A DNA stretch of 64,000 nucleotides from Arenicellales bacterium. Lineage in GTDB: Bacteria; Pseudomonadota; Gammaproteobacteria; Arenicellales; Poriferihabitantaceae. Shown piece by piece: positions 1 to 64,000 of this stretch. The notes below the pieces were generated by a model. It ran no database searches and was not told where the DNA came from. It was given only the letters and a program-made list of their open reading frames with translations. Numbering within the stretch: the first letter of the stretch is position 1; each line of letters starts with the position of its first letter. The stretch covers positions 2,573,617-2,637,616 of the forward strand of contig OY843749.1 in assembly GCA_963693025.1 (NCBI GenBank). The letters are read 5' to 3'. The position numbers were made by a program, and so were the translations under genes.

Positions 1-1212
1 GTGGTGCGGTTGCGTGGGTCGTTGCAGCCCGAATGCACCTATGCCCGCCGCGGCGCGATTAAGTTGTGGGCGTTGATACACGGTGCGGCGAACAAGGGTT
101 ATGTGAATTGCCTCGGCGCGCTGACCGCGGGGCAGGCGGTGCAGCAAGCCAAGGCCGGGATTGAGGCGATTTACCTGTCGGGCTGGCAGGTGGCGGCGGA
201 TAACAACAGCTCCGAGACGATGTATCCCGACCAGTCGTTGTATGCGTATGACTCGGTGCCGACCGTGGTGCGGCGCATCAACAACGCCTTTGCGCGCGCC
301 GACCAGATACAGTGGCAGCGGGGCGTCGAGGAAGGCGAGCCGGGTTATGTGGATTATTTTCTGCCGGTGGTCGCCGATGCGGAAGCCGGTTTCGGCGGCG
401 TCTTGAACGCGTTTGAATTGGCGAAAAATATGATTACCGCCGGCGCCGCCGGGGTGCATTTTGAGGACCAGTTGGCGGCGGTGAAAAAGTGCGGGCACAT
501 GGGCGGCAAGGTGTTGGTTCCGACCGAAGAGGCGGTGCAAAAACTGATTGCGGCGCGGCTGGCGGCGGATGTGATGGGCGTGCCGACCCTGCTTCTGGCG
601 CGCACCGACGCCGAGGCGGCGAGCCTGCTGACTTCCGACATTGACGAGCGCGACAAACCCTTCCTCACCGGCGCGCGCTCTTCGGAAGGATTTTTCCGCG
701 TCAACAACGGCTTGGAGCAAGCCATTTCGCGCGGCGTCGCGTACGCCGCCTACGCCGACATGGTGTGGTGCGAAACCGGCACGCCGGACTTGGGTTTTGC
801 CCGCGAATTCGCGCAGGCGGTGCAAGCCGAACATCCGGGTCAGTTGCTTGCCTATAACTGCTCGCCGTCGTTCAACTGGCGGAAGAATTTGGACGATAAA
901 ACCATCGCTTCATTTCAGGATGAACTCGCGGCGATGGGTTACGCCTACCAGTTCATCACCCTCGCCGGCATTCACAGCATGTGGTACAACATGTTCGACC
1001 TCGCGCACGGATACGCCCGCGGCGAGGGCATGCGCCACTATGTTGACAAAGTTCAGCAGCCCGAATTTTCCGCCGCCGACGAAGGCTACACTTTTGTCGC
1101 GCACCAGCAGGAAGTCGGCGCCGGCTACTTTGACGACGTCACCGTCACCGTTCAAGGCGGCGCCTCGTCGGTGACCGCGCTCGCCGGGTCAACCGAAGAA
1201 GAGCAGTTTTAG
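1..1212 (+). CDS. aceA: Isocitrate lyase, N-terminus truncated by window edge (about 30 aa missing)
   Basis: ORF 1..1212 open to position 1. Carries the ICL signature KKCGHMGGK and the C-terminus [15 protein letters not shown]. Collinear with E. coli AceA from about residue 33. Confidence 0.95.
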
Positions 1213-1315
1213 CGCGCGAGTTCGGCGCGCATTTCCACCGCCAACCGAGCAACCGAGCGCCGCCGAAACGCGATTCCGGCGGCGCTCGGGCGCTCGCAAC
1301 CGCAAGGGCTCGCGT

Positions 1316-3073
1316 ATGAGCGCCGACCTCGTTAAGCAAATCGCCGGCACCATACTGGAAGGGTTCAACCGCCACTTCTCGCTCTTCCAACAAATCACGC
1401 GCGCCGCCCGGGAGCGCTTTGAGGCGGCTGACTGGGAGGGCGAAATCGCGGCGCGCACGGAGCGCATCTACTACTACGACCTGCGCGTCAACGAAGCGAT
1501 TGACAATCTCAACCGGCGCTTCGACCTCGACAAACTCGACAAGAAGTTGTGGCAGGATATTAAGCGCTGGTATATGTGGCTGCTGTATAACCACAAACAG
1601 CCGGAACTGGCGGAGAGTTTTTACAACTCGGTGTTCTGCCGACTGTTCGACCGAAGTTACTTCAACAACGACCACATCTTCGTCAAGCCCGGCACCGCCA
1701 TCGACTACCTCGACATGGACGACCCGGCTTATACGGGTTATTACCCGGACGAGTGCGGCATCCGCGACACGTTCAGCACGATTCTGCAGAGTTTCGGTTT
1801 GCGCCTTGCGTGGGAAGACCTTGAGCGCGACCTCGACCTCATCGCCGACACTTTTGAGCCGGTGTTGCATCCCGATGTCATCCCGGCGCCGCACCGGCAA
1901 CTGCATGTGGTGTCGTCGTTGTTCTACCGCAACAAAGCGGCGTATGTGGTCGGTCGCGCGCTGGTCGGGGTCGACAGCCAGCCGTTTGTCGTGCCGATTT
2001 TAATCAACGATGACATGCGGTTATACGTCGATACGATTCTCACCGAGGCCGATGACCTGGCGCTGATTTTCAGTTTCACCCGCGCCTACTTTATGGTTAA
2101 TACGAAGGTGCCGGCGGGGCTGATTACTTTTCTGCAATCCATCCTGCCGAGCAAAACGCGCGCCGATTTATACACCAGCATCGGCTTCCAGAAGCAGGGC
2201 AAGACGCTGTTCTACCGTGAATTTTTGCATCATCTGGAGCACTCCACCGACAAACTGATTACCGCGCCGGGCATCAAGGGCATGGTGATGAGCGTGTTCA
2301 CGCTGCCCTCATATCCGTATGTGTTCAAGGTCATCCGGGACAGTTTCGCGCATCCCAAAAAAACCGACCGCGCCACGGTCAAGCAGAAATATCTCACCGT
2401 GAAAATGCACGACCGCGCGGGGCGCATGGCAGACACCTTGGAGTTCTCCCATGTCGCCTTCCCGGTCGACCGCTTCTCCGATGCGTTGCTCGGCGAATTG
2501 AAAAATGAAATCACATCGAGCATGTATATCGAGGGCGGGTTCGTGATTATTCGCCACCTGTATATCGAACGCCGCATGGTGCCGTTCAACATTTTTCTCG
2601 ACCACGCCAACGACGAGATGCTCGACCGCGGCGTGATTAGTTACGGCAACGCCATCAAGGAAATGATTGCCGCCAATATCTTTCCCGGCGACATGCTATT
2701 GAAAAACTTCGGCGTCACCCGCCAGAACCGCGTGGTGTTTTACGACTACGACGAAATCTGCCGGATGAATGAGATCGTGATTCGCTCCCTGCCCAAAGCG
2801 CGCAACGAAGAAGAGGAAATGGCGGGCGAGCCGTGGTTCCACGTCGGCGAAAACGATTTTTTTCCGCAGCAGTTTGAGTCTTTCGTCGCCAACCATCCCA
2901 AGTTCAAGGAGCGCTTCCTGGCGCATCACGCCGACTTGCTCGACCCCGCCTACTGGAAGAAGGTGCAAAACGACATTCTGCAAAACACGCGCTACGATGT
3001 GTTTCCGTACCGCCAACACAAACGCTTCCGCCACCGCTATCCGAACAGGTATCCGGCGGCGGACAAGCCTTAG
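1316..3073 (+). CDS. aceK: Isocitrate dehydrogenase kinase/phosphatase
   Basis: 585-aa ORF directly downstream of aceA. The N-terminus (ILEGFNRHFSLFQQIT) and the overall length fit the AceK family. Confidence 0.9.
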   Translation: MSADLVKQIAGTILEGFNRHFSLFQQITRAARERFEAADWEGEIAARTERIYYYDLRVNEAIDNLNRRFDLDKLDKKLWQDIKRWYMWLLYNHKQPELAESFYNSVFCRLFDRSYFNNDHIFVKPGTAIDYLDMDDPAYTGYYPDECGIRDTFSTILQSFGLRLAWEDLERDLDLIADTFEPVLHPDVIPAPHRQLHVVSSLFYRNKAAYVVGRALVGVDSQPFVVPILINDDMRLYVDTILTEADDLALIFSFTRAYFMVNTKVPAGLITFLQSILPSKTRADLYTSIGFQKQGKTLFYREFLHHLEHSTDKLITAPGIKGMVMSVFTLPSYPYVFKVIRDSFAHPKKTDRATVKQKYLTVKMHDRAGRMADTLEFSHVAFPVDRFSDALLGELKNEITSSMYIEGGFVIIRHLYIERRMVPFNIFLDHANDEMLDRGVISYGNAIKEMIAANIFPGDMLLKNFGVTRQNRVVFYDYDEICRMNEIVIRSLPKARNEEEEMAGEPWFHVGENDFFPQQFESFVANHPKFKERFLAHHADLLDPAYWKKVQNDILQNTRYDVFPYRQHKRFRHRYPNRYPAADKP

Positions 3074-3118
3074 CCGGGAGTGCGCCGGGGTGTCGGGATA
3101 CCGGGCGCCGATTACCGC

Positions 3119-4387
3119 CTAAACCGCTTTGGTGAATTCGGGATAGGCTTCGATGCCGCAGTCAGCCAAGTCCATGCCGGCCAGTTCATCCTCTTCCTTG
3201 ATGCGGATGCCGACGACCAACTTGAGCGCCATCCAGACGACCCAACTGGTTGCAAATACCCAGACGAATATGGTCGCCGCGCCTGCCAACTGGCCGGTAA
3301 AGGTGGCGTCGTCGTTGGTGAGCGGCACGAGTAGCAAGCCGAGCAGCCCGCAAGTGCCATGCACCGAGATGGCGCCGACCGGGTCGTCGATTTTCAGTTT
3401 GTCCAGAAAGACCACGCTCACCACCACCAGCAGGCCGCCGGCGGCGCCGAACAAGGTCGCTTGCAGGGCGCCGGTGGTTGACGGCTCTGCGGTAATCACC
3501 ACTAACCCGGCGAGGGCGCCGTTGAGCAGCATCGTCAGGTCGGCCTTGCCATAGAGCAAGCGGGCGAGTACAAGCGCAGCGAGCGCGCCGGCGGCGGCGG
3601 CGGCGTTGGTATTGAGAAACACCATCGCCACGGCGTTGGCGCTGGCGATGTCACCGAGTTTCAACACCGAGCCTCCGTTGAAACCGAACCAACCCATCCA
3701 CAGAATCAGTGTTCCCACGGCGGCCAGCGGCATATTGGCGCCGGGCATTGCCTTGGCCGAGCCATTGGCGGCGTATTTCCCCATACGCGGGCCCAGCAAC
3801 AAGACGCCTGCGAGAGCGGCGGCGGCGCCCGCCATGTGAACGATGCCGGCGCCGGCGAAATCGCTGAAGCCCAAATCGCCCAGGCTATACAAGCCCAAAA
3901 CACGGCCACCGCCCCAGGTCCACAAACCCTCCACCGGATAAATGAAGCCGGTCATCACCACGGCAAACGCCAGAAAAACCCACAACTTCATCCGCTCCGC
4001 CACGGCGCCGGAGACGATGGACATGGCGGTGGCGACAAACACCACCTGAAAAAAGAAATCGGCTGAGGCGGCGTAGATCGACCCGCCGGCAAAACCGTTT
4101 TCACGGCCGGCGAAGTCCGCAAGCACGGCGGGAACATCGACCTCGCCGATGCCGTTCAAAAAGTATCCGCCGTCATACATGATGGCGTAACCGCACGCCA
4201 GATACATGATGCAAGAGAGCGCGTATAACGCGACGTTCTTGGTTAAAATTTCGGTGGTGTTCCTTGCCCGCACCAGCCCGGCTTCCAGCATGGTGAAGCC
4301 GGCGGCCATCCACATGACCAGCGCGCCGCACACCAGAAAGTAAAAGGTGTCGAGCGCATACTGAAGATGAAACAGATTGTTTTCCAT
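3119..4387 (-). CDS. amtB: Ammonium transporter
   Basis: Gly/Ala-rich multi-TM protein containing WFGFNGGS and AISVHGTCG, located downstream of glnK. The ORF extends to 4444; start chosen at MENNLF (ATG at 4387). Confidence 0.92.
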   Translation of the reverse strand: MENNLFHLQYALDTFYFLVCGALVMWMAAGFTMLEAGLVRARNTTEILTKNVALYALSCIMYLACGYAIMYDGGYFLNGIGEVDVPAVLADFAGRENGFAGGSIYAASADFFFQVVFVATAMSIVSGAVAERMKLWVFLAFAVVMTGFIYPVEGLWTWGGGRVLGLYSLGDLGFSDFAGAGIVHMAGAAAALAGVLLLGPRMGKYAANGSAKAMPGANMPLAAVGTLILWMGWFGFNGGSVLKLGDIASANAVAMVFLNTNAAAAAGALAALVLARLLYGKADLTMLLNGALAGLVVITAEPSTTGALQATLFGAAGGLLVVVSVVFLDKLKIDDPVGAISVHGTCGLLGLLLVPLTNDDATFTGQLAGAATIFVWVFATSWVVWMALKLVVGIRIKEEDELAGMDLADCGIEAYPEFTKAV

Positions 4388-4447
4388 GGCGTAACTCGTC
4401 AACTCATAGTGAATAGAATAACGTGAATTAAGCGCACGCAGCACGCG

Positions 4448-5256
<809 letters not shown>

Positions 5257-5423
5257 GGGTTCTACGATGTGGTTTGGTGGTTTGAGCCGGGAATGAGTTC
5301 GCCGGGGAGGCGGGTTAATGTCATCCGCTCGGGCAATTTTTCAGGGCGGCTTTTATATCAAAAAGCGGGGTTTAACGCAACCCAATCACCCGCGACAGGC
5401 TGATGCGAAAAATCCCAACCACC

Positions 5424-5688
5424 CGTCATTCTCGAGCGTTAGTGTCCGTTGCCGCCGCGCTTTTTCTTTTAAGCGGCGGCTTACGGACACTTACGTCCTC
5501 GGGAATCTCCCTAAGACTGGCACGGGCTTTGTTGAAATTCACGGTAGCCTTAGGGAGATTCCCGAAGGCGATGAAAAATCCGCCCGGAGCGGATTTTCGC
5601 GTAGCCCGAAGGGTTTGTATCAGGGATGATACAAACAAAAATATGGTCGCCTAGCGGCTCCCTATTTTTCTATCGTTCGAGAATGACG
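5424..5688 (+). mobile_element. MITE-like TIR element, long form (265 bp, with nested about 57-bp module)
   Basis: Left end CGTCATTCTCGAGCG at 5424 and right end CGTTCGAGAATGACG at 5674-5688 (15-bp TIR, 1 mismatch). Hairpin 1: GTGTCCGT..GCCGCCGC / GCGGCGGC..ACGGACAC. Hairpin 2: GGGAATCTCCCTAAG / CTTAGGGAGATTCCC. Confidence 0.85.
5580..5636 (+). repeat. Nested two-hairpin mini-module inside the MITE
   Basis: CCGCCCGGAGCGGATTTTCGCGTAGCCCGAAGGGTTTGTATCAGGGATGATACAAAC is absent from short-form copies. It is flanked by AAAAAT on both sides. Confidence 0.75.
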
Positions 5689-6412
5689 GAATGGGGAGCG
5701 CCTTCGCCCGCCACCGCCGCGCTTCGGTTGGGCTCATCACCAGCGGGCGGTAAATCTCGACTCGGTCGTGGTCGGTCAGCACCCAGTCGAGCGGACGCTC
5801 AACCCCGAAAATGCCGACCGGCGTCTCCGCCAGATTGAGGCGCGGAAACTGGCGCAGCACGGATGAAGCGCGAATCGCCTGCTCAATGGTGGCCGGCGGG
5901 CTCAGCTCCAGTTGCTCGACCACCTGCCGCTCCGGTAGCGCATAGACCACCTCCGCGCTAATTTGTTCCGGGCGGCGGGGGTTGCCGTGGACTTGACGGG
6001 CGCGCTTGACGAAGGAATCGACCATCGAATCGGCGATGTGTTTGAACACCGGACCGACCACCGCGCCGGTCAGCGCGCTGGAAAAATCAAAGCGCAGGTC
6101 GAGCGCAATCCGGCATGCGCCGGGCTGCAGCGACTTGAATTCCCAGACGCCGGACAACTCGCTGAACGGACCATCGAGCAGCGTCATTTGGGTCTGCTCA
6201 AAAGGCGTCAACCGGTTGCGCGTGGTGAACGATTGGCTGACCCCGCGAAACGCGATATGCACGCGCGCGACCACCTCGCGCTCGCCCCGCTCGAGCACTT
6301 CGGAGGCGCCGCACCACGGCAGAAACTGCGCGTAGGATTCTATATCGTTGACCAGCGAGTACATCTCCTCGGCGCTGTGCATGACCAGCGCCGAACGCGC
6401 GATGGTATACAT
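5651..6412 (-). CDS. In-frame fusion of RatA-like SRPBCC protein (YfjG) and RnfH (YfjF) ubiquitin-fold protein
   Basis: The N-terminal half ([34 protein letters not shown]...) resembles RatA. The C-terminal half ([15 protein letters not shown]...DRVEIYRPL) resembles RnfH. There is no stop and no start codon between the halves. The last about 12 codons and the stop lie inside the MITE at 5424-5688. Confidence 0.8.
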
Positions 6413-6497
6413 GGAAGGCAAGCCTCGGCGGACAAAAAGGGTGCGCTCCATTATACTGCATGCCCCGTGCAACCGAATACCCACCCGACCGGGGCCC

Positions 6498-6977
6498 ATG
6501 GCGAGCAAAAAGAAATCCGCGTCCGACACCAACACCATCGCGCTCAACCGAAAAGCCCGGTTTGATTATTTCATCGAGCAGGAGTTCGAGGCCGGGGTGG
6601 CGCTGCAGGGCTGGGAGGTGAAGAGCCTTCGGGATGGCCGCGCGCAGTTGAAGGAGAGTTATGTCGTCGTTATCCGCGGCGAACTCTTCCTGATTGGCGC
6701 GCACTTCTCGCCGTTGCGCTCGACCTCGACGCATGTCAACCCCGACCCCACCCGAAGCCGCAAGTTGCTACTCCACAAAAAGGAAATCGGCAAACTGGTC
6801 GGCGCGACCGACAAGGCGGGCTACACCCTCGTGCCGCTCAGCCTGTATTGGAAGCACGGCAAAGTCAAAGCCAAAATCGCGCTGGCAAAGGGCAAAAAGC
6901 AATACGACAAACGCCACACCATCAAGCAGCGCGAATGGGAGCGCGACAAACAGCGGCTGTTCAAATCGCAGCAATGA
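6498..6977 (+). CDS. smpB: SsrA-binding protein
   Basis: [45 protein letters not shown] is classic SmpB. Start chosen at ATG 6498 within ORF 6348..6977. Confidence 0.95.
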
Positions 6978-7102
6978 GCGCGGTTTGCCGCGGCGCCGGG
7001 GGCGCGGAAAAACGCCAAATCGCGCCATTTTGAGCGGATTTCCCACCCATTTCGCCGCGGCTTGCCATTCCCGCGCAGGGTGTGTTAGCATCGCCGCTCC
7101 AT

Positions 7103-7467
7103 GGGGGTGACTGGCTTCGACGTCGGTCACGAAGCCATCGGAGCATGCCGAGGCGCAGACTACCTCGTAAATCCACCTGCAACACAATAGTTGCCAACGA
7201 CGACAACTACGCGCTAGCCGCTTAATCCGGCTGGCCCTTTCACTCGGCTCGCCTTTAGGCTGAGGCTCGAAAGGTCATCAATAAAGGCTCGCGAGCCAGG
7301 CCCGTCCGTTGTCTGGCAGTTAAAACTGATCGGACTCGCCGGCGTGTGCGTTTGTCTGCCTACTTTCACGCCGGTCAACTCAAAGCGCAGACTAAGCATG
7401 TAGCAGCCGGTGTGTGTAGGATCAGCGGACGCGGGTTCGATTCCCGCCACCTCCACCAGACACGCGC
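7103..7467 (+). ncRNA. ssrA: tmRNA (SsrA)
   Basis: 5-prime end GGGGGUGACUGGCUUCGACG. Tag reading frame GCCAACGACGACAACTACGCGCTAGCCGCTTAA encodes ANDDNYALAA*. 3-prime end GGGTTCGATTCCCGCCACCTCCACCA. Adjacent to smpB. Confidence 0.95.
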
Positions 7468-7477
7468 AAAGCCGTCC

Positions 7478-7509
7478 TTGGACTCAGGGACGGCTTTTTT
7501 ATCGCCCAA
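7478..7509 (+). terminator. Rho-independent terminator after ssrA
   Basis: Hairpin AAAGCCGTCC..GGGACGGCTTT followed by a T-run. Confidence 0.7.
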
Positions 7510-7769
7510 TTCGCCCTCCCACGACACCGAAAACGCGCCGAAAACGCCAAAAACGCCGTTTTTCACCGATTTTTCCCCAGATTATGCAAAAACAACGCAA
7601 CTATTTGTGGTCAAACCGGCGAAAATCGCTTATAGTGGCGGTGCTGCAGATTTTGTTGTTGGCTATTTTGGTTGTTCCTTCTGTGTTCCCCTTGAAGCGT
7701 TCCCCCTGAATTCCCGTTTCATTAACTGTATGCGTTACTTTCATTTTCAATTTATCAGGAAACAATTTC

Positions 7770-7973
7770 ATGGCGACAGGCACTGTAAAGTGGTTTAACG
7801 AATCCAAAGGTTTTGGGTTTATCTCTCAAACAGATGGCGGTGCGGACGTATTCGTCCATTTCCGCGCAATCGAAGGCACGGGGTTTAAAACCTTGCGCGA
7901 AGGTCAGGCAGTCACCTTTGAGGTGGAGGAAGGTCCCAAGGGCCTTCAAGCGACCAGCGTTACCCCCGCTTGA
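7770..7973 (+). CDS. cspA: Cold-shock protein, CspA family
   Basis: 67 aa, [20 protein letters not shown]...VFVHF, containing the RNP1 and RNP2 motifs. Confidence 0.93.
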
Positions 7974-8007
7974 ATCCAATCGGCGCGTAAAATCGCCGAT
8001 AACACAG

Positions 8008-8034
8008 CGCCCCGCTTCGGCGGGGCTCTTTTTT
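8008..8034 (+). terminator. Rho-independent terminator after csp gene
   Basis: GCCCCGC-TTCG-GCGGGGC followed by TCTTTTTT. Confidence 0.7.
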
Positions 8035-8082
8035 GCACGGCTGAATCGGAGCCGGAAGTCGGGATTCGCAACCGCGCCCGAT

Positions 8083-8994
8083 TTACCCTCGGCCGCGCGT
8101 TCTCGTCCGTTGCGGCTTGGCGTGGTTTTCGATGAATTGAATGATCATGTCGGCGACATCCTTGCCGGTCGCTTTCTCGATGCCTTCCATCCCCGGCGAG
8201 GAGTTGACCTCCATCACCAGCGGTCCCCGGTCCGAGCGCAGCAAATCCACCCCGCACAGGTTAAGCCCCATCGCTTTGGCCGCCTTGACCGCGGTCTTGC
8301 GCTCGGTGGGCGTCAGTTTAATCAGCCGCGCGGTGCCGCCGCGGTGAAGGTTGGAGCGAAATTCCCCCGGCGGCGCCTGGCGCTGCATCGCGGCGATGAC
8401 CTTGTCGCCGACCACCAGACAGCGCAGGTCGCTACCGCCCGCCTCTTGGATGAATTCCTGCACGAGAATGTCCGCCTTGATGCGCATGAACGCCTGGATG
8501 ACGCTCTCCGCCGCCTTGCGGGTTTCGGCAAGCACCACGCCCTTGCCTTGCGTGCCTTCGAGCAGTTTGATGACCAGCGGCGCGCCGCCGACCTCGTTGA
8601 TGATGCCCTGAATGTCCTTGACCGAGTGGGCGAATGCGGTGGTCGGCAGCCCCAGCCCTTTGCGCGACAGCAGTTGCAATGAGCGCAGTTTGTCGCGCGA
8701 GCGGGTAATCGCCACCGACTCGTTGACGCTGTAAATGTTCATCATCTCAAACTGGCGCACGATGGCGGTGCCGTAGAAAGTCGCGGACGCCCCGATGCGC
8801 GGAATGACCGCGTCAAAATCTTCGGCGGCGAACTCCATGTCGCCGTAGTGTATGCTGGGTTTGTCGGAGGTGATGTCCATAAAACAACGCAGGTGGTCGA
8901 GCACCTCGACGACATGCCCGCGCCGCTCGGCCGCTTCGACCAGCCGCCGAGTGGAATAGAGCCGCTGATTGCGCGACAGCACCGCTATTTTCAT
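8083..8994 (-). CDS. rimK: Ribosomal protein S6 L-glutamate ligase (ATP-grasp)
   Basis: 303 aa beginning [30 protein letters not shown]-grasp fold with RimK-like length and motifs. Confidence 0.92.
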
Positions 8995-9039
8995 AACAAC
9001 TTTCCGCCGGGTTGATGACAGTCGGGGTTGGGGTGTCCG

Positions 9040-9492
9040 CTAGGTTTCAAGGCGCGGCTCTCCGGCAAGGTATGACCGCCCCGGATTGACATTGAATGTT
9101 TTCATAATGGCGGTGCGCCCCAGCAGCATCCGAAACTTCATCGAGTTGCGGTTGGTGAGGGTGATTTCAATCTCCTTGTTGAACGCGCCAATCACCACCG
9201 GCGTGCGGATGACCACCCGGTTTTCCTTGCCGCCGCCGGAGTTGGTCACCCACCGGCTTTCAACAATATCGGCGACGCATTGGTTGCCGGGTCCCCGCTC
9301 GCCCTTGGCCGTAAACAACTCAAAGCGAACCCGGCGCACCCCGCCCTCGTCAAATTCCTCCATCCACACGGTATCCAACGCCGAAGTCCGCGCCCCGGTA
9401 TCCACCTTGGCCCGAATCCGCCCAACCCCAAGCCCCGGCAACGCCACCCACTCACGCCATCCGAGCAAAGGTTTGGGTTTTCGGGTGGTCAT
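9040..9492 (-). CDS. Retropepsin-like / DUF785 putative protease commonly paired with rimK
   Basis: 150 aa containing AKVDTGARTSAL, an aspartic-protease-like DTG motif. Lies immediately upstream of rimK on the same strand. Confidence 0.7.
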   Translation of the reverse strand: MTTRKPKPLLGWREWVALPGLGVGRIRAKVDTGARTSALDTVWMEEFDEGGVRRVRFELFTAKGERGPGNQCVADIVESRWVTNSGGGKENRVVIRTPVVIGAFNKEIEITLTNRNSMKFRMLLGRTAIMKTFNVNPGRSYLAGEPRLET

Positions 9493-9513
9493 TGGCAGGC
9501 GAGTTGATTAATC

Positions 9514-10857
9514 TCAGCCCCCACCGCCGAGATAACTCTCCATCGAATCGTCCATCGCCTCAAGCCACGGCGTGTGATGCGCCGGTTGCATGTTTCCGCT
9601 CATCAGCGAGCGGTAGGCGTTGTTGCGAAACCCCATGATGTCTTCGTGTTTGTGGTGCTCCCATTGCATGAAGGTTTGGTTGACCGCCTCGACATCGAAA
9701 CTCGGATAATCGGTCGGCTCAAGCAACTCCTTCACGTAGTCGCCCTGAAACCAAATCATCTGCTCGTCGTTCTCCAATGTTTCTTCGCGCCGCCGCCACG
9801 CCGCGCTGTGTTTGCGCATCTCATCGAGCGCCGGCAGGCTGAGCCGCCCGAGCATGTAATCGCGCGCATACCACGCCTGCGCGTCGAACATGTTGAAAGT
9901 GTAAAACTGGTCCTGCATTCCGAGATACATCAGTTTCGGATTGTCCTCCCAGAAAACTCCCTTATACAAATTCAACGGCCACAGCCGGTTGGTGGTTTGC
10001 AATCGCAACGCATCCGGCAAGAACGGAAAGTGGTGCAAGTAACCGGTGCACAGGATAATCGCGTCAACCTCCGCGCTCGTGCCATCTTTGAAGGTCGCGG
10101 TGTTGCCGTCCACCGAAGTCAACAGCGGCACTTCCCGCCAGTTGTCGGGCCAGTGAAAACCCATCGGCGCGGTGCGGTGACTGCAGGTTATCGACTTCGC
10201 GCCATACTTGTAGCACTGCGAGCCAATGTCCTCGGCGGAATAACTGGTGCCGATAATCAGGATGTCCTTGCCCTTGAACTCAAGCGCATCGCGGAAGTCA
10301 TGCGCGTGCAACACGCGACCGTTGAAGGTGTCGAAGCCGGCGAAGTGCGGCGCGTTGGGCACCGAAAAATGCCCGTTGGCAACCACCACATAGTCAAACT
10401 CTTCGCTCGACACCGCGTCATTTTTCAGGTCGTGCGCGGTGACCGTAAACCGCCCGCTGTCATCCGCATAAGCAACCTCGCGCACCGCCGTGCCAAGCCG
10501 CATATAACGGCGCACATCCGCCTTCTTCACGCGGCCAAGCAGATAGTCGGCGAGCACCGCGCGCGGCGGATAGGAGGCAATCGGTCTGCCAAAGTGCTGC
10601 TCAAACGTATAGTCGGCGAACTCCAAACACTCCTTGGGCCCGTTCGACCAAAGATAGCGGTACATACTGCAATGCACCGGCTCGCCAAACTCGTCCAACC
10701 CGGTGCGCCAGGTGTAATTCCACAAGCCGCCCGGCTCGCTCTGTTTTTCATAACAAACAATGTCGGGAACCTCCGCCCCGCTTTCCCCGGCGGCGGCAAA
10801 CGCACACAACTGCGAAATCCCGCAAGGTCCCGCGCCGATGATTGCAACTCGAGTCAT
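9514..10857 (-). CDS. tmm: Flavin-containing monooxygenase, trimethylamine monooxygenase-like
   Basis: 447 aa. Dinucleotide sites IIGAGPCG and [10 protein letters not shown], plus the FMO motif [11 protein letters not shown]. Neighbours a tdm-like gene. Confidence 0.85.
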
Positions 10858-10940
10858 TATATTCCTCCGGTAATCATTGTCACTTGATGAAACGGCACAA
10901 CCAACTATACCGCAACCGGTTGGTTGATGCCATTGCCGGC

Positions 10941-11684
10941 TCAGACGAGGTTATGCGGAATATCGCCGCCTTCCGACATAATCTCCAGCGTTTTCTGCTC
11001 CAAGCAACCGCGCATAAAAGCCTGCATCCGCTGCTCGTCCCCGCCGGGGTAAAAAGCCAGCATCAGTTGGTTGAACTCGAGTTGTTTTGCCGCCGGCAGG
11101 TTGATGGCGGGAAGTCCGCGCGTTAGCAAAACACCGTTCATCAGCAGTCGTCCGATGCGCTTGTTGCAGTCGTAAAAAAACTGCATTCGCGCCATCTGCA
11201 AAAACAAACCGATCGCGTGGGTGTAAGTTGATTCAATCGCCATCTTCGATTCGTGCAGGGCGGTTTGATGTTGGCGCTCCAGTTGCCGCCACAACGCCGG
11301 CAATTCATCCGCATTTGGCGGCAAGTAATCGGTGCCCGCAATAGTGACCCCGCCATCCCTGAAAACGCCCCACGCGAGCGATTCTTCGCGCGCAAGAATG
11401 CCGTGCAACTCGCAAACGAAATCGGCGCCAAGGCGAAACTCATCGCGCTCAACAACGTCAAACAGAAACCGCCACGCATTCGCCTGATTGATTGCAATCG
11501 CCTCGTCCTGCAAACTGTGCCCGCCGACCGTCACCCCGTCCAGCAACGTCTGCACCTCCGGCAGAGTAAAGTTTACCCCTTCCAAATTGACCGCATCGCA
11601 TACCAGTTCGGGCAGTTGTTTGCGGGCGAGGAACAGGGCTTTTTTGCGGCTTGGATTGAGCGTTGCCAGCGACGCTTTATTCAT
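10941..11684 (-). CDS. Fic-fold protein with degenerate active-site motif
   Basis: 247 aa from [10 protein letters not shown] (ATG 11684). The region [20 protein letters not shown] aligns with Fic HPFxDGNGRxxR, but with H to Q, G to C and G to K. The start overlaps the tdm stop (ATGA). The upstream 213 aa of ORF 10941..12323 lie antisense or overlapped and are rejected. Confidence 0.55.
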
Positions 11685-14053
11685 CGTTCCGGCGACGCCG
11701 TCCCCCGCACCCGCTCCTTGCCCGGATCGTAATGCGGAAACGCCACCACTTCGCAGGCGATTCGTTTTTGGTGGCCGTCCAGTTTGCCGATTTCCAACTG
11801 CGTGCCGATTGCTCCGTGTTCGACGTTCACGCGGCAGAGTGCGATGTTTTTTCGCAGCGCCGGAGACACCACGCCGCTGGTGATTGTGCCGACTTGGTTG
11901 GCGCCGATGTAGACGCCGTCGCCGGTGGCGGCGGGTTGCTCGCCGGTCACATTCAGGCCGACCAGTTTTCGTTGCGGGCTGGCTTTGCGTTTGGTGAGCG
12001 CGTCGCGGCCAATGAAGTCGTCCTGCTTGCTCTTCAGCGGCACGGTGAAGCCGATGCCGGCTTCGAACGGGTCGGTTTGATCCGAAAACTCGTTGCCGGC
12101 GAATATCAGCCCGGCTTCGATTCTGAGCATGTCGAGCGCATCCAGTCCGAGCGGTTTTATGTCGAACGCCTGCCCGGCTTGCCAAATCGCATCCCACACT
12201 TGCGGCGCGTGTTTTGGGTGGCAGAACACTTCGTATCCGCGCTCGCCGGTGTAGCCGGTGCGCGAGACCACCACCGGGATGCCCTGCTCGCCGCCGATGC
12301 GCGCGATGGAAAAGCGGAACCATGCAAGTTCGTCAACGCTCGCCTGGTCGGGGCTCGTCCAGATGATTTCGCGCAACACATCGAGGCTGCGCGGACCTTG
12401 CACTTGCAGGTTGTGCAACTGCTCGGTGGAGTCCTTGACCCAGGCATCCAAGCCGCGCTCTTCGGCTTGCCGGCGCAGCCACAAAACCGAGTCGTCGCTA
12501 CCGCCGACCCAGCGCAAGTTATCCTTGCCGAGCCGGAACACCGTGCCGTCGTCAATCATGCCGCCGGAGGCGTGGCACATCGCGGTATACACGACCTGCC
12601 CGGCGCTCAGCCGCCGAATGTCGCGGGTCACGCAGGTCTGCATCAACACCTCGGCATCGGGACCGACCACCTCGGCTTTGCGCAGCGGCGACAGGTCGGT
12701 GACGATGACGCCTTCGCGGCAAGCCCAGTATTCGGCGACGTCGCCGAGGTTGGTGAAACTGTTGGCGAGCCAGTAACCGGCGTATTCGCTGAAGTTTCTG
12801 GTCAGGGCGGATGTGCGTGGGTGAAAACCGGTCTCGAGGGTCATTTGCGGCTCCGCGTCGGGGGTTTTTCGGAAGGCGACCGCGTGTTTGAACAGGTTGT
12901 CGCGCGGGTAAATTCGCAGGTGAATGTCGGTCGGATTCCAGCCGTTGGCGGCGTCGATGTCGGACGGGCAGGCCGAGGAAACGCACACCATGTCCTTGAG
13001 CGCGCGCAACAACACGTAGTCGCCGGGGCGCGACCACGGGTCATCGAAGGCGTATTGATAGGCGTGGTCGAAGAAGGTGTTGAAGAACAAGTTCATCGCC
13101 ATCCAGCCCCTGCGCGGCGCGACCGCATACGGCGACAACGCGAGGTTGAAATTGTCGGAGCAGTTGACATGCCCCGGATAGCCGGCGTCGTCATAATACT
13201 TGTCGGTGCAGGCGAGGCCAAAACTGTCGTGCCGACCGCAGGTGTCCTGCACCACTTCGATGACCGGCTCAAAATCGACATCGTAGAACTTCGCGTGCAA
13301 GCCCGGCTTGGGATACGCCGAGCCCACCAGCGCGCGCGTGGTGGTGGCATCCAAACAGCGCTCCACCCCCTGCGCCAGTTTGGCGCTGTCGAAACACTGG
13401 AAGTCCGAGCATTGGCGCCCCTGCACGTCGATGACCTGAATATATTCCCCGGCGGCGACTTCATACGCCAGCGCGGTGCGCCGCGCAACCGGAATCTCCG
13501 CGCGCGCATCGGCGAGCGGGTCGGGTAGCGGGTAGTCGCCCTCGCCGTCGTGGTTGGTCGCATTCCCCGACGCGCGCCGAACGAACACGAGCAAGTCGGT
13601 CGCCGGCAGGTCGGCGGGAGCCGGCGAGCGGTCAATCCGCATGTCCTCACCCGGCGCGCCAATCAGGCACAGCGCGTCGGCTTCGCACACAAACGCCGCC
13701 GCATTCCCGGCGCGCGTCTCGCCGCCGAGCAATTCCGCCGCCCCGGAAGCCGCAAGGTCGATGCCCTGCTCGCGCAACTTGCGCGCCAGCCACCGCGCAT
13801 CCGGCACATCGCGCGCAAGACACCGCGCCATCCGCGCGCCGGTGGTGTTCTCAGCCAACGCCAGCGCACCGGTAATCGCCTCGCCACGCCGGTCAAAACC
13901 CGCCACATGCGCAACCTGCAACCCTTCCGGGTCAACAATCTCAACCGCATCCCCACAAAACACCGGCACCGCCAACACCCCCAACCCCGGCACCCGCCAC
14001 CGCTCCACCCCCGGCACCCGCAACCGCCCAACACTATCAAGCGCACTGTTCAT
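11681..14053 (-). CDS. tdm: TMAO demethylase-like protein (DUF1989 N-domain fused to GcvT aminomethyltransferase domain)
   Basis: About 790 aa. The N-terminal half carries a DUF1989-like segment (EYIQVIDVQGRQCSDFQCFD). The C-terminal half is GcvT-like (VSRTGYTGERGYEVF, LRIEAGL). Start chosen at MNSALD (ATG 14053); the ORF extends to 14074. Confidence 0.82.
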   Translation of the reverse strand: MNSALDSVGRLRVPGVERWRVPGLGVLAVPVFCGDAVEIVDPEGLQVAHVAGFDRRGEAITGALALAENTTGARMARCLARDVPDARWLARKLREQGIDLAASGAAELLGGETRAGNAAAFVCEADALCLIGAPGEDMRIDRSPAPADLPATDLLVFVRRASGNATNHDGEGDYPLPDPLADARAEIPVARRTALAYEVAAGEYIQVIDVQGRQCSDFQCFDSAKLAQGVERCLDATTTRALVGSAYPKPGLHAKFYDVDFEPVIEVVQDTCGRHDSFGLACTDKYYDDAGYPGHVNCSDNFNLALSPYAVAPRRGWMAMNLFFNTFFDHAYQYAFDDPWSRPGDYVLLRALKDMVCVSSACPSDIDAANGWNPTDIHLRIYPRDNLFKHAVAFRKTPDAEPQMTLETGFHPRTSALTRNFSEYAGYWLANSFTNLGDVAEYWACREGVIVTDLSPLRKAEVVGPDAEVLMQTCVTRDIRRLSAGQVVYTAMCHASGGMIDDGTVFRLGKDNLRWVGGSDDSVLWLRRQAEERGLDAWVKDSTEQLHNLQVQGPRSLDVLREIIWTSPDQASVDELAWFRFSIARIGGEQGIPVVVSRTGYTGERGYEVFCHPKHAPQVWDAIWQAGQAFDIKPLGLDALDMLRIEAGLIFAGNEFSDQTDPFEAGIGFTVPLKSKQDDFIGRDALTKRKASPQRKLVGLNVTGEQPAATGDGVYIGANQVGTITSGVVSPALRKNIALCRVNVEHGAIGTQLEIGKLDGHQKRIACEVVAFPHYDPGKERVRGTASPER

Positions 14054-14120
14054 CGTGGCAACTATACACCACAATTTCCCGGCGCATCGCTTGCCTTGGG
14101 GATTACGCGAAACTTCCTTG

Positions 14121-14160
14121 CCTCGTCATTCAAGCCCCTTACTTCGTCATTCCCTACTAT
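14121..14160 (+). repeat. Stutter of MITE outer terminus (TCGTCATTC x2 before the real left end)
   Basis: cctcgtcattcaagcccctt acttcgtcattccctactat precedes cgtcattctcgagcg at 14161. Confidence 0.7.
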
Positions 14161-14361
14161 CGTCATTCTCGAGCGTTAGTGTCCGTTTGTCGCCGCGCTT
14201 TTTCTTTTAAGCGGCGGCTTACGGACACTTGCGTCCTCGGGAATCTCCCTAAGATTGGCACGGGCTTTGTTGAAATTCACGGTAGCCTTAGGGAGATTCC
14301 CGAAGGTGATGAAAAATATAGTCGCTGCCGCTCCTTATTTTTCTATCATTCGAGAATGACG
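14161..14361 (+). mobile_element. MITE-like TIR element, short form (201 bp)
   Basis: Left end CGTCATTCTCGAGCG at 14161 and right-end variant CATTCGAGAATGACG at 14347-14361. Both hairpins are present. Confidence 0.85.
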
Positions 14362-14606
14362 AAGTGGTGGGGAATGACGAGTGTGGTTGAATGGTGGGTG
14401 TGGGTTGAAACTCGGGTTGCTTGCGCTGTTTTTGGGCGTAATCGCTTGATTACACTAACTTTTCCAATCCCACACAAAACAAATCCCCCCTCACCCAGCC
14501 CGGAATTGAGTTGCGGAGAGGGCGGGGCGGTTGTAGTATTGGGGGTGATACCAACGAGGTCCGGCTGTTTTCGGGGGCGGCTCGGACGAGAACGGAGGAG
14601 AACGCG

Positions 14607-15227
14607 ATGAAAACCATCCTGATTGTGAATCCCAAAGGTGGGTGCGGGAAATCGACGCTGGCTACCAATTTGGCCAGTTATTATGCGTTGTGGGAGGTGC
14701 CGGTGGCGCTTGCGGATTATGACCCGCAGCAGTCCAGTCTGGACTGGCTGGCGCAGCGCAGCGAGGACTTGAATCCGATACAGGGCATTGACGCCAGCCA
14801 AGGCTCGCATTCCCGCACCAGCGTGTCCGGCAACACCCAACGGCTGATTATGGACGCCCCGGCGCGGGTTGCGAAGCCGCAGTTGAAGCGGTTGTTTGAG
14901 TTCGCCGACCGCGTGGTGGTGCCGGTCTTGCCATCGCCGCTCGACATTCGCGCCGCGGGGCATTTCATCGGCGAGTTGATGCTCGACGGCTTGCTCAAAG
15001 AGTCGTCGGTCGCGCTGGTCGCCAACCGCGTGCGGGAGAACACCCTGATTTATCACAACCTCATTTGGTTTCTCGACAAGGTCAAGATTCCGCTGGTGGC
15101 GCAGTTGCGCGACACCCAGAACTACATTCGCGCCGCCGAGCAGGGGCACGGCATTTTTGAGATGTCGCCTTATCAGACGGGGCGGGATGTGGAGCAGTGG
15201 CGGGCGTTGATTAAGTGGATTGAGTGA
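14607..15227 (+). CDS. Orphan ParA/MinD-family ATPase (small, 206 aa)
   Basis: MKTILIVNPKGGCGKSTLATNLA carries a deviant Walker A; DYDPQQS and LIMDAPA are also present. No parB-like partner is adjacent. Confidence 0.8.
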   Translation: MKTILIVNPKGGCGKSTLATNLASYYALWEVPVALADYDPQQSSLDWLAQRSEDLNPIQGIDASQGSHSRTSVSGNTQRLIMDAPARVAKPQLKRLFEFADRVVVPVLPSPLDIRAAGHFIGELMLDGLLKESSVALVANRVRENTLIYHNLIWFLDKVKIPLVAQLRDTQNYIRAAEQGHGIFEMSPYQTGRDVEQWRALIKWIE

Positions 15228-15299
15228 TTGCGGTTTTGGAATCGATAGCGGCGGCGCATCGGCAATCGCGGCGCACGCCGGCAACCGCACCGGCAACGC

Positions 15300-16511
15300 T
15301 CACCCCGGCAAAACCTGCTGCAAAATATCATCCAAAAAACGGTAACCTTTTTCGCTACACTTAACCCGCTCCCCGCCGCCCTCAATCACCACCAACCGAC
15401 GGTTGAGCGCATCGCTCAGTAGCGCGACCACCTCGCCGGCATCGCATCCGGTTCGAGCGCTCAGCAGGGCGGTGTCGAAGCCGTCGGTCAGCCGCAACGC
15501 GTTCATCAAAAACTCAAACAACACATCGCGCCGCGCAATCGTGCTGGTCTCGCCGAGCGCTTGCTCGCCGCCGGCGGATGCCAGATAGCGTCGCGGGTGT
15601 TTCTGCTTCCAGTAGCGCACGATGTCACCGCCGCGCGTGATTTTTCCGTGCGCGCCGGCGCCGATGCCGAGATAGTCGCCGAACTCCCAGTAGTTCAGGT
15701 TGTGCCGGCAGCGCATGCCGGTCCGGGCGTATGCCGAGACCTCGTAGCGATGATAGCCGTGCCGTGCCGCGCGCTCGTGCAGGCGGCGCTGCATGTCGGC
15801 GATGCGCTCGTCGTTCGGCAGCCGCGGCGGGTGGCGGTGGAATAGGGTGTTCGGCTCAATCGTGAGTTGATACAGCGACAGGTGGCTCGGCGAAAACTCC
15901 AGCGCGCTCGCCAGGTCGCGCATCGCCGCCGCCGGGGTTTGCTGCGGCAAGCCATACATCAAGTCCAGATTGAGGTTGGCGAAGCCCGCATCACACGCCG
16001 CGCGGATGGCGCGCTTCGCCTCCGCGGCGTCGTGAATGCGCCCCAGTTTCTCGAGGTGCGCGTCGTTGAAACTCTGCACGCCGAGCGACAGGCGGTTGAC
16101 GCCGGCGGCGCGGTAGGCGGCGAAGTCATCGTGCTCGACGCCGCCGGGATTCGCTTCCAGCGTGATTTCAATCGCATCCTCAAAACGCAGGCGCGCGCGG
16201 ACTTCCCGCAACAGGCGGTCGATGGAATCCGCGCCGAACAGGCTCGGAGTGCCGCCGCCGATGAAGATGGACGACACCCCGCGCGCCTCGACTCCGTCCG
16301 CGCCCCCGCCATAGACGGCGAGGTCGTGGTCAAGGTCGCGGATGAGCGCGTCGATGTAGCCTTGCTGGTCGAGGTCGCCGCGCTGCGGATGCGAGTTGAA
16401 GTCGCAATACGGGCATTTTTTCACGCACCAGGGGATGTGTACATAGAGCGCAAGCGGTGGCGGCGCCGGGTTGGGGCGGTTTTGGGTGGTGTGTGTGGTG
16501 GTGTTTGGCAT
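15300..16511 (-). CDS. hemW: Radical SAM heme chaperone HemW / oxygen-independent coproporphyrinogen oxidase-like
   Basis: 403 aa. Radical-SAM motif YVHIPWCVKKCPYCDF (CxxxCxxC) with a HemN-like C-terminal domain. Confidence 0.88.
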   Translation of the reverse strand: MPNTTTHTTQNRPNPAPPPLALYVHIPWCVKKCPYCDFNSHPQRGDLDQQGYIDALIRDLDHDLAVYGGGADGVEARGVSSIFIGGGTPSLFGADSIDRLLREVRARLRFEDAIEITLEANPGGVEHDDFAAYRAAGVNRLSLGVQSFNDAHLEKLGRIHDAAEAKRAIRAACDAGFANLNLDLMYGLPQQTPAAAMRDLASALEFSPSHLSLYQLTIEPNTLFHRHPPRLPNDERIADMQRRLHERAARHGYHRYEVSAYARTGMRCRHNLNYWEFGDYLGIGAGAHGKITRGGDIVRYWKQKHPRRYLASAGGEQALGETSTIARRDVLFEFLMNALRLTDGFDTALLSARTGCDAGEVVALLSDALNRRLVVIEGGGERVKCSEKGYRFLDDILQQVLPG

Positions 16512-16556
16512 TAGAGATTAGCCCTCATCGGTGTCCAACAAAACCTCGAATTTCCC

Positions 16557-16586
16557 TTGACAATCGGATATTTACGCCCCTATAGT
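16557..16586 (+). promoter_or_regulatory. Putative sigma70 promoter of the dcw cluster (Pmra)
   Basis: TTGACA at 16557-16562 and TATAGT at 16581-16586, 18-bp spacer, about 75 nt upstream of mraZ. Confidence 0.5.
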
Positions 16587-16593
16587 GTCGAAA

Positions 16594-16621
16594 TGTGGGT
16601 AATTGTGGGTGATTTGTGGGT
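16594..16621 (+). promoter_or_regulatory. Three direct TGTGGGT repeats, MraZ-box-like operator
   Basis: TGTGGGT at 16594, 16604 and 16615 (10-11 bp period), just downstream of the putative -10. This matches the known arrangement of TGGGN repeats bound by MraZ in E. coli. Confidence 0.6.
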
Positions 16622-16662
16622 ATATTTCACCCAAAAACCGGCGCAACCAACCAATACCGACC

Positions 16663-17121
16663 ATGCTACGAGGCGCAAGCGTCATCAATCTGGACACCAA
16701 GGGGCGGCTGGCAATTCCCGGCCGCTATCGTGATGCGCTGACCGACCGTTGCGATGGGCGGCTGGTTGTCACGGTCAATAATACCAAAGAGCGCTGCCTG
16801 TGGATGTATCCGATGGACGAGTGGGAGCAGGTCGAGCGCAAGGTCGCCGCCTTGCCCGATTTCAACACCGACCACCAGCGCATCAAACGCTTTTTGATCG
16901 GCTATGCCAGCGACACGGAGATGGACAAGAACGGGCGCGTGTTGCTGCCCGCCCCGCTCCGCGAGTTCGCCAAGATTAGCAAGGCGGTTTACCTGCTGGG
17001 TCAGAGCAACAAGTTTGAGTTGTGGAGCGAAGAGCAGTGGATTGCCAAGCGCAACCAGTGGCTGGAAGAAGAGGTGGACATGGAAAGGGTGTCGGTGGAA
17101 ATGGAGCAACTGTCGCTGTGA
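16663..17121 (+). CDS. mraZ: Transcriptional regulator MraZ
   Basis: MLRGASVINLDTKGRLAIPGRYRD..., with duplicated SpoVT-AbrB-like halves. First gene of the dcw cluster. Confidence 0.95.
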   Translation: MLRGASVINLDTKGRLAIPGRYRDALTDRCDGRLVVTVNNTKERCLWMYPMDEWEQVERKVAALPDFNTDHQRIKRFLIGYASDTEMDKNGRVLLPAPLREFAKISKAVYLLGQSNKFELWSEEQWIAKRNQWLEEEVDMERVSVEMEQLSL

Positions 17122-17135
17122 GCGAGCCGCCGCCG

Positions 17136-18101
17136 ATGACTTGCCAAACACACACGCCGGTGCTGAAGGATGCCGCGATTGATGCGTTGAAAGTGCATGC
17201 CGGCGATTGCGTGGTCGATGCCACCTATGGGCGCGGCGGTCACGCGAGGGCGATTCTGGCGCGGCTCGGCGGTGGCGGGCGGTTGCTGGTGATTGACCGC
17301 GACGCCGATGCGGTGGAGCACGCGCGGTTGGACCTCGGCGCCGATGCGCGCGTTGAAATCGTGCACGCGCCGTTTTCGCGCCTCGGGCAAATCCTCGCGG
17401 AGCGCGACCTCGGCGGGCGGGTTGCCGGTATGTTGTTTGACTTCGGCGTGTCGTCGCCGCAGTTGGATTCGCCGGAGCGCGGTTTCAGTTTCAGCGCCGA
17501 CGGACCGTTGGACATGCGAATGGACCGCTCGAGCGGTCGCTCCGCCGCGCAGTGGCTGGCGCGCGTTGAAGAGCGGGAACTCGCAACCGTGTTGCGCGAG
17601 TTCGGCGAAGAGCGCTTTGCGCGCCTCATCGCCCGCGCGATTAAACGCGCGCTCGCAAAGCAGCCGATTGCCGGCACCGCCGAGTTGGCGGAATGCGTGG
17701 CGAGCGCCGCGCCGAGGCGCGAGCCGGGAAAGCATCCGGCGACGCGAACCTTCCAAGCCATTCGCATCGCGGTCAACGACGAACTCGGCGAAGTGCGTCG
17801 CGTCTTGCCGCAGGCGCTCGCGGGTCTCGCGCCGCGCGGTCGCCTCGTGGTCATCAGTTTTCATTCGTTGGAAGACCGGTTGGTCAAGCGCTTCTTCCGC
17901 GAGCAAGCGAAGGGCGACCCTTATCCGCCGGAGTTGCCGATTACCGAAGATATGAAAAAGCCCGCGCTCAAACTGGTCGGCAAGCCGTTGCGCGCGAGCG
18001 CGCGGGAAGTCGCCGCCAACCGGCGCGCGCGCAGCGCGGTGTTGCGCGTCGCCGAAAAAATCGCCGCGCCCGATGCGCCCGCCGCGTATGGGAAGGGGTG
18101 A
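17136..18101 (+). CDS. rsmH: 16S rRNA (cytosine1402-N4)-methyltransferase
   Basis: HTPVLKDAAIDAL...DATYGRGGH...FDFGVSSPQLD. An alternative GTG start lies at 17118. Confidence 0.93.
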   Translation: MTCQTHTPVLKDAAIDALKVHAGDCVVDATYGRGGHARAILARLGGGGRLLVIDRDADAVEHARLDLGADARVEIVHAPFSRLGQILAERDLGGRVAGMLFDFGVSSPQLDSPERGFSFSADGPLDMRMDRSSGRSAAQWLARVEERELATVLREFGEERFARLIARAIKRALAKQPIAGTAELAECVASAAPRREPGKHPATRTFQAIRIAVNDELGEVRRVLPQALAGLAPRGRLVVISFHSLEDRLVKRFFREQAKGDPYPPELPITEDMKKPALKLVGKPLRASAREVAANRRARSAVLRVAEKIAAPDAPAAYGKG

Positions 18102-18104
18102 GCG

Positions 18105-18389
18105 GTGAGTCGCGCCAACAAATGGCTGGTCGTCTTCTGGGTGGTCACGCTGCTGAGCGCGATGGCGGTGGTGACCGTGCGCCACCAGAACCGCCTGGCG
18201 TTCATCGCGTGGCGCGCGGTGGAAGCCGAGAAGGTTGAATTGCAGTCCGAGCGCGGGCGGTTGATGCTGGAAAAAGCGACTTGGGCGCGGCGCGGCAGCA
18301 TCATGGATGACGCGCGCGAGCGCCTGCAAATGGCGCCGCCTGAGCCGGACAAAATCATCACCCTCAGTCTGGAAAGCGAACCGGGATAA
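18105..18389 (+). CDS. ftsL: Cell division protein FtsL
   Basis: 94 aa with a GTG start, a single TM (WLVVFWVVTLLSAMAVV) and a coiled coil. Position between rsmH and ftsI. Confidence 0.85.
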   Translation: MSRANKWLVVFWVVTLLSAMAVVTVRHQNRLAFIAWRAVEAEKVELQSERGRLMLEKATWARRGSIMDDARERLQMAPPEPDKIITLSLESEPG

Positions 18390-18393
18390 CCCG

Positions 18394-20145
18394 ATGTCGA
18401 AGCGCAAAAAAACCGGCAAGTCGTCGCTCAGCCGCCCATCGGCGTGGCGCCAGCATCTGATTCTCGCCGCGATGCTGTCGGCGTTCGCGGTGCTCGGCTG
18501 GCGCGTCATCCACCTGCAAACCGTGGAGCATGAGCGCCTGCGGACGCAGGGCGACGCGCGTTACTTGCGCAGCCTGACGGTGACGCCGGAGCGCGGGCGC
18601 ATCCTCGACCGCAACGGTCAGGCGCTGGCGGTCAGCACGCCGGTCGACTCGCTGTGGGCGACGCCGGCGCGCTTTTGCGCGGCGACCGCGCAAGCGCAGT
18701 GGAAGCCGCTGCTGGCGCTGGTCAAACTGAGCGCGGCGCAACTTCGGGCGACCTGCGAAAAGCAGAAAGACTCCGACTTCATGTATCTCAAACGCCGCCT
18801 GCCGCCGATATTGGCGCAGCGCGCGTTGCAACTCGCCATTCCCGGCGTGGAGGTTCAGCGCGAATATAAGCGCTACTATCCGGGCGGTCCCGCGGGCGCG
18901 CATCTGGTCGGTTTCACCAATGTGGACGACCGCGGTCAGGAGGGGTTGGAGAGCGCCTTTGAGCCGCAACTCGGCGGCGCGCCGGGGCGCATTCTGGCGC
19001 TCAAAGACCGCGTCGGCAATTACGTGGAGAGCGTTGAAAGCATTCAGCGCGTGCGCCATGGCCGCGACCTCGTCATCAGCATCGACCAGCGCATTCAGTC
19101 GCTGGCGAGCGACTACCTTGAGGCGGCGGTGCGCCGGCACGAGGCGTCCGGCGGCAGCGTGGTGGCGCTCGCCGTCCCCAGCGGGGAAATTCTGGCGATG
19201 GTCAACTCGCCGCAGTTCAACCCCAACGACCGCAGCACCATCGTCGGCGGCAAATTCCGCAACCGCAGCGTGACCGATGTGCTGGAACCCGGCTCGACCG
19301 CCAAGCCCTTCGCCGTGGCGATGGCGTTGCAGAGCGGCGAGGTGGACGCCGACACCCTTGTCGATACCGCACCGGGTCGCTACCGGGTCGGCGGACACAC
19401 CATTGAAGATGTCCACGACTACGGCGCGCTCTCGGTGTTCGATGTGATTGCGCGCTCGAGCAATGTCGGCGTCGCCAAAATCGCGCTGGCGTTTCCGTAT
19501 GACGACTTGTTTGCGACGCTGGCGCGCGTCGGTTTCGGCAAGCGCGCCGCCGACCTGCCCGGTGAGGTTTCCGGCACGCTGAAAAGGCGCACGCGCCCGA
19601 TTGAGCACGCCACGCTGTCCTACGGCTACGGCTTTTCGGTCACGCCGCTTCAACTGGCGCGCGCGTACACCGTCTTCGCCACCGACGGACAACTGCTGCC
19701 GGTGACATTGCAACGCAAGCCGCCGGGTTATCGCGCCGCCGGGACGCGCGTGTTCAGCGCGGCGACCGCCGCCGCCATCCGCCCGATGTTGGAGAAGGCC
19801 GCCAGCGCCGACGGCACCGCGCGCAAGGCGCAGATTCCGCGCTACCGGGTCGGCGGCAAGACCGGCACGATTCACAAACTGCTGGACAACAGTTACCAAA
19901 ACGAGCGCTATCTGTCGGTGTTCGCCGGCATCGCGCCGCTCAGCGACCCGCGCTTCGTCATGGTGGTGACGGTGGACGACCCGCGCGGCAAATTCTACTA
20001 TGGCGGCGATGTCGCCGCGCCGGTGTTCGCCGATTTGATGCGCGACTTGATGCGGCTGTATAACATCGCGCCCGACGCGTTGCCGCCGACCAATGCCACC
20101 CCGACCGCAACCGCAACCACGCCGTCGGCGGGGGAGGGCGCATGA
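18394..20145 (+). CDS. ftsI: Peptidoglycan D,D-transpeptidase FtsI (PBP3)
   Basis: SxxK (STAKPF), SxN (SSN) and KTG (GKTGT) motifs. Start chosen at ATG 18394. Confidence 0.93.
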   Translation: MSKRKKTGKSSLSRPSAWRQHLILAAMLSAFAVLGWRVIHLQTVEHERLRTQGDARYLRSLTVTPERGRILDRNGQALAVSTPVDSLWATPARFCAATAQAQWKPLLALVKLSAAQLRATCEKQKDSDFMYLKRRLPPILAQRALQLAIPGVEVQREYKRYYPGGPAGAHLVGFTNVDDRGQEGLESAFEPQLGGAPGRILALKDRVGNYVESVESIQRVRHGRDLVISIDQRIQSLASDYLEAAVRRHEASGGSVVALAVPSGEILAMVNSPQFNPNDRSTIVGGKFRNRSVTDVLEPGSTAKPFAVAMALQSGEVDADTLVDTAPGRYRVGGHTIEDVHDYGALSVFDVIARSSNVGVAKIALAFPYDDLFATLARVGFGKRAADLPGEVSGTLKRRTRPIEHATLSYGYGFSVTPLQLARAYTVFATDGQLLPVTLQRKPPGYRAAGTRVFSAATAAAIRPMLEKAASADGTARKAQIPRYRVGGKTGTIHKLLDNSYQNERYLSVFAGIAPLSDPRFVMVVTVDDPRGKFYYGGDVAAPVFADLMRDLMRLYNIAPDALPPTNATPTATATTPSAGEGA

Positions 20146-21677
20146 GCGCGCAGGCGGGCGGCGGCGCGCAGACGACTGACGCCAAGTCGTTGCACACCTT
20201 GCTGGACGGCTTGACCACGGTGTCGCCGCAGTGCGACCGCGCCATCGGCGGTCTCAGTCTGGACAGCCGCCGAGTCAGCGCCAACGACTTGTTCATCGCC
20301 GTGCCGGGCAGCGTGTGCGACGGACGCGACCACATCGAGCAGGCGGTGCAAAACGGCGCGGCGGCGGTCGCCCGCGAGGCGGTGGATGACGCGCAAGCCG
20401 AGCGCGGCGCGCGCGGTGCGTTCGAATTTTGTTACGGCGTGCCGAGTTTTGACATTGCCGACTTGCGCCGGCACATCGGCGACATCGCGGCGCGCTTCTT
20501 CAATCACCCGTCCGCGCACATGCGGCTCATCGGCATCACCGGCACCAACGGCAAAACCACCTGCGCCTATCTCATCGCGCAGGCGCTCAGCGCCCTCGGG
20601 CAACGCTGCGCGCTGATGTCCACCATCGGTACCGGCTTTGTCGGCGCATTGCAACCGTCGCCCCTGACCACCGCCGACGCCATCGGCACCCAGCGCACCC
20701 TCGCTTCGCTGCTGAAGCGCAAGGCGGCGGCGGTGTGCGTGGAAGTGTCGTCCCACGGATTGGAACAAGGGCGCGTCAATCAAGTCGCGTTTGATGTCGC
20801 GCTGCTCACCAACCTCAGCCGCGACCACCTGGATTATCACGGCACGATGGCGCATTATGAGCGCGCCAAGCGCCGGCTGTTTGAGTTTGACGACCTCGGC
20901 TGCGCGGTCATCAACGTGGATGACGCGTTTGGTCGCCGGCTCTTGCGCCAACACGGCGCCACGCGGTGCATCGGTTACGGCATCAACAGTATCAGCGACG
21001 GCGACCTGCGCGCACAAAAAGTTCAACTCAACGAAAACGGCATCGCCTTTGAGGCGCATTACCGGGGGCAAGCCGCGCCGGTTCGCTCCTCGCTAATCGG
21101 TGCGGTCAACGTGCCCAACCTGCTCGCCGCCATCGCCGCCATGCTGTGTTGCGGCTACGACCTCAAGGAAATCGCCGCCACTGCCGGGCAATGGCGGGCG
21201 CCGCCGGGGCGGATGGAATTGCTGCGCGCGCGCCAATCGCAACCCGCGGTGGTGGTGGATTACGCGCACACGCCCGATGCGCTTGAGCGCGCGCTGGCGT
21301 CGCTGGCGGCGCTCTGCCGCGGCAGGTTGTGGGTGGTGTTCGGCTGCGGCGGCGACCGCGACCGAGGCAAACGCGCGGCGATGGGGCGGCTCGCCGAAAC
21401 GCTCGCCGACCGCGTCATCGTCACCGACGACAACCCGCGAAGCGAAGACCCGCGGCAAATCACCGCGCAAATCGTGCGCGGAATGAAGTCGCCGGACGCC
21501 ACCGTCATTCACGACCGCCGGCGGGCGATTGAGACCGCCATCGCCGGCGCCGTTGCCGGAGAGGGCGACATGGTGCTGGTCGCCGGCAAGGGTCACGAGA
21601 CCACGCAAACAATCGGCGACCGGGTCAGCAACCTGGACGACCGCGCCATCGTCACCGCGGCGTTGGAGGGGAGGTAG
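20142..21677 (+). CDS. murE: UDP-N-acetylmuramoyl-L-alanyl-D-glutamate--2,6-diaminopimelate ligase
   Basis: Mur ligase with P-loop ITGTNGKTT. ATGA overlap with ftsI; dcw order. Confidence 0.92.
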   Translation: MSAQAGGGAQTTDAKSLHTLLDGLTTVSPQCDRAIGGLSLDSRRVSANDLFIAVPGSVCDGRDHIEQAVQNGAAAVAREAVDDAQAERGARGAFEFCYGVPSFDIADLRRHIGDIAARFFNHPSAHMRLIGITGTNGKTTCAYLIAQALSALGQRCALMSTIGTGFVGALQPSPLTTADAIGTQRTLASLLKRKAAAVCVEVSSHGLEQGRVNQVAFDVALLTNLSRDHLDYHGTMAHYERAKRRLFEFDDLGCAVINVDDAFGRRLLRQHGATRCIGYGINSISDGDLRAQKVQLNENGIAFEAHYRGQAAPVRSSLIGAVNVPNLLAAIAAMLCCGYDLKEIAATAGQWRAPPGRMELLRARQSQPAVVVDYAHTPDALERALASLAALCRGRLWVVFGCGGDRDRGKRAAMGRLAETLADRVIVTDDNPRSEDPRQITAQIVRGMKSPDATVIHDRRRAIETAIAGAVAGEGDMVLVAGKGHETTQTIGDRVSNLDDRAIVTAALEGR

Positions 21678-21680
21678 GTG

Positions 21681-23126
21681 ATGCGTTTATCCGAGGCGGC
21701 GGCGGTCGCGCACGGCGTGTTGCGGGGGCGCGATGCGTTGTTTGAGAGGGTCGCCATCGACTCGCGCGAAATCCGCCGCGGCGATTTGTTCGTCGCCATT
21801 CGCGGCGAACAACACGACGGCCATGAATTCGTTGCGCGCGCCGGGGAGCAAGGCGCGGTCGGCGCGCTGGTGTCCGAGCGCAATGCGGGGCGGGGTCGGG
21901 ACAGCATCGCCGAAATCGGGGTGCGCGACACCACCGAGGCGATTGGCAGACTCGGCGCGCATTGGCGAAGCCGCTTTGCACTGCCGGTCGTGGCGGTCAC
22001 CGGCAGCAACGGCAAGACCACGGTCACCGCGCTCATTGCCGCCATCTTCAACCGCGCCGGCAACTGCCTGTCGCCGCGCGCCAGTTTCAACAACCATTGG
22101 GGCGTCCCCCTGACGCTGCTGCGGCTGCGCGAATCGCACACGCATGCGGTCATTGAAATGGGGATGAATCACCGCGGCGAAATCGCCTACTTGAGCGGAC
22201 TGACAAAGCCCACGATTGCGCTGATTAACAATGTCGCGCCGGCGCATCTGGCGGGGCTCGCCGACCTGCAAGGCATCGCCGACGCCAAGGCGGAAATCTT
22301 CGGCGACCTCGCGCCGGAGGGCGTCGCCGTGCTGAATGCCGATGACCCGTTTCACGACCATTGGAGCCGCGGGTTGCAACGCCTCGGTGTTAAAAAAGTC
22401 GTGCGCTTCGGCGTGCGCCCGGCGCAAGGCGCGCTCCCCGACATTGATGTTCACGCAACTTCGTTGCCGGACGGCAAGTTAGAACTGAACATCGCCGGCG
22501 AGCGCGAAGTGGTCGCGCTCGCGCTCGCCGGGCAACACAACATCGCCAACGCCGCCGCCGCCGCCGCGGTCGCGTATGCCGCCGGCGTCGGCATCAAACA
22601 AATCCGCGAAGGGCTCAACGCGTTTCCCGGCGCGTTGCCGGGGCGGCTCGCCACCTTCCGCGGGCGCGGCGGCGCGCGGGTCATCGACGACAGTTACAAC
22701 GCCAATCCGGTGTCCGTCCAGGCGGCGCTGGATGTGCTCGCCGAGCGCGACGGCGCGCGCATCGCCGTGCTCGGCGCGATGGCGGAGTTGGGCGCGCAGA
22801 GCGCCGAGTTGCACGAACAAGTCGGCAAGCACGCGCGGCGCAGCGGCGTTCGGCATCTGCTGTGTTTGGGAGCCGTTGATGACGACAATATAACGGGCTA
22901 TCTGCGCGGCTTCGGCGAAGGCGGCGAGCGCTACGACAACCTCAAAAACCTGCTGGCGCGACTCGTGCCGTTGCTGGAAAACCCCGCCCCCGCCGCCACC
23001 AACGCCGCCACCGCCAACGACGAAACCACCGTGCTAATCAAAGGCTCGCGCGCCGCCGCGATGGAGCGGGTGGTGGCGCGGTTGCGGGCGTCCGACATTC
23101 CCCCCGATGGAGACCCGCCATGCTGA
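21681..23126 (+). CDS. murF: UDP-N-acetylmuramoyl-tripeptide--D-alanyl-D-alanine ligase
   Basis: [10 protein letters not shown]-loop and dcw order. GTG at 21678 is an alternative start. Confidence 0.92.
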
Positions 23127-24202
23127 CCTGGCTATTCGAGCAGTTGTCCCACGACTACGGATTTTTCAACGTCTTCCGCTACCTGACCTTTCGCGGCATC
23201 TGCGGCGTGTTGACCGCGATTTCCATTTTCTTCGTGTTCGCGCCGAGCATGATTCGCAAGTTGAGCCACTACCAAATCAGCCAGACGGTGCGCACCGACG
23301 GACCGCCGACCCACTTCGACAAAGTCGGCACGCCGACCATGGGCGGCGGCATGATTTTGCTGTCGGTGGTGATTTCAACCCTGCTGTGGGGCGACCTCGG
23401 CAACCGCTTCATCTGGGCGATTTTATTCACCACCGTGGCGTTCGGCGTCATCGGCTGGATTGACGACTACCGCAAACTGGTGGACAAAAACCCGCGCGGC
23501 ATGGGCGCGCTCAACAAACTGATGAGCCAGGGCGTGGCGGGCTTGCTGGCGGCGTTGTTCCTATACCACACCGCCGAGTCCGCCGCCGAAACCGCGCTCC
23601 TGCTGCCGCTGTTGAAGGACGTCGCCATTCCGCTCGGCTGGGGTTTCGTGGCGCTGACCTGGCTGGTCATCGTCGGCACCAGCAACGCCGTCAACCTGAC
23701 CGACGGCTTGGACGGCTTGGCGATTATGCCGACCGTGATGGTCGCCGGCGCGCTCGGCATCTTCGCCTACGTGACCGGCAACCTGATTTACGCCGACTAC
23801 CTCGGCATTCCCTACATCGCCGGCGCCGGCGAAGTGCTGGTGTTCTGCGCCACGCTGGTCGGCGCGGGGCTCGGCTTCCTGTGGTTCAACACCTACCCGG
23901 CGCAGGTCTTCATGGGCGACATCGGCGCGCTCTCGCTGGGCGCCGCCATCGGCATCGTCGCGGTCATCGTGCGCCAGGAAATCGTGCTCATCGTCATGGG
24001 CGGCGTGTTCGTCATTGAGACCGTGTCGGTGATTCTGCAGGTCGCCTCCTACAAACTGATTGGGCGGCGCATATTCCGCATGGCGCCGCTGCACCACCAC
24101 TTCGAACTCAAGGGCTGGCCCGAGCCGCGGGTCATCGTGCGCTTCTGGATCATCAGCCTGATTCTCGTGCTGGTCGGGCTGGCGACGCTCAAAATCAGAT
24201 GA
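23120..24202 (+). CDS. mraY: Phospho-N-acetylmuramoyl-pentapeptide transferase
   Basis: 360 aa, polytopic membrane protein. Contains GTPTMGG and [13 protein letters not shown]. Confidence 0.95.
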
Positions 24203-25575
24203 ACACGGCTCCGCGAATGGCGCGACAACCGACCTCAACGCTGGTCCTCGGCTTGGGCAAGACCGGCTACTCGGTGGTCGAGCATCTGGCGGCGCGCGGC
24301 GAGAAAATCACGGTGGCGGACTCCCGCGACCTCGCGCCCTGCCTGTCGCTGGTGCGCGAGCGCCATCCGCGCGTTGAAGTGATTACCGGCGGCCTGCCGG
24401 CGGAGGCGCGTTTCGCGCAATTCGACCGCGTCGTGGTCAGCCCCGGCATCGCGGTGGCGAGCGCGCACCGCCTGGTCGGCGACATCGAGTTGTTTGCCGA
24501 AAGCGCGCGCGCGCCGGTCATCGCGATTACCGGCTCCAACGGAAAATCCACCGTCACCACGCTGGTGTCAAAGATGCTCGCCGCCGCCGGCGCGAAGGCG
24601 CTGACCGGCGGCAACATCGGCACGCCGGCGCTGGAGTTGCTGGCGCAACCGACGCCCGATTTCTATGTGCTGGAACTGTCCAGTTTCCAGTTGGAGAACA
24701 CCTATAGCCTCGCGCCGAAAGCCGCGGCGATTCTCAACATCAGCGAAGACCATCTGGACCGCTACGCGAACATCGACCGCTATGTCGAAGCCAAAGCGCG
24801 CATTCTGGAACACGCCGCCGTCCGCGTGTTGAACCGCGGCGACGCGAGGTTGGCGGCGCTGAGACAAACCCAAACCCAAGCCATCACCTTCGGCTTGGAC
24901 CGCCCCGCCGGGGACGGCGACTACGGCGTGCTGGCGAGCGCGCAAGGGCGCTTCCTGTGCCGCGGCCACGGCGGCAAGCGACTGGCGGCGGTCGAGCAAC
25001 TGGCGGTGCGCGGCGAGCAGAACATCGCCAATGCGCTGGCGGCGCTGGCGTTGGTGGATGCCGCCACCGACACCGCAACGTCCGACACGCCGGCGGTCAT
25101 TGAGGCGTTGCTCAACTTCCGCGGCTTGGAACACCGCTGCGAGCCGGTTGCGGAAATCGCCGGCGTGAAGTGGGTCAACGACTCCAAAGGCACCAACGTC
25201 GGCGCCACCGTCGCCGCGATTAACGGCAGCGCCGGCGGTGATGAAGACAACCTGATTCTAATCGCCGGCGGCATCGGCAAGGGCGCGGATTTTTCGCCGC
25301 TGCGGGAGCCGGTCGGCGCGCGCGTCCGCCACGCGGTGCTGTTCGGGCGGGACGCGGAGCGCATCGCCGACGCCCTCGCCGGGCAGACGGAGATTTCCCG
25401 CGCGACCGACCTGCCGCATGCGGTGGCGCGCGCCGCCGAGTTGGCGCGCGCCGGGCAGACGGTGCTGTTTTCGCCGGCGTGCGCGAGTTTTGACCAGTTT
25501 GAGAACTACGCCGAGCGCGGGCTGGCATTCAAGCGGCTGGTGGCGGCGTTGGCGTCGACGGAGGAACGCGCGTGA
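24199..25575 (+). CDS. murD: UDP-N-acetylmuramoylalanine--D-glutamate ligase
   Basis: [10 protein letters not shown]-loop. Overlaps the mraY stop. Confidence 0.92.
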
Positions 25576-26753
25576 GCACATCCGCCACCCTGCAAGCGCG
25601 GCGCGCAATAGGCGATGCGGGGTATGACCGCGTGTTGTTGCTGACCGTGGCGGCGCTGTTGTCCGGCGGCATCGTGATGGTCTATTCGGCGTCTATCGCG
25701 GTGGACAGCGCGACCCTGCGCATCAACTTCCACCACTTCTTCCGGCAACTCGCGCACATCGGCTTGGGCGCGGCGTTGCTGCTGGCGGGCGCATTCATCA
25801 AACTGGAATGGTTGCAGCGCGCCGGCAAGGCATTGCTGGTGGTCGGACTGCTGCTGCTGGTCGCGGTGCTGGTGCCGTCGGTCGGCGTGGAAGTCAACGG
25901 CAGTCTGCGCTGGCTTGAGTTCGGCGGGGTGCGCGTGCAGCCGTCGGAGGTGATGAAAATCGCCACGATTATCTACTTCGCCGATTATTTCGCACGCAAA
26001 CAACACGACCTGCACCGCTTCCGGGTCGGCGTCATCAACGTCGGTCTGGTGGTCGGCGTCATCGGCTTCCTGCTGTTGCTGGAGCCGGACTTCGGCGCCA
26101 CCGCCGTGATTGCCGCCAGCGTGACCGCGATGATGTTCCTCGCCGGCGTGCGCTTCTGGCATTTCTGCGCCAGCATCTGCGTGTCGGGCGCGCTCATGGC
26201 GTCGCTGGTCTGGCAGGAGTCATACCGCGTCCAACGGCTGATGGTGCACCGCGACCCGTGGGCGGAGCCGTTCGACGGCGGCTTCCAGTTGGTGCAGGCG
26301 CTCATCGCGATTGGCCGCGGCGAATGGTTCGGCGCCGGGCTCGGCAACAGCATCCAAAAACTCTTCTACCTGCCGCATGCCGGCACCGATTTTCTGATTG
26401 CGGTCATCGCCGAGGAACTCGGCGCGCTCGGCATTTTCGCCGTCCTGTTGTTGTATGCCCTGCTGCTGTGGCGGGCATTCGTCATCGCCCGGCGCGGGTT
26501 GGACCAGGGGCATCGCTTCGCCGGCTTCCTCGCGCAGGGAATCGGGTTGCTGATTGCCCTGCAAGCGGCGGTTCACATTGGCGTCAACACCGGGCTGCTG
26601 CCGACCAAGGGCTTGACCCTGCCGTTGATGAGTTACGGCGGGTCGAGCATGCTCAGCAACATGGCCGCCATCGGCCTGCTGTTTGCCGCCGACCGGCACA
26701 CGCGCCCGCAACCGCGCCACGCCCGCGGCGCCGGCGCAGGAGGCGCGCAATGA
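25572..26753 (+). CDS. ftsW: SEDS peptidoglycan glycosyltransferase FtsW
   Basis: 393 aa, about 10 TM segments, SEDS-like (LPTKGLTLPLMSYGGSS). Confidence 0.92.
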   Translation: MSTSATLQARRAIGDAGYDRVLLLTVAALLSGGIVMVYSASIAVDSATLRINFHHFFRQLAHIGLGAALLLAGAFIKLEWLQRAGKALLVVGLLLLVAVLVPSVGVEVNGSLRWLEFGGVRVQPSEVMKIATIIYFADYFARKQHDLHRFRVGVINVGLVVGVIGFLLLLEPDFGATAVIAASVTAMMFLAGVRFWHFCASICVSGALMASLVWQESYRVQRLMVHRDPWAEPFDGGFQLVQALIAIGRGEWFGAGLGNSIQKLFYLPHAGTDFLIAVIAEELGALGIFAVLLLYALLLWRAFVIARRGLDQGHRFAGFLAQGIGLLIALQAAVHIGVNTGLLPTKGLTLPLMSYGGSSMLSNMAAIGLLFAADRHTRPQPRHARGAGAGGAQ

Positions 26754-27835
26754 CTCGCGTCATGGTGATGGCGGGCGGCACCGGCGGCCACGTGATGCCG
26801 GCGCTGGCGGTCGCCGACTGCCTGCGCGCGCGCGGCGTGGAGGTGCTGTGGATTGGAACCGGCGGCGGCGTGGAAGCGACGCTGGTGCCGCGCGCCGGGT
26901 TTGAGTTGACGCTCATCCATATTAAAGGCGTGCGCCAGAGCGGCGTGGCGCGCGTGGCGGCGATGCCGTTCATGCTGGCGTGGGCAATGCTGCAAGCGCT
27001 GATTATCGTGCTGCGGCGCAAGCCGGATGCCGTGCTCGGCATGGGCGGTTTCGTCTCCGGTCCCGGCGGCTTGGTCGCGGGTTTGTTGCGTCGTCCGCTG
27101 GTGGTGCACGAACAAAACACCATCGCCGGGCTGACCAACCGCCATCTGGCGCGCTTCGCCACGCGGGTGCTGAGCGGCTTTCCGGCGGTCGCCGGCATCG
27201 CCGATTTCACCTGGGTCGGCAATCCGGTGCGCCGCGAAATCATCGACATTCCCGCCCCCGAAGCGCGGTTGGCCGGGCGCGAGGGCGCGTTGCGGTTGCT
27301 GGTGGTCGGCGGCAGCCGCGGCGCGGAGGCATTCAACCGCCACCTGCCCGGTTTGCTGGCGCGCGTGCGCGATTTGGCGCCGGAAGTCCGCCATCAATGC
27401 GGGCGTGGGGTCGGGGATGCTGCCACCGCCGATGCGGTGCGCCAGCGCTATCTGGACGCCGGCATCAGCGGCGAGGTGGTGGAGTTCATCGACGACATGG
27501 CGGCGGCCTACGCGTGGTGCGACCTCGTGATTTGCCGCGCCGGTGCGATGACCGTGTCGGAAGTGTGCGCCGCCGGCGTCGCCGCGATTTTCGTTCCCTA
27601 TCCGCATGCCGTGAGCGACCATCAAGCCTGCAACGCCGACTATCTGCAATCGCGCTCGGCGGCGCATCTGGTGCGTCAGGATGACTTCATCGACGGCGGC
27701 TGGCTCGACCGTCTCGGCGAGTTTCAGCGCGACCGCGCGTTGCTCGTGAAAATGGCGCAAGCGGCGCGGCGGCTGGCGCGTCCCGAGGCGGCGACCGACG
27801 TGGCGCGCGCTTGCATGGAGGCTGCCGGTGCGTGA
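26750..27835 (+). CDS. murG: UDP-N-acetylglucosamine--N-acetylmuramyl-(pentapeptide) pyrophosphoryl-undecaprenol GlcNAc transferase
   Basis: MTRVMVMAGGTGGHVMPALAV. ATGA overlap with ftsW. The upstream part of ORF 26258..27835 is rejected. Confidence 0.93.
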   Translation: MTRVMVMAGGTGGHVMPALAVADCLRARGVEVLWIGTGGGVEATLVPRAGFELTLIHIKGVRQSGVARVAAMPFMLAWAMLQALIIVLRRKPDAVLGMGGFVSGPGGLVAGLLRRPLVVHEQNTIAGLTNRHLARFATRVLSGFPAVAGIADFTWVGNPVRREIIDIPAPEARLAGREGALRLLVVGGSRGAEAFNRHLPGLLARVRDLAPEVRHQCGRGVGDAATADAVRQRYLDAGISGEVVEFIDDMAAAYAWCDLVICRAGAMTVSEVCAAGVAAIFVPYPHAVSDHQACNADYLQSRSAAHLVRQDDFIDGGWLDRLGEFQRDRALLVKMAQAARRLARPEAATDVARACMEAAGA

Positions 27836-29258
27836 ATTCGTCAAACGCATTCACTTCGTCGGCATCGGCGGCATCGGCATGAGCGGCATCGCCGAAGTGC
27901 TGTTGGAACTGGACTTCGCGGTGTCCGGCTCGGACATCGTTGGCGGCGCGACTTTGGAGCGTTTGGGCGAAGCGGGCGCGCGTGTGGTGTGCGGTCATCG
28001 CGCCGAAAACATCGCCGACGCCGAGGCGGTGGTGGCGTCGAGCGCGGTCGCCGACGACAACGTGGAACTGCAAGCGGCGCGCAAGCGCAACATTCCGGTG
28101 GTGCCGCGCGCCGAAATGCTGGGCGAGTTGATGCGCTTTCGCAGGGGCATAGCGGTCGCCGGCACGCACGGCAAGACCACCGCCACCAGTCTGGTGGCGG
28201 CGGTGCTGGCGCGCGCCGGTCTCGACCCGACCTTCATCGTCGGCGGCGTGGTCAACAGCGCGCACACCAACGCGCGCCTCGGGCGGGGCGAGCACATGGT
28301 GGTCGAAGCCGACGAAAGCGACGCCTCCTTCCTCCACCTGCACCCGCAAATCGCGGTGCTGACCAACATCGACGCCGACCACATGGCGACCTACGGCGGG
28401 GATTTCACGCAACTGAAAGCGGCGTGTCTGGCGTTCCTCAACAACCTGCCGTTCTACGGGCTGGCGGCGCTCTGCTTCGACGACCCGGCGGTGCGCGAAA
28501 TCGCCGCGCAATTGCACAAGCCGGTGGCGAGTTACGGTTTCGCCGAGGGCGTGGATTTTCGCGCGATTGATGTCCGCCAGGAGGGGCGCGACAGTTTCTT
28601 CCGCGTGGAGCGCCACGGACAACCGGCGGGCGGCGAATACCGGCTCGCGCTGCCGGGACGGCACAACGTACAAAACGCGCTCGCGGCAATAGCGGTCGCC
28701 TCGCGTTTGGGCGTCGGCGATGACGCCGTGGCGCAGGCATTGTCCGGTTTTGAGGGCATCGGCAGGCGCTTCGACGCGCTCGGTGAAGTGGCGTTGGAGC
28801 GCGGCGGCGTGGAGTTGGTCGACGACTACGCCCACCACCCGACCGAACTCGCCGCGACCCTGCAAGCGGCGCGCGACTGCTGGCCGCGGCGCCGGTTGGT
28901 GGTGGTGTTTCAACCGCACCGCTACACCCGCACGCGCGACCTGTTCGACGATTTCGTGCGCGTGCTGGCGGGCATCGACAACCTCGTCATCACGCAAGTC
29001 TACCCCGCCGGCGAACCCCCCATCCCCGGCGCCGGCGCCCGCGCGCTATGCCGCGCCATACGCAAATGGGGCGCCGAGCCGGTATTCATAGAAGACCTGC
29101 CGGCGCTCGCGGAACTGCTGCCAAACATTTTGCGCGACGATGATGTGTTGCTGACCCTGGGCGCGGGTGATATTGGACGCTTCGCGCAGTCGCTGCCTGA
29201 GCGCGGGTTGCGTGGTGGCGCGGGAATGAAAACAAAGGAGGCTATCAATGAGAGTTGA
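27828..29258 (+). CDS. murC: UDP-N-acetylmuramate--L-alanine ligase
   Basis: GTG start. HFVGIGGIGMSGIA and P-loop AGTHGKTT. Confidence 0.93.
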   Translation: MREFVKRIHFVGIGGIGMSGIAEVLLELDFAVSGSDIVGGATLERLGEAGARVVCGHRAENIADAEAVVASSAVADDNVELQAARKRNIPVVPRAEMLGELMRFRRGIAVAGTHGKTTATSLVAAVLARAGLDPTFIVGGVVNSAHTNARLGRGEHMVVEADESDASFLHLHPQIAVLTNIDADHMATYGGDFTQLKAACLAFLNNLPFYGLAALCFDDPAVREIAAQLHKPVASYGFAEGVDFRAIDVRQEGRDSFFRVERHGQPAGGEYRLALPGRHNVQNALAAIAVASRLGVGDDAVAQALSGFEGIGRRFDALGEVALERGGVELVDDYAHHPTELAATLQAARDCWPRRRLVVVFQPHRYTRTRDLFDDFVRVLAGIDNLVITQVYPAGEPPIPGAGARALCRAIRKWGAEPVFIEDLPALAELLPNILRDDDVLLTLGAGDIGRFAQSLPERGLRGGAGMKTKEAINES

Positions 29259-29301
29259 CAAAAACACCCAACAAAAACCACAACCTCGAAAACAACAACT
29301 T

Positions 29302-29512
29302 CGTCATTCTCGAGCGTTAGTGTCCGTTAGTCGCCGCGCTTTTTCTTTTAAGCGGCGGCTTACGGACACTTACGACCTCGGGAATCTCCCTAAGATTGGC
29401 ACGGACTTGAACAAAGCCGTTGCGAGCTCAGCGCCAACCTTATGGAGATTCCCGAATCGAAGAAAATATGGTCGCCTAACGGCTCCCTATTTTCTACCGT
29501 TCGAGAATGACG
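29302..29512 (+). mobile_element. MITE-like TIR element (211 bp, divergent hairpin-2 loop)
   Basis: CGTCATTCTCGAGCG at 29302 and CGTTCGAGAATGACG at 29498-29512. The right arm of hairpin 2 is CTTATGGAGATTCCC. Confidence 0.85.
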
Positions 29513-29521
29513 GGCATAACT

Positions 29522-29718
29522 CGTCATTCTCGAGCGTTAGTGACCGTTGGCCGCCGCGCTTCTTCTTGCGGCGGCTTACGGACACTTGCGTCCTCGGGAA
29601 TCTCCCTAAGACTGGCACGGGCTTTGTTGGAATTCACGGTAGCCTTAGGGAGATTCCCGAAGGCGATGAAAAATATAGTCGCTGGCGCTCCTTATTTTTC
29701 TATCGTTCGAGAATGACG
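29522..29718 (+). mobile_element. MITE-like TIR element, short form (197 bp)
   Basis: CGTCATTCTCGAGCG at 29522 and CGTTCGAGAATGACG at 29704-29718. Separated from the preceding copy by GGCATAACT. Confidence 0.85.
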
Positions 29719-29728
29719 GGGTTGGGGA

Positions 29729-29758
29729 CTCCCTATTTTCTACCGTTCGAGAATGACG
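29729..29758 (+). repeat. Solo right end of the MITE
   Basis: CTCCCTATTTTCTACCGTTCGAGAATGACG with no matching left part. Confidence 0.8.
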
Positions 29759-29789
29759 GAATAACCCCCAAAACAAAGGCGGCAACGGC

Positions 29790-30728
29790 ATGATGGCGCA
29801 GGCGACCCACGACGACGCCCCGCCGTTTATGACCGGCTTGCGCGGGCGGTTGTGTGTTGACGAGCCGATGTCGCGCCATACCAGTTGGCGGGTTGGCGGG
29901 TTGGCGGACTATTTTTATACGCCGGCGGATAAAGCCGACTTGGTCAAACTGCTCACCCAACTGCCCGGCGACATACCGCTCTACTGGGTCGGACTCGGCA
30001 GCAATCTGCTGGTGCGCGACGGCGGCGTGGCGGGCATGGTGCTACGTACGTCGCAGGGATTGTCGGCGATGGACTTTTCCGCCACCCCCGATGGCGGCGG
30101 CTATGTGGAAGCGGGCGTGTCGTGCGCCAAGGTGGCGCGCGCGGCGGTCGCGCACGGGCTGAGCGGTGCCGAGTTTCTCGCCGGCGTGCCCGGCTCCTTC
30201 GGCGGCGCGCTGGCGATGAACGCCGGCGCTTTCGGCGGCGAGACCTGGGACTTGGTGACTGAGGTGGAATGCGTCAACCGCGCCGGCGAATGCCGGACAT
30301 TGCGCGCCGCCGATGTCGCGGTCGGCTACCGTAGCGTGGAATTGCCGGCGCATTGCTGGTTGCTGAGCGCGCGCATCGCGCTGTCGCCCAATCCAAACAC
30401 CGACTCCGCCACGCACGGCAAACAACGCATCCGCAGCCTGCTGGAAAAACGCAACGCCAGCCAGCCGGTGCAAAGCGCCAACGCCGGCTCGGTGTTTCGC
30501 AATCCGCGCGGCGACCACGCCGCCCGACTGCTGGAGCGCGCCGGGCTCAAGGGCAGGCGAATCGGCGACGCGGTCGTCTCCGAGACGCACGCCAACTTCA
30601 TCATCAACCGCGGCAACGCGCGCGCCGACGACATTGAGCGGTTAATCGAGGCGGCGCGGCGCGAGGTGGCGGCGCAGACCGGCGTGGAACTCGCGACCGA
30701 AGTTCGCATCATCGGGAGGCGCGCATGA
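29790..30728 (+). CDS. murB: UDP-N-acetylenolpyruvoylglucosamine reductase
   Basis: 312 aa. SWRVGGLADYF and LGSGSNLLV-like (GLGSNLLVRDGG) FAD-binding motifs. Confidence 0.92.
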   Translation: MMAQATHDDAPPFMTGLRGRLCVDEPMSRHTSWRVGGLADYFYTPADKADLVKLLTQLPGDIPLYWVGLGSNLLVRDGGVAGMVLRTSQGLSAMDFSATPDGGGYVEAGVSCAKVARAAVAHGLSGAEFLAGVPGSFGGALAMNAGAFGGETWDLVTEVECVNRAGECRTLRAADVAVGYRSVELPAHCWLLSARIALSPNPNTDSATHGKQRIRSLLEKRNASQPVQSANAGSVFRNPRGDHAARLLERAGLKGRRIGDAVVSETHANFIINRGNARADDIERLIEAARREVAAQTGVELATEVRIIGRRA

Positions 30729-31543
30729 GCGCCGCCGCTCAGTCGGCGCGGCGCGGCGCGGCGTCCACCCTCGCGGGCTGGATTATCGCGCTGGCGCTGC
30801 TCGCGCTGGCGGTCTTGTTCGCCGCCGACCGTTTGTATAACGCCGAGCAGTTTCGCATCCGCGAAGTGGAGGTGCACGGGCGCTTCAGCCACGTCGATGG
30901 CGCGCGCGTCAAGGCGGTGGTCGAGCAGTCGCTGCCGGGCAACTATTTCTCGCTCAGCCTGGCGGCGGTGGAGGCGCGTATCGCGCAACTGCCCTGGGTG
31001 TTCAGCGCCTCGGTGCGCCGCAAATGGCCCCATACGCTGGTGGTGGACGTGGTTGAGGTGCAGCCGGTGGCGAAGTGGGGGCGGCGCCAGTGGCTCAACT
31101 TCACCGGCGACTTGGTCGCCCAACAACCCGGCGCGTCGGCGGACGAGCGCAGCCTGCCGGTGTTGTCCGGTCCCGACAGCCGCCGGGCTGAAGTGTGGCA
31201 AGCGTTCCGCGGCTGGTCGGAGATGTTTGCCGCCAACGGATTGAGTTTGGATGAACTCCGCTTTGATGCGCGCGGCTTGTGGTATCTGCAACTCTCGGTC
31301 GGCGCATTGGCGCGCACAAAATCCGCAACCGCAACCACAACCGCCACCGCAACAACGCCGGTCACCTTAATCGTGCAACGGGAACACGCCGAGGAGCGCA
31401 TCGCGCGCTTCGTCGCGGCGTTGCGCGCGCGGCTCATCGGCGACTTCGCCGAGATGCGCATCGTCGACCTCCGGTATCCGAACGGCTTTGCCGTCAACCG
31501 CACCGCCGCACCCGAAGCGCGGCTGGCGCACAGCGAGCCCTAA
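30725..31543 (+). CDS. ftsQ: Cell division protein FtsQ
   Basis: 272 aa with an N-terminal TM and a POTRA-like region (FRIREVEVHG). Overlaps the murB stop. Carries a Thr/Ala low-complexity insert (TKSATATTTATATTPVT). Confidence 0.88.
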   Translation: MSAAAQSARRGAASTLAGWIIALALLALAVLFAADRLYNAEQFRIREVEVHGRFSHVDGARVKAVVEQSLPGNYFSLSLAAVEARIAQLPWVFSASVRRKWPHTLVVDVVEVQPVAKWGRRQWLNFTGDLVAQQPGASADERSLPVLSGPDSRRAEVWQAFRGWSEMFAANGLSLDELRFDARGLWYLQLSVGALARTKSATATTTATATTPVTLIVQREHAEERIARFVAALRARLIGDFAEMRIVDLRYPNGFAVNRTAAPEARLAHSEP

Positions 31544-31547
31544 TCCC

Positions 31548-32783
31548 ATGGCGAAGAAATCAAACAGCGACCTCATCGTCGGCCTCGATATTGGCACTTC
31601 CAAAGTGCTGGCAATCGTCGGTGAAATCAATCCGCACGGCGAGGTCGAAGTCATCGGCATCGGCCACCATCCGACGCGCGGTTTGCGCAAGGGCGTGGTC
31701 GCCGACATTGAATCGACCGTGCAGTCCATTCGGCGCGCCGTGGAAGAGGCGGAGATGATGGCGGACTGCCAGATTTACTCGGTGTTCGTCGGCATCGCCG
31801 GCGCGCATATCAACAGCGTCAACTCCCACGGCGTGGTCGCCATCCGCGACGGCGAGGTCGCGCAGCGCGACATTGACATGGTCATTGACGCCGCCAAAGC
31901 CCTGGCGATTCCGCAAGACCAGCGCATCCTGCACGTGATGCCGCAGGACTTCATCATCGACGGGCAGGACGGCATCCGCGAGCCGACCGGGATGTGCGGC
32001 GTGCGCATGGAGGCGAAGGTGCACATGGTGACCGGCGCCGACAGCGCGGCGCGCAACATCATCAAGTGCATCCGCCGCTGCGGGCTGGAGGTGGACGACA
32101 TCATCCTCGAACAACTCGCGTCGAGCGAATCCGTGCTCACCGAAGACGAGCGCGAACTCGGCGTGTGCCTCATCGACATCGGCGGCGGCACCACCGACAT
32201 CGCGGTGTTCTCGGACGGCGCGATTCAGCACTCCTCGGTCATCCCCATCGCCGGCGACCAGGTGACCAACGACATCGCGGTGGCGTTCCGCACGCCCGCG
32301 CAGTCGGCGGAGGAAATCAAGAAGAAATACGGCTGCACGCTGGTGCAGTTGGTGGGCGAAGGGCAGACCATCGAGGCGCCGAGCATGGGCGGACGCCCCG
32401 CGCGCACGGTGTCGCGGCAGAACCTCGCCGAAATAATAGAGCCGCGCATCGAGGAATTGCTGATGCTGGTGCAGGCGGAGTTGCGGCGCAGCGGGCTGGA
32501 GGGGTTGATTGGCTCCGGCGTGGTGCTGACCGGCGGCAGTTCGCGCATCGAGGGCATCGTCGATTTGGCGGAGGAAATCTTTCACCTGCCGGTGCGGCTG
32601 GGGATGCCGAACTACGCCGGCGGCCTGTCCGAAGTGGTGCGCAATCCCATCTACGCGACCGGCATCGGGCTGATGCAATTCGGCCACGCCAACCGCCACC
32701 GGCTGGAGCAGATGAAGACCAAACCGGGGCGCGTCAAAGCGCTGCTTGAGCGCGCGCGCGGTTGGTTCAGGGGGAGTTTTTAG
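31548..32783 (+). CDS. ftsA: Cell division protein FtsA
   Basis: VGLDIGTSKV and IDIGGGTTD actin-fold motifs. Confidence 0.95.
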   Translation: MAKKSNSDLIVGLDIGTSKVLAIVGEINPHGEVEVIGIGHHPTRGLRKGVVADIESTVQSIRRAVEEAEMMADCQIYSVFVGIAGAHINSVNSHGVVAIRDGEVAQRDIDMVIDAAKALAIPQDQRILHVMPQDFIIDGQDGIREPTGMCGVRMEAKVHMVTGADSAARNIIKCIRRCGLEVDDIILEQLASSESVLTEDERELGVCLIDIGGGTTDIAVFSDGAIQHSSVIPIAGDQVTNDIAVAFRTPAQSAEEIKKKYGCTLVQLVGEGQTIEAPSMGGRPARTVSRQNLAEIIEPRIEELLMLVQAELRRSGLEGLIGSGVVLTGGSSRIEGIVDLAEEIFHLPVRLGMPNYAGGLSEVVRNPIYATGIGLMQFGHANRHRLEQMKTKPGRVKALLERARGWFRGSF

Positions 32784-32859
32784 TTTGGGTTCCAAGTGGG
32801 GATGAGTCGGTCGAGCAGCCCCGTCATCGTTGTTTTCTTTCACACGAGGATTAGCAGAA

Positions 32860-34011
32860 ATGTTTGAGTTAGTAGAAGCGACAAGCAGGCAGGCGGTGAT
32901 CAAGGTCATCGGTGTGGGCGGCGGCGGCGGCAATGCGGTCGAGCACATGGTGCAGGCGGACCTCGACGGGGTCGGCCTCATCAACGCCAACACGGACGCG
33001 CAGACGCTGGCGCGCTCCAAAGCGGCCACGGTGCTGCAAATCGGCGAGAGTCTGACCAAGGGGCTGGGCGCCGGCGCCAATCCGGAGATTGGCCGCCAGG
33101 CGGCGGTCGATGACCGCGACCGCATCGGCGCGGCGATTGAGGGCGCCGACATGGTGTTCATCGCCGCCGGCATGGGCGGCGGCACCGGCACCGGCGCGAC
33201 CCCCATCATCGCCGAGTTGGCGCGCGAAATGAAAATGCTGACCGTGGCGGTGGTCACCAAGCCGTTTCCGTTCGAGGGCAAAAAGCGAATGGAAGTGGCG
33301 CTCGACGGCATCCGCGGGCTGCAAGACCACGTCGATTCGCTCATCATCATCCCCAACGAGAAAGTGCTGGCGGTGATGGGGCAGGAGACGCCGATGCTCG
33401 ACGCCTTCAACAAAGCCGACGAGGTGCTGTTCAGCGCGGTGCAGGGCATCGCCGAACTGATTACGCGCCCCGGATTAATCAACGTGGATTTCGCCGACGT
33501 GCGCACGGTGATGGCGGAAATGGGCATGGCGATGATGGGCTCGGCGACGGCGAGCGGCGAAGCACGCGCGGTCGAGGCGGCAAAGAACGCCATCGAAAGC
33601 CCGCTGCTGGAAGACATCGACCTGCACGGCGCGAAGGGCATGCTGGTCAACATCACCGCCTCGGTCGATATGACCATCGGCGAGTACGAGGCGGTCGGCA
33701 CCGCGATTGGCGAATACGCCGCCGCCGACGCCAACGTGGTGATTGGCACCGCCCTGGACCCGTCGATGCAAGGCGACCTGCGCGTGACCATGGTCGCCAC
33801 CGGCTTGATGGAGCCGCGCGCCGAGGCGCAGCCCAAGCAGCCGCCGCGCATCGCGCAGACCCCCACGACCCGGCGTCCGCAGCCGGTGGCGGTGGTGCGT
33901 CCGGCGGTGCGGCGCGTGGCGAACGGCGGGGAAGTCGCCTCGGTCGAGGCGATTAACGCCAACATGCAGGACCTCGACCTCCCGGCATTTTTGCGCCGCC
34001 AGGCGGACTAG
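32860..34011 (+). CDS. ftsZ: Cell division GTPase FtsZ
   Basis: [10 protein letters not shown] and the tubulin signature [11 protein letters not shown]-terminal [13 protein letters not shown] peptide. RBS GAGGA at 32846. Confidence 0.97.
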
Positions 34012-34150
34012 GCGCGGCGGACGCGCCCGGAGGCGCGGGTCCGATGCGCCCGGCGGCGGCTTGCGGCTTGTGCAAGCGAGCACGGTTTGGTGTAGTATCG
34101 CGCCTTCCGGGATTCCGACTTCACGCCGAGCAACCTCACGCCAGCGCCGC

Positions 34151-35062
34151 ATGATAAAACAACGCACCCTCAAAAACGTCATCCGCGCGACCGGCGTTGG
34201 CTTGCATACCGGCGGCAAAGTCTATCTCACCCTGCGCCCGGCGCCGGCGGACACCGGCATCATCTTCCAGCGCGTCGATTTGGAGACGGTGGTCGATGTC
34301 CCCGCCAAGCCGGAAAATGTCAGCGACACGCGGCTTTCCACCACGCTGGAATTGGACGGCGTCAAAATCTCCACGGTCGAGCACCTGATGTCCGCCTTCG
34401 CGGGCTTGGGCATCGACAACGCCTATGTCGAAGTCAGCGCGCCCGAAGTGCCGATCATGGACGGCAGCGCTGGTCCGTTCGTGTTCCTGCTGCAATCCGC
34501 CGGCATCTGCGAGCAAGAACAACCCAAGCAATTCATCCGCATCAAAAAACCCCTGCAAATCGCCGACGGCGACAAGTGGGTTAAATTCGAGCCGTTCAAC
34601 GGCTTCAAGGTGTCGTTCGCCATCGACTTCGAGCATCCGATTCTGCAGAACTCAACGCAAGTCGCGTCGGTGGACTTCTCCACCACCTCATTCGTCAAAG
34701 ACGTCAGCCGCGCGCGCACCTTCGGTTTCATGGAAGACCTGGAAGCATTGCGCAACGCAGGCTTGGCGCAAGGCGGCAGTTTCGACAACGCCATCGTGCT
34801 GGACTCATTCCACATTCTCAACAACGACGGCTTGCGCTACAAGGACGAATTCGTCAAACACAAAGTCCTAGACGCCATCGGCGACCTCTACCTGCTGGGC
34901 CACCCCCTAATAGGCGCCTTCAGCGCCCACAAATCCGGCCACGCCCTCAACAACCGCCTGCTACGAAAACTAACCGCCGACCGCTCGGCCTGGGAGTTGG
35001 TCTCCTACGAAGACGAATCCAAAGTACCCATCGCCTTTGCTCGGACTGTGGCGGAGGTTTGA
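34151..35062 (+). CDS. lpxC: UDP-3-O-acyl-N-acetylglucosamine deacetylase
   Basis: [21 protein letters not shown]... and [13 protein letters not shown]. Confidence 0.95.
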
Positions 35063-35073
35063 GCGACCAACTT

Positions 35074-35104
35074 CGTCATTCTCGAATGGTAGAAAATAGG
35101 GAGC
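35074..35104 (-). repeat. Solo right end of the MITE (reverse orientation)
   Basis: CGTCATTCTCGAATGGTAGAAAATAGGGAGC. Confidence 0.8.
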
Positions 35105-35112
35105 CGCAACTT

Positions 35113-35375
35113 CGTCATTCTCGAATGATAGAAAAATAAGGAGCGATAGCGACTATATTTTTCATCACCTTCGGGAATCTCCCTAAGACTACCGTGAATT
35201 CCAACAAAGCCCGTGCCAACCTGAGGGAGATTGCGCGTATCGTCCCTGATACGCGCCCTTCGGGCTACGCGAAAATCCGCTCCCGGCGGATTTTTCCCGA
35301 GGACGCAAGTGTCCGTAAGCCGCCGCTTAAAAGAAGAAGCGCGGCGGCAACGGACACTAACGCTCGAGAATGACG
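35113..35375 (-). mobile_element. MITE-like TIR element, long form (263 bp), nested module at a different internal site
   Basis: CGTCATTCTCGAATG at 35113 and CGCTCGAGAATGACG at 35361-35375. Here the module sits between hairpins 1 and 2, instead of between hairpin 2 and the right end. Confidence 0.85.
35233..35289 (-). repeat. Nested two-hairpin mini-module, variant with compensatory stem changes
   Basis: The stem is GCGCGTATC/GATACGCGC here versus GTTTGTATC/GATACAAAC in the other three copies: three paired substitutions. Confidence 0.8.
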
Positions 35376-35860
35376 GCGGGGTCGGCACACTTCGACAAAT
35401 TAAGTAACGACTCCCTCAACGGCGGATAATCAACCGCCTCCGCCAATTGCACAATTTGTTCGGCGGTTTTTTGTGATAGCCGGAAAGGTTGCCGAGTTGC
35501 CCGTGTCGGCGGGGGCGAGTGGGGTTGGGTTTTTACGGTGATGTGGGTGGCGTGGATGCCGTGTTGTGCGAGGGCTTTTAGCAGGCTGGGAGCGCGGTGG
35601 CGGATTTCGTGGCCGTGAGCGGCGGATTGGACGAATACCACCAGGCGGCCCGAGGTGAATAGCAGGGGCCAACTCGACATAGTCGTCGCATCCATAGTCC
35701 CCACACCCGTAGCCGCCACACCCACAGCCCCCACACCACCTCCCAATTCCGCGCGCCAAAAATCGGCTAAGCGCCGTTGGACATCATGCCCGGCAGGTCG
35801 GTCGCCGCCCGATGGCAGCGCCGCGGTCAGCAATCTGGAAATCGGCTCAAGCCCTTTCAT
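35357..35860 (-). CDS. DUF721 / DciA-like protein (tentative)
   Basis: 167 aa from MKGLEPISRLL (ATG 35860). SGRLVVFVQSAAHGHEIRHRAPSLLKAL resembles the DUF721 core, and the gene sits between lpxC and secA. The last 5 codons (VILER) and the TAG stop are MITE sequence. The remainder of ORF 35357..36265 overlaps the secA start region (35928 onward) on the opposite strand and is rejected. Confidence 0.5.
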   Translation of the reverse strand: MKGLEPISRLLTAALPSGGDRPAGHDVQRRLADFWRAELGGGVGAVGVAATGVGTMDATTMSSWPLLFTSGRLVVFVQSAAHGHEIRHRAPSLLKALAQHGIHATHITVKTQPHSPPPTRATRQPFRLSQKTAEQIVQLAEAVDYPPLRESLLNLSKCADPAVILER

Positions 35861-35927
35861 TGCGAAATTATAACCTGATAGTCGGGGGGCGACTCTGGCA
35901 TAATGCGCGGAGACACAACCGCCCTCC

Positions 35928-38636
35928 ATGCTGCAACACGCCCTCAAAAAATTCTTTGGCGACCGCAACCAGCGGCTGCTGAAAAACATCGGCAAGACGG
36001 TCGAGCGAATCAACGCGCTGGAGACCGGCTTGTCCGCGCTTGACGACCGCGCGTTGGCGGCGAAGACCGGCGAATTCCGCGAGCGCATTGCCGCCGGCGC
36101 GCACAAGGATGAGTTGCTCATCGAAGCCTTTGCGGTGGTGCGCGAGGCGTCGGTGCGCGCGCTTGGGTTGCGCCACTTCGATGTGCAACTGGTCGGCGGC
36201 GTGGTGCTCAACAACGGCAAAATCGCCGAGATGAAGACCGGCGAGGGCAAGACCCTGGTCGCCACTTTGCCGGCTTACCTGAACGCGCTCGCCGGCATTC
36301 CGGTGCATATCGTCACCGTGAATGATTACCTCGCGCGGCGCGACGCCGACTGGATGGGGAAGATTTACCAGTTCCTCGGGCTGAGCGTGGGCGTGATTTT
36401 GTCGGGGCAGGACCCGGCGGAAAAAAGGGCGGCTTACCAAAGCGACATCGTCTATGGCACCAACAACGAGTTCGGCTTTGACTACCTGCGCGACAACATG
36501 GCGTTCACCGCCGAAGACCGCTTCCAACAGGGGCTCGGTTTCGCCATCGTTGACGAGGTCGATTCAATCCTCATCGACGAAGCCCGAACGCCGCTCATCA
36601 TCTCCGGTCCCGCCGAGGAAAGCACCGACCTGTATACCCATATTAACCAAATCGTGCCGCAACTCGAGCGCCAGGAATCCGAAGACGGTCCGGGCGATTT
36701 CACGCTGGATGAAAAAAGCCGGCAGGCCTACCTGACCGAGCAGGGGCATGAAACCGCCGAGAAACTGCTGGTCGGCGCCGGGCTGTTGCCGGAGGGCGGC
36801 AGCGTGTATGAGATTGGCAACATCAGCCTAATTCATCATCTGTATGCGGCGCTCAGGGCGCACAATTTGTTTCACCGCGATGTCGCTTATATCGTGCGCA
36901 ACGACCAAATCATCATCATCGACGAGTTCACCGGGCGGATGATGCCGGGCAGGCGCTGGTCGGACGGGCTGCATCAGGCGATTGAAGCGAAGGAAGGCGT
37001 GACCATTCAGCAGGAAAACCAGACGCTGGCGTCGATTACCTTTCAGAACTACTTCCGGTTATACCAAACGCTCGCCGGCATGACCGGCACGGCGGACACC
37101 GAAGCGCCGGAGTTTTTGCAAATCTACCAACTTGAAGTGGTCATCATCCCGACCAACCGACCGATGGTGCGCACCGACGACGCCGACTTGGTGTACCGCA
37201 CCGGCGAGGAAAAGTTCGCGGCGATTATCGAGGGCATTGAAGACTGCCGACGGCGCAACCAGCCGGTGTTGGTCGGCACCGCTTCCATTGAATCATCCGA
37301 GCGCCTCGCCGACATGCTGAACAAAGCCGGCATCGCGCACAAGGTGTTGAACGCCAAACACCACGGCGAGGAAGCGCAAATCATCGCCGAAGCCGGGCGC
37401 CCCGGCACCGTCACCATCGCCACCAACATGGCAGGGCGCGGCACCGACATCGTGCTCGGCGGCAATCTCGAACTGGAACTCGGCGGTTTGTCGGACGACG
37501 CCGAAATAGAGCAAGCGCGGGGCGCGTGGGAGCAGCGCCACCGGCAGGTAATCGACGCCGGCGGATTGCACGTGCTCGGCACCGAGCGGAACGAATCGCG
37601 CCGCGTTGACAATCAGTTGCGCGGGCGTTGCGGTCGCCAGGGCGACCCCGGCTCAAGCCGCTTCTACCTGTCGCTGGAAGACAACCTGATGCGAATTTTC
37701 GGCTCCGAGCGAATCGCCGGGCTGATGCACAAACTCGGCATGGAAGAGGGCGAGGCGATCGAGCATCCGTGGGTCACGCGCGCCATCGAGAACGCGCAGA
37801 CCAAAGTGGAGGGGCATAACTTCGATGCGCGCAAGCAACTGCTTGAGTATGACGATGTGGCAAACGAGCAGCGCAAGGTGATTTACGAGCAGCGCGACAT
37901 GCTGATGGAGACCGATGACATTTCCGAATACATCGACTTCACGCGGCGCGAGGTGACCGCCGAGGTCATCGACCGCAGCCTCGCGCCCAACAGCCTGGAA
38001 GAGCAGTGGGATGTGCCGGCGCTCACGCAGGACTTGGAAACTTCGTTCGGGGTCAAACTGCCGCTGGCCGAATGGCTTGAGCAAGACGAGTCGTTGCACG
38101 AAGAAACCCTCAGGCAGAAAATCGAGCAATCCATCGCCGACATGCTCGCCGCCAAGGAAGCGCGCGTCGGTGCCGAAGGCATGCGGCATTTTGAAAAGGC
38201 GGTCATGCTCAAGGTGCTGGACGAGCAGTGGAAGGAGCATCTGTTCAATATGGACCACCTGCGCCAGGGCATTCACCTGCGCGGCTACGCCCAGAAAAAC
38301 CCCAAACAGGAATACAAGCGCGAGGCGTTTGAGATGTTTACCGCGCTGCTGGAGAATGTCAAATTTGAAGTCACTTCAATGCTGGCGCGCCTGCACATTC
38401 CGAGCGAAGAAGAGATAAACGAAATGGAAGCGCGCCGGCGTCAACAGTCGATGCGCTTCGTCCACGCCGAAGCCGAAACCCCGGCTGCGGAGCCCAACAC
38501 TCCCCAACCCCGCCCCCGCGCCCGCCCCGCTTCCGCCGACCAACCCTTCGTTCGCAAAACCAAAAAAATAGGCCGCAATGATCCGTGTCCGTGTGGTTCG
38601 GGGAAGAAGTATAAGCAGTGTCATGGGCGGGGGTGA
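35928..38636 (+). CDS. secA: Preprotein translocase ATPase SecA
   Basis: 902 aa. [20 protein letters not shown] and the C-terminal zinc motif [14 protein letters not shown]. Confidence 0.97.
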
Positions 38637-38708
38637 GGGTGGTGTGGATTTTCGCGAAGTTCGGAGGGTTTGTGTCAAGGGCGATACAAACCAAAATTCC
38701 CAACTACT

Positions 38709-38968
38709 CGTCATTCTCGAGCGTTAGTGTCCGTTGCCGCCGCGCTTTTTCTTTTAAGCGGCGGCTTACGGACACTTGCGTCCTCGGGAATCTCCCTAAG
38801 ACTGGCACGGGCTTTGTTGAAATTCACGGTAGTCTTAGGGAGATTCCCGAATCGAAGAAAAATCCGCCCGGAGCGGATTTTCGCGTAGCCCGAAGGGTTT
38901 GTATCAGGGATGATACAAACAAAATATGGTCGCTGACGCTCCCTATTTTCTACCGTTCGAGAATGACG
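38709..38968 (+). mobile_element. MITE-like TIR element, long form (260 bp)
   Basis: CGTCATTCTCGAGCG at 38709 and CGTTCGAGAATGACG at 38954-38968. Nested module at 38865-38920. Confidence 0.85.
38865..38920 (+). repeat. Nested two-hairpin mini-module
   Basis: Same sequence and same insertion point as 5580-5636, flanked by AAAAT. Confidence 0.75.
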
Positions 38969-38981
38969 GGTATTTATAACT

Positions 38982-39178
38982 CGTCATTCTCGAGCGTTAG
39001 TGACCGTTGCCGCCGCGCTTCTTCTTTTAAGCGGCGGCTTACGGACACTTGCGTCCTCGGGAATCTCCCTAAGATTGGCACGGGCTTTGTTGAAATTCAC
39101 GGTAGCCTTAGGGAGATTCCCGAAGCGAAGAAAATATGGTCGCTGACGCTCCCTATTTTCTACCGTTCGAGAATGACG
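38982..39178 (+). mobile_element. MITE-like TIR element, short form (197 bp)
   Basis: CGTCATTCTCGAGCG at 38982 and CGTTCGAGAATGACG at 39164-39178. Spacer to the previous copy is GGTATTTATAACT. Confidence 0.85.
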
Positions 39179-39261
39179 GGGTTGTTGTTTTTGGTTTGTT
39201 ATTTTTGGTTTGTTGTTTGTTGCTGGTTTGTTTTATGTTTGTCGTTAGGCAGTAAGAAACA

Positions 39262-40506
39262 ATGAACCCTCCCCCCATTAAAAAATCCCCCCTAGCCCCA
39301 GCGGCTTTCCCCGAATTGCCGCCAATCCCCGGTGTGCAGTTGGCAACAACCGAGTCAGGTGCCAAGTATCGCGGACGGGACGATTTGATGTTGGCGGTGG
39401 TTGAGTCAGGCGCGACCGTTGCCGGGGTGTTGACGCAATCTACCACCGCCGGTGCGCCGGTGCGGTGGTGCAGGCGGCAACTGGAGGCGGAAAACGCGCC
39501 GCGCGCGTTGCTGGTCAACGCGGGCAACGCCAACACCTTTACCGGCGCAGCCGGCGACCGGCATTTGCTGGACACCTGCCGCGCGGTGGCGGCGGCGCTG
39601 GGTTGCGAGCCCGAGCAGGTGTTGGCGGCGTCCACCGGGGTGATTGGCGAGGCGTTGCCGGTGGATGAAATCGTGCGCGCCGTGCCGCATTTGGCATCAA
39701 AGTTGAGCGACGATGCATGGGAGCGCGCCGCCGCCGCGATTATGACCACCGACACCTTCGCCAAAGGCACCACCGCGCGCGCCACGATTTCGGGGCGGTC
39801 GGTGACCATCAACGGATTCGCCAAAGGCTCGGGCATGATTGAGCCGAACATGGCGACGATGCTCGCCTTCCTGTTCACCGACGCGGCCATTCCGCGCGCG
39901 GTGTTGCAGCCGATGCTGACCGCCGCCAACGCGCAATCGTTCAACGCCATCACCGTGGACGGCGACACCTCGACGAGCGATATTTGCCTGCTGCTGGCGA
40001 CCGGCAAAGCGGGCAATCCGCCGCCCGCCTCCGTTGCCGACGACACCCTCGACGAGTTCAAGCGCGCGCTCGACGAGGTGATGTTGTCGCTCGCCTTGCA
40101 GGTGGTCGGCGACGGCGAAGGCGCGCAAAAATTAATCCGCGTGGAAGTGCGCGGCGGCGAAAACGACCGCGCCGCCAAGGCGGTCGCCAAGGCGGTCGCC
40201 AACTCGCCGCTGGTGAAAACCGCCATCGCCGGCGAAGACGCCAACTGGGGGCGCATCGTCATGGCGGTCGGCAAGTCGGGGCAGCGGGTCGAGCCGGCGC
40301 GGCTCAAAATCGCCATCGGCGGGGTGCCGGTCACCGAAGCGGGCAAGCGCATCGACGGCTTTGACGAGGCGCCGCTGAGCGCGCACCTTAAGGGCAGGGA
40401 GATTGCAATTGAGGTGGATTTGGGGCTGGCGGACGGTTGCGCGCGCGTCTGGACTTGCGACCTGACCCACGGCTACATCGACATCAATGCCGACTACCGC
40501 TCCTGA
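39262..40506 (+). CDS. argJ: Bifunctional glutamate N-acetyltransferase / amino-acid acetyltransferase
   Basis: 414 aa. Autoproteolytic site region GSGMIEPNMATMLAFLFTDA. Confidence 0.93.
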   Translation: MNPPPIKKSPLAPAAFPELPPIPGVQLATTESGAKYRGRDDLMLAVVESGATVAGVLTQSTTAGAPVRWCRRQLEAENAPRALLVNAGNANTFTGAAGDRHLLDTCRAVAAALGCEPEQVLAASTGVIGEALPVDEIVRAVPHLASKLSDDAWERAAAAIMTTDTFAKGTTARATISGRSVTINGFAKGSGMIEPNMATMLAFLFTDAAIPRAVLQPMLTAANAQSFNAITVDGDTSTSDICLLLATGKAGNPPPASVADDTLDEFKRALDEVMLSLALQVVGDGEGAQKLIRVEVRGGENDRAAKAVAKAVANSPLVKTAIAGEDANWGRIVMAVGKSGQRVEPARLKIAIGGVPVTEAGKRIDGFDEAPLSAHLKGREIAIEVDLGLADGCARVWTCDLTHGYIDINADYRS

Positions 40507-40945
40507 TGCGCGCCTGCATGTGGTGGTCGGCATTCTGCGCCGGCGCGACGGCAAGTTCCTGATTCAACAACGCATGCCCGGCACGCCGTGCGCCGGGCAA
40601 TGGGAATTCCCCGGCGGCAAGGTTGAAGCGGGCGAGTCGCCGCGCCGCGCGCTGGCGCGTGAACTTGCAGAAGAACTCGGGGTCGAGGCGCTGAGCGTAC
40701 GCGAGTTGGTGAAGTTGCCGTTTGACTACGCCCACGCGCGCGTGTGGCTGGATGTCTTCGTGGTCGATTCCTTCGCCGGCGAAGCGCTCGGGCGGGAGGG
40801 GCAGGCAACGCGCTGGCGCACGCTCGATGAAATTCGTAGGCACGATATTCTCGCGGCGGTGCCGGCGATTTTGGATGCGTTGAGCGAGGCGGGCGATGGC
40901 GATGGCGACGCGGATGCGGCGGCGCACGGCGAGTCAGCCGAATAA
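40487..40945 (+). CDS. mutT: 8-oxo-dGTP diphosphatase (Nudix)
   Basis: Nudix box GGKVEAGESPRRALARELAEELG. Overlaps the argJ end by 20 nt. Confidence 0.85.
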   Translation: MPTTAPDARLHVVVGILRRRDGKFLIQQRMPGTPCAGQWEFPGGKVEAGESPRRALARELAEELGVEALSVRELVKLPFDYAHARVWLDVFVVDSFAGEALGREGQATRWRTLDEIRRHDILAAVPAILDALSEAGDGDGDADAAAHGESAE

Positions 40946-41530
40946 CTCTATATAAGTGTCGTGCAACCGCCGCACCTGCGGTTCAATATCCGCCGGGTCG
41001 CCGTTGTTGTCGATGACATCATCCGCCACCGCCCGGCGCTGCCGCTCGCTCGCCTGCGTGCGCATAACCCGCTCGATTTCCGCCGGCTTCATACCGCGCC
41101 GCCGCAGCCGCCGAACGCGCACATCGCGCGAACACGACACCACCAACACGCGCTCCATCTCCCGGTATTGCCCGCTCTCAACCAGCAACGGAATGTCAAG
41201 AATGCAATAACGCCCCGCATCGCGCGCCGCGCGGTCGTGCATTTCGGCGCGGATGGGCGGGTGCAAAATAGACTCAAGCAGTTCCCGCTGCGGCTTGGAT
41301 GCGAACACAATGCGCCCGAGTTGCGCCCGGTCAAGCCGCCCCTGCTCATCCACAATCCCGGCGCCAAACTGCTCCACAATCCGCTCAAACTGCGCCGTCC
41401 CCGGCTCACTGATGCGCCGCGCAATCACATCGGCGTCAAGCACCGTCACACCAAGCGCGGCAAACGCATCGGCAACGGTCGTCTTGCCACCGCCGATGCC
41501 GCCGGTTAGTCCGACCCGGGCCGCCATCAC
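40934..41530 (-). CDS. coaE: Dephospho-CoA kinase
   Basis: VGLTGGIGGGKTTV P-loop, 198 aa. Convergent 12-nt overlap with mutT. Confidence 0.92.
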   Translation of the reverse strand: MMAARVGLTGGIGGGKTTVADAFAALGVTVLDADVIARRISEPGTAQFERIVEQFGAGIVDEQGRLDRAQLGRIVFASKPQRELLESILHPPIRAEMHDRAARDAGRYCILDIPLLVESGQYREMERVLVVSCSRDVRVRRLRRRGMKPAEIERVMRTQASERQRRAVADDVIDNNGDPADIEPQVRRLHDTYIELFG

Positions 41531-41612
41531 GGGGCGCCGGTGCCGGTTTGCGCGGGGTGAGGCAAGATGAATTCGCTCCCCCGCGCCATGCGATAAAAAA
41601 TCATGCGATAAA

Positions 41613-41640
41613 AACCTAGTAAAATACTCGGTTTTAGGTT
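41613..41640 (+). promoter_or_regulatory. Imperfect palindrome upstream of iscR, possible Rrf2/IscR operator
   Basis: AACCTAGTAAAATACTCGGTTTTAGGTT has outer arms AACCTA/TAGGTT. Its core AAATACTCGG resembles the TACTCGG element of E. coli IscR type-1 sites. It lies about 80 nt upstream of the iscR ATG. Confidence 0.35.
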
Positions 41641-41721
41641 ATGCTCCGCGCTTTCCACCGCCGGCGTCGGCGGTACAGGGCAATACAGGCAATCAAGCCA
41701 ACCCAACCCAAGCCATTTTCA

Positions 41722-42189
41722 ATGCGACTAACCACCAAAGGGCGCTATGCCGTCACCGCGATGATTGATTTGGCGATGCACCAGCCGGATGGGCCGGTCA
41801 CGCTCAAAAGCATAGCAGAAAATCAGGGGATTTCGCTGGCGTATCTGGAGCAGTTGTTTTCCATGTTGCGGCGGCGCGATTTGGTGGTCGGTGTGCGCGG
41901 TCCGGGCGGGGGGTATGTGCTGGCGCGCGATGTTGACCGCATCAGTATGGCGGACATTGTGGTGGCGGTGGATGAGCCGCTCGACATTACGCAATGCGAC
42001 GGGCGCGAAGATTGTCACGACGGCAAGCGTTGTTTGTCGCACGATTTGTGGAGTGAGTTGAGCGATGAACTGTATTCCTTTCTCAACGGCATCCGGCTGG
42101 GTGAGTTGATGCGCCGTAGCGGTCTTGGGCGCGCGTCCGCCGACAGCGGCTCGCGGCAGGTGCCGATGCCGAGTTTGAATGAACGTTAA
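41722..42189 (+). CDS. iscR: Rrf2-family Fe-S cluster regulator IscR
   Basis: MRLTTKGRYAVTAMIDLA... with cluster ligands C-x5-C-x5-C-x2-H (CDGREDCHDGKRCLSH). Confidence 0.88.
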   Translation: MRLTTKGRYAVTAMIDLAMHQPDGPVTLKSIAENQGISLAYLEQLFSMLRRRDLVVGVRGPGGGYVLARDVDRISMADIVVAVDEPLDITQCDGREDCHDGKRCLSHDLWSELSDELYSFLNGIRLGELMRRSGLGRASADSGSRQVPMPSLNER

Positions 42190-42210
42190 ATCTAAAACGA
42201 GCAATTATCA

Positions 42211-43662
42211 ATGAGCACTACCGAAAGAGACCTGGCGACGCTGGTTCAGCGTGAATACAAAGAAGGTTTTGTGACCGACATCGACGCCGACACGCTGCCG
42301 CCCGGCTTGGATGAAGATGTCATCCGCGCCATTTCATCCAAGAAGGGCGAGCCTGAATTTATGCTTGAATGGCGACTGGAAGCGTATCGGCGCTGGCTTG
42401 CGATGGCGCAGCCGCAGTGGGCGCAAGTGCACTATCCGCCCATCGATTATCAAGCCATCAGTTACTACTCCGCGCCCAAGCAGGTAGAGTTGCTGGACAG
42501 CCTCGACGAAGTCGACCCGAAACTGCTCGAGACTTACGAAAAACTCGGTATTCCCATCGACGAGCAGAAGACGCTGGCGGGCGTCAAGGTGGCGGTGGAT
42601 GCGGTGTTTGACAGCGTGTCGGTGGCGACCACTTTCAAGAAAACGCTGTCCGAAGCGGGCGTGATTTTTTGTTCGTTCTCCGAGGCGGTCGCGGATTTTC
42701 CCGAACTGGTGCGACGCTATCTCGGCTCGGTGGTGCCGCCGGGCGACAATTATTACGCGGCGTTGAACTCGGCGGTGTTCAGCGACGGCTCATTCGTCTA
42801 TATCCCCAAGGGCGTGCGCTGCCCAATGGAATTGTCCACCTACTTCCGCATCAACGCGATGAACACCGGGCAGTTTGAGCGCACGCTAATCGTCGCCGAC
42901 GAGGACAGTTATGTCAGTTACCTCGAAGGATGCACCGCGCCGATGCGCGATGAAAATCAGTTGCACGCGGCGGTGGTTGAACTAGTGGCGATGAAGGGCG
43001 CGCAGATTAAATATTCCACGGTGCAGAACTGGTATCCCGGCGACGAGCAGGGCAGGGGGGGGATTTACAACTTCGTCACCAAGCGCGGCGCGTGCCGCGG
43101 GGATGGCGCCAAGATTTCATGGACGCAAGTGGAAACCGGCTCGGCAATCACCTGGAAATATCCCAGCGTGCTGCTCGAAGGCGACAACTCCATCGGCGAG
43201 TTCTACTCGGTGGCGCTGACCAACAACTACCAACAAGCCGACACCGGCACCAAGATGGTGCACATCGGCAAGAACACCGGCAGCACCATCATCTCCAAAG
43301 GCATCTCCGCGGGCCATGGCCAGAACGCCTACCGCGGCCTGGTCAAAGTAATCGCCGGCGCCGAAAACGCGCGCAACTATTCGCAATGCGACTCGCTCCT
43401 GATGGGCGACCAATGCGGCGCGCACACCTACCCCTACATGGAAATCAAAAACCCAACCGCCGTAGTAGAACACGAAGCCACCACCTCCCGCATAGGCGAA
43501 GACCAGTTGTTCTACTGCCGCCAACGCGGTCTGTCGGAAGAGGATGCGTTGTCGATGATTGTCAATGGGTTTTGTAAGGAAGTGTTTAAGGAGTTGCCGA
43601 TGGAGTTTGCGGTTGAAGCGCAGAAGTTGCTGGGGATTAGTTTGGAGGGGGCGGTGGGGTGA
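42211..43662 (+). CDS. sufB: Fe-S cluster assembly scaffold SufB
   Basis: 483 aa. ...[13 protein letters not shown]... and ...[24 protein letters not shown]... are typical of SufB. Confidence 0.95.
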
Positions 43663-43695
43663 TGGGTTTCTTAACGCGACCAACAACAACAACGC

Positions 43696-43893
43696 CGTCA
43701 TTCTCGAGCGTTAGTGTCCGTTGCCGCCGCGCTTTTTCTTTTGCGGCGGCTTACCGGACACTTGCGTCCTCGGGAATCTCCCTAAGGTTGGCACGGTCTT
43801 TGTTGGAGTCCACGGTAGCCTTATGGAGATTCCCGAATCGAAGAAAATATGGTCGCCTGTCGGCTCCCTATTTTCTACCGTTCGAGAATGACG
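43696..43893 (+). mobile_element. MITE-like TIR element, short form (198 bp)
   Basis: CGTCATTCTCGAGCG at 43696 and CGTTCGAGAATGACG at 43879-43893. Lies directly after the sufB stop. Confidence 0.85.
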
Positions 43894-44004
43894 GGGTTGT
43901 GGAATTTGTGATGGAGGGTGGGAGTTGTTTGTTTAGTTTGGATGGGGCGGTTGGTTAGCGACCGCGTGATTGTTATTTTTGCTTCGACATCAAGAGAGAA
44001 AACG

Positions 44005-44976
44005 ATGGCTTATACATTTTTAAATTTAGCGCGTGATGTGCTGAAAGACGCACCTACCCCGCTTGCCTATGTTGAAATCTGGGAACAAGCAAAACAGAGC
44101 GGATTGGCTCAGAAACTCAACACGCAAGGCGCGACACCGCAGGCGACGCTGGGTGCAAGGCTCTCAACTGATATTCTTCACAACAAAGATGACTCGATAT
44201 TTGTTCGAATTGGCAGGAGACCGCAACGATATTTTTTGAAAAACCGTTTGCACGAAATCGATGCGAACGCCATACCCAAATTAGATGAATTGAATGGTGC
44301 AACTACTGCGAAAACAGTAGGCTATGAGGAAAAAGACTTACACCCGCTACTGGCATATTTTGCATATACCAACGATAACTTTTCGGGGCAAAGGCAAATT
44401 TACACCAAAACGATCAAGCACCAAAGGACGAGGGTGAGAGCACTCAGGGAGTGGTTGCATCCTGATATGGTGGGCGTATATTTTCCTTTTGAAGACTTGG
44501 AAAAAAGCGTAATTAAGTTGAGCGGATCTCTTAATTCCAACTCCGTTTTTCAACTGTTCTCGTTTGAATTAAAACGAAGCATAGACAGAGGCAATTACCG
44601 AGAATATTTTTTCCAAGCGGTGTCAAATTCATCCTGGGCGCATGAAGGCTATCTTGTGGCCGCGGAAATATCGGGAGACGATGAACTCCGAAGAGAACTC
44701 GGGCGGCTCACCAATGCATTTGGTATCGGTGTGATTCATTTGAACGTTAAAGACATCGCCGCTTCCGACGTGCTATTCAGGGCGAGCACTAAAGCAGAAT
44801 TGGACTGGGAGACGATTAACAAGTTATGCACGGTGAACGAAGATTTTGCGTCGTTTATTAATCGGCTGAACACCGATTTTGGCGCAGGCCAAATTCATCA
44901 AACAGAATACGATGCGATTATTACGGACCCGGCCACTTATGTTCGGGAGAAACTTAAAATAGATGCGGTTGAATAA
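44005..44976 (+). CDS. HARE-HTH-like winged-helix domain fused to PD-(D/E)xK-like nuclease domain (uncharacterised)
   Basis: 323 aa from MAYTFLNLARDVL. The N-terminal about 80 aa (TPQATLGARLSTDILHNKDDSIFVRIGRRPQRYFLK) fit the HARE-HTH pattern. The C-terminal half has EEKDLHP / WLHPDMVGVYF / LFSFELKRS, which is E...PD...ExK spacing. AT-rich relative to the flanks. Confidence 0.6.
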   Translation: MAYTFLNLARDVLKDAPTPLAYVEIWEQAKQSGLAQKLNTQGATPQATLGARLSTDILHNKDDSIFVRIGRRPQRYFLKNRLHEIDANAIPKLDELNGATTAKTVGYEEKDLHPLLAYFAYTNDNFSGQRQIYTKTIKHQRTRVRALREWLHPDMVGVYFPFEDLEKSVIKLSGSLNSNSVFQLFSFELKRSIDRGNYREYFFQAVSNSSWAHEGYLVAAEISGDDELRRELGRLTNAFGIGVIHLNVKDIAASDVLFRASTKAELDWETINKLCTVNEDFASFINRLNTDFGAGQIHQTEYDAIITDPATYVREKLKIDAVE

Positions 44977-44997
44977 ACCGCAAAATGGAACTAACCC

Positions 44998-45135
44998 ATG
45001 CTAACCATCAAAAACCTACACGCCACCGTCGACGACAAACCCATCCTCAACGGCATCAACCTCACCATCAAAGCCGGTGAAATCCACGCCGTTATGGGTC
45101 CCAACGGCTCCGGCAAAAGCACGCCGGCAAGGTGA
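44998..45135 (+). pseudogene. sufC: sufC 5-prime fragment, copy 1 (45 codons then TGA)
   Basis: [42 protein letters not shown] then PAR*. Homology to sufC (47728) ends at about 45128. Confidence 0.9.
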
Positions 45136-45145
45136 AGCGTAAAAA

Positions 45146-45997
45146 ATGAAAACCATAGCCACAATTAATTTCAAGGGCGGGGTCGGCAAGACCACCACTA
45201 CTTGGTGTTTGGGGGATGTGTTGTCAACGCAGCCAAATTCGACTGTGTTGCTGGTCGACTTGGATGCGCAAGCATCGCTGACTGATTCTCTGGCGCTTCT
45301 GACTGATATTGATGACTTTCGATACTGGAAAGAAGCAAGAGAAACAAACGCTCAAACAACATTTGCGGTGCTGCAAAAATTCTTAACGGCGGAAAAAGGG
45401 TTTGATTTTCAACCCGGCGACAACTACATCTACAAATTGAAAGAAGGGTTTCATTTCATTCCTTCCACCGCCGACCTGTATTGGATGAGTTTAAATTCTT
45501 TTGACCCTGAAAAGGGAAGAGTGTTTGTCAGGCGTTTGCTTGAGAAAATCGAAAACTCCGCTGACCTGCCAAAATATGACTATGTTATTTTTGACTGTCC
45601 GCCATCGTTCACAACGCTCTCTTACAGCGTTTGCACCTGTTGCGATTTGATTTTGTTGCCGGTCAATCCGGACTTTTTTGCGGCGCGAGGTGTTGAAATA
45701 CTGCTAACCGGGCTCAAAGAACGAATTGAAGCGCGCCCGCTGCCGCAGGTGGCAGTTTTTGCAAACCGGGTAAAAACTTGGCGGCGGCCGACAAAATTAT
45801 CGAGACAATGGATTGCTGATGTGCAGGATGCTTGCGCAGAGATGAGGAGCAGATGGGGCATTGATGTGCGTTATCTGGACGCGTGGATCCCGGACCGCGC
45901 CGCGATACGCGATGCGATACCAAGCCGCAATACCCCGCGCAGACATTTTCGTGATTTCATCAATCTTTGGGAAGAAGCGGGAGGTAAATTGAAATGA
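45146..45997 (+). CDS. ParA/Soj-family ATPase (283 aa)
   Basis: Deviant Walker A INFKGGVGKTTTT, LLVDLDAQAS, and Walker B DYVIFDCPPS. The start lies 10 nt after the stop of sufC fragment 1. Confidence 0.85.
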   Translation: MKTIATINFKGGVGKTTTTWCLGDVLSTQPNSTVLLVDLDAQASLTDSLALLTDIDDFRYWKEARETNAQTTFAVLQKFLTAEKGFDFQPGDNYIYKLKEGFHFIPSTADLYWMSLNSFDPEKGRVFVRRLLEKIENSADLPKYDYVIFDCPPSFTTLSYSVCTCCDLILLPVNPDFFAARGVEILLTGLKERIEARPLPQVAVFANRVKTWRRPTKLSRQWIADVQDACAEMRSRWGIDVRYLDAWIPDRAAIRDAIPSRNTPRRHFRDFINLWEEAGGKLK

Positions 45998-46482
45998 CAG
46001 ATGACAATTTTTGGGGTGACAAAGCGGAATACATTCAGAAGTTAGCCAGTGAGGTGGCTGGGCTGAAGGGCGTGGTGCAAGATGTTTCACAACAAATCAG
46101 GCGCATTGAGCGGCGCATTGATTTAGTCCTGCCCGAAAAGCCCCGGGAAAAAGGGCGAAAGACCCCCGTCAACGGCGGGCGTCGCCCGGCGAAAGCGCCG
46201 ACCATGAGTGAAATCGAAGCGCGTCAAACCATTAAAAGGTTGACGGATAAACTTCACGAGCGCGGCACGATGGAATCCGTTCAAGCGGAATTGCGCAGTA
46301 TGACGGTGAAGCATGGACTGACACCCATCGCGCGCGAGTTGGGCATGACCAACACCGCGCTGCCGCCCAAGACCGAACTGGTGCTGAACATCATCACCCG
46401 GCTCCGCCAAAGCGTAATGCTGACCGAAAACATCCGTAAGATGTCCCGCGTTGCCGAAGAGGAAGAACATTTTGGAAACTAA
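45994..46482 (+). CDS. Hypothetical 162-aa protein, translationally coupled to the ParA-like gene
   Basis: ATGA overlap with the upstream gene. It has an N-terminal coiled-coil-like segment, a basic linker ([23 protein letters not shown]) and a C-terminal segment ([38 protein letters not shown]) resembling a helix-extension-helix (SAP/Rho-N-like) motif. No family recognised. Confidence 0.55.
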
Positions 46483-46486
46483 CCCC

Positions 46487-46672
46487 ATGCTAACCATCAA
46501 AAACCTACACGCCAACGTCGACGACAAACCCATCCTCAACGGCATCAACCTCACCATCAACGCCGGTGAAATCCACGCCGTTATGGGTCCCAATGGCTCC
46601 GGAAAAAGCACGCTGGCGAATGTGCTGGTGGAGCGCGGCCAGTATGAGGTGAGCGGTGGGGCGAGCCAATGA
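46487..46672 (+). pseudogene. sufC: sufC 5-prime fragment, copy 2 (61 codons then TGA)
   Basis: [58 protein letters not shown] then ASQ*. Its stop overlaps the cytochrome c ATG (ATGA at 46669). Confidence 0.9.
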
Positions 46673-47127
46673 AAAAGCGGACAACTATCGGTCTGACCGC
46701 CGTGCTTGTCGCGCTCGGCGCCGGTCTTTTTGTTTTCCGCGGCGGAAGTTCCCCGGAAAATCCGAGTGCCGTTGGCGGGCGGTGGTATTCAGCGGCGATG
46801 GTTTCCTCCGGCGCGCGTATATTTGCGGCGAATTGCGCTTCCTGTCATGGCGCGTCCGGCGAAGGCGCGGCGAATTGGCAACTGCGCGGCGCCGACGGTT
46901 TTTTCCCGCCGCCGCCGCTCAACGGCAGCGGCCATACCTGGCACCATCCACTGAGCGCGTTGCGCGCCACCATTGAGCGCGGCGGCACCGCTTTCGGCGG
47001 CAAAATGCCGGCGTTCAAGGGGCAACTCGACCGCCGCCGGCAAGACGCCGTCATCGCCTATATCCAGAGCCTCTGGCCCAGCGCAATCTACACGGCATGG
47101 GCGCAACAAATCGAACGCATTAATTGA
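46669..47127 (+). CDS. Mono-heme c-type cytochrome with N-terminal signal/anchor
   Basis: 152 aa. Hydrophobic N-terminus [18 protein letters not shown], heme motif CASCH, distal Met candidate GGKMPAF. Confidence 0.8.
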
Positions 47128-47152
47128 TGCGGCATCTTTTTGCTTAACTGTG

Positions 47153-47701
47153 ATGAAAGACACCAAAGAAAAACTATCGCCGCTTAGCGTCGCGTTGCAC
47201 TGGACGGTCGGCCTCTTTGTGATCGCCATGCTCGCGCTCGGTTTGGCGATGGAATCCTATGAGTTGTTTTTCCTATACCCGGTTCACAAGTCCATCGGCA
47301 TTTTATTGTTCGTTGTGATTGTATGGCGCGTATACTGGCGTTTGTTCAACGGCTGGTTGCCGCCGCTTGGAAATTACCCGCATTGGCGGCGGATGTTGGC
47401 GCGCGCTTCGCATTGGGTTTTACTTGCCGGCACATTGTGGATGCCGTTATCGGGGATGCTGATGTCCGCGCTCGGCGGGAGCGGATTGACGGTGTTCGGC
47501 ATTGCGTTGCTGGCGGCGAACCGCGACGCCAACGGCAAGATAATCGCTTACAACGAGTCGCTGGCGCATTTTGCGCACACGCTGCATGCGCTCGGCGGTA
47601 AAATTTTAATCGCGGTGATTACGCTGCATGTTTGCGCGGCGCTTCATCATCATTTCATTGAAAAAGACAACGTGCTGCGCAGAATGCTGGCGCGCCTTTA
47701 A
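47153..47701 (+). CDS. Cytochrome b561 family membrane protein (CybB-like)
   Basis: 182 aa with 4 predicted TM segments and conserved His positions (SVALHW, PVHKSIG, ASHWVLL, HTLHALG...HHHFIEKDNVLRRM). Start chosen at ATG 47153. Confidence 0.78.
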   Translation: MKDTKEKLSPLSVALHWTVGLFVIAMLALGLAMESYELFFLYPVHKSIGILLFVVIVWRVYWRLFNGWLPPLGNYPHWRRMLARASHWVLLAGTLWMPLSGMLMSALGGSGLTVFGIALLAANRDANGKIIAYNESLAHFAHTLHALGGKILIAVITLHVCAALHHHFIEKDNVLRRMLARL

Positions 47702-47721
47702 CCTGAAACTTAACCTGAAAC
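47698..47721 (+). repeat. Perfect 12-bp tandem duplication TTAACCTGAAAC x2 at the cassette/sufC junction
   Basis: Read directly. It spans the cytochrome b561 stop and ends 6 nt before the sufC ATG. It contains the GAAACT(T)AACC motif shared by the leaders of all three sufC copies. Confidence 0.85.
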
Positions 47722-47727
47722 CGAAAA

Positions 47728-48483
47728 ATGCTAACTATCAAAAACCTATCCGCCAACGTCGACGGCAAGCCCATCCTCAACGGCATCAACCTTGAAATAA
47801 AAGCCGGCGAAATCCACGCCGTTATGGGTCCCAACGGCTCCGGTAAAAGCACGCTGGCGAATGTGTTGGCGGGGCGGGAAGGGTATGAAGTGACCGGCGG
47901 AAAGGTGCGGTATAAGGAGCGGGATTTGCTGGAGATGGCGCCGGAGATTCGGGCGCGGGAGGGGGTGTTTTTGGCGTTTCAGTATCCGGTTGAGATTCCG
48001 GGGGTGACCAATCTTTACTTGCTCAAGGCGTCGCTCAATGCGATTCGCAAGCATCGTGGCGATGACGAGTTGAACGCGGTGGAGTTTCTTAAACTGATTA
48101 AGGAAAAGGCCGCGCTGGTGAAAATGAGCGAGGAGTTTTTGTATCGCTCGATTAACGAAGGCTTTTCCGGCGGCGAGAAAAAGCGCAACGAGATTTTGCA
48201 GATGGCGCTGCTTGAGCCGACCTTGAGCGTGCTCGATGAAACCGATTCGGGGCTGGACATAGACGCGCTGAAAGTCGTCGCCGACGGCGTCAACACGTTG
48301 CGCGGCGACGACCGCGCGATGCTGGTGGTGACGCATTACCAACGCTTGCTGGACTACATCGTGCCGGACTTCGTGCATGTGCTGCACGGCGGGCGCATCG
48401 TGCGCTCCGGCGACAAATCGCTGGCGCTGGAACTGGAGCGCGAGGGCTACGGCTGGCTGGCGGAGCAGGCGGCGGCGCCATGA
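47728..48483 (+). CDS. sufC: Fe-S cluster assembly ATPase SufC (intact copy)
   Basis: 251 aa. Walker [10 protein letters not shown], signature FSGGEKKR, Walker B LSVLDETDSGLD. Confidence 0.95.
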   Translation: MLTIKNLSANVDGKPILNGINLEIKAGEIHAVMGPNGSGKSTLANVLAGREGYEVTGGKVRYKERDLLEMAPEIRAREGVFLAFQYPVEIPGVTNLYLLKASLNAIRKHRGDDELNAVEFLKLIKEKAALVKMSEEFLYRSINEGFSGGEKKRNEILQMALLEPTLSVLDETDSGLDIDALKVVADGVNTLRGDDRAMLVVTHYQRLLDYIVPDFVHVLHGGRIVRSGDKSLALELEREGYGWLAEQAAAP

Positions 48484-49802
48484 ATCCTGCCGCCGCGCAC
48501 TATCTCGACCAGTGCCGCGCGCTCGCCGGCGAGTTGCCGGGGCGCCGGGTCGGGTGGTTGCAAGACCGCCGCCGCGCCGCGCTGGCGCGTTTTGAGGAAG
48601 TCGGTTTTCCAAGCCAACGCGATGAAGACTGGCGCTACACCGCCACGCGCCCAATCACCGCGAAGCGCTTTCACACCGCCGCCGACCGCGACCCGTCCCC
48701 GCCTGTCACGGCGGCGCAACTCGACGCCCTGCGCATCAAAGGGCTGCAAAGCCACCGGCTGGTTTTTGTTGACGGCCTGTTTTGCGCGGCGTTGTCCGAC
48801 CGCAGCGAGGCGGGCGCCGCGAGCGGGGTGGTGGTTGAATCGCTGGCGCGCGTGCTTGAGGAGCGCCCCGAATGCGTCGAGCACGCGCTCGGCTCGGTCA
48901 CGCCGCGCAAGCAGCACGGTTTCACCGCCCTCAACAACGCCTGCATCCGCGACGGCGTGGCGGTGCTGCTCGACGCCAACGCGCGCCCGGCGGCGCCGGT
49001 GGAAATGCTGTTCATCAGCGCCGCCGAAGACGGCTTCGCCCAGCCGCGCAACCTCGTCATCGCGGGCAAGGCAAGCAAAGCCGGTTTGATTGAGCGCCAC
49101 TTGTCGGTCGGCGAGCACGCCGCCTTCACCAACAGCGCCACCGAAATCGTGCTGGGCGAGCGCGCGGAAATCGACTACTACCTGGTGCAGACGCAGTCGC
49201 CGGCGGCGCATCATATTTGCGGCATCTGGGCGAAGCAGGCGCGCGCCAGCCGCTTCCGTTGCCACACCGTCACCCTCGGCGGTGCGCTGGTGCGCAACGA
49301 CCTCGGCGTTGAGTTGGCGGGCGAGCAGGCGCACTGCGACATGCTCGGGCTATACCATATTGCCGGCACGCAACACGTCGACAATCACACGACGATGACC
49401 CACGCCGCCGAAAATTGCAGCAGTCGTGAACTCTATAAAGGCGTGCTCGATGCGCGCTCGCGGGCGGTGTTTCACGGGCGCATCGTGGTAGCAAAGGGCG
49501 CCCAGCAAACCAACGCCGCGCAAACCAACAACAACTTGCTGCTGTCGCGCGGCGCCGAAATCGACAGCAAGCCGCAACTGGAAATTTACGCGGACGATGT
49601 CAAATGCTCGCACGGCGCAACGGTCGGGCGAATCGACGCCGACGCGCTGTTCTACCTGCGCTCGCGCGGCCTCGGCGAGGCCGAAGCCCGCGCGCTGCTG
49701 ACCTTCGCTTTTGTCAACGATGTGGTCGGCGAAATCGCCATCGGCGAACTCAGAGAAGCGCTGGCGGACACGCTCGCCCAACACTTGACGGACAACCCGT
49801 GA
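48480..49802 (+). CDS. sufD: Fe-S cluster assembly protein SufD
   Basis: 440 aa. Overlaps the sufC stop. The C-terminal beta-helix region resembles SufB/D (GAEIDSKPQLEIYADDVKCSHGATVG). Confidence 0.9.
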   Translation: MNPAAAHYLDQCRALAGELPGRRVGWLQDRRRAALARFEEVGFPSQRDEDWRYTATRPITAKRFHTAADRDPSPPVTAAQLDALRIKGLQSHRLVFVDGLFCAALSDRSEAGAASGVVVESLARVLEERPECVEHALGSVTPRKQHGFTALNNACIRDGVAVLLDANARPAAPVEMLFISAAEDGFAQPRNLVIAGKASKAGLIERHLSVGEHAAFTNSATEIVLGERAEIDYYLVQTQSPAAHHICGIWAKQARASRFRCHTVTLGGALVRNDLGVELAGEQAHCDMLGLYHIAGTQHVDNHTTMTHAAENCSSRELYKGVLDARSRAVFHGRIVVAKGAQQTNAAQTNNNLLLSRGAEIDSKPQLEIYADDVKCSHGATVGRIDADALFYLRSRGLGEAEARALLTFAFVNDVVGEIAIGELREALADTLAQHLTDNP

Positions 49803-49854
49803 CCGCCCGCATACCAACCCAAACACGAACCCGAACCCGAACCGGAACCCCGCT

Positions 49855-50333
49855 ATGAAGCACGTCAATCTCGACCCCCGCCTCGAAAAGAAGAAGGAGG
49901 AAATCATGCAGGAGTTCCGCCGGACTAACGATGACGGACCCGCGACGGTGCGCGTGAAGCCGCCGACGCTCGCGTCCGCCACCGCCAAGCCGGTTGCCGC
50001 TGAGCCGACGACCGCCGACGCCTCACCGCCGTCCGGAGAAGTCCTGAAAGAGCGCGTAATCGACGCGCTGAAAAACATCTACGACCCCGAAATCCCGGTC
50101 AACATCTATGACCTCGGGTTGATTTACCGGGTCGAAATCACCGACGGTTTCGCCGCCATCGACATGACCCTGACGGCGCCCGGCTGCCCGGTGGCGCAGA
50201 CCTTCCCCGGCATGGTGGAGGGCGCGGTCAAACTCGTGCCGGGCATCGCCGATGCGACCGTGGAACTGGTGTGGGAGCCGCCGTGGACGCAGGCGTTGAT
50301 CAGCGAGGCGGCGCGTTTGGAACTGGGCTTGAT

Positions 50334-50337
<4 letters not shown>
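49855..50337 (+). CDS. sufT: DUF59/MIP18-family Fe-S assembly protein (SufT-like)
   Basis: IYDPEIPVNIYDLGLIY ... TLTAPGCP. The N-terminal about 60 aa are low complexity, so the true start may be internal. Confidence 0.8.
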
Positions 50338-52039
<1,702 letters not shown>

Positions 52040-52086
52040 GCGGCGGTTGCCTTGCGCCCACGGCTCCCCACCGCCCGAAAGATGAC

Positions 52087-53400
52087 ATGCCAGCGGTAAT
52101 CAACAGCGCCGACGACAGTTTTGAACGCGACTTGGCGCGCTTGCTGGCGCGAGACGATGCGTATGACCGCGCGGTGGAAGCGGCGGTGGCGGACATCATC
52201 GCCGAAGTTCGGCGAGACGGCGACGCCGCGCTGGTCGCGTTGACCGCGCGCCTCGACCGCCGCGAAATCACTACGGCGAAAGACCTCGAACTGCCGCGCG
52301 AGCAAATCGAAGCGGCGCCGGATGCCATCGCGCCCGAAGTCGCCGACGCATTGCGCGCCGCGGCGCACCGAATCGAGCAATACCACCGCCACGAAGCGCA
52401 GCAGTCGTGGCAGGTTGAGGAAGCCGACGGCACCCGGCTCGGGCAGCGCATCACGGCGCTCGCGCGGGTCGGTGTCTATGTGCCGGGCGGCAAGGCGGCA
52501 TACCCGTCGTCGGCGCTGATGACCATCATCCCCGCCAAGGTGGCGGGCGTCGGCGAAATCATCATGACCGTCCCGGCGCCGGGCGGCGAGGTCAACCCGG
52601 CGGTGCTGGCGGCGGCGGCGCTCGCCGGCGTTGACCGCGTGTTCACCATCGGCGGGGCGCAGGCGATTGCGGCGTTGGCGTATGCCACCGAAAGCGTGCC
52701 GGCGGTGGACAAAATCGTCGGACCGGGCAACAGTTATGTGGCGACCGCCAAGCGGCTGGTGTTCGGCAAGGTCGGCATCGACATGATTGCGGGACCTTCC
52801 GAGGTGGTGGTCATCTGCGACCAGTCCGCCGACAGCGACTGGGTGGCGATGGACTTATTCGCCCAGGCCGAGCACGACGAGCGCGCGCAATCCATCGCCA
52901 TCACCGACAGCGACGCGATGGTCACCGCCATCCGGCGCTCGATGGAGCAACTGCTGCCGCAACTGGAGCGCCGCGCCATCATCGAATCCGCGCTCGCCCG
53001 CCACGGCGCGATTATCAAGGTCGCCGACCTGCGCGCCGCGGTGGCGCTGTCCAACCGCATCGCGCCGGAGCATCTCGAGTTGATGGTGGCGCAGCCGCAG
53101 CGGTTGCTCGACGCCGTTCGGCACGCCGGCGCTATTTTTGTCGGCGCGCACAGCGCCGAAGCGCTCGGCGATTACTGCGCCGGACCCAACCACGTGCTGC
53201 CGACCGCCGGCGCCGCCCGCTTCAGTTCGCCGCTCGGTGTGTATGACTTCCAGAAGCGCAGCAGCGTGATTTGCGCGAGCCGCGAAGGCGCTGCGAAAAT
53301 GGCGGCAATCGCCTCCACGCTGGCGCGTTGCGAAGGTCTCGACGCGCACGCGCGCGCGGCGGAATACCGCCTGTCGTCTCCCAAACAAACGCGCAAGTGA
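52087..53400 (+). CDS. hisD: Histidinol dehydrogenase
   Basis: 437 aa. VGVYVPGGKAAYPSSALM, IAGPSEV, QAEHDE. Confidence 0.93.
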   Translation: MPAVINSADDSFERDLARLLARDDAYDRAVEAAVADIIAEVRRDGDAALVALTARLDRREITTAKDLELPREQIEAAPDAIAPEVADALRAAAHRIEQYHRHEAQQSWQVEEADGTRLGQRITALARVGVYVPGGKAAYPSSALMTIIPAKVAGVGEIIMTVPAPGGEVNPAVLAAAALAGVDRVFTIGGAQAIAALAYATESVPAVDKIVGPGNSYVATAKRLVFGKVGIDMIAGPSEVVVICDQSADSDWVAMDLFAQAEHDERAQSIAITDSDAMVTAIRRSMEQLLPQLERRAIIESALARHGAIIKVADLRAAVALSNRIAPEHLELMVAQPQRLLDAVRHAGAIFVGAHSAEALGDYCAGPNHVLPTAGAARFSSPLGVYDFQKRSSVICASREGAAKMAAIASTLARCEGLDAHARAAEYRLSSPKQTRK

Positions 53401-53407
53401 GTCACGC

Positions 53408-54520
53408 ATGAGCGCCAAGCCTGACAACGCGGATTCCGATTGCGAGCGCATCAGCGTGTGGGTGCGCAAGGAGGTGCTGGCGGCGGCGGCTTATCAAGTG
53501 CCGCCGGCGGACGGGCTGATTAAACTCGACGCGATGGAAAACCCCTATCCGCTGCCGGACGAACTCAAACCGCAGTGGCTCGCGCGCCTCGGCGAGGCGG
53601 ACATCAACCGCTATCCCGACCCGCACTGCGCCGCGCTCAAACGCCAACTGCGCGCCACCTTCGACATCGCCGACGCGCACGGCGTGGTGCTCGGCAACGG
53701 CTCGGATGAATTGATTCAGATGATTGCGCTACTGGTCGGCGGACCGGGACGCTGCATCCTCGCGCCGACGCCGACCTTTTCGATGTATGCGTTGATTGCG
53801 GCGTTCACCGGCGCCGAATTTGCCGGCGTGCCGCTGCGCGCCGACTTCAGCCTGGACGGCGATGCGCTGCTCGACGCCATTCGCCGCCACCAACCGGCGT
53901 GCGTGTTCCTGGCATACCCCAACAACCCCACCGGCAACTGCTTTGACGAAGCCGTGATTGCCGAAGTGCTGGCACATGCGCCGGGGTTGGTGGTGCTGGA
54001 CGAAGCGTATTTTTCATTTTGCCGGCGCAGTTTCCTCGCGCACCTCGCGCGCCACCCGCACCTGCTCATTCTGCGCACGCTCTCCAAAAGCGGCATGGCG
54101 GGGCTGCGGCTCGGACTGCTGGTCGCGCATCCGCGCTGGGCGGAGCAACTGGAGAAGGTGCGGCTGCCCTATAACATCAACAGCCTGACGCAGTTGAGCG
54201 CGGCGTTCTATCTTGAGCACCACGACGTCATGCAACGCCAAGCCGAGCGCATCATCCGCCACCGCCAGGACTTGCTGGACCAACTCGCTGAGCTGGAGAG
54301 TGAACCAACGGTGCGCGCCTTCCCGAGCGACGCCAATTTCATCCTGTTCCGGTTGGAGCGGGGCGCGGAGCAAATCCACGCCCGCCTCGTGGAGCGCGGA
54401 GTTCTGGTCAAGAACCTGCACCGCGCCGGCACGCCGCTGGAAAACTGCCTGCGCGTGACCGTCGGTACCGAGGACGAAAACAACCGCTTTGTTGAAGCGT
54501 TGCGCGACAGTCTGAAATAG
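53408..54520 (+). CDS. hisC: Histidinol-phosphate aminotransferase
   Basis: 370 aa. LDAMENPYPLP and the PLP-lysine region TLSKSGMAGLRLG. Confidence 0.9.
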   Translation: MSAKPDNADSDCERISVWVRKEVLAAAAYQVPPADGLIKLDAMENPYPLPDELKPQWLARLGEADINRYPDPHCAALKRQLRATFDIADAHGVVLGNGSDELIQMIALLVGGPGRCILAPTPTFSMYALIAAFTGAEFAGVPLRADFSLDGDALLDAIRRHQPACVFLAYPNNPTGNCFDEAVIAEVLAHAPGLVVLDEAYFSFCRRSFLAHLARHPHLLILRTLSKSGMAGLRLGLLVAHPRWAEQLEKVRLPYNINSLTQLSAAFYLEHHDVMQRQAERIIRHRQDLLDQLAELESEPTVRAFPSDANFILFRLERGAEQIHARLVERGVLVKNLHRAGTPLENCLRVTVGTEDENNRFVEALRDSLK

Positions 54521-54530
54521 CGGCGCGCGC

Positions 54531-54806
<276 letters not shown>

Positions 54807-54825
54807 TTACGCGCGCCGTCGCGCG

Positions 54826-55314
54826 CTATTCGGGAGGCTCGAATTTTTCTTTCAACGCGCGCAAGGTTTCGGCATGCACGAATGCGCCGATGTCGCCGCC
54901 GTGGCGCGCGATTTCCTTAATCAGCGAAGCGGACACGAAAGTATAATGCTCCGCCGGCGCGAGAAACACCGTCTCCAGTTGCGGGTCCAGCCGGCGGTTC
55001 ATCGACGCCAGTTGAAACTCATACTCAAAATCGGACACCGCGCGCAACCCCCGCAGAATCACTCCGGCGTTGGACTGACGGGCGAAGTCGATCAGCAAAC
55101 CCGAAAAGCCGACCACCTCAACGTTGTCGATTTCGCACAACGCCTTGCGCGCCAAACCGATGCGCTCGGTCAGCGAGAACACGGGAAATTTTTCCGCGTT
55201 GTCGGCAATCGCCAGAATGATGCGGTCGAACATACGCGCCGCGCGCACCACCAGGTCGCTGTGGCCATTGGTAATCGGGTCGAAGGTGCCCGGATAGACT
55301 GCGATTTTTTTCAT
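54826..55314 (-). CDS. coaD: Phosphopantetheine adenylyltransferase
   Basis: [18 protein letters not shown]. Start chosen at ATG 55314 within ORF 54826..55395. Confidence 0.93.
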
Positions 55315-55898
55315 ATCTGAACCAGCGTTGATTGAACCATGCCGCGCCGCTTTTGCCGAATGATATGCCATTCGGACGGAATGGGTAAGGGGCAATCGGT
55401 GCGCGGCGACTCGATATACACCAGCGCATCCGGGTTCAGGAGGCCGCGCGCGCGCAAGTTTTCGCAGGTTGCCCCGATGAGACGGTTGTCGTCGTCGAAC
55501 GGCGGGTCGAGGAAGACGATGTCAAATCGGTATGCGCCGCCGCCATCGTCACCGCCATCGTGCCGTTGCAAAAACGCCTCCGCCGTCCCGGCAAAAATCG
55601 CCACCTGATTTTCCGCCCGCAATGCGTCCCGGTTGACGCGCAACAGGCCGACCGCTTTGGGGTTGGACTCGACCATCGTCACCGCCGACGCCCCGCGCGA
55701 AGCGGCTTCAAAACCGAATGCGCCGCTGCCGGCAAACAAGTCCAGGCAGGACTTGTCGCACAACCGGTGCGGCAACCAGTTGAACAAGGTCTCGCGCACC
55801 GCATCCGGTGACGGTCGCAAGCCCGCCGTGGCGGCGAGGCGCAACCGGCGGCTCTTCCACCGCCCGCCGATGATTCGGACTTGCCCTCCCTTTTTCAT
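55311..55898 (-). CDS. rsmD: 16S rRNA (guanine966-N2)-methyltransferase
   Basis: [19 protein letters not shown]... and the VFLDPPF motif. The ORF is open up to 56003, which would add a GDRS-repeat extension. Confidence 0.88.
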
Positions 55899-55937
55899 CG
55901 AAGCCGACCGCGTGCGCTCGCGCGATGTCCCGCCGAA

Positions 55938-55973
55938 GCGGTCGTCGCTGCGGTCGCCGCTGCGGTCGCCGTT
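55938..55973. repeat. 12-bp tandem repeat x3 (GCGGTCGYCGYT)
   Basis: gcggtcgtcgct gcggtcgccgct gcggtcgccgtt, read directly. Located in the rsmD/ftsY divergent region. Confidence 0.8.
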
Positions 55974-56044
55974 ATGGAGTGGGTTTCTTTCGTTGCGTGT
56001 CATATGCCACCTCCGTTGCGATTACTACGCCGCGCGCGCCTTCA

Positions 56045-57025
56045 ATGATACGATACGCGCTTTCCGGCAACCTCGGCAACCCACACATGCACGCCCCTCG
56101 CCCCCCGCCCGCCGACAGCGGCGGTTTGTTCGCCCGGCTGGCGAAGACCCGGCGCGGGTTGGCGAGCAGCCTCGCCGGGCTCTTCGGCGGCGGCGCGATC
56201 GACGATGCGCTGTTGGATGAATTGCACGACCATCTGTTGCTGGCGGATGTCGGCGTAGGCGCGAGCGAGCGCATTATAAACCGCGTGCGGCGCGACGCCA
56301 ACGCCGGCGCGCCGGGCGACTTGCTCGACTCGTTGCGCGCGGCGCTGGCCGACCTGCTTGCGCCGTGCGAGCAACCGCTCGTCATCACCGAGACGCCCTT
56401 CGTCATCTTGATGGTCGGGGTCAACGGCGTCGGCAAGACCACCACGCTGGCGAAACTCGCCGCCCGCTTGCAGCACGAAAATCGCAAGGTCATGCTGGCG
56501 GCCTGCGACACCTTCCGCGCCGCCGCCATCGAGCAACTGCAAACCTGGGGGCAACGGCTGGACGTGCCGGTCATCGCGCAATCCCACGGCGCCGACCCCG
56601 CCGCCGTCGCGCACGACGCATGCAACGCCGCCCACGCCCGCGCGGCGGACGTGCTGCTAATCGACACCGCCGGTCGCCAACACACCCACGACGGCCTGAT
56701 GGAGCAACTAAAAAAAATAGCGCGAGTAGTGCGTAAAGCCAACCCAACCACCCCCCAATTCCCCGGCGAAATCCTGCTAACCGTAGACGCCGGCAACGGC
56801 CAAAACGCCCTCTCCCAAGCAACCCACTTCCAACAAGCCGCAGGCCTCGACGGGCTATGCATAACCAAACTGGACGGCAGCGCCAAAGGCGGAACGGTAA
56901 TAGCCCTGGCCGAGAGCTTCCAACTCCCCATCCGCTACATCGGCACCGGTCAAGAACCCGAAGACCTCCACCCTTTCTCTGCCGAAGACTTTATCCAAGC
57001 GTTGTTGCCGGAAGCGGTGTTGTAG
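56045..57025 (+). CDS. ftsY: Signal recognition particle receptor FtsY (NG-only short form)
   Basis: GVNGVGKTTT, DTAGR, TKLDGSAKGG. The start is uncertain (ATG 56045 or 56087). Confidence 0.9.
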   Translation: MIRYALSGNLGNPHMHAPRPPPADSGGLFARLAKTRRGLASSLAGLFGGGAIDDALLDELHDHLLLADVGVGASERIINRVRRDANAGAPGDLLDSLRAALADLLAPCEQPLVITETPFVILMVGVNGVGKTTTLAKLAARLQHENRKVMLAACDTFRAAAIEQLQTWGQRLDVPVIAQSHGADPAAVAHDACNAAHARAADVLLIDTAGRQHTHDGLMEQLKKIARVVRKANPTTPQFPGEILLTVDAGNGQNALSQATHFQQAAGLDGLCITKLDGSAKGGTVIALAESFQLPIRYIGTGQEPEDLHPFSAEDFIQALLPEAVL

Positions 57026-57045
57026 TTTTTTTTCATGACTGCTTA

Positions 57046-57063
57046 CCTCGTCATTCACCACTT
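57046..57063 (-). repeat. Stutter copy of the MITE outer terminus
   Basis: cctcgtcattcaccactt immediately precedes cctcgtcattctcgaatg. Confidence 0.65.
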
Positions 57064-57066
57064 CCT

Positions 57067-57266
57067 CGTCATTCTCGAATGATAGAAAAATAAGGAGCGA
57101 CAGCGACTATATTTTTCATCACCTTCGGGAATCTCCCTAAGGCTACCGTGAATTTTACCGAAGCCCGTGCCAACCTGAGGGAGATTCCCGAGGACGCAAG
57201 TGTCCGTAAGCCGCCGCTTAAAAGAAGAAGCGCGGCGGCAACGGACACTAACGCTCGAGAATGACG
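57067..57266 (-). mobile_element. MITE-like TIR element, short form (200 bp), reverse
   Basis: CGTCATTCTCGAATG at 57067 and CGCTCGAGAATGACG at 57252-57266. Confidence 0.85.
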
Positions 57267-57274
57267 AGTTGTAG

Positions 57275-57305
57275 CGTCATTCCCGAACGGTAGAAAATAG
57301 GGAGC
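57275..57305 (-). repeat. Solo right end of the MITE (reverse)
   Basis: CGTCATTCCCGAACGGTAGAAAATAGGGAGC. Confidence 0.8.
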
Positions 57306-57315
57306 CCCCCAACTT

Positions 57316-57580
57316 CGTCATTCTCGAATGATAGAAAAATAAGGAACGACAGCGACTATATTTTTGTTTGTATCATCCCTGATACAAACCCTTCGGGCTA
57401 CGCGAAAATCCGCTCCCGGCGGATTTTTCATCACCTTCGGGAATCTCCCTAAGGCTAGCGTGGACTTTCAACAAAGCCCGTGCCAGTCGTAGGGAGATTC
57501 CCGAGGACGTAAGTGTCCGTAAGCCGCCGCTTAAAAGAAAAAGCGCGGCGACCAACGGACACTAACGCTCGAGAATGACG
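57316..57580 (-). mobile_element. MITE-like TIR element, long form (265 bp), reverse
   Basis: CGTCATTCTCGAATG at 57316 and CGCTCGAGAATGACG at 57566-57580. Nested module at 57366-57422. Confidence 0.85.
57366..57422 (-). repeat. Nested two-hairpin mini-module
   Basis: Reverse complement of the 5580-5636 module at the equivalent insertion point. Confidence 0.75.
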
Positions 57581-57604
57581 AAGTTGTGGTGGTGGCGGCG
57601 GCGG

Positions 57605-57629
57605 CGGACACTAACGCTCGAGAATGACG
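57605..57629 (-). repeat. Solo left end of the MITE (reverse)
   Basis: GGACACTAACGCTCGAGAATGACG, ending 7 nt before the infA stop codon. Confidence 0.8.
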
Positions 57630-57635
57630 AGTAAA

Positions 57636-57854
57636 TCACCGCGCCCGAAAAGTAATCCGCCCCTTCGACAAATCATAAGGTGTAAGTTGTACGGTCACCT
57701 GGTCGCCGCGGAGGATTCGGATGTAGTGTTTTCGCATTTTGCCGGAGATGTGGGCGATGACTTCGTGGCCGTTTTCGAGTTCTACGCGGAAACGGGTGTT
57801 TGGCAGGGTTTCGATAATCGTTCCCGCCATCTCGATGCTTTCTTCTTTTGCCAT
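57636..57854 (-). CDS. infA: Translation initiation factor IF-1
   Basis: 72 aa, [48 protein letters not shown]... Confidence 0.97.
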
Positions 57855-57943
57855 GCGCTCAGTGCGAAATAATGAAGGGCGGAGTGTACTCAAGATTGCC
57901 GTTGGATACAAACGAAAGCGCGCGCGGATTCACGCCGTGCGAC

Positions 57944-60900
57944 TCAGTGCAACCGCTCCAACTCAACCAACAACACCGACAGCATTGCAAAGTCGGGGGC
58001 GTGTTCGGCTTTTAGGGTGGCGGTCATGTCGGCGATTTGTTGGATTGGGTGGCGGTTGGCGTCGAGCCAGTGGGTTAGCATGGCGTTGGGCGATGCGGCG
58101 CCTTTGCCTGACAGCACCTTGGCGGTGACGGCGGTGTGGCTGGCGCGCAGGTCGTTGCTGAGGGCGAAGCGCGCGCGCTCGTGCCAGTCGTTGCCCGCCG
58201 GCAGCGAGTCGATGGTTTGCTCCAGCCAGTCCAGACCGAGCGTTTCGCGGATGCGGAAATAGACCGCGGCGGTGTGCGCGATGCCGCGTTTGCCGTGCGC
58301 CGCCAGGTCGGCGATGTCGACCGCGTAGCCGAGCGCGGGCAATGCCGCGATTTGCGCGGCGAGCGCGGGAGGCGCGCCGTCCGCCGCCCCTTTCGCGGCG
58401 CGTTTTTCGAGCGCGGCGAGGGCGCCGGGTCCGAGCGTTTTTTTCAGCAGCGATTTGAGTTTGACGCAGCCGGGGCGGAAGGTTGAAACCAGCCGGCGGA
58501 TGTTCAGCGGACCCGTTTGATTGTGCAGTAGCCAGGCGACGCACAATCGCATCGCGGCGGCGGTTTGCTCGAGCATTTCAATTTGCGCGCGCGCGCCGAC
58601 TCGGTTGTCCAGCGCTTCGATGTCGGCGCGGATGCGCGGCGTGTCGAGAATGTCTCTGGCGGCGATGTAGGCGCGGGTGATGTCGTCGGCGTCGCGCCCG
58701 GTCAGCGCCGCGAAGCGCAGGTGGAAATTCGGACCCATCGCGCCGACCAAGTTGTTGGTGATTTGGGTTGCGATGATTTCCCGTTTGAGCCGGTGGGCGC
58801 GCACCAGTCGGGGGTATTTCTTCGCCAGTAGCGGCGGAAAGTAGCGGTCGATTTCCGGCGCCAGATAGGTGTCGTCGGGCACATCCGACGCCAGCAATGC
58901 GCGGCACAAATCCATCTTGCCATACGACAGCAAGACCGCCAGTTCGGGGCGCGTCAGCCACTTGCCCGCCTCAAACCGCTCGTCAATGGCGGCGTTGTCG
59001 GGCAGGAATTCGATTTCGCGGTGCAGCAATCCTTTGGCTTCGAGCGCGTCGATGGCGCGCGACTGCTGCGGCATCTGCGTCGTGGCGCGCGCCGCCTCCA
59101 CGCTGAGCGCCTGCGCCTGCGCGTAGTTGTTGCCCAGCACCAGCGCGCCGACCTCGTCCTCCATCTTCGCCAGCAACGCGTTGCGCCGCTCCGGCGCCAG
59201 CAACTTGCGTTGAATCGCTGCGTTCAACAAGATTTTGATGTTGACCTCGTGGTCGGATGTGTCGACGCCGGCGGAGTTGTCAATCGCGTCGGTGTAGCAG
59301 AGCCCGCCGCCGAGGGCATATTCAACGCGCGCCAGTTGCGTCATGCCGAGATTGCCGCCTTCGCCAATTACCTTGCAGCGCAGTTGGCTCGCGTCGACGC
59401 GCAAGCCGTCGTTGTTTTTGTCCTGCGCGGCGGCGTCGGTCTCGGCGCTTGCCTTGACATAGGTGCCGATGCCGCCGTTCCACAGCAGTTCAACCTCGGC
59501 TTTGAGGATGAGGTTGATGAGGTCGTCCGGGGCGACTTTGTCGCGGCTTGCGCCGAGGGCTTTTTTGGCTTGCTTGGAGAGCGTGACGGATTTCGCGCTG
59601 CGCTCGAACACGCCGCCGCCGGCGGAGATTAACTCGCGCCGGTAATCGTCCCACGAGGAGCGCGGCAGTTTAAACAGGCGCTTCCTTTCCTTGTAGCCGG
59701 CGGCGGCGTCCGGCGCCGGGTCGATGAAAATGTGGCGATGGTTGAAAGCCGCGACCAGCCGAATGTGCTTGGACAGCAGCATGCCGTTGCCGAACACATC
59801 GCCCGCCATGTCGCCGATGCCGGCGACGGTGAAATCGGTGGACTGAATGTCCTTGCCGAGTTCGCGGAAGTGCCGCTTGACCGATTCCCACGCGCCGCGG
59901 GCGGTGATGCCCATCTTCTTGTGGTCGTAGCCGGCGGAGCCGCCCGAGGCGAAGGCATCGCCGAGCCAGAATTGGTAGTCCTGCGACAGGTCGTTGGCGA
60001 TGTCGGAAAAGGTGGCGGTGCCTTTGTCCGCCGCCACCACCAAATACGGGTCGTCGCCGTCGATGCGCACCACATCCTTCGGCGGAATCACCTTGTTGCC
60101 CGAGAGGTTGTCGGTGAGGTCGAGCAAGCCGCTGATGAACACGCGGTAACACGCGACCACTTCGCGCTGGATGGCGTCGCGCCCGGTTTCGGGCAGGCGC
60201 TTGGCGACGAATCCGCCCTTGGAGCCGACCGGCACGATGACCGCGTTCTTGACGCGCTGCGCCTTGACCAGCCCCAGCACCTCGGTGCGAAAATCTTCGG
60301 GGCGCTCCGACCAGCGCAAGCCGCCGCGCGCGACCTTGCCGCCGCGCAGGTGCACGCCTTCGACGCGCGGCGAATAGACGAAGATTTCATACTCCGGCGC
60401 CGGTTCGGGAATGCGCGGGATGGCGCGCGAGTTGAGTTTCAATGCGAGGTAGGGTTTGCCGCCGCCGTGCTTGTCGGACTGGTAGTAGTTGGTGCGCAAG
60501 GTGGCGTCGATGACGTCGAGCAACGCGTGCAGGATGCGGTCTTCGTCGAGGGTGGCGACTTGTTCGAGTTGGCGCGCAATCGCCGACTTGATTTTGCGCA
60601 AGCCCGCGCCCTGGCTTTTGCCTTTGCGTTGCAGCGCCGGGTTGAAGCGGGCGTCGAAAAAGTCGGCGATTGAAACCACCAGTTCGGGGTTGTTGGCGAG
60701 CGCTTCGATGATGTAGTGCTCGCTGTATCGCAGCCGAATTTGTTTGAGGTAGCGGTAGTAGGCGCGCAGCAGGCTGGTCTGTTTCCAGTTCAACCCCGCC
60801 AGCAGCGTGAGTTGATTGAAGCCGTCGTTTTCGATGTTCGCGTGCCACGCCTGCGTGAAGGTGGACTGGAAGTTTTCCGCGCCGGCGTCGATGTCAAACT

Positions 60901-62851
60901 CGCGCCGGTCGTGCCGCACAATCTCAAAATCATGCAGCCAGCAGGTGGCGCCGTCGCATCGGCGGAACGAGTAGGGGCGCTCGCCGAGCACGCGCACGCT
61001 CATGTTTTCGAGGATTGGCAGCACGTCGGACAGGGCGATGGAGTCGCCCGAATACACCTTGAAACTGGCGCTTCGGTGGCCGCTCTCAACATCTCCGTCT
61101 CCGTCTCCCTGAGCGCGCTCACGGCGCGTCAGCACCGCGTGAATTTTGCCCGGTCCGACTTGCTCAAGCCGCTCCATGTCGGTAATTGCCTGCGCGACCG
61201 AAAACTCGTCTTGGTAACTCCCCGGAAACGCGTCGCGATACAAATCGAGCGCGCGGTTGGCGGCTTCGTAACCCGACTGCTGGCGAATGGATTCGTGCAA
61301 GTTGTCGTTCCAGTCGCGCGCCATCGCCTGCACCGCGCGCTCCAGTTTGGCGGTGTCCACCTTGCCGTGCGGGCGGTCACCACAATGGAGGAGATAGTGA
61401 ATGCGCGTCAGGATGGAGTCCGAAAAGTGGGCGTTGAACGAGACCTCGTCGGCGCCCAACTGCTCGCCGAGAAACGCCTGAATGCGCTGGCGCAAGGTGC
61501 TGTTGAACAAGTCGCGCGGGATATACACCAGGCAGGAATAAAAATGCCCGCCAATGTTGCGGTGCAGATGCACGCGCGTTTTGCGGCGTTCCAGGTGGTT
61601 GAGAATGGTCATGCACAGGCTGTATAAACTGCGCGTGTCCATCTGAAAAAGTTTTTCCCTGGGCAGCGTTTCGAGGATGGAATGCAGCGCTTTGTAAGCG
61701 TATCCGCCGGGGCGCAGCGTGCTTTCTTTAAGGATATAAGCGGTCTTGTTACGCAGGTGCGGAATGGCGGCGGTCGGCAGCATCGCCGACGACCCGGCGA
61801 GAAAGCCGAGGATGCAACTGAGCCGGCGTTTGCGCGGCGGTGTTGCGGACGTGGCGCCGGGTTTGAAAGCGTGGTCGATGAGGATGCAGTCGAAATAATT
61901 GGCGCGGTGAATGGTCGAGCGCCGCCGCGATTTGGTGAAAATCACCGGCGAGGTTCGGCTGAATGCGAGCGGCGGCAGGATGTCCATCGCCGCGGACTTA
62001 CCGTCGCGGCGATGCGCGGCGCGCAACACGCCCAGCAACGACTTCGCGTCAACGGATGCGCGCCGCCCGCCCGCGCTTTCGGTGACTTCCACCTCGGCAT
62101 ATCCGAGGAAGGCGAAGTTGTGATTTTCCATCCAGCGCAGCAGTTCGCCGTGCTCGGCGAAGGCTGGTCCCTGCTTGCGCGCGGCGAGCGTTTCGGCGAG
62201 CGACAACACATTGGCGCGCATCGCCGCCCAGTCCGCCACCACGCTTTCAATGTCGGCCATGACGGTGCGCAACTCCCGCGACAAACGCTGATGCTCGCGC
62301 TGCGGGGTGAAGTCCACGACGAACTGAATATAAGACTCAAGCAAGCCGCCGCGCGCATCCTCGTTGCCGTCGCCGTTATCGTTGTTCTCGCCGTCCTCCG
62401 CTTCGCCCTGGTAACGCGCCATTGTTTTGATGCGATGCCGGTGGTCGCGCCGCACCCGAAAACTGGGGTGAATGGTGCGGTGCGGCGTCTTGCGCATCGC
62501 ATTCAGTGCAATCGTCAGCGAGTCGATGATGAAGGGCTTGTCGTCGGTGATGATGCTGATGACCGTGGCGGCGCGCGCATCGCTCAGGGGGTTACGCGTA
62601 CCGCTCAGGGAGTCGCCCGCATCGCTCAGGTTATAAACCTCAATCAACGTCTCCCCCGGCGCGCGAGTCTCCCCAAGCCGCCGCTGCCTGAGCGCCGCCT
62701 CCCGAAACTCAAGCGCCTTATGCGGCGCAAAATCCTGCCCCGAAAGCCGATGATAAAACCCCCGCAAAAAAGCCGCCTCACTCTCACCGGGAACCGGCTT
62801 AACCGCCCGCCTGATAGTGGAAATAAGTTTTTCGGTAACCGCGTTTTTCAT
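57944..62851 (-). CDS. gdhB: Large NAD-specific glutamate dehydrogenase (Bac_GDH, about 180 kDa class)
   Basis: 1635-aa single ORF. Its size and catalytic-core motifs (GGLRWS, KGGFV, AADKGTATFSD) are typical of the giant NAD-GDH family. Confidence 0.88.
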   Translation of the reverse strand: MKNAVTEKLISTIRRAVKPVPGESEAAFLRGFYHRLSGQDFAPHKALEFREAALRQRRLGETRAPGETLIEVYNLSDAGDSLSGTRNPLSDARAATVISIITDDKPFIIDSLTIALNAMRKTPHRTIHPSFRVRRDHRHRIKTMARYQGEAEDGENNDNGDGNEDARGGLLESYIQFVVDFTPQREHQRLSRELRTVMADIESVVADWAAMRANVLSLAETLAARKQGPAFAEHGELLRWMENHNFAFLGYAEVEVTESAGGRRASVDAKSLLGVLRAAHRRDGKSAAMDILPPLAFSRTSPVIFTKSRRRSTIHRANYFDCILIDHAFKPGATSATPPRKRRLSCILGFLAGSSAMLPTAAIPHLRNKTAYILKESTLRPGGYAYKALHSILETLPREKLFQMDTRSLYSLCMTILNHLERRKTRVHLHRNIGGHFYSCLVYIPRDLFNSTLRQRIQAFLGEQLGADEVSFNAHFSDSILTRIHYLLHCGDRPHGKVDTAKLERAVQAMARDWNDNLHESIRQQSGYEAANRALDLYRDAFPGSYQDEFSVAQAITDMERLEQVGPGKIHAVLTRRERAQGDGDGDVESGHRSASFKVYSGDSIALSDVLPILENMSVRVLGERPYSFRRCDGATCWLHDFEIVRHDRREFDIDAGAENFQSTFTQAWHANIENDGFNQLTLLAGLNWKQTSLLRAYYRYLKQIRLRYSEHYIIEALANNPELVVSIADFFDARFNPALQRKGKSQGAGLRKIKSAIARQLEQVATLDEDRILHALLDVIDATLRTNYYQSDKHGGGKPYLALKLNSRAIPRIPEPAPEYEIFVYSPRVEGVHLRGGKVARGGLRWSERPEDFRTEVLGLVKAQRVKNAVIVPVGSKGGFVAKRLPETGRDAIQREVVACYRVFISGLLDLTDNLSGNKVIPPKDVVRIDGDDPYLVVAADKGTATFSDIANDLSQDYQFWLGDAFASGGSAGYDHKKMGITARGAWESVKRHFRELGKDIQSTDFTVAGIGDMAGDVFGNGMLLSKHIRLVAAFNHRHIFIDPAPDAAAGYKERKRLFKLPRSSWDDYRRELISAGGGVFERSAKSVTLSKQAKKALGASRDKVAPDDLINLILKAEVELLWNGGIGTYVKASAETDAAAQDKNNDGLRVDASQLRCKVIGEGGNLGMTQLARVEYALGGGLCYTDAIDNSAGVDTSDHEVNIKILLNAAIQRKLLAPERRNALLAKMEDEVGALVLGNNYAQAQALSVEAARATTQMPQQSRAIDALEAKGLLHREIEFLPDNAAIDERFEAGKWLTRPELAVLLSYGKMDLCRALLASDVPDDTYLAPEIDRYFPPLLAKKYPRLVRAHRLKREIIATQITNNLVGAMGPNFHLRFAALTGRDADDITRAYIAARDILDTPRIRADIEALDNRVGARAQIEMLEQTAAAMRLCVAWLLHNQTGPLNIRRLVSTFRPGCVKLKSLLKKTLGPGALAALEKRAAKGAADGAPPALAAQIAALPALGYAVDIADLAAHGKRGIAHTAAVYFRIRETLGLDWLEQTIDSLPAGNDWHERARFALSNDLRASHTAVTAKVLSGKGAASPNAMLTHWLDANRHPIQQIADMTATLKAEHAPDFAMLSVLLVELERLH

Positions 62852-62944
62852 CTGAAAATACCGTTAGTATGAAACCAAAAGCGCCCCGCGCACAATGCCA
62901 AAGTATAAGCCATCCCGGACAACACAAACAAAAATTCGCCACCA

Positions 62945-62978
62945 CTCGTCATTCCCAAGTACTCGTCATTCCCAAGTA
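62945..62978 (+). repeat. Two 17-bp tandem stutter copies of the MITE outer terminus (CTCGTCATTCCCAAGTA x2)
   Basis: Read directly. A third CTCGTCATTC begins the full element at 62979/62981. Confidence 0.8.
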
Positions 62979-62980
62979 CT

Positions 62981-63180
62981 CGTCATTCTCGAGCGTTAGT
63001 GTCCGTTGCCGCCGCGCTTTTTCTTTTAAGCGGCGGCTTACGGACACTTACGTCCTCGGGAATCTCCCTAAGACTGGCACAGGCTTCGCCAAAGTCCACG
63101 CTAGCCTTAGGGAGATTCCCGAAGGCGATGAAAAATATGGTCGCTAGCGCTCCCTATTTTTCTATCGTTCGAGAATGACG
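62981..63180 (+). mobile_element. MITE-like TIR element, short form (200 bp)
   Basis: CGTCATTCTCGAGCG at 62981 and CGTTCGAGAATGACG at 63166-63180. Confidence 0.85.
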
Positions 63181-63190
63181 AAGTTGGGGG

Positions 63191-63221
63191 CTCCCTATTT
63201 TTCTATCGTTCGAGAATGACG
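63191..63221 (+). repeat. Solo right end of the MITE
   Basis: CTCCCTATTTTTCTATCGTTCGAGAATGACG. Confidence 0.8.
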
Positions 63222-63232
63222 GGTATATAACT

Positions 63233-63433
63233 CGTCATTCTCGAGCGTTAGTGTCCGTTGCCGCCGCGCTTTTTCTTTAAGCGGCGGCTTACGGACACTT
63301 GCGTCCTCGGGAATCTCCCTAAGACTGGCACGGGCTTTGTTGGAATTCACGGTAGCCTTAGGGAGATTCCCGAAGGCGATGAAAAATATGGTCGCCTGTC
63401 GGCTCCCTATTTTTCTATCGTTCGAGAATGACG
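63233..63433 (+). mobile_element. MITE-like TIR element, short form (201 bp)
   Basis: CGTCATTCTCGAGCG at 63233 and CGTTCGAGAATGACG at 63419-63433. Confidence 0.85.
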
Positions 63434-63443
63434 GGCTTTTTGT

Positions 63444-63475
63444 CGGCTCCCTATTTTCTACCGTTCGAGAATGAC
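63444..63475 (+). repeat. Solo right end of the MITE
   Basis: CGGCTCCCTATTTTCTACCGTTCGAGAATGACG. Confidence 0.8.
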
Positions 63476-63494
63476 GAGGAGTTCCCTTTCTTTA

Positions 63495-64000
63495 TTAATA
63501 CCACCGATCCTCCCGACCACCCTTAATCCGCTCCATATACGCCAACAACCCCTCATCCACCCCTTCATCAATCGCCGGCGGTTGATATTCCGCCAGTTGT
63601 TTTTTCCAAATCGCATTGGCGCGTTGTTCGTCATTTAGTTGCCCTTGTTCCAGCCATTGTTCGTAGGAATTGCTGTCGGCGGTGGTGGATTCGTAGACTT
63701 GGGTGTAGTTGTTCATGGTGTGGGTGGTGCCGAGGAAGTGTTGGCCGTGTTCGGTTTCGCGGTAGGCGTCCAGGGCGAAGTCGTTGGCGTTTAGGGAGAG
63801 GCCGGCGAATAGTTTTGCCATCATCGCGCAGCGGTCGGCGTCCTGGATGAATTTTTCGTAGCCCATGGTGAGCCCGCCTTCCAGCCAGCCGGCGGCGTGC
63901 AGTACGAAATTGGCGCCGGACAGCAATGCCGGTAGCAGCGACTGGGCGCTTTCCTGGGCGGCTTGCGCGTCGCCGGTTTTGGACGAGGTGAATGCGCCGC
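63495..64000 (-). CDS. MttB-family (trimethylamine/glycine-betaine type) methyltransferase, C-terminal part only
   Basis: The frame is open to the window end, and the listed TTG start is an artefact. ...LLSGANFVLHAAGWLEGGLTMGYEKFIQDAD... and the C-terminus ...GGREDRWY resemble the MttB superfamily. Confidence 0.75.
   Translation of the reverse strand, partial: GAFTSSKTGDAQAAQESAQSLLPALLSGANFVLHAAGWLEGGLTMGYEKFIQDADRCAMMAKLFAGLSLNANDFALDAYRETEHGQHFLGTTHTMNNYTQVYESTTADSNSYEQWLEQGQLNDEQRANAIWKKQLAEYQPPAIDEGVDEGLLAYMERIKGGREDRWY

Follow-up and report, generated by a model that had tools for sequence, protein, structure and literature searches.

Gene Organization between sufB and sufC

The window analysed here, which is a stretch of DNA of 64,000 nucleotides from an Arenicellales bacterium, contains a gene for a ParA-like ATPase and, directly downstream of it, a gene for a small protein, designated here as the partner. 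Both are located between sufB and sufC, together with further inserted genes and two partial copies of the sufC 5' end. All of these features lie on the forward strand:

42211..43662, +, sufB (context), which borders the insertion hot spot on the left
44005..44976, +, HARE-HTH protein (PF05066, 1.1e-11; GC 0.45), C-terminal part uncharacterised
44998..45135, +, sufC 5' relic 1, an ORF of 45 codons (tblastn to sufC amino acids 1-44, 89%)
45146..45997, +, ParA-like ATPase gene, 283 amino acids (Pfam, motifs)
45994..46482, +, partner gene, 162 amino acids, directly 3' of the ParA-like gene
46487 to about 46660-46672, +, sufC 5' relic 2, which is this lineage's own (native) sufC 5' end
46669-47127 and 47153-47701, +, cytochrome c and cytochrome b561 cassette, located within the sufC 5' end
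47728..48483, +, intact sufC (context)

The ATG of the partner gene (45994-45996) overlaps the TGA stop codon of the ParA-like gene (45995-45997) in an ATGA, and both ORFs as well as the overlap, from which a first-pass annotation had deduced translational coupling, were confirmed. In HMM scans of 32 loci (designated by L numbers), the small gene was identified directly after the ParA-like gene wherever upstream DNA was present, the sole exception being L023, in which ParA is deleted. ParA and its partner are thus always adjacent where both exist, and they are usually translationally coupled. Both ORFs are genuine genes and evolve under purifying selection, with dN/dS values of 0.09-0.27 for the ParA-like gene and 0.11-0.19 for the partner gene. 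The first-pass annotation had considered that the small ORF might prove nonconserved; this is contradicted by its dN/dS and by 43 close homologues. A scan for promoters and terminators gave no signal beyond chance.

The ParA-Like ATPase

From its sequence, the 283-residue protein is assigned to the ParA/MinD (deviant Walker A, SIMIBI) class of ATPases, an assignment which is based on Pfam, on the motifs and on Soj as the nearest solved structures (6iub and 1wcv, E about 1e-13). Pfam AAA_31 was matched with an E-value of 1.9e-29 (103 bits, cut-off 27) and CbiA with 1.7e-11 (44.6 bits, cut-off 25.4), and the match to NCBIfam ParA_partition remained below its cut-off. The motifs KGGVGKTT (residues 10-17), VDLDAQ (37-42) and DYVIFDCPPS (145-154), on which the class had originally been proposed, are all present. 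The deviant Walker A motif NFKGGVGKTT at residues 8-17, with the signature Lys10, is invariant in 118 subfamily members; Walker A' corresponds to DLD 38-40 and Walker B to FD149, and both DLDAQ and FDCPPS are conserved in the subfamily. Four cysteines, at positions 21, 151, 166 and 230, are also invariant. Among more distant relatives, ParF (4dzz) was detectable with an E-value of 1.2e-6, and the McdA structures 6non and 6noo were identified as weak relatives. More than 120 homologues share at least 50% identity with the protein, and PHROG 164, annotated as "ParA-like partition protein", was matched with 2.8e-34.

The Partner Protein

Judged by sequence and profile searches, the partner belongs to a previously undescribed family without a Pfam family. 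The family comprises 125 clusters at 50% identity, all of 50-270 amino acids, and in the longer members no additional Pfam domain was found. No family was matched above threshold in Pfam, NCBIfam, PADLOC or PHROG, and a sequence-profile search of the PDB gave no match. With models of the full-length protein and of its C-terminal domain, Foldseek identified no fold match in the PDB, and none was obtained for the partner in BFVD, which contains viral folds. DUF2730 and other coiled-coil families were rejected as the identity of the partner, since their match is confined to the heptad region. The earlier statement that the protein is not of the ParB, ParG or ribbon-helix-helix type was substantiated: no ParB family was matched in Pfam, NCBIfam or the PDB, no ribbon-helix-helix family (ParG/omega type) in Pfam or NCBIfam, and the protein is predicted to be all-helical.

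The partner consists of an acidic tail at its extreme N-terminus (residues 1-13), a coiled coil (14-45), a basic disordered linker (48-72) and a helical C-terminal domain (73-159). The coiled coil forms a perfect run of 4.5 heptads, with a hydrophobic residue at 100% of the a and d positions between residues 14 and 45 in 37/37 homologues, and it carries an invariant RxERR face (R37/E39/R40/R41). The linker has a net charge of +6, with a family mean of +4.1. AlphaFold predicts helices at 6-45, disorder at 46-72 and then four helices, with no beta strand, at a pLDDT of 75 for the full-length protein and of 84 (pTM 0.73) for the C-terminal domain. This domain contains six conserved basic residues and the motif L-x3-IAR-x-LGMT-x4-PPK-x-EL-x3-I-x-R.

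Of the three-part build originally described for the protein, the heptads, the basic linker and the helical C-terminus were confirmed, whereas the helix-extension-helix (HeH) label given to the C-terminus was recovered at sub-threshold level only. Rho_N was the commonest non-coiled-coil Pfam match in two independent sets of family members: in the first, 19/37 members matched it (best E 0.007), second only to DUF2730, and in the other it was the top family with 24/100 members (best E 0.0016). All of these matches are sub-threshold, the curated cut-off of 24.9 bits being reached by no member of either set. SAP and SAP_new25 together matched nine members, also below threshold. An alignment to E. 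coli Rho 1-67 by hhalign gave the expected register with a probability of only 1.8%. In the predicted model, a helix at 105-115 is followed by an extended loop of 10 residues and a helix at 126-159, which is compatible with HeH.

Relics of sufC and the Insertion Site

As noted from the letters alone, the pair is bounded on both sides by sufC 5' relics. Relic 1 has kept the sufC start and the Walker A codons, and since its stop codon is located 10 nt before the ATG of ParA, it can provide the pair with a leader ORF. It shares about 96% identity with relic 2 and 86-88% with the true sufC 5' end, and its last roughly 45 nt are also retained upstream of ParA in the sister strain L032. Relic 2 begins 5 nt past the partner stop codon, as in relatives, and its own stop overlaps the ATG of cytochrome c (ATGA at 46669). 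Positions 45090-46659 of the window form one block of 97.3% identity with positions 9097-10666 of L032, where the stretch equivalent to relic 2 is the start of the intact sufC. The intact sufC of the window begins with roughly 173 nt of foreign sequence (85-86% to the relics) and is 97% identical to L032 over the remainder. With a native relic 2 and a foreign 5' end on the restored sufC, the relics fit a single-crossover insertion. The end points of the relics vary (nt 135, about 175-246, plus a 39-nt duplication in L032), which argues for homologous or microhomology recombination and not for a fixed att site.

In relatives, the pair is present cleanly between sufB and sufC without relics, and the sufB stop codon abuts or overlaps the start of ParA. 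Variable inserts between sufB and ParA were found in the window and in L010, L013, L022 and L023. The order of the cassettes in L032 differs from that in the window, and a divergent cytochrome c/b561 allele (81% at the nucleotide level) is located there upstream of ParA instead. No integrase or other recombinase was identified in or near any cassette. The gap between sufB and sufC is an integrase-free insertion hot spot in Gammaproteobacteria that are sponge symbionts (Ca. Poriferihabitaceae/Spongiihabitans and others), and an essential, highly conserved operon can thereby act as a landing pad without a recombinase. Arrival at this site would occur by a single crossover (Campbell/ends-in) or by flank-anchored homologous recombination via the conserved sufC 5' and sufB 3' ends. 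Such an insertion would leave truncated sufC 5' copies, and the start of the target gene would be recycled as a leader ORF to which translation of the cargo is coupled.

Cassette arrays are also known from dusA-specific islands and from tycheposons at tRNA genes, which insert into the end of a gene and bring a replacement copy. Like these, the sufC locus has tandem cargo, partial target copies between the cassettes and an incoming copy which restores the target. It differs from them in the lack of a recombinase within or close to the cassettes and in its variable relic end points.

The HARE-HTH gene upstream of relic 1 had been suggested, as a nuclease gene, to form a three-gene locus with the pair. 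In a co-occurrence survey of roughly 16 distinct contexts, a HARE homologue accompanied the pair in the window and in L023 only, and a role as third component was rejected, since it travels with the pair in just one other lineage. The HARE-HTH protein has no PADLOC match.

Genomic Contexts and Horizontal Exchange

The pair is foreign in composition. In the window, ParA has a GC3 of 0.51 in comparison to 0.75-0.77 in sufB and sufC, and in 10/10 genomes the GC3 of ParA (0.37-0.55) contrasts with that of the flanks (0.58-0.93). The contigs carrying the pair have a size of 0.2-5.7 Mb with housekeeping flanks. Six sites outside suf were identified, often beside restriction or defence genes.

It was further found that the pair is exchanged between strains and species by recombination. 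Between L001 and L015, dS is 0.06 in the flanks, 1.18 in ParA and 0.43 in the small gene, with sharp breakpoints, and the recombinant block consists of ParA and the first roughly 47 codons of the partner. L019 and L020 belong to different species with flanks of 70-89% identity, and their ParA segment is 100% identical, showing that gene-sized DNA moves between symbiont species inside sponges. In this case, the identical ParA is located beside a divergent partner, and the tree of ParA disagrees with that of the partner; any co-variation of ParA with the partner N-terminus is confounded by physical linkage (L001/L015, L019/L020). Some genomes with an intact suf have lost ParA by deletion or carry it with a frameshift, which is of 1 nt in L006, L019 and L020, so that the module is dispensable. 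The pair is also present between sufB and sufC in the distant L025 and L026 (sufB 71%, sufC 59% amino acid identity). At these two loci the site is hard to explain by recombination through flanking homology, so that a functional link to Suf is conceivable.

Comparison with Known ParA Systems

The pair was initially considered as a possible partition module of a decayed plasmid-like element. This proposal did not survive: the contexts are chromosomal, both genes are under purifying selection, and no homologue of the partner was identified in 72,556 plasmids (PLSDB), in 50,697 phages (INPHARED) or in IMG/VR. Plasmid ParAs are less than 30% identical to the ParA-like protein. The absence of centromere-like repeats seen in the first-pass annotation was reproduced, as no iterated repeats were found in the window, flanking or within the pair, nor around the pair in six other loci with intergenic space. 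A conservation scan at third codon positions revealed no region within the genes in which synonymous change is suppressed. Together, these two results leave a specific DNA site unsupported.

In type Ib loci, like ParF/ParG of TP228 or delta/omega of pSM19035, the gene of a ParA-class ATPase without an N-terminal HTH precedes a small partner gene to which it is translationally coupled, as in the pair. However, the partner described here is all-helical instead of ribbon-helix-helix, iterons are absent, the location is chromosomal with no occurrence in PLSDB, and the ATPase is about 70 residues longer. A plasmid type Ib par locus was therefore rejected, given the lack of a ribbon-helix-helix partner, of centromere repeats and of a plasmid location. 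For Soj/ParA-Spo0J/ParB-parS, the similarity lies in the ATPase, for which Soj provides the nearest solved structures. A chromosomal ParABS system was likewise rejected, the partner having neither a ParB/Srx N-terminal domain nor an HTH; in addition, no parS was found, and the pair is accessory and horizontally exchanged. A carrier of the Mrp/NBP35/ApbC type was dismissed since PF10609 was matched with 21.7 bits (cut-off 27.1) over residues 3-41 only and no CxxC is present.

For ICEclc, it was shown that ParA and the small protein Shi interact with each other and target the nucleoid and cell cycle of the host, not a centromere, and that the nucleoid-bound ParA and its small non-ParB partner together arrest cell division (PMC6812849). 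Shi was reported to be distantly HicA-like (PMC6812849). The pair shares with this system a KGGVGKT ParA and an adjacent small non-ParB protein on horizontally moving DNA. Compared to the published description, the pair differs in that its partner has no HicA-like similarity and that no ICE genes are alongside; none were identified in any of the 32 loci.

Partners of ParA/MinD ATPases are encoded adjacently, are highly diverse, and contact the ATPase via a charged N-terminal stretch (PMC10241942). In McdA/McdB, ParC/ParP and PomZ/PomXY (PMC10241942), as in the pair, an adjacent, fast-evolving partner combines partial disorder, charge and a coiled coil. In contrast to these systems, no cargo genes for carboxysomes, chemotaxis or flagella are located near the pair, its ATPase has the signature lysine, and the tail of its partner is acidic. 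Most known partners are basic at the N-terminus, and the acidic N-terminus here speaks against the model described below.

Proposed Function of the Pair

Of the three readings offered by the first-pass annotation, the data agree best with a two-gene ATPase-adaptor system of unspecified role. It is tentatively suggested that the pair consists of a mobile ParA/MinD ATPase and a novel cognate adaptor, which would form an accessory, nucleoid-acting module and not a component of Suf. In this model, ParA would form an ATP-sandwich dimer on the nucleoid, and the partner would dimerise through its coiled coil of 4.5 heptads. Charges on the coil surface (R36, R37, E39, R40 and R41) and the basic linker would contact ParA and trigger its ATPase. 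The linker and the helical C-terminal domain, with its Rho_N/SAP-like helix-extension-helix motif, may bind nucleic acid. The pair would thus represent a minimal ParA-type DNA-tethering or nucleoid-acting module with DNA as its target instead of a protein organelle. It would be an accessory, probably selfish module, expressed by read-through within the suf operon without serving Fe-S assembly. Besides the acidic tail of the partner, points against this model are the sub-threshold HeH similarity, the lack of a fold match, the absence of centromere-like repeats, the position of the pair in L025 and L026 and the loss of ParA in some genomes. What ParA/MinD ATPases move is set by their partners, and many are still "orphans"; here, a compact, conserved and wholly unannotated candidate partner family is presented, the design of which is clear and testable.

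A related proposal is that the pair acts as a conflict or addiction module, with a selfish growth-arrest, addiction, anti-plasmid or anti-phage role like that of ParA-Shi, and that its allele diversity is kept by frequency-dependent selection. From our analysis, this is considered rather unlikely, even though several observations would agree with it. The alleles are deeply diverse in near-identical backgrounds and are transferred between species, the pair has a low GC content, and ParA-Shi provides a precedent (PMC6812849). In L014, a GmrSD/HEC-05-like gene overlaps the partner stop codon; the neighbours are a type III R-M system in L016 and a type I methylase, a GHKL ATPase and a PDC-S60-like nuclease in L021, and the HARE-HTH protein is present beside the pair in the window and L023. 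Decay also takes the ATPase first while the small gene stays (L023, L006/L019/L020). However, the partner has no match to known anti-phage systems in PADLOC-DB 2.0, and the sole match of the ParA-like protein, to the candidate PDC-M28B, covers only the P-loop (E 1.7e-4). A constant third gene or effector is lacking, defence genes are absent beside the pair at many loci (L001, L003, L005, L007, L031), and the all-helical partner differs from the reported HicA-like Shi. Literature searches yielded no relevant report of a ParA within a suf operon or a defence system. A wider version, in which a new selfish or conflict module with a partner fold unseen before would have the host nucleoid or invading DNA as its target and spread among co-resident sponge symbionts without a recombinase of its own, is regarded as unlikely. 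In this version, the module would enter the essential suf operon via conserved sequences at the sufB 3' and sufC 5' ends, and truncated sufC starts would become its leader ORFs. The same suf site would then gather further integrase-free cassettes, like HARE-HTH, cytochrome c/b561 and others. If a growth-arrest or defence module were indeed present, the pair would add a ParA-based class to the bacterial conflict systems.

Other SIMIBI ATPases serve metal centres, for example, Mrp/ApbC/NBP35, NifH and CooC. A role of the ATPase and its partner as lineage-specific helpers of the SufBCD scaffold would be in line with the tight packing of the pair between sufB and sufC in four or more lineages, the distant L025 and L026 among them, and with the four invariant cysteines of the ParA subfamily. 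This role was nevertheless rejected as the main reading, on the basis of the six contexts outside suf, of a GC3 which departs widely from that of the suf genes and of alleles which are swapped independently of suf. It is also opposed by the intact suf genes in genomes with a frameshifted or deleted ParA and by the P-loop-only, sub-threshold match to PF10609 (NUBPL/Mrp) without a CxxC, so that it is held to be very unlikely.

Finally, a functionless, decayed relic of a type Ib partition locus from a plasmid, ICE or prophage, as the ParA fold, the small downstream gene, the foreign GC content and the PHROG 164 match might indicate, is highly improbable, since the pair has no homologue on the plasmids, phages and viral contigs searched, no centromere was found, no other mobile-element genes travel with it, and both of its genes are under purifying selection in a family of more than 100 clusters.

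The ParA-Like ATPase and Its Partner Protein

The pair consists of two ORFs, both of which were found in the six-frame ORF list and in the sequence, and a copy of the 5' end of sufC is present on either side:

45146..45997, + strand: ParA-like ORF, 283 aa
45994..46482, + strand: partner ORF, 162 aa
44998-45135: sufC 5' copy upstream of the ParA-like gene (relic 1)
46487 to ~46660: sufC 5' copy downstream of the partner gene (relic 2)
from 47728: intact sufC

The ParA-like ORF contains the motifs KGGVGKTT, VDLDAQ and DYVIFDCPPS and matched the Pfam families AAA_31 (1.9e-29) and CbiA (1.7e-11), each above the cut-off. The partner start overlaps its stop as ATGA, and no iterated repeats were identified beside the pair in the window. 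The first-pass annotation had described the two ORFs, their overlap, the ParA motifs, the sufC relics on both sides and the absence of repeats accurately. The ParA subfamily comprises more than 120 proteins with at least 50% identity, and 1200 were found at E ≤1e-10. The subfamily stands apart from other ParAs; among solved structures those of Soj come closest, at ~1e-13, and even the best-matching plasmid ParAs share less than 30% identity with it. Cysteines at residues 21, 151, 166 and 230 are invariant in 118 subfamily members, and C165 is present in 79%.

For the partner, 43 homologues of 123-176 aa with 43-99% identity were identified by a word-indexed search, and when 1.84 billion representatives were scanned exhaustively with an HMM, the family grew to 125 clusters at 50% identity, all of which are short and carry no added Pfam domain. 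The partner ORF represents a genuine, conserved gene outside any known family: no match was obtained at the curated thresholds of Pfam, NCBIfam, PHROGs and PADLOC, among PDB sequences, or with the model in Foldseek searches of PDB and BFVD. In the alignment, a variable, indel-rich linker separates two conserved blocks, with invariant residues including L17, E20, Q34, R37, E39, R40, R41, L46 and P47 and, further along, L100, L109, A113, R114, G117, T119, P124, K126, L129, I133, R136 and Q139. Residues 14-45 follow a perfect 3-4 heptad pattern with hydrophobic a and d positions in 37 of 37 sequences, while R36, R37, E39, R40 and R41 occupy the exposed positions b, c, e, f and g. The protein begins with an acidic stretch of 13 residues, and its linker has a strongly basic character.

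AlphaFold2 predicted a helix at 6-45, disorder at 46-72 and helices at 73-88, 93-102 and 105-115, followed by a 10-residue loop and a helix at 126-159 (pLDDT 75 for the full length; pLDDT 84 and pTM 0.73 for residues 68-162 alone). This predicted helix-loop-helix geometry is compatible with the helix-extension-helix (HeH) motif proposed earlier for the C-terminus. Rho_N matched 19 of 37 close members, with only the coiled-coil match DUF2730 being commoner (29 of 37), and in remote members it ranked first, with matches in 24 of 100 (best E 0.0016); further matches came from SAP-type models. The recurrence of these matches speaks for the proposal, but all of them are below threshold, and hhalign against the N-terminus of E. 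coli Rho gave the expected register with a probability of only 1.8%.

When all ORFs of 32 loci were searched with both HMMs, the partner gene directly followed the ParA-like gene in every case with DNA available upstream, including in L014, where it had been overlooked by gene callers and was recovered by HMM. The sole exception is L023 (8831-10004), in which a 57-codon ORF joins sufC codons 1-30, as a relic, in frame to the last ~27 ParA codons, so that the ParA body is deleted while the partner gene has remained intact. The two genes form an obligate unit: a ParA/MinD ATPase in which every catalytic motif is present, and a conserved small protein of a new family whose gene is always adjacent and co-translated. 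This upholds the earlier description as an ATPase-adaptor pair of unknown role.

Genomic Contexts of the Pair

In the Ca. Poriferihabitaceae/Spongiihabitans MAGs, whose sufB is 94% identical to that of the window, the gene order is iscR-sufB-ParA-partner-sufC-sufD-sufT-Rieske-murA. Judging from this sufB identity, the window most probably derives from the same family. The genes are packed very tightly in these MAGs: the sufB stop overlaps the ParA start or precedes it by at most 29 nt, and 4-5 nt separate the partner stop from the sufC start. Relics, nuclease gene and cytochrome genes are absent from these suf loci. The proposal of a three-gene locus with the adjacent nuclease gene does not hold up, since among roughly 16 distinct contexts the gene in question (HARE-HTH, 44005..44976) occurs beside the pair only in the window and in L023. 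In L010, from a second gammaproteobacterial lineage, four extra genes separate sufB from the pair. In the much more distant L025 (555-4608) and L026 (sufB 71%, sufC 59% aa identity), the pair is also located between sufB and sufC, a placement not easily explained by recombination through flank homology. An extra 164-aa ORF precedes sufC at this locus.

The pair was also found at unrelated chromosomal sites outside suf:

L007: after an RND pump
L014: before a GmrSD/HEC-05-like gene
L016: before a type III R-M system
L021: between an rRNA operon and a type I methylase, a GHKL ATPase and a PDC-S60-like phosphoesterase
L029: beside an IS element
L031: beside ordinary genes

The L014 GmrSD/DUF262-type gene (7864-9935; PADLOC PDC-M55C 1.8e-52, HEC-05) overlaps the partner gene, starting 4 nt before its stop, and may be co-expressed with the pair. 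In L021, beside the rRNA operon, the partner stop is followed by 'ggtaATGCT' (10481-10490), which corresponds to the sufC spacing and first bases; these sufC-like bases faintly hint at a derivation of this copy from a suf site.

The sufB-sufC Gap as an Insertion Hot Spot

The gap between sufB and sufC is an integrase-free insertion hot spot. In addition to the pair, the following inserts are located between sufB and ParA:

window, L023: HARE-HTH gene (orthologous, in L023 within 8831-10004)
L010: four unknown genes
L013: 76-aa ORF
L022: ~165-aa membrane ORF
window, L032: MITE-like repeats

The MITE-like repeat is ~210 bp long with 26-nt inverted ends; the 64-kb window contains at least 10 copies and L032 has 4, three of which stand in tandem after sufB. 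Besides the copy at 43689-43905, window copies lie, for example, at 38982-39193, 63233-63438, 29291-29514, 29522-29728, 14161-14370, 57058-57266, 62981-63189 and 5416-5577. Just past the insertion, a short sufB 3' relic (43933-43958; FSLDGAVG* versus ISLEGAVG* at the end of sufB) indicates that this insertion is likewise bracketed by a duplicated gene end.

In the window, the cyt c and cyt b561 cassette (46487-47900) is inserted in the sufC 5' end. L032, the sister strain, has a ParA and partner 99% identical to those of the window, in the order sufB, MITEs, relic, cyt c-cyt b561, ParA-partner, sufC, which places the cytochrome cassette on the opposite side of the pair. The L032 cassette (7855-9152) represents a divergent allele, with 81% nt identity and, for cyt b, 49% aa identity; in its flank, 39 nt over the sufC Walker A codons are duplicated.

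Relic 2 and the start of the intact L032 sufC are collinear, with 97% identity, whereas the first ~173 nt of the functional sufC of the window are only 85-86% identical to relic 2 or to the L032 sufC start. The window relics fit a single-crossover event of the Campbell or ends-in type, in which the chromosomal sufC would have recombined with an incoming fragment composed of a sufC 5' end, cyt c and cyt b561. Its outcome would be a truncated native sufC to the left of the cassette and, to the right, a restored gene whose 5' end is foreign. Relic 1 is common to the window, L023 and, with its tail only, L032. It can be derived from the arrival of a ParA-partner-sufC 5' fragment in a sufB-HARE-sufC ancestor by single crossover, or it could stem from a flank-anchored illegitimate join. 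The relic end points vary (nt 135; ~175-246; the Walker A codon duplication in L032), which argues against a site-specific recombinase, and no recombinase genes are encoded near the cassettes. Each relic is an open reading frame feeding the next gene, with the stop of relic 1 located 10 nt before the ParA ATG and that of relic 2 overlapping the cyt c ATG.

Horizontal Exchange of the Pair

GC3 values of 0.37-0.64 for ParA and 0.46-0.74 for the partner were far lower than those of flanking genes (0.58-0.93) in 10 of 10 genomes tested, and dN/dS values (ParA 0.09-0.27, partner 0.11-0.19) were similar to that of sufC. The pair is foreign, horizontally exchanged and under purifying selection. Between L001 and L015, SufB is 100% and SufD 98% identical, while ParA is only 60% and the partner 89% identical; synonymous divergence is 0.06 for sufB/sufC, 1.18 for ParA and 0.43 for the partner gene. 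The identity falls sharply ~60 nt into ParA, just past the Walker A codons, and recovers ~140 nt into the partner gene. L019 and L020, from different sponge-symbiont species, share a ~750-nt ParA segment (9200-10000 in each) which is 100% identical and carries the same 1-nt frameshift, whereas sufB/sufC are only 70-89% identical at the nt level and the adjacent partner gene is only 57-69% identical. This frameshift may be genuine or may reflect a homopolymer error; in L005, from the same sample as L020, ParA is intact and without it. The ParA tree agrees neither with the partner tree nor with the host genes, and the partner tree is likewise incongruent with the latter. Together with the two locus comparisons, this shows recent and repeated gene-sized recombination between lineages. 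The pair sits, as a cassette that is exchanged horizontally, in a hot spot free of recombinases within an essential operon, and both the partner family and the mode of spread are new and testable.

Proposed Function

Members of the ParA/MinD family form ATP-sandwich dimers that bind the nucleoid or the membrane, and their highly diverse partners are encoded next to them and touch the ATPase with a charged N-terminal stretch (PMC10241942). For the pair, the partner might dimerise via its coiled coil and turn its invariant RxERR face and its basic linker towards ParA, while linker and C-terminal domain, with the conserved R101, K106, R114, K126, R136 and R138 and the sub-threshold HeH-like motif, would bind nucleic acid. 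As genes for a protein cargo do not accompany the pair, DNA would be the likeliest target. For a specific DNA site, neither iterons nor a stretch of suppressed synonymous change was found.

A role as a conflict or addiction module, although unproven and on balance rather unlikely, has to be taken seriously because of the allele diversity and foreign composition of the pair, its frequent defence-gene neighbours and a pattern of decay that removes the ATPase ahead of the partner. An Fe-S role, suggested by the recurrent suf location, is unlikely: the pair also occurs outside suf, its exchange does not depend on suf, it can be broken with suf still intact, and the ParA-like protein lacks the Mrp/NBP35 signature. 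The earlier proposal of a decayed partition module, a relic of a dead plasmid par locus, is contradicted by the purifying selection and the lack of plasmid relatives, no partner homologues being present in PLSDB, INPHARED or IMG/VR. For the preferred reading, an ATPase with an adaptor that would act on DNA, the closest precedent in function is the ParA-Shi pair of ICEclc, in which a ParA and a small partner other than ParB are carried on mobile DNA; the two proteins interact, are located on the nucleoid and bring host division to a halt (PMC6812849).
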